Shown here one piece after another: positions 1 to 36,889 of a DNA stretch of 36,889 nt. How positions within the stretch are numbered: position 1 is the stretch's first letter; every line of letters begins with the position of its first letter. Origin of the DNA: Promethearchaeia archaeon (GTDB lineage: Archaea; Asgardarchaeota; Lokiarchaeia; Sigyniarchaeales; SOKP01); contig JAHQWH010000093.1 of the NCBI GenBank assembly GCA_029856105.1, positions 1-36,889 on the forward strand, written 5' to 3'. The notes beneath the pieces were generated by a model. The model saw only the letters and a program-made list of their open reading frames with translations. It was not told the origin of the DNA and searched no databases. Position numbers and translations under genes: made by a program.

Positions 1-2
1 AT

Positions 3-167
3 GAATTTAAAGGCTCTTTTAGGCCGATAATCGTTAAACCGATTGGTTTAAAAATATTAGAATTTACTGAAGACGACATCTTCCAAAATAAGAATAAATT
101 AAAAATCGAATTTTCTCTCCAGAAAGGTTCTTACGCAACATTGTTATTACGTGAAATAATAAAATAA
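3..167 (+). CDS. truD: tRNA pseudouridine(13) synthase TruD, C-terminal fragment (5' end outside window)
   Basis: Manual translation from nt 3 gives EFKGSFRPIIVKP...KLKIEFSLQKGSYATLLLREIIK*; F.L.KGSYAT.LLRE is the characteristic TruD/Pus7 C-terminus. Confidence 0.85.
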   Translation, partial: EFKGSFRPIIVKPIGLKILEFTEDDIFQNKNKLKIEFSLQKGSYATLLLREIIK

Positions 168-171
168 AGAA

Positions 172-1719
172 CTATTCAATGCTTATTTCATATTCTTGAG
201 AGGTCTCATTTCCAAGAATATCAATAACTTTTACTGATATTTGATATTTACCTGCTTTTTCATAGAAATATCGATCTGAGGTTAAATCTAATTTACGGTT
301 TTTTGGCGTTCTGTATGAAATCCACATCATGTTAAAATAACTATTTTGACTAATAAAATCAATGGTCCAACTATCTATCCAATCAGAAAAAGATTGTATC
401 TTTCTTTTAAGTTTATTCTCAACTAAATCTAAATTTGGAACAAAATAGTCTATTAATTCAATTGATATATTATTATTGTCTTTTAGTATCTTGATTTCAA
501 ATTTTACATCTTGAAATAGAGTTTTTTTTTTTCCCTTTTGAATGTTATTCACTAAAAATTTATCATAAGTGTTAATATCTTGGAGATTTTTGTTTACATT
601 TAAAATTTTGAATGAATTAGGATTTTTTTTATATTTTTTTTCCCAATTAATAATATCGTTACTATTATAAATATCAAGGATTCTCTTGCGGCTTATGTTT
701 ATCGCGTGTTTTGTCATATCTGAACCAATCCATCGTCTTCCAAGTTTTTCTGCTACTGCTAATGTTGTGCCCGAACCACAAAAAAAGTCCGCAACTATGT
801 CTGTTTCGTTAGAAGATGCGAGGATAATTCTTCTTAATAACCTTTCTGGTTTTTGAGTAGAAAATCCTTGGTATTCTAAAGTATTTGCTCTAATATATGG
901 AATATCTGTCCAAACATCACGAGGAAAGATACCTTTATTAGTGACATAAACTTTTTGCGAGAGTTTTTTACCATTGTGACTTCCACCTCGATAATAGAAT
1001 ATGCCTTTATCATCTTCTTTTAATGCAAATTTAACTCGATCAGAATATTCCATGTAGATTCCTGGATCGTCGTTGAAAGTATATTCACTTGATTTAGTAT
1101 AAAATAGTATAGAGTCAAATGATCGGATAAAAAACCTTCTTGTTCTCATAGATGCCGCAGGATACGCCCAAATGACCTCGTTTCTGAAATTTTCTTTACC
1201 AAAGATTTCGTCCATTACAATTTTTATATAATGAGAAACATGCCAATCTAAATGCACATAAATGCTTCCATCTTCAGCAAGTAACTCTTTCATTACTACT
1301 AATCTTTCGTACAAAAAATCGATATATTCATCTATTCCTCCTTTCCACGCGTCTGAGTAAGCCTCATTAATCTCAAAAGCATCGTTTTCGCCTATTAGCG
1401 TTTTGAATTTGAAATCACCTCCAGTTGCGAAAGGAGGATCGATGTATATTATTTTGATCTTGTTTGAAAATTTTTTTATCAGAGAATTCATAACATCTTT
1501 ATTATCGCCCCAAATTAAGAGATTCTCCCAATCATTGACTTTAAATTGAGGTGTTTGGATAATTTCAGTATTTTTTTGAATTAATTCACTATTAGGTATG
1601 AATTTATTGATTGGGGGGCTGCTTATTGATTCTAATATTTGGAAAGGATAAAATATTTGAGTTTTATATGTTTTAGATCTTTCAAATTTATCTTTGTTTT
1701 TCCAATACAGATTTGGCAT
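172..1719 (-). CDS. Site-specific N6-adenine/N4-cytosine DNA methyltransferase, beta class (type III Mod-like), orphan
   Basis: IYIDPPF catalytic motif precedes DFFCGSGTT SAM-binding motif; STQKPERLL; C-terminal VKVIDILGNET domain. Confidence 0.9.
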   Translation of the reverse strand: MPNLYWKNKDKFERSKTYKTQIFYPFQILESISSPPINKFIPNSELIQKNTEIIQTPQFKVNDWENLLIWGDNKDVMNSLIKKFSNKIKIIYIDPPFATGGDFKFKTLIGENDAFEINEAYSDAWKGGIDEYIDFLYERLVVMKELLAEDGSIYVHLDWHVSHYIKIVMDEIFGKENFRNEVIWAYPAASMRTRRFFIRSFDSILFYTKSSEYTFNDDPGIYMEYSDRVKFALKEDDKGIFYYRGGSHNGKKLSQKVYVTNKGIFPRDVWTDIPYIRANTLEYQGFSTQKPERLLRRIILASSNETDIVADFFCGSGTTLAVAEKLGRRWIGSDMTKHAINISRKRILDIYNSNDIINWEKKYKKNPNSFKILNVNKNLQDINTYDKFLVNNIQKGKKKTLFQDVKFEIKILKDNNNISIELIDYFVPNLDLVENKLKRKIQSFSDWIDSWTIDFISQNSYFNMMWISYRTPKNRKLDLTSDRYFYEKAGKYQISVKVIDILGNETSQEYEISIE

Positions 1720-1807
1720 TTTTAATTAATTATAAGATGACAAAAAATTTATTGTTAATTTCCTTTTCAAATTTAAATTTAATAAAACTTGAGATTTGAA
1801 GGTTACT

Positions 1808-3130
1808 ATGTCTATTGATGAGATGAATGGTTGGAGAAAAACTCATTATACAAGGGATGTAACGCCTGAATTAGCCGGTCAAGAGGTAATTCTTGGTGGT
1901 TGGGTAAAAAATTATCGAGATCTTGGAGGTCTAAAGTTTATAAACTTACAAGATAAATATGGTGAACGACAGATTACTTTAAAAAAAGGTGTCGTTTCCG
2001 ATGAGATATTTGAAAAAGCAAAAGTTGGTTATCAATATTGTCTTATGATTAAAGGAAATGTGAAAAAATTTGAAAAGGCACCAGGTGGGATTGAAATTAT
2101 TCCAACTGAAATTAAAATCTTAAATAGGACTCCCGATAAACTTCCAATTGATATGACAGGAGAAACAATTTCAGAACTTGATCTTAGACTTAATAATAGA
2201 GCGTTAGATTTGAGATCTTTAAGAAACCAAGCAATCTTTGAAATCCGTGGGCAGGTGTTAATGTCAATTAGGAACTTTCTACTTAAACATGATTTTACAG
2301 AAATAACTACCCCTAAAATAATAGGCTCCGCGACTGAGGGGGGTACTGAGTTATTTCCAATTATGTATTTCGATAAAGAGGCGTTTTTAATACAATCTGC
2401 TCAATTGTACAAAGAACAATTAGGTGGAGTATATGAAAGGGTATTTGAAATTAGTCCCGCCTTTAGGGCTGAGAAAAGCCATACGAAAAGGCATTTATGC
2501 GAGATTTTCACGTTGGACGTTGAGATGTCTTTTGCTGACATGAATGATGTTCAAAAAACTTTAGAAGAATTGGTTCATAATGTCATAGTAGATGTTCGAG
2601 AAAATAGAATGGCTGCTTTGAAAGTTTTAAATATGGAAGATAAAACAATAGCTCCAAAATTACCTTTTCCTCGCTACAAATACGATGAGATCATTGAATT
2701 AGTTGATAAAAAATTTGGAATAACTATTGAATGGGGCGAAGATATTTCTACAGAAGCATATCGTAAACTAGGCGAAGAATTAACGGGATATTACTATATT
2801 ACTCATTGGCCAATGGAAATAAAGCCATTTTATATTTTACCGTCAAATAATCCAAAATATAGCGAATCTTTTGATCTTCAAATGGGATGGCTTGAATTAA
2901 CTTCAGGAGGAACGAGAGTTCACAATAAACAACAATTGATTGATGCTATTGACGCTAAAGGATTAAATCCCGCATCTTTTGAATCGCATATAAATGTGTT
3001 TGGTTTTGGAATGCCACCTCATGCGGGTTTTGGCTTAGGAATAGCTCGTTGGATAACCTTTATATGTGGTCTTGATGACATTCGGGAAGCCGTAATGTAT
3101 CCTCGAACCCCCGATCGTTTAGAACCTTGA
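1808..3130 (+). CDS. aspS: Aspartate--tRNA ligase, archaeal type, probably non-discriminating (Asp/Asn)
   Basis: OB-fold with RDLGG and KAPGGIE (Pro typical of non-discriminating enzymes), motif 2 FRAE, motif 3 GMPPHAGFGLG; ATG at 1808 preferred over TTG at 1796. Confidence 0.95.
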   Translation: MSIDEMNGWRKTHYTRDVTPELAGQEVILGGWVKNYRDLGGLKFINLQDKYGERQITLKKGVVSDEIFEKAKVGYQYCLMIKGNVKKFEKAPGGIEIIPTEIKILNRTPDKLPIDMTGETISELDLRLNNRALDLRSLRNQAIFEIRGQVLMSIRNFLLKHDFTEITTPKIIGSATEGGTELFPIMYFDKEAFLIQSAQLYKEQLGGVYERVFEISPAFRAEKSHTKRHLCEIFTLDVEMSFADMNDVQKTLEELVHNVIVDVRENRMAALKVLNMEDKTIAPKLPFPRYKYDEIIELVDKKFGITIEWGEDISTEAYRKLGEELTGYYYITHWPMEIKPFYILPSNNPKYSESFDLQMGWLELTSGGTRVHNKQQLIDAIDAKGLNPASFESHINVFGFGMPPHAGFGLGIARWITFICGLDDIREAVMYPRTPDRLEP

Positions 3131-3156
3131 GAAACCCGACCCGACCCCTTGAGAAA
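3125..3156. repeat. 10-bp direct repeat CCTTGAGAAA flanking CCCGACCCGACC at the aspS stop codon
   Basis: Copies read directly at 3125-3134 and 3147-3156. Confidence 0.7.
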
Positions 3157-3222
3157 ACTCCATAAGTCTTATATTTTTGAGATAATTTATTATTTTAATT
3201 AATTTTTTTTATAATTATAATT

Positions 3223-4131
3223 ATGTCAAACGATTGGATAGAATCTTACATTAAAGCTGGTAAAGCTGTTAAAGCTGCCAAAAAACTTGCTGCAAAATTA
3301 ATAAAACCAGGAGTTTTATTCTTAGATATTGCTAATAAATGTGAGGAAGAAATATTAAATCAGAGTTGTGAGTTATCTTTTCCAATTAATATGTCTTTAG
3401 ATGAGATAGCTGCTCATTATAGTCCGCCGATTGACGATAGTACTATTGTACCTAATAAAGGATTATTGAAAATCGATATAGGTTCCCACTATGACGGTTA
3501 TATTGCCGATTCAGCAATAACATTTAACATAAATAACGACGAAAAGCTCCAAAACATTATAGACGCCGCTCAAGAAGCCCTTGAAGCAGCAATTGAAATT
3601 TTTAAACCTGGCACAAAATTATACGAATTGGGAGATGTAATTGCTAAAAAAATTAAAAATCGTGGATTAGAACCAATCTATAATCTTGGAGGTCATGAAT
3701 TGAAACGATATAACTTACACGCAGGCCCTTTTATTCCAAATTATAAAGCTATAAGCCATAATCAAGTCTTAAAACCTGGAGATGCTTATGCGTGTGAACC
3801 ATTTGCTACTTCTGGGAACGGTATAGTAGAAAATGGTACTAAATCTTATATTTATCGATTTAATAAAGCAAAGAAGGGTTTACCCTTTATAGAGAAGAAT
3901 TATATGGATCAAATAAACAAATTAACAAAAAAATTACCTTTTTCGCCTCGTTTGCTCGAAAAGTATAATACCATCCCAAAAAATAAGATTCAAAGAACTA
4001 TTGATGTTTTTGTTCGTAAAAAAATTCTAGATCATTATCCAATATTAATAGAAAAAACTAAAAAACCAGTTGCTCAACAAGAACACACCATCATAATCGA
4101 TATGGATGGAAATACTATTGTTACAACATAA
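3223..4131 (+). CDS. map: Methionine aminopeptidase type II
   Basis: AAHYSP, KIDIGSHYDGYIADSA, GHEL..YNLH, ACEPFAT, QQEHT metal-binding motifs. Confidence 0.95.
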   Translation: MSNDWIESYIKAGKAVKAAKKLAAKLIKPGVLFLDIANKCEEEILNQSCELSFPINMSLDEIAAHYSPPIDDSTIVPNKGLLKIDIGSHYDGYIADSAITFNINNDEKLQNIIDAAQEALEAAIEIFKPGTKLYELGDVIAKKIKNRGLEPIYNLGGHELKRYNLHAGPFIPNYKAISHNQVLKPGDAYACEPFATSGNGIVENGTKSYIYRFNKAKKGLPFIEKNYMDQINKLTKKLPFSPRLLEKYNTIPKNKIQRTIDVFVRKKILDHYPILIEKTKKPVAQQEHTIIIDMDGNTIVTT

Positions 4132-4987
4132 AGATAAACCCAAGGAAAACATCACAAGTGTTATACTATGTGCCGGTGAAGGCACTCGTGTTAGAGATAT
4201 TGCGAAACATATTCCAAAACCACTAATTAAGATCAAATCTTTAAACAATCAAACCATTCTTTCGCATTTGATTTCCGGTTTAATCAATTTAGAGATTGAA
4301 CCAATTGTAGTGGTAACAGGTCATTTAGGTGAGCAAATCGAAGTTTTTGTAAATTCTTACCAAATAAAAAATAAATGTAAAAAAAATAAAATATTAATAA
4401 ATCGTTCTGGAGTTCAATATAAATTAGGTCCATTACATTCCTTTCTAAGTATTACAGGAAATAACCAAATTTATAAAGAGGATAGAGTTTTTATGATCTT
4501 TCCAGGAGACACTATTTTTGATCAAAATCTTTTACAAAAAGCTTTGAACCTTTTGTTGAAAAATTATAGTCTACTTGATAAATGTTCAATCATTTTTTAC
4601 AGAAAGATAAAAATTAGCTCGTTAAAAGAAAGATTTAAAACCCACGAGCCTAACTTGTTTAAAACAATATCCTATTTAAAAATAAATAGAAACGGATCAA
4701 AATTAATTGTCAGAGAGATCAAACAGAGAACTTTAAGCTCTTTTAGAAATAAAAAAACGATACATCAAGTTATACCCATTTTTATTTTCAGTTTTAGGAT
4801 AGTTCAAGAAATTAAAAATTTAGCAAATTGTAATAGATATAAAACAATTAGAGAAATTGTTAATTTAATAATCAAGAAAAAAGAAATATTTTTAGCCCTT
4901 TCTATTGATCCTGAATATAATTTTTATGATATTGATTCCCCTATTGATTTAACGATCTTAAATGAAAAAAAAAAAGATGGACAATAG
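4106..4987 (+). CDS. Sugar-phosphate nucleotidyltransferase family protein (NTP_transferase/MobA-like)
   Basis: ILCAGEGTR...PKPL N-terminal motif; FYDIDSPIDL C-terminal motif. Confidence 0.8.
   Translation: MEILLLQHKDKPKENITSVILCAGEGTRVRDIAKHIPKPLIKIKSLNNQTILSHLISGLINLEIEPIVVVTGHLGEQIEVFVNSYQIKNKCKKNKILINRSGVQYKLGPLHSFLSITGNNQIYKEDRVFMIFPGDTIFDQNLLQKALNLLLKNYSLLDKCSIIFYRKIKISSLKERFKTHEPNLFKTISYLKINRNGSKLIVREIKQRTLSSFRNKKTIHQVIPIFIFSFRIVQEIKNLANCNRYKTIREIVNLIIKKKEIFLALSIDPEYNFYDIDSPIDLTILNEKKKDGQ
4965..4975 (-). terminator. Oligo-T (T11 on minus strand) terminator for the candidate ncRNA
   Basis: A11 run on + strand lies directly 3' of the closing helix on the minus strand. Confidence 0.55.
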
Positions 4988-5462
4988 TAGCTCCGATATT
5001 CTAGTATTCTTGTTTCAAAGGAAATACACCTTTTACTCCGTTGAATCGAATTTTAAATCAAAGCTCCTATTGTAAGAATTCATTATTTTTATTGAAAGAT
5101 ATTAATGTTTGGATGTCTCATGTATCATATATCAAAAAAATTATTTAATTCGACAAGAGATCAGGCAAGAGTGTCAACTTGCACCATATACTAATATCAA
5201 TTCTAAACTGATTGCTATATCTCTATTATTACATTATTGCTCCGAAGTGCAAACTAATCTTCCTATGATTCAATATAACGCACTAAAGGAACATGATAAA
5301 ATAAATCCACATGGAAATCAAGGCATAAGCATTAACTCTGGGCGTACAAAAAAAAAAATCCAGAACTTAAGAATCTGTTATCAATTTTGTAACAACAAGC
5401 CAGTTGTTTCAATTGTAACGATGTATTCTAAACCAATGCATATATTATTACTATTGTCCAAC
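4976..5462 (-). ncRNA. Candidate ~485-nt structured non-coding RNA, unidentified; loosely RNase P/MRP-like layout
   Basis: Perfect 12-bp complementary ends TGGACAATAGTA (4978-4989) / TACTATTGTCCA (5449-5460); upstream TATA box; downstream T11; internal stems with G-U pairs and a cUUCGg loop on the minus strand; no credible ORF. Confidence 0.6.
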
Positions 5463-5482
5463 TATTAATATGGCAAAATGAC

Positions 5483-5490
5483 TATTTAAA
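5483..5490 (-). promoter_or_regulatory. Archaeal TATA box (TTTAAATA) for the candidate ncRNA
   Basis: Minus strand TTTAAATA ends about 22 nt before the 5' arm of the terminal helix, the spacing expected for a TSS near 5461-5464. Confidence 0.55.
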
Positions 5491-5603
5491 TGTTGTTATT
5501 AATTTCATTACTAATTGACTCTTTTAATAACAGAAAGTTTAATACATCCGAAAGTTATCATTCAAAATAAGATTATTTACAGTATACAAATTGTTAGGCA
5601 ATT

Positions 5604-5993
5604 ATGTCTGATAGCGGAATAATATCAATTAAAATTGATCTCTTCGGGATAGGGAGTGTATCTGCTAATATAATTCGACATCATGCCCCCTTATCTGCCG
5701 ACGCCATTCTAAATAAGATGCCCTTTGTTCTAAAAGGGCGATTTAGTTTTGGAACAAAAGTGTATTGGACACTTCTAGGTTTGGAATTAAATAAAGGCCA
5801 TAATTCGAAATCAATTAAAATCGTTGAAAAAGGAGATATTATATACAACCCAAAAACTGATGAATTGATAATCCTTATAGAAGATACAGAAATGCCAAAC
5901 AAAGTAAATAAGATTGGAAAAGTTACGGAAAATATAGAATTTCTTCTACAAGCTAGAAATGGCTTAGGAACTAAACTGTCCAGGGTGAAATAG
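5604..5993 (+). CDS. Cyclophilin-like fold protein (TM1367/DUF369-like)
   Basis: APLSADAILNKMPF, VEKGDIIYNP, VNKIGKV pattern. Confidence 0.7.
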   Translation: MSDSGIISIKIDLFGIGSVSANIIRHHAPLSADAILNKMPFVLKGRFSFGTKVYWTLLGLELNKGHNSKSIKIVEKGDIIYNPKTDELIILIEDTEMPNKVNKIGKVTENIEFLLQARNGLGTKLSRVK

Positions 5994-6021
5994 GTTTAAA
6001 AGAGAAATCAAGGAGAACTAA

Positions 6022-6843
6022 ATGGCTATCTCGAGAAAATTAACGGTTATTTTCGCTTTTTTCTACTTAGGGGTTATTATCTATTTGATTTTATTCTTAA
6101 CAGTTCCAGAGATTCAACAAGCAATAATTCTGTCAAGGCACGATATTACTGGACTTACAGACGGTTCTAATTATGTCATAATACTTTTAATCTCTTTTTT
6201 CATTTGTCTTATAGGAAACGCTAGCATTGGGTTTCCTATACCATATCCCTTTATGCTTTTTTCTTTTTCTAATTCTATTTATCTTAAATATTCAATAGCA
6301 GGATTGACCTTGAGTGAAGTACTTTTAAATGGTCCTTTTTGGTTAGAAATACTAGGAATAGCTGTTGTTGGCGGGTTAGGGAGCGCACTAGGCGAACTTG
6401 TAGGCTTCTTGATAGGAATTGGCGCAAAAAAAATTGCTAATAGAACTCACTCAAAAACACTTGAAAACATACAAGGATTCGGTAAACTGGTATTAGATCA
6501 CCCAAAAACCATGCATTTATACATATTTATTGCCGCAGCTCTACCAATTCCCGACGACCCTCTGTGGATCGCTTTAGGAATGTCAGATAAAAAAATAAAT
6601 TTTCCTAGGTGTATTATATGGGCTTGGGCAGGAAAGAATATTACCACTCTATTATATGTAATTTTCCCTTTATTAATTTTACTTGGATTTAGTGCTACAG
6701 GAATTGAGCTTAATGATACCTCGAGCGTTATAACCGAATCTGTAATGTTATTAATTACTCTAGCAATTATGCAATTCATTCTGCAATTTAATTGGGATAA
6801 ATTTCTTGATAAAGGAAGCGAGAAAAATTCAGAGCTCAAATAA
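6022..6843 (+). CDS. DedA/VTT-domain membrane protein
   Basis: GSALGELVGFLIG and FIAAALPIPDD motifs; multiple TM segments. Confidence 0.75.
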   Translation: MAISRKLTVIFAFFYLGVIIYLILFLTVPEIQQAIILSRHDITGLTDGSNYVIILLISFFICLIGNASIGFPIPYPFMLFSFSNSIYLKYSIAGLTLSEVLLNGPFWLEILGIAVVGGLGSALGELVGFLIGIGAKKIANRTHSKTLENIQGFGKLVLDHPKTMHLYIFIAAALPIPDDPLWIALGMSDKKINFPRCIIWAWAGKNITTLLYVIFPLLILLGFSATGIELNDTSSVITESVMLLITLAIMQFILQFNWDKFLDKGSEKNSELK

Positions 6844-6856
6844 ATAAAATTAAATT

Positions 6857-7030
6857 TTACTTTTTCTTCTCTTCATTTCTTAAGCAATTTTTACAAACGA
6901 AAACTTTTTTTTGTTTGCTTTTTGAATTTTCGTCTTGATAAATTCGTTGGTAGATATAATCGCCGCATACTGCGCACAAAGTTGTGGTCCGCGTTTCGTT
7001 TAATAACGGACCTAAATTGTCAAAAGTCAT
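6857..7030 (-). CDS. Small C4 zinc-ribbon protein, 57 aa (absent from the ORF track)
   Basis: Manual translation MTFDNLGPLLNETRTTTLCAVCGDYIYQRIYQDENSKSKQKKVFVCKNCLRNEEKKK*; two CxxC pairs; starts 10 nt after the Alba-like stop. Confidence 0.75.
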   Translation of the reverse strand: MTFDNLGPLLNETRTTTLCAVCGDYIYQRIYQDENSKSKQKKVFVCKNCLRNEEKKK

Positions 7031-7039
7031 AAATAAAGT

Positions 7040-7384
7040 TTAGATCTTTGATTTTGAAATTGTAATTTCAATTTTGCTAATTAAATCCTTTTTATTTCGA
7101 TTATTTGAGTTATTTTTTCTAAAATCGTTATTTCTTCTATAATTTCCTTGCTGTCTTCTTTCGAAATAAGGACGACTTCCCAGTGAAACATTCTCTATTT
7201 CTACAGAAGGATACATGCGATTTCTTACAATTTCTGCTACTTCAACTGCGGTAGAAATCTCTTCGCCTTCTCCTTTTATTAATAACGATTTGGTGCCCCC
7301 TGAAAAAGCAAAAATGGCTTCTTTTATTGTTTTTTCTTTTTCTGCGCGATTTCTGATTATTATATGTGTTGTATTATTAGGCAT
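7040..7384 (-). CDS. Divergent Alba-family DNA/RNA-binding protein with R/N-rich loop insertion
   Basis: LLIKGEGEEISTAVEVAEIVRNR...IENVSLGS...ISKIEITISK follows the Alba pattern (IKARG.AIS.AVDVAE..R.RF...VS.IEI.L). Confidence 0.8.
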   Translation of the reverse strand: MPNNTTHIIIRNRAEKEKTIKEAIFAFSGGTKSLLIKGEGEEISTAVEVAEIVRNRMYPSVEIENVSLGSRPYFERRQQGNYRRNNDFRKNNSNNRNKKDLISKIEITISKSKI

Positions 7385-7503
7385 GAAAGAATTTGTTAAG
7401 TTTGATTTAAAAGCAGATTAAGTATTAAATATACTCCAAGTAATATAAAAGTTATTTAAATTCAATTCTTTAAAATCTTAAAAAATTTGAGAGAAGTAAA
7501 TGT

Positions 7504-8760
7504 TCAAATATTAAATTCTGAACGAGAATTGAGATCATCTAATATTTTTTTATATTCAGAACTCCTTTCCTCAAAGTGTTCAATTATTTTCCTTTCATCT
7601 GTATCTAAATAATCAAATAGAGGAGAAATAATTTCAATACGCTTAGTAAACTCGTTCATTAGTTTTTTATGCCATTCATTTGGCTTAGCTAGCATTACTT
7701 TAATTTTTTTTTTAAATTTATCTTTCTTTTGTTCAAAATCTTTCAATTGATTAGTTTTCTTTATCTTAATTAAACTCTCTTCGCATTTTTTAAATTCTTT
7801 TTCTATTTTTTCTCTAAATTTAGGGATTCTATAAATTTTTTTGTCAATATCAGGATCCCATTCGTATAAGTAATAGTCATCCTCTTCAGCTTCTTTTTCG
7901 TCATCAGTTAATTTAATCTCTTTTTTCAAGACCATAATGAGACCAAAGTTTCTCTGTAGTTGAGCCAAATACCTTCGTCGTAAAATATCATCAATATACT
8001 TAACTTCCTTTAAAACATTTTTCATGTTTTTGAAAATATTTTTAACTTCTTTTTCAGCGTTTTTTACCATTTTTTCTTTACTTAATTCAAATTTTAGTTC
8101 TATAGTATTAGAATAAGTAGCAAACATGCCGCGATCTGGGTTCTTTAGCCTTATTCCCGCAATTCCTAAGTAATAAGTACTAGACGCTATTTCAGTATGA
8201 TCAAACACTAAAGCTATAGCAAAAGGATTTACACCTTGATAAAACAGTTGCGTTTCAATATCTCTAGGCGAAAATATAAAGCCAATACCTGGGTGTGTAT
8301 GCCACCACCCTACAAAGAACTCTTCTTTATTATCTTGGATAGATCTTTCATAGACTGCCGTGTTAAATTGTGCTGTATCTACATAATGTTTGCTTTTATA
8401 TTCAACATAGGCTCTATCACCAACCATCACGGGGATTGCATCTTTAATGATAACTTCTTTATTATCTTTTATCGAGCCTATTAGAATTCCGTAAACTTCA
8501 CGCCAAGATTTTTGAGGTAAATCTTTATTTCCATATCGCATAGCATAGCCTATAATTCGCCTGTATGCGTTGTATGAAATAAAAGTAGGCGTTTCCGCCG
8601 GATCAATACCATATTTTTGAATATGATGTTCTTTTGTTGATAATTCAATAATATCATCTGATTTAGAAGTCAATGTTTCATTCTCTTCTTTTTCGATTTC
8701 GTTTTGTTCAACGCTATTGTCATTTACATCATTATTACTAGTGTCTCTTCTGTTCATCAA
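7504..8760 (-). CDS. MPN+/JAMM metalloisopeptidase (Rpn11/CSN5-like) with long helical C-terminus
   Basis: REVYGILIG and VGWWHTHPGIGFIFSPRDIETQ give a complete E-HxH-S-D JAMM motif. Confidence 0.85.
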   Translation of the reverse strand: MMNRRDTSNNDVNDNSVEQNEIEKEENETLTSKSDDIIELSTKEHHIQKYGIDPAETPTFISYNAYRRIIGYAMRYGNKDLPQKSWREVYGILIGSIKDNKEVIIKDAIPVMVGDRAYVEYKSKHYVDTAQFNTAVYERSIQDNKEEFFVGWWHTHPGIGFIFSPRDIETQLFYQGVNPFAIALVFDHTEIASSTYYLGIAGIRLKNPDRGMFATYSNTIELKFELSKEKMVKNAEKEVKNIFKNMKNVLKEVKYIDDILRRRYLAQLQRNFGLIMVLKKEIKLTDDEKEAEEDDYYLYEWDPDIDKKIYRIPKFREKIEKEFKKCEESLIKIKKTNQLKDFEQKKDKFKKKIKVMLAKPNEWHKKLMNEFTKRIEIISPLFDYLDTDERKIIEHFEERSSEYKKILDDLNSRSEFNI

Positions 8761-8862
8761 ATAATCAATTTATAAAGTATTTTAACAAATTAATTATAAA
8801 TTAATGATTTTTATTCTTTTATAGTCTTTTTATATTAATTCGAAAAACATTCTTAAAAAGTT

Positions 8863-9405
8863 ATGAAAGTTATTGGATTTTGCGGGCTTCCTGGTTCTGG
8901 TAAATCAACTGCTTTAATTGCAATTGAAGATTTAGGCATAGTAATAACGATGGGCGATGTGATTAGGAAAGAGGCTATAAATAAAAATATTGAGCCTAAC
9001 AACGAAAATTTGGGTAAAATAGCTAAAGAATTAAGAGAACGAGGGGGTGATGCGATTGTGGCGGAAAAATCGGTTGAGATGATTAAAAACCAAACAAATA
9101 AAGTAATTTTCGTGGATGGGATAAGATCTCTATCTGAAATAGAAGTATTTCGTAGCTATTGGAAATTTCCGGTCATTGCTATTGAAACTAGTGATGATTT
9201 ACGATATAAAAGGATAAGAAAGCGTGCTCGTAGTGACGATTCAAAAACTCTTATAGAAATTACGAAACGGGATAAACGAGAGTTAGGATTTGGCCTTAAA
9301 GAAGTAATAAAAAAAGCCAACTGCAAAATTATGAACGATTCTTCTGAAGAAGAATTAAAAAAAATAACGAGAGAGATCGTCTTAGAAATAATTCAGAATT
9401 ATTAG
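8863..9405 (+). CDS. UPF0200-family P-loop kinase (dephospho-CoA kinase-like)
   Basis: GLPGSGKS, MGDVIR, DGIRS..E, RSDD...RD.RELGFG. Confidence 0.8.
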   Translation: MKVIGFCGLPGSGKSTALIAIEDLGIVITMGDVIRKEAINKNIEPNNENLGKIAKELRERGGDAIVAEKSVEMIKNQTNKVIFVDGIRSLSEIEVFRSYWKFPVIAIETSDDLRYKRIRKRARSDDSKTLIEITKRDKRELGFGLKEVIKKANCKIMNDSSEEELKKITREIVLEIIQNY

Positions 9406-9411
9406 AAGCAT

Positions 9412-10320
9412 TTAATCGAACTTTAAATAATCTGCTATAGTTTTAGCTAAAGATACTTTAGCTACTTCGTTATCAATAGAATCAGTACCTATGATGTAAT
9501 CTGCTCCAGCTTTTAAGATGCGATATTTCGCATGTTGCAACATTAAAGCGTGCGTTGCCACAGCAAATACTTTTTTAGCTCCACTCTCTTTAGATAATCT
9601 GATTGCTGTTGCCATCGTTCCTCCTGTTGCGATAATATCATCTGCAATGACTACATCTTTATTTTTCAAACTTAAATTGCCCGTCATTATTATTTCTCCG
9701 GTTTTAACATTGCGAGTTTTCTCAAAATAATCAACAGGTATGTGTTCTCCAAAATGTTTTGCAAAAGCTTTAGATCTTTCAACTGCACCTTTGTCAGGTG
9801 AAACAACAACAATGTCTTTTTCACTTAACGACTTAATGTAATCTGCTAATATTTTCATTGAATCAATATTAATTGTTTTACATGTTAAATTATCTAAAAT
9901 TTCAGGCGCATGAACATCACAAGTATAAAATTCATCTATACCTAAAGAATTAATCATATGTAAAATCACATGAGCAAAAGGACATTCACCGGGCCTAAAT
10001 ACTTTATCTTGCCTAGCATAAGCAAGATAAGGTACTACGATGGTTATTTTGCTTGCCCCCATTCGTTTGACGGAATCTACCATCATTATTAGTTCAATTA
10101 GTCTTGAATTTTGGTTACCGCAAAAATTTGGTCCTGTTGATTGAATGATAATTACATCTTTTCCTTCGATTATAGTTTCATCTTCTATGTTAATTCTCAA
10201 ATAGTTCTCTCCGTCGGGGAATGTTTTAAATTCAGTATTTATCGTTTCTATATCTAATTCTTTAGCAATATTAACTCCCAACATCTGAGAAGCAGGTCCT
10301 ACAATAATGATTTTCTCCAT
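9412..10320 (-). CDS. prs: Ribose-phosphate pyrophosphokinase
   Basis: FPDGE, PYLAYARQDK, VSPDKGA, DDIIATGGT. Confidence 0.95.
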   Translation of the reverse strand: MEKIIIVGPASQMLGVNIAKELDIETINTEFKTFPDGENYLRINIEDETIIEGKDVIIIQSTGPNFCGNQNSRLIELIMMVDSVKRMGASKITIVVPYLAYARQDKVFRPGECPFAHVILHMINSLGIDEFYTCDVHAPEILDNLTCKTINIDSMKILADYIKSLSEKDIVVVSPDKGAVERSKAFAKHFGEHIPVDYFEKTRNVKTGEIIMTGNLSLKNKDVVIADDIIATGGTMATAIRLSKESGAKKVFAVATHALMLQHAKYRILKAGADYIIGTDSIDNEVAKVSLAKTIADYLKFD

Positions 10321-10374
10321 CTTGATATCACTTTTTAAATTTAAGGAATAATAATTTAAATTATTATTTCATTT

Positions 10375-11094
10375 TTAATATTTTTTTAAAAAATCAAGAG
10401 AATTTTTAAAAAGGTCATCTCGATGATTTTTAAATGAGTGCCCTCCATCATTATAAACAATAACATTTTCCTCATTTAGTCCAAGATGGTTTTTTATTTG
10501 ATCTAAATTCTCAAAAGGAATACGATTATCATCCTTACAATGGGCAATCATTATTCTCTCATTATTTTTCGAATCTTTATTTAAATAATATTTAGGGCTT
10601 ATAAGTTTTATAATATCATCAGGAAATCTTATCCTTGTTGTTATATAATCATAACGAGTACACAGTGCTATTAACTTTTTTACTCTCTTATCAAGAAACC
10701 CGTGAGTTAAAATAATTGCTCCTCCCAAACTTCTGCCAAACAAAAAAATCCTATCGTCTAATAATCTTTCTGATTGCTCATATATTACCCAATTAATTAC
10801 TTCTTTAATATCTGAAAATATTTTAGTAACCTTTTTATCCCATCTTGACCCCGTTTGCTTTTTAGTCTCTCCGTGTGCGCGGTAATCATACGATAAGATG
10901 TAAAATCCAGCCATTGCAAACTTTTCTGTAAAAAACTTTACAAAATAACTTTCTCGATGATCTAATAATCCAGCAAGGTTTATTATAAAAGGGGCTTTTG
11001 GAGGTGTATTCAATGAGTAATAAATTGAACCTTTGAGCTCTACTTTATCAGATTCTATCGGAATTTCTATGTTTTCTATTTCTACAGTAGTCAT
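10375..11094 (-). CDS. Alpha/beta hydrolase
   Basis: YDYRAHGE, GRSLGG nucleophile elbow, HCKDD, GGHSF. Confidence 0.85.
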   Translation of the reverse strand: MTTVEIENIEIPIESDKVELKGSIYYSLNTPPKAPFIINLAGLLDHRESYFVKFFTEKFAMAGFYILSYDYRAHGETKKQTGSRWDKKVTKIFSDIKEVINWVIYEQSERLLDDRIFLFGRSLGGAIILTHGFLDKRVKKLIALCTRYDYITTRIRFPDDIIKLISPKYYLNKDSKNNERIMIAHCKDDNRIPFENLDQIKNHLGLNEENVIVYNDGGHSFKNHRDDLFKNSLDFLKKY

Positions 11095-11105
11095 GTTAAG
11101 ATTAA

Positions 11106-11552
11106 TTAAATCACATTATTTTTATATATTTCAATTGCACGCTTCAATGTTTGTACAGCCAGTTCAGCACAGTGCTTATGATCATCTGGTAAACCATGTA
11201 ATGCTGTCTCAATATCCTCTGATTTTAATTGTTCAGCAGATTCTATTGGTTTTCCTTCAATTAGTAACGTAGTTTGACATCCAGCAGCAACTGATATTCC
11301 ACATCCATCTGTAATAAAATTCATTTTTTCTATTATACCATCTTCGATTTTAAAAAAGAATTGCATTGTATCTCCACATGGTCCTTTATATTCTTGAGAT
11401 ATCGTTATTTCTTCTTCAGGAGGTTTACCCCAATTACGAGGATTATGAAATAAATCAACTACATATTTGTTAAAAGCTTTAGTCTCTTCATCTATTATCT
11501 CTTGTTGGAGTTTCTCAACAAATTTATCAAAATCACCTTCATCTTCAGTCAT
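11106..11552 (-). CDS. IscU/NifU-type Fe-S cluster scaffold protein
   Basis: HNPRNWG, GPCGD, DGCG, HKHCAELA with three conserved Cys. Confidence 0.9.
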   Translation of the reverse strand: MTEDEGDFDKFVEKLQQEIIDEETKAFNKYVVDLFHNPRNWGKPPEEEITISQEYKGPCGDTMQFFFKIEDGIIEKMNFITDGCGISVAAGCQTTLLIEGKPIESAEQLKSEDIETALHGLPDDHKHCAELAVQTLKRAIEIYKNNVI

Positions 11553-11553
11553 A

Positions 11554-11844
11554 TTATTTAATGTCCTCCAAATGGTTCAAAACGTGTTTCTCTAAACTCT
11601 CTTTTCTATTAATTTCGTTTGGAGCTTTATTGTATTTATCTAAAATGCCTAAAATTTCCCGATTTAAGGCGTCGTGTTCGCGTAAACAACTACTTTTTTT
11701 CAAAAACTCCTCTCCGTGCCTCATTGCGGCTAAGTTTTCAGTGATTTTTATTAATTCAGTAGCAATAATACTGTTAATATAAATTAAGTCTGAAAACATA
11801 TTTTTCATGTATAAGCCTAATTTTAATTGATCAGACATATGCAC
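11554..11844 (-). CDS. Hypothetical helical protein
   Basis: Stop lies 1 nt before the scaffold gene start, suggesting an operon; normal composition. Confidence 0.65.
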   Translation of the reverse strand: MHMSDQLKLGLYMKNMFSDLIYINSIIATELIKITENLAAMRHGEEFLKKSSCLREHDALNREILGILDKYNKAPNEINRKESLEKHVLNHLEDIK

Positions 11845-11896
11845 TAAAATTTCTCTTAAAATTAATTACTTATTATAATTAAATATAGAAGTAATT

Positions 11897-13591
11897 TTAA
11901 AATGAAAAAGCAAAATAAATTGCTGTATAAATTAAAGCTCCGATTACGAAGGCACCTATAGCCCCCAATCTAGTAAAAAAAGTTTTTTTCATGTCGGGTT
12001 TTAGAACTTCCTTCGGGAAAACTTTCAGATTCTTTAGATATTTATTGAAAAGACGGTTTTCTTTTAAATCTAAAGTAATTGGAATTCTATAGGTTATAGA
12101 TTCGGTTCTAAATTCAACAACATCGATTGGAAGGCATAAATAAAATATTATAAAAACTATCACTACACACAATAACGAAGTGCCTAGAAGGTTATCAATT
12201 ATTAAACCCATTGTATCAGCAATTACCCACCCTTCGACTTGTTGAATCGTCATAAATACCAGTAATCCGCTTATTCCAAATATATCAAAGAAATCTAATT
12301 TTCTATACCACTTTCTCACATTAATCGACTCTACATTATTGGCGGCAACATAGTGGAATTTATAGTAAAATAATCGTTTGAACCTAAATTTCTTTAATTC
12401 TTCGTCAAACTGTATTATATCTCCATCTTTATTACCAAAATCGTAAAACAGAGATTTTACAACTAGCATTAAGCCATACATTAAGGATATCCACCAAACA
12501 AAAGGACCAAAAAATACCATCTGCGTTAACATAATTATGGCAAATATTATTAAAAACAACCCAAAGACTAAGTTGAATAATTGAAAATTAGTAGTACTTA
12601 CATCTGAAAATAATTCACTCTTCTTTAATTCCTCTCCTTCTCGTAAATTTGGATTACAATCTAAATAAGTGCTAAAATCCTCCTTGAACTGAGATTGATT
12701 TCTTAATTTCATTGGAGAAAACCACATTTCATAAAGTCTCTCCTTTGTAGCTATTTCAATATAATTTTGCTGAAACATTACCAAAATGATTAAGGCAAGG
12801 ATGTCTAAAATAGAAATAACGACAAAAGTCCAAGATAGTACAAAATCTGGTCCTGCTCTTTCAGCAGCAAATAAGGGGATTGCTGTCATAAGTTGTAAAA
12901 CGATAAAAGGAATCATTATTATAATCCAAGCTAATTTCGGGCCCGCGTGATTATTTTGATATCGAACTACTTCAATGTCTTTCCTAGGAATTTCCGTTAA
13001 CCACGGAAACCCTGGTCTTATTTCGTAAAAGAAAAGAAAATTCTTTGATTTAGAGAACACTCCCCGAAAGGGACTCAATAGAAAATATATTAATAAACCC
13101 AGCCCAATTCCTAGCATTGGAAGGCCAGTTACATAAAACCACGATGGTCCGCCAAGGAATACAGCGCTCCCATATTTTACTTCGTGACCAATGTCATCTC
13201 CGAATATAAGAAAAGAATATATGCCAACACTGATTAAAATTAATGCAGCTATACCTCTTGTTAACGTAATTGAATTAAACTTAACGAACTTTTCTATTGG
13301 TTCTCTTAAATCGCGCATTCTTTTTATTGTTAAAGAATTTTCTCGGAGGTAATAGGGCGTAATGAAAAACTTAGATGTTATTATCCCTCCAAAAACAATT
13401 ATTATGATATCAACAAATAGCGAGGGATTAAAACCTTCGAGGGTTATTCCAAAATCAAATCCCGTAAAAAAGAATAAAAATCCTAAAAACATTATAAAAA
13501 GTCCAGTAAATAGAAAAATAAAGCGTAAGATTCGCTTTTTAGGGTGCGTTAATTTTAATTTTTCAATTTCTTCGTTGTTTAAATAACTCAT
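11897..13591 (-). CDS. Multi-pass membrane protein with apparent internal duplication
   Basis: Alternating TM hairpins and soluble beta-rich segments; YIEIATKERLYEM resembles VVEFRTESITYRI. Confidence 0.7.
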   Translation of the reverse strand: MSYLNNEEIEKLKLTHPKKRILRFIFLFTGLFIMFLGFLFFFTGFDFGITLEGFNPSLFVDIIIIVFGGIITSKFFITPYYLRENSLTIKRMRDLREPIEKFVKFNSITLTRGIAALILISVGIYSFLIFGDDIGHEVKYGSAVFLGGPSWFYVTGLPMLGIGLGLLIYFLLSPFRGVFSKSKNFLFFYEIRPGFPWLTEIPRKDIEVVRYQNNHAGPKLAWIIIMIPFIVLQLMTAIPLFAAERAGPDFVLSWTFVVISILDILALIILVMFQQNYIEIATKERLYEMWFSPMKLRNQSQFKEDFSTYLDCNPNLREGEELKKSELFSDVSTTNFQLFNLVFGLFLIIFAIIMLTQMVFFGPFVWWISLMYGLMLVVKSLFYDFGNKDGDIIQFDEELKKFRFKRLFYYKFHYVAANNVESINVRKWYRKLDFFDIFGISGLLVFMTIQQVEGWVIADTMGLIIDNLLGTSLLCVVIVFIIFYLCLPIDVVEFRTESITYRIPITLDLKENRLFNKYLKNLKVFPKEVLKPDMKKTFFTRLGAIGAFVIGALIYTAIYFAFSF

Positions 13592-13622
13592 TAATCTATC
13601 AAAACTTTAATCTATCAAAACT
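13591..13622. repeat. Perfect 16-bp tandem duplication TTAATCTATCAAAACT x2 in a divergent promoter region
   Basis: Copies at 13591-13606 and 13607-13622. Confidence 0.8.
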
Positions 13623-13678
13623 ATTAATATATCTTTTGTTTTTTTCTTTAATAAAATTTCAATTTTAAAAATTTAAAA

Positions 13679-14194
13679 ATGATTGATATCAAATATTCTT
13701 TAAATAGATTTGAAGAAAAAATGGATTATAAAAACTTTCACGACGGTTTATTGTCAATATCGTTAATTCAATTTATTATTTCGCTTACTTTTTTAATAAG
13801 TTCGATTGTTTTAAAACCCTATATTGCCTTGGAACCTAAAGAAAGGGATTTTATCGTTTTATTGACGGTATTTAATATAATTTTTAGCATCTACTACATA
13901 ATAGAAGCGTTAAAATTAGAAAAAGTTTTTAAATTGGAAGACAAGCACGTTTTTAAATTTGGAAAAAGGATTGGAATAGTATCTTTAGCCTATTTACCAT
14001 TATATTTTACATTTCTCTCACTTTTATTTCTTAATTTGCACGAGTTGCAAGTAATGATGGTTTACTTAAACCTCATTATAGAAACATTGTTACTCGGTGT
14101 TGTATTTAAAGAAGTTTACGATCTTCTCTTTATAACTGAAGCTGAAAGAAAGTTTGAATTAGAAAAAAATCGTAAATTATACTTAGAACCTTAA
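13679..14194 (+). CDS. Hypothetical 4-TM membrane protein
   Basis: Four hydrophobic segments. Confidence 0.65.
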   Translation: MIDIKYSLNRFEEKMDYKNFHDGLLSISLIQFIISLTFLISSIVLKPYIALEPKERDFIVLLTVFNIIFSIYYIIEALKLEKVFKLEDKHVFKFGKRIGIVSLAYLPLYFTFLSLLFLNLHELQVMMVYLNLIIETLLLGVVFKEVYDLLFITEAERKFELEKNRKLYLEP

Positions 14195-14253
14195 GAAGAT
14201 TATTAAAATCAGTATAATTAAAAATTTTAGATAAAAATATATTTTTTCTTGAA

Positions 14254-15492
14254 TTACAATTTAGCTAAATTTTCTAATGCGGTGTCGCACATTTTAAGTT
14301 TCGTACTATATTTTTCCATCAGCTCTGCAAATTTTTCCACTTCAATTTCCTTACTATCTTTTAACACTTTCAATTCATTAATAGTTCTTGCGATGCCAGC
14401 TTTTTTGTCTATCAATCGCTCTCGTTTACTATACGGTATTTTTTGTTCCAGTTTCCTTTTTTGGAACGTTTTAAACCTCTTAATGTTTAAATCCTTAGGT
14501 ACAAATTTGGTTAAATATATGGTGCTTTTTGGAACGAACGGTGCTAAATTTTCTGGGATAATAATAATTGGTTCAGGATCCTGAATTCTTTTAATCTCAT
14601 CGTAATCTAATAAATCCATTTTGTTTTCTTTCAATATATCTGTAACAATAGCCAAATTGCCGTCAATATTGCTTTTTTCTCCGCTTGATAAATCAGATAA
14701 CCCTTGGAGCATTTCCTTCCAGATTTCTCTAGATTTTTCGTAATAGAAATTTGCTTTTTGCTGTAACTTTCTAACTTTGTCTTTATTAATATTTGTAATC
14801 GAAGATTCTAAAGAAGCTCGAGCTTTAAGATTGCAAGCTTTACCCATATCAAAGTGAAATTGAGCTCTTAGTTGTTGCTTTTTCTTCTCTTCGTGTTTTT
14901 TCAAATAAAATAATCTTTTTGATAAAGAGCTTAAACCCGCATATAATTTTGAAGCGAAATAGATATTATAAGAATTTTCTTCCTTTAATGCAGCGATACT
15001 TTGTGCTAAAATTCGAGACTCCTCCGAATTCAATTCGAGATTTTCAGATGAAAGAGTTATCCCTAATTCGGTCTGATTAATAGCTGCGGCGCTAAAATAC
15101 GCAGCAGTTTTGTACATTTTGCTGCATTCTACCATCGCTATTATTGCATCCTCCCAATCTTCCTCATCTTCAAATTTTTCTGAGATATGAGAATAGGCTC
15201 TTGCCATCACCCATAAAGTACGCGCACACTCAAACATTAAATCTCTTATCTGAATTTCCTTATTGTTGTCTAAAGGTTCTAAAAAATTCGGTGTGATGTC
15301 TAAATCTTTTAAAATCTTAATTTGGTCTTCATTTTGATAGTTAATGTTTAAAATTTTAGTGTACTCTAAAACAAGGTTTAGATCGTCTAAACTAAAACTT
15401 TCTTCTTCTTTTTCTAAAGCGTCTTCAATTTTCTTTATTTTATAATGCAGATATCTAATACGCTGCATTATTTCGTTTGTAAAAAAAGTCAT
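14254..15492 (-). CDS. Alpha-helical protein, putative BRO1-domain homologue
   Basis: Collinear matches to BRO1 motifs: LMFECARTLWVMARAYSHIS, KMYKTAA, TLSSENLELNSEESRILAQSIAALK, FASKL, LRAQ...KA. Confidence 0.55.
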   Translation of the reverse strand: MTFFTNEIMQRIRYLHYKIKKIEDALEKEEESFSLDDLNLVLEYTKILNINYQNEDQIKILKDLDITPNFLEPLDNNKEIQIRDLMFECARTLWVMARAYSHISEKFEDEEDWEDAIIAMVECSKMYKTAAYFSAAAINQTELGITLSSENLELNSEESRILAQSIAALKEENSYNIYFASKLYAGLSSLSKRLFYLKKHEEKKKQQLRAQFHFDMGKACNLKARASLESSITNINKDKVRKLQQKANFYYEKSREIWKEMLQGLSDLSSGEKSNIDGNLAIVTDILKENKMDLLDYDEIKRIQDPEPIIIIPENLAPFVPKSTIYLTKFVPKDLNIKRFKTFQKRKLEQKIPYSKRERLIDKKAGIARTINELKVLKDSKEIEVEKFAELMEKYSTKLKMCDTALENLAKL

Positions 15493-15594
15493 CTTCCAAA
15501 CTTATAGTTTTTTATTTAAATTTATGTTAATTAAAATAATTTAATCATCATTTTAAAACCATTTTAAAAATATGAAAATTAATATACATTAAAA

Positions 15595-16911
15595 ATGGTT
15601 AATCAAAAAATATTTATTTTTGAATTTGTGAGTGGAGGAGGATACAATCAAGTTGAAATTCCTTCGTCTTTATTTTGTGAAGGTTATGCAATGTTAAGAA
15701 CCACAATAGAAGATTTCAAAAAATTAGGTTTTCAAATTATTACTTTATTAGATGTTAGGATTGAATTTTTATCTCAATATTTAAAAGCAGATATAATAAA
15801 ACTAGTTAATAAACACAATGATTACATAAAAACATATACCGAATGTGTAATAGAATCTTCTTATTGCTTTATTATTGCCCCAGAATTTTCAAATATTCTT
15901 TATAATTTAACAAAAATAGCAAAAGATAATAAAAAGACCGTTTTAAGCGTAGATTTGGATGGTATTGTTTTGGGAGCTTCTAAGCTAAAAACTTATAACT
16001 TCTTTCTGGAAAATAAAGTTAACACACCCCAAACTTATACCATCCCATTTAAAAAAAAATTTGATTTAGAATTTATACTTCAAAAATTTGCCGTATTAAG
16101 ATGTCCAATTATAATTAAACCTGAAGATGGGGTTGGCTCCGAATCAATATTTTACTTTGAAACTAAGGCGCAGATTATCCATTTTTTTGAAGATTCTAAC
16201 GAAAAACTTGATCTTAGTAGAAATTATATCCTCCAAGAATACATAGATGGCGAGGACTTAAGCGTATCAATAATTAACGGCGTACCCTCTAAAAAACCAG
16301 AAGCCATGAATCAGATAATTTTAAGCATCAATGCACAGATCATAAAATTTAAAGACCCAGTTAATGATTCCATCTACTTAGGTGGTTTTACGCCGGTAGT
16401 TGATTACGATTTTTTAAAAAATATCTTAGAAAAAATATTAGAAAACATGGATTTGTCTAGTTTTCGAGGTTATTTTGGCATAGACTTTATTAAAAAAGCG
16501 GATAATTCAATATATTTTATTGAGATTAATCCAAGATTGACCACCTCATATGTAGGGATTAGAAATATATTAGATTATAATCCTTTAGAAATGATTTTTA
16601 ACCAAGATAAACCTTCGCTTAATTTAAACAAATTACATCACCAAAGTTTTTCTAAATTTAATCAATTTGAATTAAAATATGTCGGAGAAGAAACATCCAA
16701 TGAAATTATTAGCAGAATTGTCCCAAAATTAATGAGTTTGATTCCAGAAATAGTAACACCTCCAATTGCTTTAAGTAAATCGGTGGTGGATCGAGACTTT
16801 TTGTATTATTGTTTTATAGCAACGAAAACAAAGGATTTGAATTCTTCAGAGAAAAGAATCTCTAAAATTATTAAGATTTTTGACGACTATAATTTTCAAA
16901 CGATTAAATAG
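15595..16911 (+). CDS. ATP-grasp ligase, tyramine--L-glutamate ligase (MfnD)-like
   Basis: IFIFEFVSGGG...EGYAML, IIAPE, IKPEDGVGS, GYFGIDF, IEINPRLTTSY. Confidence 0.8.
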   Translation: MVNQKIFIFEFVSGGGYNQVEIPSSLFCEGYAMLRTTIEDFKKLGFQIITLLDVRIEFLSQYLKADIIKLVNKHNDYIKTYTECVIESSYCFIIAPEFSNILYNLTKIAKDNKKTVLSVDLDGIVLGASKLKTYNFFLENKVNTPQTYTIPFKKKFDLEFILQKFAVLRCPIIIKPEDGVGSESIFYFETKAQIIHFFEDSNEKLDLSRNYILQEYIDGEDLSVSIINGVPSKKPEAMNQIILSINAQIIKFKDPVNDSIYLGGFTPVVDYDFLKNILEKILENMDLSSFRGYFGIDFIKKADNSIYFIEINPRLTTSYVGIRNILDYNPLEMIFNQDKPSLNLNKLHHQSFSKFNQFELKYVGEETSNEIISRIVPKLMSLIPEIVTPPIALSKSVVDRDFLYYCFIATKTKDLNSSEKRISKIIKIFDDYNFQTIK

Positions 16912-17794
16912 AAAGTAGAAGGATAATAGAGAAACCTCCGTAGTGGATCAACAGCGAAATAATTAACGAATTTTCAATCTTTAACTTTTTATTCACACTT
17001 AAATTATATGTTAACAACCATAAAGACAATACTTGGAATAAAATTACGAGCACGTTATCTAATATTCTAACTGCAGGTAAATTTAAAGAACCTGTAGAAA
17101 ATAAGATAAAATGCAACACTAAGTAAATATCTATAGGAAATAAAATAATGGGAAAAGCAATTAAAAATTTCAAGGTATTTTCTTTTTTTTTATAAATTAT
17201 ACGACATATGCCTTCGTTAATTAGAAAAAAGAAAAAAATATTGCCTATAAATATAATTGCAAGTATTACTTGAAGAATAGGTTCAATAAATTCTAATTCA
17301 GATTGCCCAAAAAAGAGAAAAAAAGGAAATAAACCGTTCAGACCGCAAAATATTGCCCCTATTAAAGCAATCGTAATTGAAATTATTATCGTATAAATCA
17401 TTTGGTTGCTTTCGTAATTAATATATTTTTTTGGAGTCAAACGCATTAATCCTTTCAAAATTGGTGAACTAAATTCTTTTTTGCTAAAATCAGGAGTAAT
17501 GATTGTAGTTATGTTATCCTTTAACGAATTGTAAGCGTGACCACCCAATTCAGTTAAGTAGTACTTCTTATCGTCACGTTGTTCAATTAAATGGGATAAA
17601 GTGTCTAAATGGTGGTAAATCGTACCCGTACTTACCTTTAATTCTTTTTTAAGGTATGTGAACGAAGTAAACTTATTCTCTCCAATAATGTTTATAATCT
17701 TTCTCCTAAGTCCATGGCCCAACGCGTAATAAAAATTAGCCTCAGCATCGTAAATTTTAGCGTTTTCCTTATGCGTTTCTTCTTTTTCACTAAT
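16904..17794 (-). CDS. ArsR-like winged-HTH domain fused to multi-TM domain; probable ATT start at 17794
   Basis: Frame stays open upstream of TTG 17722 and adds the expected first HTH helix (...EANFYYALGHGLRRKII); STGTIYHHL; about 5 TM segments. Confidence 0.75.
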   Translation of the reverse strand: MSEKEETHKENAKIYDAEANFYYALGHGLRRKIINIIGENKFTSFTYLKKELKVSTGTIYHHLDTLSHLIEQRDDKKYYLTELGGHAYNSLKDNITTIITPDFSKKEFSSPILKGLMRLTPKKYINYESNQMIYTIIISITIALIGAIFCGLNGLFPFFLFFGQSELEFIEPILQVILAIIFIGNIFFFFLINEGICRIIYKKKENTLKFLIAFPIILFPIDIYLVLHFILFSTGSLNLPAVRILDNVLVILFQVLSLWLLTYNLSVNKKLKIENSLIISLLIHYGGFSIILLLSI

Positions 17795-17813
17795 TACTTG
17801 ATCCCCTTCTTAC

Positions 17814-18221
17814 TTAGCTTTCCTTTATCATAAGGATATTTAAAATATCGAAGAATATCAATATCGAGCCTATAATTGAAAAGTAAAAACCTATTTGGGC
17901 GGTAGGAAGATAAATGAATTCTTCTGTGACGATTTTAAAAATGAATATCAAAAAAAATCCCAACCCAACGAAATTAATAATTACAGAATTAATTCTATAA
18001 TCTATTTTATAAACGATTAAACCCGTTCCCACTAAACAGATTATTCCGCTAATTAAAGGAAATAGATATAAAAAAGAATCTTCAATTGCTACACTCGTCG
18101 TAACAACATATATGTATATTAAGGATTGGTTGGAGAACCAAGATAAAAATTGCGATATTATTAATAATATCGAGCCAGTTAATCCTAACAAACGAAAATC
18201 TAAATATTTTTTGATATTCAT
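17814..18221 (-). CDS. Hypothetical 4-TM membrane protein
   Basis: Hydrophobic segments; FLSW and IGFY patterns. Confidence 0.65.
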   Translation of the reverse strand: MNIKKYLDFRLLGLTGSILLIISQFLSWFSNQSLIYIYVVTTSVAIEDSFLYLFPLISGIICLVGTGLIVYKIDYRINSVIINFVGLGFFLIFIFKIVTEEFIYLPTAQIGFYFSIIGSILIFFDILNILMIKES

Positions 18222-18337
18222 AATTCTTTATCTCTATACGATTTTTATATTAAAAAAAACGTTCAAATAGTATAAACTAAAATAGTAATATTAATTTAAG
18301 TCTTAAAATACAACTACAAAAAAAATTTTGAACTGAA

Positions 18338-19711
18338 ATGTCGTCGGAAAAAGAAAATGAAATTAATATGGATTCGATACCACTTCTCGATTATTTAAAG
18401 CAAGCGATCCCAGTTGAGGAACTTAGGGATTACGCGTCTGTAAGGCGTATTGGGAGCATAGATTTCGTCAAAGGATTCGCGATCGTCTTTATAATAATAG
18501 CTCATACAGGAGGTGCTTGGCTTGATTCTACTTGGATATTTGTCTATGGTTTAGGGTTTACTTTTCTTGACATTCTTGGTCCATCTTTATTTGTTTTTTT
18601 GTCTGCATTAAGCGTGGTTTTTAGTATTCGGCGAAAAAAGGGAGCTTTACCGGAAAAGGTCATAAGAAATAGAATTTTTTCTCGAGGAATAATGATTATT
18701 GTAATTGCAATTATATTCAATTTAGTTTCTATCGAGTTCACAATTCCCGGATATTCCTTTCCCGCCACACTTTGGGGTTGGAACATCCTAATGTTTATAG
18801 GCGCTTCACAGATCTTCTCTTATTACGCTTTAAAACTTAGTAAAATTTCTCGAGCTGTAATAGGAATGTTTATTGTTTTTACATCTGACACGATTAGACT
18901 TTGGCTTTTTCAAGGAAAAGAAACGGGAAATGTGTTTATCTCTATTTTACACTATATTATAGTCTCACCTTCTCCTATGACCCCGTTGTTACCCTGGCTC
19001 TCAATCTGTTTTCTTTCTTCGATTTTTGGAGAATACTTGTACGAAGCCATGATTGGTGGAACGAAAAAAGATTATAAAAAGTTATTTCGAACCTTTTTCT
19101 ATTGGGGGATTTTCCTTGTTCTTACTGGCATTTTTTTAGGTAGCAATGCATACGTTCCCGGAGGTTTTACAACCAGTGAACTTCCTTTAAATGAATATCC
19201 TCATATAGATCTTTTAAATACAATGCGAACTAAAAGTATCTTCTCTATATTTACATATCCTGGGATGTGGGAATTTTTAATCAGGGGACGAGCGCCTAAC
19301 ATGATATACAATTTAGGTGCTGCGCTTTTACTTATTGCTATTAGTTTCTATTTTATCGACATAAAAAGGAAAATGAATGTTTTTATATCCATGATGAATT
19401 ACTATGGAAAAGTGTCGTTGAGTTTGTTTTTGCTACATTTTATATTTATCACGCTCTTTTTAAGTTCTCTCAATTTGGTTGTTTTCGTATTCGTTGTTTT
19501 TGCTTATTTGGGATTTTGGGGGTTCACTGCATACATTTGGAACGAGTTCTATGGCGGTATGGGTTCGCCAGAGTGGTTTATGGCCCAAGTCGGTAGAATT
19601 GGGCAGAAGACAGGGAAGACTGTTAAGAAGGAAATACGCATAATAGAAGAAGAAATAAAAGAGACGATACAAAAAATAAAACAAGAACACGATAAAGATT
19701 CAAAAGGATAA
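18338..19711 (+). CDS. Transmembrane acyltransferase (DUF1624/HGSNAT-like), paralog 1
   Basis: RIGSIDFVKGFAIVFIIIAH, LFVFLS, WNIL, PLLPW, GKVSLSLFLLH. Confidence 0.75.
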   Translation: MSSEKENEINMDSIPLLDYLKQAIPVEELRDYASVRRIGSIDFVKGFAIVFIIIAHTGGAWLDSTWIFVYGLGFTFLDILGPSLFVFLSALSVVFSIRRKKGALPEKVIRNRIFSRGIMIIVIAIIFNLVSIEFTIPGYSFPATLWGWNILMFIGASQIFSYYALKLSKISRAVIGMFIVFTSDTIRLWLFQGKETGNVFISILHYIIVSPSPMTPLLPWLSICFLSSIFGEYLYEAMIGGTKKDYKKLFRTFFYWGIFLVLTGIFLGSNAYVPGGFTTSELPLNEYPHIDLLNTMRTKSIFSIFTYPGMWEFLIRGRAPNMIYNLGAALLLIAISFYFIDIKRKMNVFISMMNYYGKVSLSLFLLHFIFITLFLSSLNLVVFVFVVFAYLGFWGFTAYIWNEFYGGMGSPEWFMAQVGRIGQKTGKTVKKEIRIIEEEIKETIQKIKQEHDKDSKG

Positions 19712-19852
19712 GTCGCTACAAATAATTTCTAATAGAATTTTAAATAATTTCTAATTTCTTATCTCAATTTTTCTTTTTTGTGATAAAGTTTAAATTTTCA
19801 TAAGACAAGAATATTCTATAATTTTCAAGTAATAATTTTAATTGGTGAAAAA

Positions 19853-21124
19853 ATGTCGATTGAAAATGAATTAGGAACGGCAACTGAATCCCCTCCACTA
19901 TTCAATTATTTGCAAGAATTAATCCCATTAGAAGATATTAGGGATTTTGCTTCGCCAAAACGAATTGGAAGCATTGATTTTGTAAAAGGTTTCGCAATTG
20001 TTTTTATTATATTAGCGCATTCGGGTAGCGCTTGGTTAAACATTGAAAACCAATATGTTTACGGGATATTATTTTCATTAATGGATTTCCTTGGCCCATC
20101 GCTATTTGTTTTTCTTTCGTCTCTAAGCGTAATTTTCAGCATAAAAAATAAGCAAAACATACTCCCTCCTAAAGTAATTCGCATGCGAATTTTCTCGAGA
20201 GGCGCAATGATTATCCTAATAGCGATGATTTATAATGTTGTATCCCTAACTTTGGATGGATTTGGCGTACCATTCCCTTTAAGCCTTTGGGGTTGGAATA
20301 TTCTCATGTTTATTGGTTTCTCTCAGATCTTTTCGTTTTACGCTCTAAAATTAACTAAGCTTTATCGGGGCATTTTTGCTATTTTAATCGTAGTATTTTC
20401 AAATGTGATTAGAGACCTAATTTTTATTCCAGGATTAGAAGGGAATAATTTAATCGTAATCGTAATTCATTTTATAGTAATCGGACCAAACCCCATGGTA
20501 CCCCTCCTTCCGGGTCTTGCTATCTGCTTTATTTCTACTATCTTTGGAGAATATCTCCACGAAGCTATGAATAAGGGGACTGACGATGCGTATGTTGGTT
20601 TATTTCGCATTTTTATGGTTTGGGGTATTATCTTGGTGGCGGTAGGTATTGGTTTTGGTTCTCAATTGTACACTGAATCTTCAATGCCAGGTGGACTCTT
20701 AGAATATCCTCACATGATCTTATTAAGTGTAGCAAATGAACAAAGCTACTTTGTAATTCCCGGAATGCCTGAGTTTTTAATTAGGGGTAGAGGCCCAAAC
20801 ATGTTTTATAATTTAGGTGCTGCGCTTTTAATAATAGCTATCTGCTTTTATTTTATTGACATCAAGAAGAAATATGGTAATTTCGTTAAAATGCTAGTAT
20901 ATTACGGTAAAGTCTCGTTAAGCCTATTTTTTGTGCACCAGCTATTTCTTGGTTTATTTATTGGACAATTCGATGTAATTCTTTTCCTCATTATAAACAT
21001 AACTTATGTTGCTTTTATGGGTTTCTTAATGTATATTTGGATGGAGTACGCAAATGGAGTCGGAAGCCCGGAGTGGTTAATGGCTTATATTGGAAGTCTT
21101 GGGAAGAAGAAACGAAAAAAATAG
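19853..21124 (+). CDS. Transmembrane acyltransferase (DUF1624/HGSNAT-like), paralog 2
   Basis: Same motifs as the upstream gene, collinear over its length. Confidence 0.75.
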   Translation: MSIENELGTATESPPLFNYLQELIPLEDIRDFASPKRIGSIDFVKGFAIVFIILAHSGSAWLNIENQYVYGILFSLMDFLGPSLFVFLSSLSVIFSIKNKQNILPPKVIRMRIFSRGAMIILIAMIYNVVSLTLDGFGVPFPLSLWGWNILMFIGFSQIFSFYALKLTKLYRGIFAILIVVFSNVIRDLIFIPGLEGNNLIVIVIHFIVIGPNPMVPLLPGLAICFISTIFGEYLHEAMNKGTDDAYVGLFRIFMVWGIILVAVGIGFGSQLYTESSMPGGLLEYPHMILLSVANEQSYFVIPGMPEFLIRGRGPNMFYNLGAALLIIAICFYFIDIKKKYGNFVKMLVYYGKVSLSLFFVHQLFLGLFIGQFDVILFLIINITYVAFMGFLMYIWMEYANGVGSPEWLMAYIGSLGKKKRKK

Positions 21125-21253
21125 AAAAAAAACATACGCAAACTCAAAAATATTTTTTCCTTATTACTTTTTTCTTTTGAAGTACCATCCAGTCCTAAAC
21201 ATATAAATACCTTTAAGATAATATTGAATATAGTAAAATTAATAAAATAAAAA

Positions 21254-21319
21254 TTGTAAATGTTCTCATTAGTAAGGATGAATTTTTGAACATCCTTAAC
21301 CTAAGAGAAATAATTACAA
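21254..21319 (+). promoter_or_regulatory. Long imperfect hairpin in the predicted 5'-UTR of the Rab-like GTPase gene
   Basis: Nested pairs TTGTAA/TTACAA, TTCTC/GAGAA, TTAG/CTAA, TAAGGATG/CATCCTTA; TATAAATA at 21202-21209. Confidence 0.55.
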
Positions 21320-21323
21320 CTCT

Positions 21324-21866
21324 TTGGTGAAATCGTTGGATAAATCGTCGGATATATCGTCGTTTAAGTTTAAAGTTTGTTTGTTTGGGCCTGGAAATGT
21401 AGGTAAAACCTCTTTACTCATCCGATATATAAAGGATTACTTTACTTCTGATTTAAAACAGACAATTGGTTCGAATTTTTTAATAAAGGATGTTGAAATT
21501 GACCAAAAAATCGTTAGACTTTTGTTATGGGACATAGGCGGTCAAGATCAGTTTGCAAAACTACGCTCGATCTATTTCAAAGGGAGTAATGCGGCATTTG
21601 GAGTCTTCGATTTAACTTCGCCTCAATCCCTTTTAAAACTCCCTGGATGGATTAGCAGTATAAAGAAAACAGTTAAAAAATCAATACCTATACTTATAGT
21701 CGGAAATAAGAACGATTTAGAACGCCAAATTGAGAGGGGTGAGGCAGAAGACTTGGCAAAGCGATTAAATTGCGAGTATTTAGAAACTTCTGCAAAAACG
21801 GGAGAAAATGTTGAAATAGCTTTTGAGAAATTAGCTCGAGCTTTGATCTCGAGTACCTTAAGTTAA
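21324..21866 (+). CDS. Rab-like small GTPase (Ras superfamily)
   Basis: G1 GPGNVGKT, G2 TIG, G3 WDIGGQ, G4 NKND, G5 ETSAK; no C-terminal prenylation Cys. Confidence 0.93.
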   Translation: MVKSLDKSSDISSFKFKVCLFGPGNVGKTSLLIRYIKDYFTSDLKQTIGSNFLIKDVEIDQKIVRLLLWDIGGQDQFAKLRSIYFKGSNAAFGVFDLTSPQSLLKLPGWISSIKKTVKKSIPILIVGNKNDLERQIERGEAEDLAKRLNCEYLETSAKTGENVEIAFEKLARALISSTLS

Positions 21867-21898
21867 ATTTCAATAACTTATTTAATCATTCAATCGTT

Positions 21899-22543
21899 CT
21901 AACTTATTTTTATGTCAAGTTTTTGTATCTCTTCAACCAAATTATCCAATCCAATAAATCTTATTGAATTTATTCCTAATACCCGCGCTGATCGAACGTT
22001 ATTAAAACCATCGTCAATAAATATAATTTCTTCTGGTTTACACCCTGCTATTTTTAAAGCATACTCGAAAACTTTCGGGTCTGGTTTTGTCATGTGTATT
22101 TCATGCGAGAGAATAAATTCGTCAAAAAGCTCCCAAATATTCCATTTTTGTTTCTTCAAATAAGACCAATGACTTGAATTAATATTTGACATGCAAATTA
22201 TCTTTAGATTATTGAAAGTTTTGATTTTTCTAAGTAACTCAACCATATCTAGATTGAGGTCTGCAATAATACTATTAAAAGCGTTATAAAACTCAGTTTG
22301 ATCAAGAGCACATACTTCAAGTAATTCGCAAGCTTGTTGGTAGAACTCTTTATCTGTTATTCTACCTTGGTGATAAGTATCTGATTGACGAAAAAATTCT
22401 AACATTATCGGAGTTTTAGGTTTATTCAGAGGAGATGGAGTTATTACTTCATTAAAGAACCGACTAAAATCTAAATCAATCATAACATCTCCTAAATCGA
22501 TAATAACACACTTTATTTTTTTTTGTTTTTTTATTTTTGTAAT
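21899..22543 (-). CDS. HAD-superfamily phosphatase (YihX-like); probable ATT start at 22543
   Basis: HAD motif I IKCVIIDLGDV lies upstream of the tracked ATG; SN, KPD and FIDD motifs. Confidence 0.85.
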   Translation of the reverse strand: MTKIKKQKKIKCVIIDLGDVMIDLDFSRFFNEVITPSPLNKPKTPIMLEFFRQSDTYHQGRITDKEFYQQACELLEVCALDQTEFYNAFNSIIADLNLDMVELLRKIKTFNNLKIICMSNINSSHWSYLKKQKWNIWELFDEFILSHEIHMTKPDPKVFEYALKIAGCKPEEIIFIDDGFNNVRSARVLGINSIRFIGLDNLVEEIQKLDIKIS

Positions 22544-22574
22544 CTTACATCACCATATATGCGCAATTCGCGTT

Positions 22575-24635
22575 TTATTTTCTAAAATACACTTTGGTTG
22601 AAAATCGTCTAAAAGGCTTTGGTAATTTGTGTTTAGGGAACCCTTTTGTGTCTTTGTCGAGCATTTCGAGTAGTTCGCTTAATTTTATATTGTTTACGTT
22701 TTTTGAAGTACCTTTTTTTGGACCAATAGGTTGACCGATTAATCTTTGTCGCACCGAAATGGTTTGAGCTTCTTGCTCTTTTTTACCTAATATTACTGTA
22801 TAAGGAATCCACTCCACTTCTGATTGTCGAATCTTTTTTCCTAATTTTTCATCTCTATCATCAAAATCTACTCTGTAAAATTCTCTGCTGAGAATCTCCA
22901 AAACTTTTTCAGCGTATTCTTTCTGATCTTCACTAACTGTGATAATTCTTACTTGTATAGGGGATATCCAAGTCTTAAATCCGGGAACAATTTTGTCCTT
23001 ATCCCTTACAGCTGTTTCAATCAACCCCCATAAAATTCTTTCTAGCCCTCCCGTTGGAGAATTGTGAAGAATTACCGGATACTTCTTTACACCATCAATA
23101 TCTGTAAAATGAATGTCGTATTTTTGTCTCTTTTTTCCTTCGTTATCGACCATATATTCAAGCGAACTTTCTACGTCAATTTGGTTAGTTGAGAGTGTAG
23201 CGCTTCTATTTTGAGCTGAGAGAACTGGTCTTTCGAACTTTAAAACAAAGTAAAAGTACCGTTCTTCCCATAATTCTAATAAAGCTGGTTGTCCTTCTTT
23301 CTTTACTAAATCTTTAATCCATTCCTTGTTTTCTCTATAAAAATCTTGAGTTGCTCTGAAAATTATGTAAGATTTAATTCCCAGGTCGTCTAAAAGATTT
23401 TTTATTAAGAAGTATTGACTTTTAAATTCTTCTACGGAGGACTTTACATCTTTGCATAATGTATGCATATCAGGCATTACAAAACTTCTTAACCTTCTCA
23501 AGCCTGTAAGCTCCCCTTTCATTTCCCGTCTAAAGGAATATTGTTCCCATTCATATACTTTTAATGGGAAATAATGAGGTTTTAAATTCATAGAGCTTAA
23601 TAAATCAAAAAGTAAGAAATCAGAAGCATATCTTAATATATACCTATCATTTCCCGATTCAACCCAATAACTCCTCGCTGGAAAACGCGCAGTTTGTGCG
23701 GTTAACTTTTTGTTTTTAGTAGTGTACATAAGAGGAGTGTCAATAAGAAGAGCGCCATAATCAATTATCCTATCTTCCACAAAACTTTTAATCAAGTTTT
23801 TCATAATCACTCCTTTACTATACCAACGGAGATTCCCCGCATCTGTATTTGGATCAAAATCTACAAGCTCAAATTCTTTCATTACTTTGATATGAGCTGG
23901 TTCGATACCTTCGTCTGTTCTTTTTGTTCCTAATTCAGATTCTAAGAAAAGCTGGAAATCTTCGTCTTTAGTCTCTTTTAAGGGCAATACTTTATTATCT
24001 TCATCAAATTCTAAATCTAATTCAGTTCCTTGGGGGGTTATTACTTTAAACACAGCCGTTTCTATGTGTTCTTCGGGTTGAATGTATAGCTTTACATCTC
24101 GGTACATTTCAGCTACTTCGTGACCAATACAGTTTATTTTAAAAGATTTGTACCAACCAAATGGAGAAAACTTTGCTTCTATACCTTTTTCTTTTAAGAA
24201 TTCTGCTATTTTAGGACAAACATCCATAGCGTTTGATTCATTACTAAGAAATTTGCTTAAATGCGCCCAAGGGTAAACTAATACTTGATCAACCCTATAT
24301 ACATCCCTTTCTTTTATTAACTCAAGAATTTTTCTTGGTTTTCCTTTGATTTGGCCACTTTCAATCTTTTTATTATATTCTCTTATCACTTCGTTTTTAA
24401 GTCTAATTTTTTCGGGAAAATTAGTTATTTGATTTATTGCGTCTTCTATCACTTGAGCACCTTGTTTGGAAATCAAATCTGTATCGTAAGTATCTTGATC
24501 TTCTACAGATACGTAAGCTACTAAAATTAAACCCTCCATTTTAATTACATCTTCGGGAAAGTCTTGTGGATTGCTTGTGGCTACTTTATTTTTTATAACT
24601 TCTACCTTATCGGAGTGAATTAATAAAATTTTCAT
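22575..24635 (-). CDS. thrS: Threonine--tRNA ligase, archaeal type with N-terminal editing domain
   Basis: MKILLIHSD, VYPWAHLS, PFGWYKSF..CIGH, FRRE..GEL.GLRRLR.F.MPDMHT, ILHNSPTGGLER. Confidence 0.95.
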   Translation of the reverse strand: MKILLIHSDKVEVIKNKVATSNPQDFPEDVIKMEGLILVAYVSVEDQDTYDTDLISKQGAQVIEDAINQITNFPEKIRLKNEVIREYNKKIESGQIKGKPRKILELIKERDVYRVDQVLVYPWAHLSKFLSNESNAMDVCPKIAEFLKEKGIEAKFSPFGWYKSFKINCIGHEVAEMYRDVKLYIQPEEHIETAVFKVITPQGTELDLEFDEDNKVLPLKETKDEDFQLFLESELGTKRTDEGIEPAHIKVMKEFELVDFDPNTDAGNLRWYSKGVIMKNLIKSFVEDRIIDYGALLIDTPLMYTTKNKKLTAQTARFPARSYWVESGNDRYILRYASDFLLFDLLSSMNLKPHYFPLKVYEWEQYSFRREMKGELTGLRRLRSFVMPDMHTLCKDVKSSVEEFKSQYFLIKNLLDDLGIKSYIIFRATQDFYRENKEWIKDLVKKEGQPALLELWEERYFYFVLKFERPVLSAQNRSATLSTNQIDVESSLEYMVDNEGKKRQKYDIHFTDIDGVKKYPVILHNSPTGGLERILWGLIETAVRDKDKIVPGFKTWISPIQVRIITVSEDQKEYAEKVLEILSREFYRVDFDDRDEKLGKKIRQSEVEWIPYTVILGKKEQEAQTISVRQRLIGQPIGPKKGTSKNVNNIKLSELLEMLDKDTKGFPKHKLPKPFRRFSTKVYFRK

Positions 24636-24728
24636 GATTATATCAAAAATCCTAAATATTTTTCTTCCTTTAGATAATTAACAATTTAAAATTGAAATTA
24701 ATTATTACTAAAATATTTATTTATAAGA

Positions 24729-25343
24729 ATGAGGCTTAAAAATATTTTCTCAGAATTAACCCAAGTTCTGGATAAATTAGATCAAGATAGAGAAGAAATA
24801 CTCAAAATGTCCAGAAGGTTAATTCGGGAATGTAGTATTGCAATAAAACATATACATCGAAAAGAATTTAATCAATATCGCGAAAAAGTTTCAAATATAA
24901 AACAGAACCATAAAGAACTATTATTATTGGTAAAAAATAATCCAAGCGTTTTAGTCAAGTATTTAAAAACTGCAGAACAAGAATACGCAGAAGCTGTTGC
25001 TTTTTATTCGATTATTTCAAAAGAGGCTCTTCCATTGCCTAGTGAATTGAACATTACACCTTTAAATTATGCTTTAGGGCTTGCTGATGTAATTGGAGAA
25101 TTGCGAAGATACGCGCTAGATAATATTAGAAATTCTATTATAGACGATCTAAACTATATTTTAGAAAGTATGGATGATATCTACACGCAATTATTTTCGC
25201 TTGATTACCCCTCTGGATTAACTCAAGATTTAAGGCACAAAACAGATGTAGCGAGAAGTATAATAGAGAAAACTAGAGGGGACGTTTCAATCTCCCTTCA
25301 AATGAATGATTTAAAAAAATGTATGGAAAAAAGTCTTAAATAA
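24729..25343 (+). CDS. Translin/TRAX-family (C3PO-like) protein
   Basis: DREE...SR, QEYAEA, YALGLADVIGELRR, LRHKTDVAR. Confidence 0.88.
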   Translation: MRLKNIFSELTQVLDKLDQDREEILKMSRRLIRECSIAIKHIHRKEFNQYREKVSNIKQNHKELLLLVKNNPSVLVKYLKTAEQEYAEAVAFYSIISKEALPLPSELNITPLNYALGLADVIGELRRYALDNIRNSIIDDLNYILESMDDIYTQLFSLDYPSGLTQDLRHKTDVARSIIEKTRGDVSISLQMNDLKKCMEKSLK

Positions 25344-25380
25344 AAATTTAATGTAACACATTAAAACGAGATGAAAAAAA

Positions 25381-25818
25381 ATCGTTAAAAAAGTACTTAT
25401 AGCAGGAACTTTTGATCTGCTCCATCCAGGACATTTATACTTAATCCAAGAAGCTGCTAAAATGGGTGATGTCTATGTCATAGTATCTACAGATAAAAAC
25501 GCAGAGAAATTTAAAAATTATCAAATAATTGTACCTGAAGATCAAAGATTAGAAGTGATAAAAAATATAAAAAATGTAAAAGTAGCTAGATTAGGAAGAT
25601 CAGATAACGATACGCTTAAAACTGTTAAAGAAATAAATCCGGACATCATTCTCTTGGGGCCAGATCAAAAATACGATCTAGAAATACTAAAGCGAGGATT
25701 AATAGAAAAAGGACTGACCCACATAACAGTTAAAAGGTTAGATACTTATTATGATAAATATAAATTACACTCTTCTAGTCTTATTAAAAAGAAAATTGTA
25801 GAACAATTTAAAAAATAA
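25381..25818 (+). CDS. ribL: FAD synthase, archaeal cytidylyltransferase-like; probable ATC start at 25381
   Basis: In-frame upstream sequence IVKKVLIAGTFDLLHPGH contains the HxGH motif; PDIILLGPDQ; adjacent to riboflavin kinase. Confidence 0.8.
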   Translation: MVKKVLIAGTFDLLHPGHLYLIQEAAKMGDVYVIVSTDKNAEKFKNYQIIVPEDQRLEVIKNIKNVKVARLGRSDNDTLKTVKEINPDIILLGPDQKYDLEILKRGLIEKGLTHITVKRLDTYYDKYKLHSSSLIKKKIVEQFKK

Positions 25819-25834
25819 ACTTATTGGTGGACTA

Positions 25835-26539
25835 TTGGCTGAAGAAGAAATCTCACAGGAAAATTATGCTAATTGGTTTGCTCTTTATCAACTTTGTCAA
25901 TTAACAAAGAATAAGCGTAAAATTACTATAAGCACTATTAAATTTGGTGAAATATTAGGGTTAAGTCAACAATCAGGGAGTCGGAGAATTAACGCGTTAA
26001 TTGAATTACATTGGATCAAAAGAAAAACTGATGGTAAATCACAAACGATATCAATAACTAAAGAAGGAACTAATGTTATGCTTACAGTTTATAAAAATTT
26101 AAAAACTCTTCTTGAGTCAATTTTGATCGTTGGCGAAGTAGTAGAGGGAATGCACGAAGGTGGATATTACGTTTCCATTAAAGGCTATTACGATCAATTT
26201 AAAAAAAAATTAGGCTTCGAACCTTATATAGGTACATTAAATTTATTATTAACTGATACTACAAACACAATTTTACGTGAAAAACTACAAAATATATCAC
26301 CAGTTATAATTGAGGGATTTAAAGATCAAAATAGAGAATACGGGCCTGTTAAATGCTATGATGTGTACATCTCCCGAATGGATGATAAAAATAATCGCCG
26401 AAAAGCGGCTATATTAGACATTAAAAGAACTCATCACGAAAAAAGCATTATAGAGATTTTAGCTAAGCCATATTTAAGAGATTATTATAATTTGAAAGAT
26501 GGAGATAAGCTCATCATCGAATTAATTAAAAATAGATAG
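25835..26539 (+). CDS. ribK: CTP-dependent riboflavin kinase with N-terminal wHTH (RbkR-type)
   Basis: LGLSQQSGSRR, GEVVEGMHEGGYY, LGFEPYIGTLN, RTHH...IEI...YLR...LKDGD. Confidence 0.92.
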   Translation: MAEEEISQENYANWFALYQLCQLTKNKRKITISTIKFGEILGLSQQSGSRRINALIELHWIKRKTDGKSQTISITKEGTNVMLTVYKNLKTLLESILIVGEVVEGMHEGGYYVSIKGYYDQFKKKLGFEPYIGTLNLLLTDTTNTILREKLQNISPVIIEGFKDQNREYGPVKCYDVYISRMDDKNNRRKAAILDIKRTHHEKSIIEILAKPYLRDYYNLKDGDKLIIELIKNR

Positions 26540-26582
26540 AAATACGATAGAATCTATTTAAATTATAAAATAAGATTTAATT

Positions 26583-27206
26583 TTAATTTCCTTTTTCGAA
26601 ATTTCTTATAAGTTTCTTAATTTTAAAATATCTGAAGTAAACCGTAGCTATTACTAAGATCATAAAAAGAAATAAAAACTCGTTAACGAATCCATAAAAA
26701 TTCGCGATTAACATAGTAATAAACAAATAAAATAGCCGTTCTGATCTAGCCATTAGCCCATAATCAAAATCTCCTTTATAAAAAGTCTCAGCTCTCGCTC
26801 TTAAATAACTTATCATTATCGAACTTAAAAAAGAAATAATAATAATTATTTTCATATCAAAATAACACCATAAAAAAGAATTCCAACAATAAAACAAAAG
26901 AGCAAAAAAAATAACAAATTCGCTCGTTCTATCCATAATTGAATCAAAGAAGCTTCCAAAAGTTGTTGCTCTATTCTTTATCCTAGCGATTGCCCCATCA
27001 ACGCCATCAAAAATACCCACTAAAAATACGAATATTGAGAAAAAAAATAAATTAAAAAAAAAAACAAGAGCAAAAAAACTAAAAAAAGAAAAACAAAGCA
27101 TTATGACCGTTGCTAAATTAGGATTCACGCCCATTTTGCCTAATCCCTTCGCTAATAATTCAATAAAGGGTCGAAATATTCTACGAAGCCGAAATTTTGA
27201 AGCCAT
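26583..27206 (-). CDS. CDP-alcohol phosphatidyltransferase (archaetidylinositol phosphate synthase-like)
   Basis: PNLAT, DGVDGAIAR...GSFFDSIMDR, SYLRARAE, GLMARSER. Confidence 0.9.
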   Translation of the reverse strand: MASKFRLRRIFRPFIELLAKGLGKMGVNPNLATVIMLCFSFFSFFALVFFFNLFFFSIFVFLVGIFDGVDGAIARIKNRATTFGSFFDSIMDRTSEFVIFFALLFYCWNSFLWCYFDMKIIIIISFLSSIMISYLRARAETFYKGDFDYGLMARSERLFYLFITMLIANFYGFVNEFLFLFMILVIATVYFRYFKIKKLIRNFEKGN

Positions 27207-27239
27207 GACTCTTAGACAAACTTTATTTTTTTGCTAATT

Positions 27240-28025
27240 TTAATCGTTCTTCTCATATATTTTTTTAAAACTAATTATTCCAGTATAGAACCCTATTATC
27301 GTCGCGAGTATTTGAAGGATTTCAATACAAAACACATACCAAATTAATACATCAATCCTAAAATATATAAACTGTCCTATAATTTCGTAATACAGCGAAA
27401 TATCCCACACTTTTATTATAAAGAAAGTAATAAATATTAATATTCCAGAAATTAGCGTTTTGGTGAATAACTGTTTTTTCTTTAGAAAAATTCCCATTAT
27501 GGTACTAGTTACTATTAATGAGAAAGAAGCTATCAATAAAGTAGAAATAAACGAAATTTGAAATATGAAATTCTCAAAAAGTATTGAATAGTGAAGATGT
27601 GAATCGATAAATGATGTTCCGGAACCGAATATTAAGGAACCTAAGAAAGATATAGAAATGATCAATAGTAGACAACCAATGCTATTTAAATAGAAATAAA
27701 TACTTGATACTTTTCTCAAATCATAATTTAAACTTCCAACACTTCTAACATAGTATAGCTCTTTTAGATCGTCTAATTTTACTAAAATATCGTCTGGGGT
27801 TTCATTCGATACTCTTTTAAATTCGTAAGAAGTATATTTCTCCATTAAATCGCCTAATAATGCTCGAGCATCGCTTCGATTTCTAGCCGTACTTTTATTC
27901 CCCGCTTGAAACCAAATTGTTTCTTGTGAAGTATCTACGACAACAACAACATCGCTATCATTAATCTCGTCTGCTTGATACCACTGTCCCTTTAGATATT
28001 TGTAAGGAAAAAGATTAGTAGACAT
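27240..28025 (-). CDS. Gelsolin-like domain fused to four TM helices
   Basis: INDSDVVVVVDTSQETIWFQAGNKSTARNRSDA...NETPDDIL follows the gelsolin repeat pattern; four hydrophobic helices follow. Confidence 0.6.
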   Translation of the reverse strand: MSTNLFPYKYLKGQWYQADEINDSDVVVVVDTSQETIWFQAGNKSTARNRSDARALLGDLMEKYTSYEFKRVSNETPDDILVKLDDLKELYYVRSVGSLNYDLRKVSSIYFYLNSIGCLLLIISISFLGSLIFGSGTSFIDSHLHYSILFENFIFQISFISTLLIASFSLIVTSTIMGIFLKKKQLFTKTLISGILIFITFFIIKVWDISLYYEIIGQFIYFRIDVLIWYVFCIEILQILATIIGFYTGIISFKKIYEKND

Positions 28026-28157
28026 TATGACCTCTTGAAATTCTTTTTATTTATATATAATACTTAATTTTAATATTTATAATCTTTTTAATCTAATAAT
28101 TTTAAAGATTTTAAAACAATTATACAATTATACAATAAAAAAATTACGTGACGATAA

Positions 28158-28463
28158 TTGAAATTACGACTTATACTGAAGACTAAAAGCCGAAAAGACA
28201 AAGAAGTGGTCATAAAATTCAGCATACCTCCAAGTAAACATTCTGGTTTCATAAATTTTATCAATATGGCTCTAAACCAAAATAAACCAGTAATAATTAC
28301 ATTCGAAAAAATAAGCAAATCAGGAGAAAAGCAAGAAAGTAAAATTGTTGGAACATTCAAATTTGAAGGGAAGGATGATCCTGGATTAAAACAACTCGAA
28401 GAAGAAATCGACGATAAAGAAAAAAAAAGGAAAAAGCAACACCAAAAAAGAGTTCAAAAATAA
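28158..28463 (+). CDS. Hypothetical basic protein
   Basis: TTG start after a GTGA SD-like element; K-rich tail. Confidence 0.65.
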   Translation: MKLRLILKTKSRKDKEVVIKFSIPPSKHSGFINFINMALNQNKPVIITFEKISKSGEKQESKIVGTFKFEGKDDPGLKQLEEEIDDKEKKRKKQHQKRVQK

Positions 28464-28550
28464 ATCTTTTATTTTGTTATTACAATATTTAATTTAACAT
28501 CCTTTTGTTAAAATTTATTTATACTAAATTAATATCAGTTTATTTTAAAA

Positions 28551-29501
28551 ATGGAAGCCACAAAAAGTTTAGAAATTCCCGGAAGAATTTGCTTGATGGG
28601 TGATAAGGTTGATCTATTGGGAAAACCTGTTATAGCTATGGCAATAAACTTAATGATGAGGCTCGATTACACAGCTAGGTTTGATGACATAATTGAGTTT
28701 TATAGCCATGATACGAGAGAAAGAATTAAATTCAATTTGGGTGATTCACCTCCAAAAGATAATGATTTAGGTTATTGGAGTGTTTTGTATGAACGGTTGA
28801 AAGAAAAAATTACCCATGGATTTGTTTTAGAAGTTAAATCTGACATTCCTATAGGCGTAGGGTTATCTACATCGGCAGCATTATCTGTAGGATTTTTACG
28901 AACAATGAGCGAAGCTTTTTCTTTTAACCTTTCTAACAATGAAATCGCCGAACTTGCATATTTGGGAGAAAATCACGATTTAGGCATTCAATGTGGAAGA
29001 ATGGATCAATATAGCATAGCTCATGGTGGTATAACTTTTATTCATACCAATGAAAATCCTGGAGTTGAACAGCTAGATATTAGTTATCTACCAATTGTTG
29101 TAGGGGACTCAATTGAAGAAAGAAAAGCGGTATTAGTGTTAAATAGAATCAAAAGACAAATCAGAGAGAAAGATTCCCTAACATTAAATGCCTTTAAGGT
29201 AATTGAAGATTGTGTAAATCAAGGCAAACAAGCATTATTGAAAAGCGATTTTAAAAAGTTTGGAATGTACATGGATATCCAACAAGAACAAGAAATTATC
29301 CTAGAGGCAGCAACAGAAAAGATATTGAAATTATGTAAAGCAGCTAAAAATGCTGGTGCTTTTGGAGCAAAACAAATGGGTGCTGGTGGAGGCGGTTGTA
29401 TGCTCGCGTTCGCTCCTGGAAAGCAAGAAGAAGTCGCTCGAGCTATTGAAAAAGCGGGCGGGCGAGCGTGGATTTTTGAAATATTCAAATATAAGCACTA
29501 A
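28551..29501 (+). CDS. GHMP-family kinase (galactokinase/mevalonate kinase-like)
   Basis: PGRICLMGD, PIGVGLSTSAA, CGRMDQY, GAGGGG. Confidence 0.88.
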   Translation: MEATKSLEIPGRICLMGDKVDLLGKPVIAMAINLMMRLDYTARFDDIIEFYSHDTRERIKFNLGDSPPKDNDLGYWSVLYERLKEKITHGFVLEVKSDIPIGVGLSTSAALSVGFLRTMSEAFSFNLSNNEIAELAYLGENHDLGIQCGRMDQYSIAHGGITFIHTNENPGVEQLDISYLPIVVGDSIEERKAVLVLNRIKRQIREKDSLTLNAFKVIEDCVNQGKQALLKSDFKKFGMYMDIQQEQEIILEAATEKILKLCKAAKNAGAFGAKQMGAGGGGCMLAFAPGKQEEVARAIEKAGGRAWIFEIFKYKH

Positions 29502-30247
29502 GATAGGCTAATGAAGCCCAGTTTGATTAGGTTTTTAGAAATATTATATACTTGTGAATATTCTAAATCCAAACTATTAGCAATTTGTTCAATTGATTTC
29601 TTCCCATTAATTTGATAAAAAACTTTACATGAAGTTTCGCCAGTTAAATAATATTTAGGATTAATTTTTTTAGTAATAGTGAAACGGGGAATTTGATTGC
29701 AATAATGCGGTAAGCCCGGCGAAGGATCTAATTTACCTTTTAATGCGTATAAATTGGATTCTTCATTAAGTTTTTCTTCTACACATTTGAATAATTCAAC
29801 GATTCTTTCCTTGAACCCAGATTCACTATCTTCTAATTCTTCTTTTTTAAAGCCTTCTAATACGCATCCAAACGTCTCAAATGCATTTGTTCTTCCTCTC
29901 CAATTTAATATTTCATTGATGTTGAATTTTTGTAAAAATGTACGAGACACTTTTCTTAAGATTCTTAGTACATTTATAGCTTTAGATTTTTCGTCATAAG
30001 TAGCGATATATAGTAAATTTGGGATGCTTGAATCTTTTAAAAAAGACAATTTTAAATCGTTATTAGATAATTTTAGTTCACTTATCGTTCCTAAATCCTC
30101 AAACGAGTCAGAAAATGAGTTTAAAGCCGAAAAGAAACCCGATACCAATAATAATGAATCAGCTTGCGAAAAAACGTTTTTACTAATAGAAAAGTTCTTG
30201 AATAATAATGGTAAACCGTCTTTAATTATTAAAAAATCGTGTATCAT
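29498..30247 (-). CDS. Longin-like domain + C-terminal winged-HTH protein
   Basis: LIIKDGLPLL...LLVSGFFSALNSF longin-like N-terminus; INGKKSIEQIA...LIKLGFI wHTH. Confidence 0.7.
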   Translation of the reverse strand: MIHDFLIIKDGLPLLFKNFSISKNVFSQADSLLLVSGFFSALNSFSDSFEDLGTISELKLSNNDLKLSFLKDSSIPNLLYIATYDEKSKAINVLRILRKVSRTFLQKFNINEILNWRGRTNAFETFGCVLEGFKKEELEDSESGFKERIVELFKCVEEKLNEESNLYALKGKLDPSPGLPHYCNQIPRFTITKKINPKYYLTGETSCKVFYQINGKKSIEQIANSLDLEYSQVYNISKNLIKLGFISLS

Positions 30248-30325
30248 AAATTAAACTCGTTATTTTTTATCTAGGTTATTAGAATAACTTAAAGAAAAAT
30301 CATAATTAAAACATCAATAAAATTT

Positions 30326-30419
30326 AATATCCAAAAAAGAAAAAAAAAAGTAATATCCTAATAATACAATATCAAAAAAAAGAAAAAAGAAAAAAAAAGT
30401 AATATCCTAGTAAATACAA
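30326..30419. repeat. Imperfect ~45-bp tandem duplication in a divergent intergenic region
   Basis: AAAAAAG-A(9-10)-GTAATATCCTA..AATACAA occurs twice; AATATC occurs four times. Confidence 0.75.
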
Positions 30420-30423
30420 GAAA

Positions 30424-31527
30424 ATGATTCGAATTAAATCTCCTGGAAGAATATGTCTCTTTGGCGAACATCAAGATTATTTAGATTATCCTATAATCTC
30501 TATGGCGATATCAAAGTATATTTATTTAGAAGCAGAAAGAATTTCTGAGCCAAAATTTTTAATAAATATGCCTAATTTAAATTCAACTATAGAGATATCA
30601 CTAAATAATAAAGAGCTCGATTACGAATCAAATCGAGATTATTTAATTAGTGGTTACAATCAATTTCTCAGGAAAAGAAGTAGGTTTGAAAAAGGTTATA
30701 AGATTAAAATTACTGGAGATATCCCAATTAACGCAGGTGTTGCCAGTTCTTCAGCTTTAGTGATTGCTTGGTTATACTTTTTAAATATAATAAATGATAC
30801 AAAATTAGATCTCTTTCAGTTAGCATTAGAGGGATATAATACGGAAGTAAGGGAATTTAAAGAAGGAGGGGGTATGATGGACCACTTTAGTTCGGTTTTT
30901 GGAAACTTAATCTTTTTAAAACCTGTACTCCCAAAACCTAATTTAATTGTTTATGACTTCAACCTAAAAGGGTTTGTTTTAGGAAATTCAATGGAAAAAA
31001 AAGAGACGGTAGATGACTTGGTTAGAACAAAAAATCTAACGTTAGATGCTTTTGAGAAAATTTCTAATATAATGCCCGGATTCAATCAATTTTATACAAA
31101 ATTAGAAGATATCCAGCCACATTTACTTAGTTTAAAAAAAGAGCATCAGAAAAAGATAGTAGGAAATATTATTAATAGAGACATTACTTATAAAGCAAAA
31201 GAATTGATCGACAAACAGCTTTCTTTGTTAATAAAAGGAAAGAACTCAAATATTATGGTTGATTTTTATCGAAAACTAGGATATCTATTAAATTTGCATC
31301 AAGAACAATTAAGAGACAATATACAGATTTCAACTAATAAAATTAATAAAATTATTGCTAATTGTTTAAGCTCTGGGGCTTTAGGGGGAAAAATTAATGG
31401 TTCTGGCTTCGGTGGGACGATGTTTGCTTTAATGCCAAATAATGTACAACTACTTAAGAAGGTTATAGAAGATGCGAGCGGGGAAGCTTTTATTATAGAA
31501 ACTAGTAAAGGAGTTGAGATATACTGA
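30424..31527 (+). CDS. GHMP-family sugar kinase (galactokinase-like)
   Basis: SPGRICLFGEHQDY, PINAGVASSSA, GGMMDH, GSGFGG. Confidence 0.88.
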   Translation: MIRIKSPGRICLFGEHQDYLDYPIISMAISKYIYLEAERISEPKFLINMPNLNSTIEISLNNKELDYESNRDYLISGYNQFLRKRSRFEKGYKIKITGDIPINAGVASSSALVIAWLYFLNIINDTKLDLFQLALEGYNTEVREFKEGGGMMDHFSSVFGNLIFLKPVLPKPNLIVYDFNLKGFVLGNSMEKKETVDDLVRTKNLTLDAFEKISNIMPGFNQFYTKLEDIQPHLLSLKKEHQKKIVGNIINRDITYKAKELIDKQLSLLIKGKNSNIMVDFYRKLGYLLNLHQEQLRDNIQISTNKINKIIANCLSSGALGGKINGSGFGGTMFALMPNNVQLLKKVIEDASGEAFIIETSKGVEIY

Positions 31528-32267
31528 AAGCGATTGTGTTATGTGCTGGTTATGGAAAACGATTGTATCCCTATACTAAAAAATACCAAAAAACAATGAT
31601 ACCTCTTCATGGAAAGCCCATGTTAGAGTATATTTTAAATGGGCTGATTTATGCGGGATTTCAAAATATTATATTAGTAGTAGGATATCGAAAAGAACAA
31701 ATTATTGACTACTTTCAAAATGGTAAAAAATGGGGGGTAAATATTGAATATATCAATCAAAAAGAGTTAAATGGCACAGGAGGCGCGGTACTACTCTGTA
31801 AGGATTCAATTTCTAATAATAATTTTTTTTTAACGTGGGGGGATATTCTAGTACCTTATGAAGTCTATAAAAAAGTGTACGATATTCATCGAAAAGAAAA
31901 GTATGATTTTATCTTAGTAGCAAACTATACTAAAGACCCTCATTTAGGTGCTGCTGTTTTTTGTGACGATGTTATCTGCAAAAATATAGTTGAGAAGCCG
32001 CCAAAGGGAACGTCTGGGTCGAATCTAAATAATTGTGGCGTGTTTATATTTTCTAAGGAAATTTTCGAAGTTTTAAAAAACCTCAAACCCTCTGAAAGAG
32101 GTGAGATAGAAATACCAAAGGCTCTCTTAAAAGGTATGAAGGAGCGAAACTGGAAAGTAAGAGTAGTAGAGATGGAGATGGATCGGTTTAGAGGGGATTT
32201 TGGGGATAAGGAGGAGTATGAACGATTAAAAGATGATTCATCGTGGCTTCAATTTTTAAAAATTTAA
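31524..32267 (+). CDS. Sugar-1-phosphate nucleotidyltransferase (RmlA/GlmU-like); probable CTG start at 31524
   Basis: (M)KAIVLCAGYGKRL...K, Q...GTGGAV, VEKP, SERGEIEI. Confidence 0.88.
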   Translation: MKAIVLCAGYGKRLYPYTKKYQKTMIPLHGKPMLEYILNGLIYAGFQNIILVVGYRKEQIIDYFQNGKKWGVNIEYINQKELNGTGGAVLLCKDSISNNNFFLTWGDILVPYEVYKKVYDIHRKEKYDFILVANYTKDPHLGAAVFCDDVICKNIVEKPPKGTSGSNLNNCGVFIFSKEIFEVLKNLKPSERGEIEIPKALLKGMKERNWKVRVVEMEMDRFRGDFGDKEEYERLKDDSSWLQFLKI

Positions 32268-32344
32268 ATAGTAGAAAAGTGAAAATAAATACATAGCAAT
32301 ACAAATGAGATGTTTTTATTACTATTTTAAAAAATGTGGTTTAA

Positions 32345-33955
32345 ATGCGAATAAGAACGAGAAAAAATCTTTTTAAAAAAAATATCGCGATAACTTTTTT
32401 ATTTTTAATTCCAGTAATTAGTTTTTCTAGCTTTTTAGGTTTTGGTCTTTACATCCTTGACGATCTCGCTTCACTAACTTTAAATCTTAAGCCTCCAAAA
32501 ACAGAGTACTTCACACCTTTAAATCAAATTGAAGGAAATCAAACTTATTTGGAACAAATGGCAGATACATACGATTATCAGTTGGAGAAATGGCATGTCC
32601 CTACTAATATTAGTATTGATGTTACATTTACTAACGATACTTATAGCGAGGTTGGATATTGGCACGGAACCGATAACGGAAATCTCCATCTAGGGTATAC
32701 GCTCGCGTCACAATGTTTGCGTTATAAATACGCGTTAGATAATAACGAAATAGACGAATTAAATAATGCTACCCGTATGATAAAGAAATGTGTTTCTGGA
32801 TTTACTAATATGCTTGCTGCTCCCAACGGGGGGATTGGCCCCGATTATCCTGGAATGCCAGCAAGGTTTGTCTCTGCTCCAGAGAATCGAAAATATCACG
32901 AATGGCTATTCCAAGAACACCCAAGACATTTTAATGGAACGGGGCCCTATAAAAATTGGAGAGTTAGATTACATACTTCACGCGACGAGTTAGCAGGATA
33001 TTATCTTGGCTTTGCCAGCGTTTTAAAATTTGTTGATCCTGAAGCGAATGATGATAGTAGATGGTGCGTAGAAAGAATTGGCTTATTAGCAGCGCAAATG
33101 ATCGAAGGTTTTCGCAAAACTAACTGGTTACTATTAGGGGGAGAGGGAGAACCTGTAGGTTCAGACTTAAATCCAATATTAGGGGAAAATATGTGGCAAT
33201 TAACCTTACTACGCATAGGTGCTACAGCATTTCCCGAAAAATACGATTCTCTTTACCATTATGTGGCAGCAAAAATTATGTCAATGAATAACGGACATAT
33301 GGGGTCAGTTAGCAATACAGCAATGGATACTTACGCTTTAGCTTTTAGTATGGATGTAGAATTTGCCTTAATAATGCTGGAAGACAATCCCTTATTACAA
33401 TATCATTACATAAAAAGATTTGAAGAAGGCTTTTATAGTTTCTTAAGATACCATCGTAATGCCTTTTTCAATATTGTTCATCTTGCTTTTATGACTTTAA
33501 TAGAAGATTCTTCTTTATTTGAGGATCCACAATATAATGATGAGACAATAAAATGGGATATTTTAGATCAATTGTGGAGGTATAAGACATCTGGATGGGC
33601 TAATGGCATAAGGAATTACAATTTAACTATAAGGCCTAATTCAACAAGAGCAACAAGCCTTAACCCTGATATTGCTGCTATGGAAATTAGTCCATTAAGC
33701 GCTAAATGGCTGGAATTCTTTGAAAACAATGTGTATGGCTCTCTCTTTTCTTGGATGGGGGAATTAGTTGATATTGATAATGTTCAATACTTATTCCCGT
33801 TAACAATCTCAGAAATGGGCGTTCATCACTTCCTCTGGGAACATGGCAAATTTTTTGGGACAGGAGGAAATCCTACTGGAAATGGATTAACACAGGTGAT
33901 ACCTAACTCGTATCTGGTCATTTACTGGATGGGAAAAGCTTTTAATATATTCTAA
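32345..33955 (+). CDS. Membrane-anchored or secreted hypothetical protein, possibly alpha/alpha-barrel
   Basis: N-terminal TM segment; DNGNLHLG and TSRDELAGYYLG motifs; helical composition. Confidence 0.65.
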   Translation: MRIRTRKNLFKKNIAITFLFLIPVISFSSFLGFGLYILDDLASLTLNLKPPKTEYFTPLNQIEGNQTYLEQMADTYDYQLEKWHVPTNISIDVTFTNDTYSEVGYWHGTDNGNLHLGYTLASQCLRYKYALDNNEIDELNNATRMIKKCVSGFTNMLAAPNGGIGPDYPGMPARFVSAPENRKYHEWLFQEHPRHFNGTGPYKNWRVRLHTSRDELAGYYLGFASVLKFVDPEANDDSRWCVERIGLLAAQMIEGFRKTNWLLLGGEGEPVGSDLNPILGENMWQLTLLRIGATAFPEKYDSLYHYVAAKIMSMNNGHMGSVSNTAMDTYALAFSMDVEFALIMLEDNPLLQYHYIKRFEEGFYSFLRYHRNAFFNIVHLAFMTLIEDSSLFEDPQYNDETIKWDILDQLWRYKTSGWANGIRNYNLTIRPNSTRATSLNPDIAAMEISPLSAKWLEFFENNVYGSLFSWMGELVDIDNVQYLFPLTISEMGVHHFLWEHGKFFGTGGNPTGNGLTQVIPNSYLVIYWMGKAFNIF

Positions 33956-33982
33956 TCTGAAAAAAAAAGAAAAAAGGATTAT

Positions 33983-34510
33983 TTACAGATATTTATAATA
34001 GCTAGAAGCGTTGAATTTCTCAAAAACTTCGTAAACTTCTCTGAGGACGTTCTTATCGGCGGTTTTTGGCTTCTTTACGTAAGAGATTTTAATGTTGTGG
34101 TTTTTGTATAATACGAGGGTAAGGTTATCTGAAACGTCGCAAGGCTCGTAGTTTTCTATTCGCTTAAAATCTACGTCCTTTTGCTTATAGATCGGACAGC
34201 CCAAATAAGAAAACAGCTCTCTTAAATCGGATACGAGGCTTCTTATCGAATATTTATCGTACAAATGAAATTTAAGGAAACCTGCATACGATTGCACGAG
34301 TAATCTATTTGCGTTTTTTCCCGTTAGCTTTCTAATTTCCTCAACATTTTCTATCGTTTTATAGTTCTGTAAATGTCGAGAATTGACGATTTGTGTTATC
34401 CTATCCCCAATTGTCTTGCTTGAAAAGTAGGTTCTGAACCGTTCCTCTATGGACTCTATCGAATCCCCAATGTTTACTCGATTTGGTAACCAATTTGTAG
34501 GGACGGGGTC
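33983..34510 (-). pseudogene. Probable 5'-truncated gene of unknown function
   Basis: Frame is open from 34510 to 33983 with no ATG/GTG/TTG until 34297; protein-like sequence upstream of that GTG. Confidence 0.45.
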
Positions 34511-35302
34511 TCAACAAACTTTCGATCTAAGCTACGGTCTTAGTGGAATTACTCAATGGGACGACAAATATTTCGTTATCTACAACGAGCAAGAATTAAT
34601 AAGCGAATTTGGACAATTTACCAAAGGTATTTCTTCAGGTCGTCCAACTATCACCTTTACTCAAGGCCCTCCAGACCAAGCAAAAATTTTTACTTGGAGA
34701 ACGACGATCTTTTTCCAGGAATTCATGAAGTCGGTAATGAAATAAAATACCCTCGTGATTGGGATTATCCACAAGTTATAGCTAAACATTACATTGAGTT
34801 ACTCCTCAGGCAAGGTGGTCTATTACCAGCTGGAGCGCGCGGAGAAGGTGCTGAGAATTTCGACATCTCAAGGCGCAGAAATAGGCACCATATCGACTTC
34901 TATAAAGCGTCAAAGGACGTAATGAATCTCATATTATTGGGGAATTTACATTCTAGATTTACGGGTTTGGAACCAGTAAAGAATTTAGATTATTATACTC
35001 TTATGCGCTATATGCGCGACGGCTTCGAAGAAGCAAGACCCCCATCTTTTTGGGATGAAAATTTACAAGATCTTTACATAAGACGCCTTAAAGAATTTAT
35101 TACTGAATGGGAAGATACAGAAAGTTCAATACGATATACAGATCCGAGAACTGGTGAAAAAGTAGATTTTATTAAAATGATCTATAAAGGACAGACATAC
35201 AACCTACAAGGAATGCTCAATAAAGGCTGGATTACGAAAGAGTGGGTTAATAACATCATACAAGACTTAAGGCAGAAATTAGAAAGTCGAGGTTTATTGT
35301 AA
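34449..35302 (+). pseudogene. Frameshifted gene with HNH-like nuclease motif
   Basis: Two overlapping ORFs join by one base at AAAAATTTTT (34682-34691) to read ...QAKIF-YLENDDLF; RHHIDFYKASKDVMNLILLGNLH motif. Confidence 0.55.
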
Positions 35303-35381
35303 AAGTTATGCTATTAACACAAATTATTAAATCTTAGTACAGTAAAGGTTTAATTATAAACAATTACTTTTTTATTTAGCA

Positions 35382-36239
35382 ATGAATATAAGAGAATTAA
35401 ATTCTAAGGTAATAGAGGAGTTAGATCCACAAGAATATTATCATCTTATGGAATTAGACGACTTGATAAGCACCAATCTCAAGAAAAAGCGTGACGATAA
35501 TTCAAGTCCAATTTATCTTGAGGTTGAAGGCAGGAGTATCATTGAACTTTTTTTAGTTTCGTGTTGCTTAACATCATTCCCTCAAGTAGTTTGTAAATTT
35601 GAGATGTTAAAAGATTTAGATTTAGACCGAAACGCGATTGAAACTATTCCAAGTACAATTGAGGAGTTGAAATTCTTAGAAGTTCTAAGCATATCCGATA
35701 ATAAGCTAAGAGTGTTTCCTGAGTCGATAACAATGGTTACCTCTCTGCGGAGTCTAAATTTGGCGAATAATAACATCGTTTCAATGCCGAATTCGATTAG
35801 TAATTTAAAACTTCTTCGTCATTTAGCTTTGGGCGATAATCGTCTTGAAACGCTACCCGAGTCAATAGGGGAGTTAAAGTTTTTGAAGACGCTTTATCTT
35901 AACGATAATAACTTGAATTATTTGCCAGAAAGTTTTGGAGGTCTAAAAAATTTGAAGGAAACATCAATTAGAAATAATCGGTTAAAAACAATCCCCGCGT
36001 CGGTTGGAAATCTTAAGAATTTGAGCTTTTTTAGCTTAGCAAATAACAGTTTGGAACAATTACCTGCCACAATCGGGGGAATGAAGTCGCTTAAGTCTCT
36101 TTGGTTGGATGGGAACAAATTAGAGGAATTACCAAGCTCTATTACTAATTTAAAGTCATTAAGAAAGATACAACTAAAAGGGAATCCTTTAAAATCTATT
36201 CCAGACACTCTGATAAAAAATTCTATTGATATTGTTTAA
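35382..36239 (+). CDS. Leucine-rich repeat protein (~10 x 23-aa LRR)
   Basis: Repeats of LxxLxLxxNxLxxLPxSIGxLxx. Confidence 0.93.
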   Translation: MNIRELNSKVIEELDPQEYYHLMELDDLISTNLKKKRDDNSSPIYLEVEGRSIIELFLVSCCLTSFPQVVCKFEMLKDLDLDRNAIETIPSTIEELKFLEVLSISDNKLRVFPESITMVTSLRSLNLANNNIVSMPNSISNLKLLRHLALGDNRLETLPESIGELKFLKTLYLNDNNLNYLPESFGGLKNLKETSIRNNRLKTIPASVGNLKNLSFFSLANNSLEQLPATIGGMKSLKSLWLDGNKLEELPSSITNLKSLRKIQLKGNPLKSIPDTLIKNSIDIV

Positions 36240-36320
36240 AGATTTCAGCAACTTGAACCATAAATCAATTCTGAATTCTAATGTCTTTTGCATATTCGAG
36301 CCACAAATACCTCAAAAAAC

Positions 36321-36634
36321 TCATACAATATATTTCTTCGTATCTTTAGTTCTTTCCATTACAAAAATTGCATCTTGTGGACATGAGTTAAATAATCTCA
36401 TACAAAATTCACAATTATAATCTTTGGAATACTAGAACCATAAACTGGAAAGCCAATCCCGATTATATCCCATTCAGATATTTGCTCAGCAATTAAAGCA
36501 TCCCAATCTATATCCTTCCGCTCGATTGAATATGTGGTTGTGTCATGTCCCTTTTCTATAAAAATAGATTTAAGTTTTTCAGAAACCCACCATGTATTTC
36601 CTGTTCCACTGAAATAAAAAATCGCAATTTTCAT
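36321..36634 (-). pseudogene. EFR1-type flavodoxin-ferredoxin gene with internal deletion and frameshift
   Basis: YFSGTGNT...GFPVY flavodoxin N-terminus abuts an out-of-frame CEFCMRLFNSCPQDAI ferredoxin-like motif. Confidence 0.75.
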
Positions 36635-36687
36635 AATAATTTGTTATTATTTAATAAATTCACCAGTACATTTAAGGATTAAAGTTG

Positions 36688-36889
36688 TTAATCTTCAAAT
36701 AAATCTTCAAATTTATAACCTAATGCATGAGATAATTTTTCTATCTCACTTTTCTTATAATTTAAAGCCAATTGAGATTCATTAAGGTTTTTTAGCTCAA
36801 TCAACTTAATTTTTTTCATACCTATAGTTTCAGAAATGCTTTCTAATTCATCCAGAGTTTTATTACCAAGCAAATCATTTATGATAGGT
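36688..36889 (-). CDS. C-terminal fragment of a gene starting outside the window; ends in an XRE/Cro-like segment
   Basis: Frame appears to continue to the window edge; ...EIEKLSHALGYKFEDLFED*. Confidence 0.5.
   Translation of the reverse strand, partial: PIINDLLGNKTLDELESISETIGMKKIKLIELKNLNESQLALNYKKSEIEKLSHALGYKFEDLFED

Follow-up and report, generated by a model that had tools for sequence, protein, structure and literature searches.

The stretch of DNA analysed here (referred to as the window, 36,889 nt) corresponds to positions 1-36,889 of contig JAHQWH010000093.1 of Promethearchaeia archaeon (GCA_029856105.1). An NTP-transferase gene (4106-4987) and a cyclophilin-like gene flank a region which, on the grounds described below, we predict to carry a minus-strand gene for a structured noncoding RNA (ncRNA); the features are listed in Table 1. 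A divergent Alba gene (7040-7384) is located on the same strand as the RNA gene at a distance of about 1.6 kb, and a 57-aa zinc-ribbon protein (6857-7030) is encoded adjacent to it. A further neighbouring gene encodes a 273-aa protein that looks membrane-associated (weak CPBP-like hit) and is not family-specific. The rRNA genes are almost unassembled in the source genome as well as in two single-contig relatives.

The first base of the TATA box TTTAAATA lies 30 nt ahead of the 5′ strand of the RNA, which is the usual distance between TATA box and transcription start in archaea, and a spacer of 22 nt separates the box from UGGACAAUAGUA (5460-5449, minus strand), as can be read directly in the sequence. 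UGGACAAUAGUA has a perfect complement at 4989-4978, followed by UC and then by 11 U residues; runs of 7-11 U are archaeal termination signals. In all 39 genus loci the start of the TATA box precedes the 5′ strand by 29-30 nt, and 7-11 consecutive U residues begin within 1-2 nt after the 3′ strand of the closing helix P1 (39/39). The same layout of promoter, paired ends and U-run recurs in other genera of the family. Its retention in 39 out of 39 genus loci exceeds chance, and the conserved TATA spacing together with the U-run suggests that the primary transcript should begin and end within helix P1. An earlier reading of this DNA from the sequence only (the sequence-only reading) had proposed that the minus strand carries an ncRNA gene that is unannotated, stands alone and has a promoter and terminator of its own, and that the ends of the RNA pair directly ahead of the U11 run; the genus-wide layout of these signals supports both proposals.

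Table 1. Predicted features of the RNA gene, listed from the promoter to the terminator (window coordinates)
Feature	Position	Strand	Remarks
Archaeal promoter	5483-5500	minus	BRE-like purine-rich stretch (5500-5491) and TATA box TTTAAATA (5490-5483)
Predicted mature RNA, 483 nt	4978-5460	minus	bounds from promoter spacing and U-run
P1, 5′ strand UGGACAAUAGU	5450-5460	minus	alignment of 88 unique sequences
Small hairpin H1	5423-5439	minus	GCAUUGG (5439-5433), near-invariant; closed by AUAC (5426-5423)
Hairpin H2 with internal loop	5377-5419	minus	within the genus, inner stem 75% and outer stem 59% paired
Hairpin H3 AGUUCUGG/CCAGAGUU	5334-5367	minus	stem 72% paired within the genus; loop is U-tract 1 (5358-5348, U11)
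Central long-range helices	5239-5292	minus	GUUCC (5292-5288)/GGAGC (5243-5239); AGUGC (5284-5280)/GCACU (5250-5246)
Highly conserved stem	5112-5163	minus	UGAUCUCUUGU (5163-5153)/GAUACAUGAGACAUC (5126-5112); near-invariant blocks
Internal AAUAG	5067-5071	minus	conserved, just 5′ of P2; matches part of the P1 5′ strand
3′ rod domain (P2-P4), about 90 nt	4989-5065	minus	alignment and covariation
P2	5065-5057 with 4997-4989	minus	abuts P1
P3	5056-5048 with 5009-5001	minus	rod helix
P4	5045-5037 with 5022-5014	minus	variable loop
P1, 3′ strand ACUAUUGUCCA	4978-4988	minus	read in the sequence; same alignment of 88 sequences
Oligo-U (U11) terminator	4965-4975	minus	read in the sequence

Conservation and coding potential of the locus

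Searching the 3.66-Mb source assembly with a 541-nt query yielded one full-length match only. The sequence-only reading had considered dispersed copies; none were found, and a MITE or an IS-derived element was rejected on the basis of this single match and of the one syntenic site in all relatives. At the DNA level, matches with 66-91% identity over the full length were obtained in 38 of the 41 genomes of the same genus. The NTP-transferase and cyclophilin-like genes flank the RNA gene in all 38 fetched genus loci that hold both (one further fetched locus ends at a contig edge), and this synteny is retained in all genera examined. Within the genus loci the length of the gap between the two flanking genes is nearly constant. 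The amino-acid identity of the NTP-transferase ranges from 33 to 92% in these loci and is rivalled by the DNA identity of the gap, which argues for purifying selection on the latter. The RNA gene is also conserved more strongly than its flanks, a generic criterion for ncRNA genes, and its best-conserved parts within the genus are the two ends.

A protein-coding gene was ruled out, as the open reading frames differ in position and frame among close relatives. No minus-strand open reading frame of at least 30 aa is present inside the RNA gene, and a plus-strand frame of 119 aa (5109-5468) is split into differing frames even in relatives that are 91% identical. The 119-aa sequence contains no Pfam domain and has no homologue outside its own cluster, which consists of one 99%-identical entry with 6 member sequences. 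In public assemblies this open reading frame was detected on 5 contigs; every one of them also carries the flanking genes, indicating that these contigs represent DNA. Open reading frames taken from a 91%-identical orthologue gave either no matches or a single contig of 926 nt in the public assemblies. A metagenome scan retrieved 40 further copies, all of them on genomic contigs, and no transcript-sized records.

Predicted structure of the RNA

Homologues of the RNA range in length from 343 to 632 nt. The G+C content is 27% for the RNA region compared to 32% for the genome. The folding energy of the whole molecule was no better than that of shuffled sequences (z = −1.1 and −1.2 on the two strands), and since both strands behave ordinarily in this respect, thermodynamics alone is uninformative. 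The predicted fold was evaluated by comparing homologues.

The closing helix P1 comprises 10-11 bp, and pairs 1-10 are paired in 86-88 of the 88 unique full-length sequences. Compensatory exchanges were observed at several positions: pair 10 occurs as U-A (56 sequences), G-C (15), A-U (9), U-G (4) and G-U (3), pair 4 as C-G (78), U-G (7) and U-A (3), and pair 1 as G-C (87) and A-U (1). Compensating changes from C-G to U-A were found in genera g12 and g21, and from G-C to A-U in g16. The convergent NTP-transferase gene has its last codons and its TAG stop on the complement of the P1 3′ strand. This overlap may explain part of the sequence invariance of P1.

Adjacent to P1, the helices P2-P4 form the irregular 3′ rod domain. 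When 38 sequences were aligned by sequence only using MAFFT, 82% of the P2-P4 cells were paired compared to 37-54% with slid partners. The covariation value of 0.193 was reached in none of 500 shuffled alignments (0.118), and full compensatory series were seen at several pairs. Extending the analysis to metagenomes and four genera (83 distinct sequences) yielded 79.5% paired cells (34-55% with slid partners) and 139 both-side changes (37-68), although this set was realigned to the covariance model and, being fitted to it, leans towards it. Covariation in syntenic relatives, on which the proposal of a structured RNA had depended, was thus found in P1 as well as in P2-P4.

The two helices also bear on the strand of the RNA. 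Two U-G pairs of P2 are retained in 30-31 of 36 sequences (approximately 85%), and changes from C-G to U-G occur in P1. As these would be A-C mismatches on the opposite strand, they identify the minus strand as the RNA strand. The sequence-only reading had favoured this strand because of G-U pairs and a UUCG tetraloop; the first argument was borne out by the conserved G-U pairs of P2 and P1, whereas the loop is not conserved. Relatives read UUUG, UGUG and others at this site, and the segment pairs instead with the upstream GUUCC..AGUGC.

Approximately 380 nt are inserted between the 5′ strands of P1 and P2, harbouring several hairpins and a conserved central stem. H1 contains a conserved C-A mismatch; its columns are invariant, and its pairing, read by eye, is provisional. 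H2 corresponds to a hairpin with AACAAC/GUUGUU strands noted earlier, which proved to be moderately kept within the genus, its site being occupied by a different hairpin in other genera. The two central long-range helices enclose a variable insert and are 78% and 67% paired in the sequence-only alignment, and at two pairs C-G is replaced stepwise by U-G and U-A; they are likewise provisional. The stem formed by UGAUCUCUUGU and GAUACAUGAGACAUC (3′ side GAUACAYGAGACA) is 73% paired, contains a conserved U-C mismatch and encloses U-tract 2 (5140-5134). A second long-range helix suggested from the sequence, GAAUACAUC/GGUGUAUUU, did not hold, with only 47% of the cells paired in an alignment of 37 genus sequences. 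RNAalifold recovered only P1, P2 and small hairpins from the whole genus alignment and yielded no consensus for the 5′ domain across genera, between which the 5′ and central domains align poorly. A brute-force search for covarying columns was set aside, as it produced false helices between U-runs and GGAG-type motifs. Inspection of the conserved stems by eye for kink-turn, sarcin-ricin, C/D and H/ACA motifs showed no conservation of the G-A pairs or boxes that such motifs need. Judged by these comparisons, firm structural support for the predicted fold is limited to P1-P4.

Of 87 sequences, 78 have at least six consecutive U residues between RNA positions 60 and 170, with a median run of 8 U. 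Internal runs of this kind occur on average 1.87 times per RNA compared to 0.69 times in shuffled sequences, and they are found at two fixed relative positions. With internal runs of U7-U11, much transcription might stop early. Oligo-U is a known ligand of Sm-like archaeal proteins, and the internal U-tracts could represent either protein-binding sites or attenuation points. Just upstream of P2, the AAUAG segment is 97% pairable with CUAUU of P1 and, judging from this complementarity, could pair alternatively with the P1 3′ strand.

Distribution of the RNA and of a neighbouring Alba paralogue

A scan for the 3′ motif followed by a U-run, covering one genome per prokaryotic species, yielded 34 Promethearchaeota MAGs, besides which a single bacterial contig was matched by chance. 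Among 131 genomes of the family, 89 gave exactly one hit each with the covariance model of the 3′ domain; these belong to genera g1, g10, g14 and g21. The model gave 0 matches in 19 genomes from three other families of the order. Diverged copies became apparent in g11, g12, g13 and g16, plus one more in g14, when the cyclophilin-like locus was inspected. A strict search for the 5′ motif matched 75 of 134 family genomes, g15 included. The latter search gave one match only among 27 genomes from six other families of the class. This match, in a genome of another order (G152), was judged to be due to chance, since it is accompanied by neither promoter nor partner strand nor synteny. In the sister-family genomes searched, including a single-contig 4.4-Mb genome, neither a long gap nor a P1 motif was found beside the best NTP-transferase and cyclophilin-like homologues. 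The RNA family, confirmed by eye, occurs in no fewer than nine genera, all from a single Lokiarchaeia family, and is confined to it as far as genomes were searched.

The Alba gene in the neighbourhood shows a similar pattern. Of the 134 genomes of the family, 124 possess this paralogue, and the 21 genomes of four other families lack it; in the remaining two families only marginal hits were obtained (E 1e-6 to 1e-7). Genera g17-g20 possess the paralogue and yielded no match in the strict 5′-motif search. It is the third Alba gene of these genomes, compared to one or two Alba genes per genome in the sister family. Its distance to the RNA gene stays at 1.5-4 kb in all genera. Three genes separate the two. 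The shared phyletic pattern of paralogue and RNA is a lead, as it constitutes one clade-level co-occurrence and not independent evidence of partnership or binding.

Interpretation and comparison with known RNAs

We conclude that positions 4978-5460 of the minus strand probably represent a stand-alone gene for a structured, trans-acting ncRNA of about 483 nt belonging to an undescribed family that is found in one Lokiarchaeia family; judged from the comparative sequence evidence, we estimate the probability of this reading at roughly 0.78. Known RNA classes do not account for it. Comparing the region 4800-5700 with all 4227 Rfam models by cmscan (E ≤ 10), no family matched the RNA, and the sole hit was a chance C/D-box match (sn2429, E = 7.3) at 5523-5566, outside the RNA. 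The window searched at gathering thresholds likewise gave no family matching the RNA, and 11 homologous loci from eight genera gave 0 matches at E ≤ 1. A box C/D or H/ACA sRNA was rejected, as the conserved columns contain no such boxes and the only Rfam hit lies outside the RNA. A resemblance of GAUACA..GAGA and UUUGAAACAA to U6 snRNA was dismissed because no snRNA model matches. The archaeal SRP RNA model (RF01857) had no match in the window; the SRP RNA of the source genome is encoded elsewhere (G000:C8:45383-45695, E 1.2e-11).

The sequence-only reading had left two options for the RNA, a highly divergent relative of RNase P or RNase MRP RNA and a new class of large ncRNA in Asgard archaea. 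The first could appeal to the size of the RNA, its closing helix and the nearby Alba-fold gene, given that eukaryotic P/MRP RNAs bind the Alba-fold proteins Pop6 and Pop7, and also to the source assembly (92% complete, 238 contigs), in which no RNase P RNA was found. However, neither the RNase P models (RF00373, RF00010, RF00011, RF00009 and RF02357) nor the RNase MRP model (RF00030) matched the region at E ≤ 10 or the 11 homologous loci at E ≤ 1. Moreover, searching 18 same-genus genomes revealed a canonical RNase P RNA of 324 nt (115-142 bits), encoded at a different locus, in 12 of them, including every one with a completeness of at least 93%, so that the same genus holds both RNAs and the absence from the source assembly is best read as an assembly gap. 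The motifs cited in favour of the relationship did not prove to be conserved. GGUGCAAG is restricted to the closest clade, the pseudoknot would require 3′ bases that belong to P2, a covarying helix with 96% pairing, and GAGGAAAGUCC, the canonical P/MRP core motif, had been reported as absent from the outset. In addition, the solved structures closest to the Alba paralogue belong to ordinary archaeal Alba proteins and not to Rpp20/25. A P/MRP-like RNA is thus largely refuted and highly improbable. The second option fits; the structure is conserved and covarying, and an ordinary Rfam hit is lacking.

Three other explanations were considered. Chief function as a cis-antisense regulator of the convergent NTP-transferase gene could be expected from the P1 3′ strand and the terminator, which overlap the last codons and the stop of 4106-4987 in all genera examined. 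We consider this very unlikely, since the overlap amounts to only about 10-25 nt, the most conserved blocks are located outside of it, and some 480 nt of conserved, covarying structure go far beyond what a regulator acting by end overlap needs. An element acting at the DNA level, either a MITE that has been domesticated or a segment flanked by 12-bp inverted repeats that inverts or binds protein, would be in line with the perfect terminal inverted repeats around about 480 bp. This reading is largely refuted and barely credible, as the segment is present in single copy at the identical site and in the same orientation in every assembly examined, its promoter is positioned beyond the repeats with constant spacing, and the U-G wobble changes break the identity of the repeats but preserve pairing in the RNA. 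Finally, the locus might mainly yield RNAs of about 110 and 330 nt ending at the internal U-tracts, the full-length form being a minor read-through product or precursor. The two conserved runs of 7-11 U do resemble archaeal terminators, but both are located inside predicted hairpins, only one conserved TATA box was seen, and covariation in P1 requires selection on a molecule with both ends, which makes predominantly short products very improbable.

Returning to the trans-acting RNA as the preferred reading, its mode of action can be addressed tentatively. It might act as a stable protein-bound scaffold or as the RNA subunit of a ribonucleoprotein (RNP), rather than by antisense regulation. The two conserved internal U-tracts and the Alba paralogue are leads in this direction. 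Protection from exonucleases could possibly come from the paired ends and the 3′ U-tail, and the internal U-tracts together with the tail might offer sites for U-binding proteins, for example Sm-like archaeal proteins. The third, family-specific Alba paralogue would be a conceivable candidate partner, an assignment that we regard as equally speculative. A more specific model, in which the RNA is the subunit of a family-specific Asgard RNP with the Alba paralogue, perhaps also with the zinc-ribbon and Sm-like proteins, and possibly has a catalytic or RNA-processing function, appears unlikely. If true, such an RNP would represent an independent archaeal parallel to the Alba-fold proteins on eukaryotic RNase P/MRP RNAs.

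To our knowledge, very few large structured archaeal RNAs are known besides rRNA, RNase P RNA and SRP RNA. Asgard archaea are the closest prokaryotic relatives of eukaryotes, and no description of a large structured RNA of this kind in them was found in the open-access papers and preprints searched. Given its invariant core and its presence as a single copy per genome in nine or more genera, an RNA of about 480 nt probably has an important role in this lineage. The novelty applies to the RNA family, whose mode of action could still prove ordinary. Experiments on expression, binding and structure can be designed directly, since the predicted ends are exact, the fold is validated in part, and both a 3′-domain covariance model and a candidate partner are available.

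Regarding known systems, Sm/Lsm-bound RNAs (snRNAs and SmAP-associated RNAs) offer one point of comparison. U-tract 2 (A-U7-G-A) is similar to the Sm site R-A-U4-6-G-R, and the RNA likewise ends in an oligo-U tail beside a helix; nevertheless, this likeness consists of low-information U-rich sequence in a genome with 32% G+C, and no snRNA model matches. RNase P RNA (RF00373) and RNase MRP RNA (RF00030) are comparable in being large, single-copy, stand-alone RNAs closed by a terminal helix, and the RNA described here is encoded near an Alba-fold gene, but it differs from them in showing no covariance-model similarity, in the lack of conservation of the P/MRP-like motifs and in the presence of a separate RNase P RNA in the same genus. 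The bacterial RNAs OLE, GOLLD, ROOL, raiA and HEARO are similar in that they are several hundred nucleotides long, lineage-restricted, and built from a conserved core with variable peripheral hairpins. In contrast to these, which it does not match in Rfam, the present RNA is archaeal, possesses a TATA/BRE promoter and an oligo-U terminator, and is found in one Lokiarchaeia family. Large conserved RNAs have often turned out to be ribozymes or RNP scaffolds, and like OLE, GOLLD, ROOL, raiA and HEARO, this RNA was found by comparative genomics ahead of any function.

Shared 3′ end of the RNA and NTP-transferase genes

The 3′ strand of P1, the closing helix of the RNA, is the complement of the final codons and TAG stop of the NTP-transferase gene (overlap at window positions 4965-4987), and the U-run terminator is the complement of the lysine codons located just ahead of them. 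This double role of the sequence is conserved between genera. The overlap may contribute to the invariance of the P1 sequence and may also tie both genes to each other.

Features neighbouring or overlapping the RNA gene (window positions)
Feature	Position	Strand	Remark
NTP-transferase gene	4106-4987	plus	convergent with RNA gene; TAG stop at 4985-4987
119-aa ORF	5109-5468	plus	antisense to RNA
57-aa CxxC protein	6857-7030		adjoins Alba paralogue
Third Alba paralogue, divergent	7040-7384	minus	

RNA loci in relatives and RNA genes of the assembly

The gap between the two flanking genes, usually ~600-670 nt, is enlarged to 1199 nt in locus L043 (G037:C8), with the additional DNA situated upstream of the RNA promoter, and to 930 nt in locus L060 (G003:C5), where no clear position was obtained for the RNA's 3′ end. 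Two diverged copies of the RNA were detected in genome G014 on separate contigs (C117 and C57). Since contamination of this MAG amounts to 9%, they probably represent two strains in one bin rather than a duplication.

RNase P RNA was not found in a search of the whole assembly of the genome under study (G000), in contrast to genomes of the same genus, in which it was detected. Of the 16S rRNA, the assembly contains only a 3′-end fragment, located at the beginning of contig C34.

Additional features around the RNA gene

Public assemblies (ENA and Logan) list the antisense ORF as a gene. We sought conservation and homologues of this ORF and found neither; it was therefore rejected as a spurious gene call. 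A weak match to sn2429 (C/D-box snoRNA-like; 15 bits, E=7.3) was obtained on the minus strand at 5523-5566, in the spacer separating the RNA promoter from the cyclophilin-like gene, and is probably due to chance.

The third Alba paralogue occurs only in the Lokiarchaeia family that carries the RNA, in every case within a few kb of the RNA gene. Its nearest solved relatives are ordinary Alba proteins.

Follow-up and report, generated by a model that had tools for sequence, protein, structure and literature searches.

A predicted BRO1-fold protein with a C-terminal helical hairpin in Lokiarchaeial genomes

Location and conservation of the gene

The window analysed is the 36,889 nt contig JAHQWH010000093.1 from an uncultured Promethearchaeia archaeon (Asgardarchaeota; Lokiarchaeia; Sigyniarchaeales; SOKP01) [GenBank assembly GCA_029856105.1]. 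It includes a gene annotated as "hypothetical", with a product referred to here as P0001, and a neighbouring gene that is transcribed in the opposite direction.

14254..15492, minus strand: whole P0001 gene, 412 aa plus stop codon (ORF list and translation)
15493..15594, no strand: 102 bp intergenic region between the P0001 gene and the ATP-grasp gene (ORF map)
15595-16911, plus strand: ATP-grasp gene, divergently transcribed from the P0001 gene (ORF map)

The P0001 reading frame begins with ATG, and the open frame upstream in the ORF map adds only 3 codons. Orthologues that are 62-95% identical align from residue 1-3 to residue 410-412, and the reading frame of the original prediction, which is on the minus strand, is genuine. 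Promoters are presumably located in the 102 bp intergenic region. Of 9 orthologous loci, which span several genera, 8 keep the divergent pairing of the P0001 and ATP-grasp genes, and the neighbours across these loci include ATP-grasp, NifU, PRPP synthetase and membrane protein genes. Despite this conserved synteny, no ESCRT or trafficking gene was found near the family in any of the 9 loci. In the source genome, the genes for ESCRT-III, Vps4, ESCRT-II and Vps28 are on contigs C8, C225, C2 and C16 and that for P0001 is on C94, the contig of the window; the earlier description of a stand-alone gene outside the ESCRT operon was right.

Predicted fold of residues 1-322

In the AlphaFold2 model of P0001 (pLDDT 85.3, pTM 0.75), residues 1-322 begin with three helices and a beta-hairpin, continue with seven long helices of TPR type and end in an extended segment. 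The features of this part of the gene are as follows.

14527..15492, minus strand: BRO1-like domain, residues 1-322 (AlphaFold2 model, VIA-align, Foldseek)
15250..15288, minus strand: beta-hairpin, residues 69-81, joining the N-terminal helices to the solenoid (model strands 69-72 and 78-81, assigned by DSSP)
14902..15240, minus strand: helices H4-H7, residues 85-197, the best-conserved core (conservation by helix, invariant columns)
14527..14580, minus strand: Pro-rich extended segment DPEPIIIIPENLAPFVPK, residues 305-322, at the end of the BRO1 domain (alignments A1 and A2, model)

When the model was compared with 48,161 PDB representatives using VIA-align, the five BRO1 representatives had Z scores of 20.6-22.0 (rmsd 4.0-4.7 A over 275-299 residues), and the next fold was a NatC TPR at 11.9; the rmsd for full-length ALIX (2xs1) is meaningless because it amounts to 19.8 A over 319 aligned residues of a full-length entry. 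The eukaryotic structures compared were ALIX/PDCD6IP (2oew, 3c3o, 2oev), yeast Bro1 (1zb1), HD-PTP/PTPN23 (3rau, 5cru, 5mk0) and BROX (3r9m, 3zxp, 3um3). In a second VIA comparison, 16 entries representing all four proteins, including the ALIX:CHMP4A (3c3o) and BROX:CHMP4B (3um3) complexes, matched model residues 1-322 with Z scores of 20.6-22.4 (rmsd 4.0-4.8 A over 276-299 residues), whereas the best TPR protein, LGN, reached 11.4 and Sec17/SNAP 8.7. Foldseek returned 21 matches at E<=1e-3, every one a BRO1 domain (E 9.5e-6 to 2.1e-4; TM-scores 0.43-0.57), and the next match, at E 0.019, follows after a gap of ~100-fold.

The BRO1 fold is a boomerang of ~350 residues. Residues 1-322 of the model overlie BRO1 residues ~20-347 with the order preserved, and the collinearity with BRO1 proposed originally is borne out at the level of the predicted fold. 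The superpositions span the beta-hairpin and reach P0001 residue 320-323. To our knowledge, ordinary TPR proteins lack a BRO1-type beta-hairpin, and P0001 has no match to a TPR model in Pfam. The original prediction had been set against a generic TPR/SNAP-like solenoid; because the outcome was the opposite, with a preferential match to ALIX, BROX and Bro1, the assignment of a BRO1 fold to residues 1-322 of the model is supported.

It is improbable that a TPR-like solenoid with no homology to eukaryotic BRO1 has converged on this shape or was pulled there by AlphaFold. The low identity to BRO1 structures (just 11-15%), the modest TM-scores and faint MIT/TPR signals on one helix pair would fit such an origin, but in each of two independent models BRO1 scores 10 Z units above the best TPR protein, and the N-terminal helices, beta-hairpin and C-terminal segment are matched as well as the solenoid, with 275-314 residues aligned to BRO1 entries versus 141-200 to TPR proteins.

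Conservation in the family is highest in H4-H7 and in the Pro-rich segment. D84, L147, L152, E153, R160, A163, Q164, A180, G186 and S188 are invariant or near-invariant in the H4-H7 core, and E314 and P321 of the Pro-rich segment are retained even in the most distant branch (alignments A1 and A2). Judged from helix order, H4-H7 may be the counterparts of the CHMP4/Snf7-binding helices of BRO1. H6 and H7, the putative ligand helices by this order, are the most conserved, and F179 and L183 would align with ALIX ligand contacts, which we take to be F199, I212 and L216, under the register assumed originally.

Sequence relationship to BRO1

The five peptides on which the original prediction was built are all present (residues 85-104, 125-131, 144-170, 179-183 and 207-211, with the Pro-rich segment after them), but the P0001 sequence itself is not significantly BRO1-like. 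These peptides are on predicted helices H4-H8, the best-conserved region of the family, with four of the five within H4-H7, and the 6 identities in 27 positions of the longest block in the original alignment with ALIX are not, alone, above chance. P0001 has no match to Pfam BRO1 at E<=10. Likewise, phmmer searches of PDB sequences with P0001, the relative P0149 and the C-terminal hairpin found neither BRO1 nor steadiness-box proteins, and the family profiles A1 and A2 retrieved no BRO1 chain from the PDB; their matches were confined to helix-hairpin-helix (HhH) proteins or a single engineered TPR. No protein in 400 Asgard genomes scores above the curated cut-off of Pfam BRO1 (PF03097), which is 35.1 bits. 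P0001 is classed as a remote BRO1-fold homologue and not as a PF03097 member because this cut-off is not reached.

The relatives come closer. P0149, which matches P0001 over its full length (E 1.3e-27) and bears a precomputed PF03097 tag, aligns residues 9-182 with Pfam BRO1 profile positions 33-208 (E 3.2e-8, 33.3 bits) and has no significant TPR match, and a relative from another Asgard class (family f28) scores 17.7 bits (E 0.0018). A score of ~33 bits is not decisive alone because an ordinary TPR protein, L006, obtains 31.4 bits. That score, together with the lack of a BRO1 match in the PDB for P0001 and the family profiles, speaks for a convergent TPR solenoid; against it, the P0149 match covers the BRO1-specific N-terminal half, and language-model features provide independent support for BRO1. 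The ESM Atlas neighbours are clusters of eukaryotic BRO1, PalC and PDCD6IP, and an automatic ESM-Atlas label, 'putative BRO1 domain-containing protein', is already in existence.

Other proteins were considered as candidates and set aside. L006, L008 and L014 (families f13-f14), which have weak Pfam BRO1 matches, are ordinary TPR proteins, and L009 and L010 (508 aa, f16) show no relation to the P0001 family by hmmsearch or hhalign.

Linker and C-terminal hairpin

The remainder of P0001 consists of two further segments.

14428..14526, minus strand: basic linker, residues 323-355 (pLDDT, composition here and in relatives)
14257..14427, minus strand: C-terminal antiparallel helical hairpin, residues 356-412, 57 residues (pLDDT ~90)

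The linker contains 9 K/R and 2 D/E residues and is probably flexible, as pLDDT is <50 at 331-354. The top VIA matches of the modelled hairpin are the Vps23/TSG101 ESCRT-I cores 2p22_A, 2caz_D, 2f66_A and 6vme_B (Z 9.2-9.7, rmsd 1.3-2.4 A), and the superposition on 2p22_A (Z 9.7, rmsd 1.3 A over 60 residues) agrees with a steadiness-box shape. This shape is generic, with integrase coiled coils, CdvA and CHMP4B hairpins at Z 8.5-9.4. Like the ESCRT-I steadiness box (Vps23/TSG101, PF09454 Vps23_core), the segment is a C-terminal antiparallel helical hairpin of ~60 residues, and the two have the pattern L..K..l..Ti.eL..l...g.I....F in common; the differences are that the P0001 hairpin has no significant Pfam or PDB sequence match and that unrelated hairpins score almost equally.

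Profile comparisons gave weak signals. A profile of the P0149 branch (A4) matched the yeast Vps23 steadiness box in the PDB, on the hairpin, at E 0.61 and 0.91. The Lokiarchaeial hairpin profile A5 aligned by hhalign with residues 630-678 of a 704 aa steadiness-box-type protein of the source genome (P 4.6e-4, probability 33%), the same region in which Pfam Vps23_core has a weak match (E 0.033). In the PDB, A5 retrieved no Vps23 chain and gave chance-level matches only. No significant steadiness-box match was found for the hairpin of P0001 and relatives in Pfam or in the single-sequence PDB search, and Pfam Vps23_core over the whole genome gave only sub-threshold matches, none of them in the P0001 gene. 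Three weak but concordant signals are suggestive of a steadiness-box-like hairpin. A hairpin HMM found only three paralogues in the source genome. Sub-threshold matches of the tail to DUF5788 (E 0.018) and SHOCT-like models were judged uninformative. The hairpin module and the HhH-fused paralogues described below were absent from the original prediction.

Relatives, paralogues and distribution

In a sample of 400 Asgard genomes, the family was detected in 127 of the 134 genomes of one Lokiarchaeial family (f1), always distant from ESCRT genes, in 4 of the 5 genomes of f28, and in no other sampled Asgard family. The sister family f3 has none in 14 genomes, including two closed genomes that encode ESCRT, and the A1 profile found nothing in one closed f3 genome; the P0001 family is therefore not a core ESCRT part. 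A search with P0149 reached neither f28 nor f3, and no relatives of P0149 were found among species-representative genomes. The f28 protein, though only 18-20% identical, is predicted to have a BRO1 fold too (Z 23.1-25.6, next fold 12.2; Foldseek E 2.6e-7). Longer paralogues with an N-terminal HhH domain are found in many genomes, including the source genome; HhH_5 was recognised in 10 of 21 family members (best E 1.7e-12), and many relatives also have a Lys-rich linker.

The very patchy distribution might be taken to indicate recent horizontal transfer of a eukaryotic BRO1 gene into one Lokiarchaeial family. This origin is highly improbable, as identity to all eukaryotic BRO1 structures is 9-16% with no match at the sequence level, and the proteins fall into three archaeal branches that have diverged deeply (26% and 19% mutual identity) and occur in at least two classes. 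In addition, the HhH and hairpin accessory modules are archaeal in type, and the syntenic position is stable across genera.

Comparison with known BRO1 proteins and earlier reports

The likeness of modelled P0001 to eukaryotic BRO1 proteins would extend over the whole ~320-residue fold with the same order of elements, and the source genome, like those of eukaryotes, also encodes ESCRT-III and Vps4. As in BROX, the protein is short and for the most part BRO1. It differs from eukaryotic BRO1 in an identity of just 9-15%, with no Pfam BRO1 match of its own, and in its archaeal host. A V domain, Pro-rich C-terminal region, phosphatase domain and CAAX box are missing; P0001 instead has the basic linker and 57-residue hairpin, to which paralogues add the N-terminal HhH domain.

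ALIX/Bro1 is conserved widely in eukaryotes and, unlike most ESCRT components of this kind, is not known to have an accepted archaeal counterpart. No mention of the P0001 family was found in the main text of the structure-based Asgard surveys consulted. In its available text, the survey of Makarova et al. 2024 (PMC10936438) did not find a BRO1/ALIX-type adaptor in Asgard archaea; it describes Asgard proteins containing a steadiness box, for example Znr_CC_PH_SB, and no fusion of that box with BRO1. On the basis of the models presented here, the BRO1-type part that this survey did not find seems to be present in Asgard archaea after all. A 'Bro1' regulator of ESCRT-III was claimed by Eme et al. 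2023 (PMC10307638), in the available text, for Hod-, Njord- and Thorarchaeia and Heimdallarchaeaceae using model PF18097. The examples given there are outside the P0001 family and lineage and, at 75-154 aa, are too short to hold a BRO1 domain of ~350 residues.

Possible role with ESCRT partners

BRO1 domains recruit ESCRT-III (Snf7/CHMP4), the machinery that cuts membranes, by holding the C-terminal helix of a subunit (CHMP4/Snf7 or CHMP5) on a concave hydrophobic patch, and Asgard archaea encode ESCRT-I, ESCRT-II, ESCRT-III and Vps4. The source genome encodes two ESCRT-III proteins (208 aa on contig C8 and 216 aa on C225), Vps4, ESCRT-II, a Vps28-like protein (C16) and the steadiness-box-type ESCRT-I-like protein (C225), and the C-terminus of each ESCRT-III protein carries an amphipathic helix preceded by a run of acidic residues. 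These C-termini appear closer to what we take to be the MIM1 (Vps4-binding) motif than to the CHMP4 motif, presumably 'LxxLxxW', which speaks against the binding proposed below.

By analogy with eukaryotic BRO1 proteins, P0001 may recruit ESCRT-III. It would be a cytoplasmic adaptor in three parts, namely the BRO1 domain (1-322), the flexible basic linker (323-355) and the hairpin (356-412). The concave, conserved H5-H7 face would hold the amphipathic helix at the C-terminus of one or other ESCRT-III protein, in the way that CHMP4/Snf7 is bound by ALIX, Bro1 and BROX. The hairpin would either pair with steadiness-box hairpins of ESCRT-I-type proteins or dimerise the adaptor; in ESCRT-I, the steadiness box joins the Vps28 and Vps37 hairpins to form the headpiece. 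ESCRT-III filaments could then be recruited where ESCRT-I-like factors or the membrane provide a mark, in parallel to ESCRT-II, a role that would equal the ALIX job of eukaryotes with other accessory parts; HhH-fused paralogues might serve as equivalent adaptors at DNA. Taken as a whole, a BRO1 adaptor for ESCRT-III equipped with a linker and hairpin is the explanation that we favour, with moderate confidence.

A genuine BRO1 fold with a ligand other than ESCRT-III is rather unlikely, though worth weighing. P0001 would then be a peptide or helix scaffold, either for chromosome or nucleoid handling, as suggested by the HhH-fused paralogues, or for envelope or membrane-protein biogenesis, as suggested by the neighbouring genes. 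Eukaryotic BRO1 domains do not always act via CHMP4 alone, as in rhophilin and in HD-PTP with STAM2/endofin. A conserved neighbourhood with no ESCRT gene, the HhH_5 domains and Lys-rich linkers of relatives and the absence of the family from ESCRT-encoding sister lineages all point in this direction. Yet all characterised BRO1 domains among the VIA matches belong to ESCRT-linked adaptors, and the hairpin is weakly tied to ESCRT-I steadiness boxes. The HhH fusion fits an ESCRT role too, because Asgard ESCRT-III is reported, in the available text of a preprint (10.1101/2021.11.29.470303), to bind DNA.

The adaptor reading for P0001 can be extended, tentatively, to a broader one that is possible but doubtful. 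Here, Asgard BRO1 would predate eukaryotes, and BRO1 joined to a steadiness-box-type hairpin would bridge ESCRT-I-like proteins and ESCRT-III as the ancestor or sister of the ALIX/Bro1 bypass route, while the HhH paralogues would tether ESCRT-III to DNA, which would couple the cutting of membranes with the handling of chromosomes in Lokiarchaeia. If two Asgard classes do possess a complete BRO1 fold, the ESCRT-III adaptor would have arisen before eukaryogenesis, barring very old transfer or convergence. The two new architectures, BRO1 with a steadiness-box-like hairpin and HhH with BRO1 and hairpin, hint at how early ESCRT modules may have been wired, and one genome supplies a concrete, testable protein pair in its BRO1 domain and the C-terminal helices of its ESCRT-III proteins.

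The BRO1-like gene and its sequence

The BRO1-like open reading frame (14254-15492, minus strand) predicts a 412 aa protein. Only three further codons are open ahead of its ATG start, so the short length is genuine. The original prediction was drawn from peptides that resembled ALIX by eye. All five are present (residues 85-104, 125-131, 144-170, 179-183 and 207-211), and are followed by the Pro-rich DPEPIIIIPENLAPFVPK at residues 305-322, but the protein itself carries no detectable BRO1 sequence signal. Pfam searches gave only sub-threshold DUF matches and no BRO1, and BRO1 chains in the PDB were found neither with the protein by phmmer nor with the family profiles. Judged from sequence, the likeness to ALIX taken alone therefore does not exceed chance level.

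Predicted fold

An AlphaFold2 model built from a 21-sequence alignment (pLDDT 85.3, pTM 0.75) has the following parts.

Features of the AlphaFold2 model (residues)
Start of the model, before 69: three N-terminal helices
69-81: beta-hairpin
85-289: seven long helices
301-325: extended segment
Between the extended segment and the C-terminal hairpin: flexible basic linker, low confidence
356-411: stable two-helix hairpin, confident

The model has the BRO1 fold. All 21 Foldseek matches in the PDB at E≤1e-3 are BRO1 structures (yeast Bro1 1zb1, BROX, HD-PTP and ALIX; E 9.5e-6 to 2.1e-4), and these are followed by a designed repeat protein (E 0.019) and by Sec17/SNAP complexes (E 0.065). VIA-align, which is separate from Foldseek and covered 48,161 representatives, placed five BRO1 representatives at Z 20.6-22.0, with the NatC TPR subunit as the next fold (11.9). 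Four BRO1-domain entries superpose with rmsd 4.0-4.7 Å over 275-299 residues, model residues 1-322 lying on chain residues ~20-347; for full-length ALIX (2xs1) 319 residues were aligned, and the rmsd of 19.8 Å is not meaningful. A second look with VIA-align gave Z 20.6-22.4 for 16 BRO1 entries, 11.4 for LGN, the best TPR protein, and 8.7 for Sec17. The rival reading, a generic TPR/SNAP-like solenoid with no preference for BRO1, is clearly disfavoured, as both methods prefer BRO1, in agreement with the original prediction. Conservation in the family is strongest in helices H4-H7 and the Pro-rich segment. The protein is very probably a BRO1 homologue, and the models support an archaeal family of remote BRO1-fold proteins whose accessory modules are novel and whose function is predicted.

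Sequence support from distant relatives

P0149, a distant relative and a full-length match to the window protein (E 1.3e-27), reaches Pfam BRO1 with E 3.2e-8 and 33.3 bits, below the cut-off of 35.1, and has a precomputed PF03097 tag. Its residues 9-182 match profile positions 33-208, the BRO1-specific N-terminal half, and it has no significant TPR matches. A second, weaker Pfam BRO1 match (E 0.0018) comes from the branch in f28, a family of another Asgard class. By language-model features the window protein adjoins eukaryotic BRO1, PalC and PDCD6IP clusters, and its own Atlas cluster was auto-named 'putative BRO1 domain-containing protein'.

TPR repeats can produce near-threshold BRO1 matches. 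An ordinary TPR protein of Asgard family f13 (L006:1453-2520, minus strand), in which TPR_1, TPR_2 and TPR_12 all pass the cut-off, reaches 31.4 bits on Pfam BRO1 (E 1.2e-7) through the TPR-like core at profile positions 138-310. A BRO1 score of about 30 bits is therefore not sufficient by itself, and the argument for BRO1 rests on the fold. Two 508 aa proteins of family f16 (L009:1210-2736, plus strand; L010:556-2082, minus strand) show a weak Pfam BRO1 match confined to the N-terminal part (E 7e-4 and 6e-3, respectively; profile positions 8-104) and no TPR signal; by hhalign they are unrelated to the window protein family.

Eme et al. 2023 (PMC10307638) reported 'Bro1' homologues in Asgard archaea; the proteins listed there come from other lineages and were picked with model PF18097, and examples among them are 75-154 aa long. 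Among the recent ESCRT and structure-based surveys consulted, none mentions Bro1 or ALIX as an Asgard finding in its main text.

Distribution and paralogues

Relatives of the window protein number 736 in a set of 5.8 billion proteins (57 clusters at 50%), all annotated 'hypothetical' and derived from Lokiarchaeota/Promethearchaeota MAGs. They include short forms like the window protein, many long forms of 500-770 aa with an N-terminal helix-hairpin-helix (HhH) domain and a Lys-rich linker, and a rare branch of ~400 aa (P0149, P0151 and P0152; 25-29% identity). Of 21 members, 10 carry the HHH_5 domain (best E 1.7e-12). A survey of 400 Asgard species genomes places the family in 127 of the 134 that belong to a single GTDB family (13 genera) and in 4 of the 5 from f28, and it was not found elsewhere; sister family f3 had none in 14 genomes, two of them closed. 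Five MAG records (L052, L057, L061, L075 and L087) bear the submitter names Nanopelagicaceae bacterium or Hermod-, Hod-, Odin- or Thorarchaeota. Their orthologues are 73-83% identical, and this closeness to those of Promethearchaeota MAGs suggests mislabelling.

The window genome holds three copies: the short form, and a tandem pair of HhH-fused paralogues on contig C15 (locus L028).

5268-7448, plus strand: 726 aa; HHH_5, Lys-rich low-complexity linker, BRO1-like domain, hairpin
7927-9933, plus strand: 668 aa; same arrangement

Many of the family's genomes hold long forms of this kind. The C15 neighbours are a NosD beta-helix protein, DUF2299 and HTH genes, none of them ESCRT.

A predicted BRO1 fold in another Asgard class

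The f28 proteins (L032:1174-2706, plus strand; likewise in L031, L033 and L034) are ~510 aa long and 18-20% identical to the window protein, and only the BRO1 core aligns (E 3e-19 to 8e-16). A model with pLDDT 74.6 had BRO1 structures as its best 21 Foldseek matches (E 2.6e-7 to 6.4e-5; next match 8.2e-3) and VIA-align Z scores of 23.1-25.6 (rmsd 3.5-4.2 Å over 307-314 residues; next fold 12.2). As modelled, it fits BRO1 even better than the window protein does, in a test that is not fully independent because the alignment combined its own few homologues (only 7 are known) with the Loki family of the window protein. The tail is unlike that of the window protein; it combines a disordered acidic stretch (~361-428) with a small beta-rich domain (~444-472) and two helices.

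The C-terminal hairpin

The best shape matches of the hairpin in VIA-align are ESCRT-I Vps23/TSG101 cores (2p22_A, Z 9.7, rmsd 1.3 Å over 60 residues; also 2caz, 2f66 and 6vme), and many unrelated hairpins score closely behind. The P0149-branch profile aligns on the hairpin with the steadiness box of yeast Vps23 chains at E 0.61 and 0.91. There is no Pfam steadiness box match on the hairpin, Vps23 chains in the PDB were found by neither a single hairpin sequence nor the Loki hairpin profile, and a hairpin HMM recovered only the three paralogues across the window genome. By hhalign with a Loki hairpin profile, the best in-genome match to the tail is the hairpin of a 704 aa protein (residues 630-678, P 4.6e-4, probability 33%), which Pfam Vps23_core also matches weakly (residues 626-666). 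This protein fits the Asgard type that Makarova et al. (PMC10936438) call Znr_CC_PH_SB. In f28 the same module occurs in a separate 284 aa protein (E ~5e-7), and is therefore a mobile one.

L029 (contig C225) 9016-11130, plus strand: 704 aa; Zn-ribbon and PH-like region, adjoining the second ESCRT-III gene
L036:1369-2223, minus strand: 284 aa; CDC48_N and CDC48_2, hairpin, then Zn-ribbon

A steadiness-box-type hairpin is plausible, if not established, with an even or slightly lower chance.

ESCRT genes and predicted interactions

The window genome also encodes a full ESCRT set, every gene of it on a contig other than that of the BRO1-like gene, and no ESCRT genes lie near the BRO1-like gene in 9 orthologous loci. 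The predicted location of this gene outside the ESCRT operon is thus borne out.

C8: ESCRT-III (208 aa), divergent from Vps4 (MIT-AAA-Vps4_C), then Vps25-like and EAP30/Vps22-like ESCRT-II genes
C225: second ESCRT-III (216 aa)
C16 and C2: Vps28-like genes

Each of the two ESCRT-III proteins has an acidic stretch and an amphipathic helix at its C-terminus. Such a C-terminal helix would be bound by the H5-H7 face in the manner of the ALIX:CHMP4 and BROX:CHMP4/5 complexes, which are among the best structural matches of the window protein model; binding of ESCRT-III by the window protein is about as likely as not. The hairpin might either join the steadiness box hairpins of ESCRT-I-like proteins or dimerise the adaptor, and the HhH paralogues could add DNA binding. 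A preprint (10.1101/2021.11.29.470303) reports that Asgard ESCRT-III binds DNA.

Conserved neighbourhood

The BRO1-like gene lies within a block conserved across genera, with NifU, alpha/beta hydrolase, PRPP synthetase and membrane protein genes as further neighbours.

15595-16911, plus strand: ATP-grasp_3/preATP-grasp_3 gene, divergent partner of the BRO1-like gene
11897-13591, minus strand: 564 aa multi-pass membrane protein, no Pfam family

Of 9 orthologous loci, 8 keep the divergent pairing, which extends to orthologues of 54% identity; no functional tie between the two genes is evident. The 564 aa membrane protein gene is shared only with the locus of the closest relative (L047); eight other genomes have the syntenic block without it, so it may be a recent insertion.
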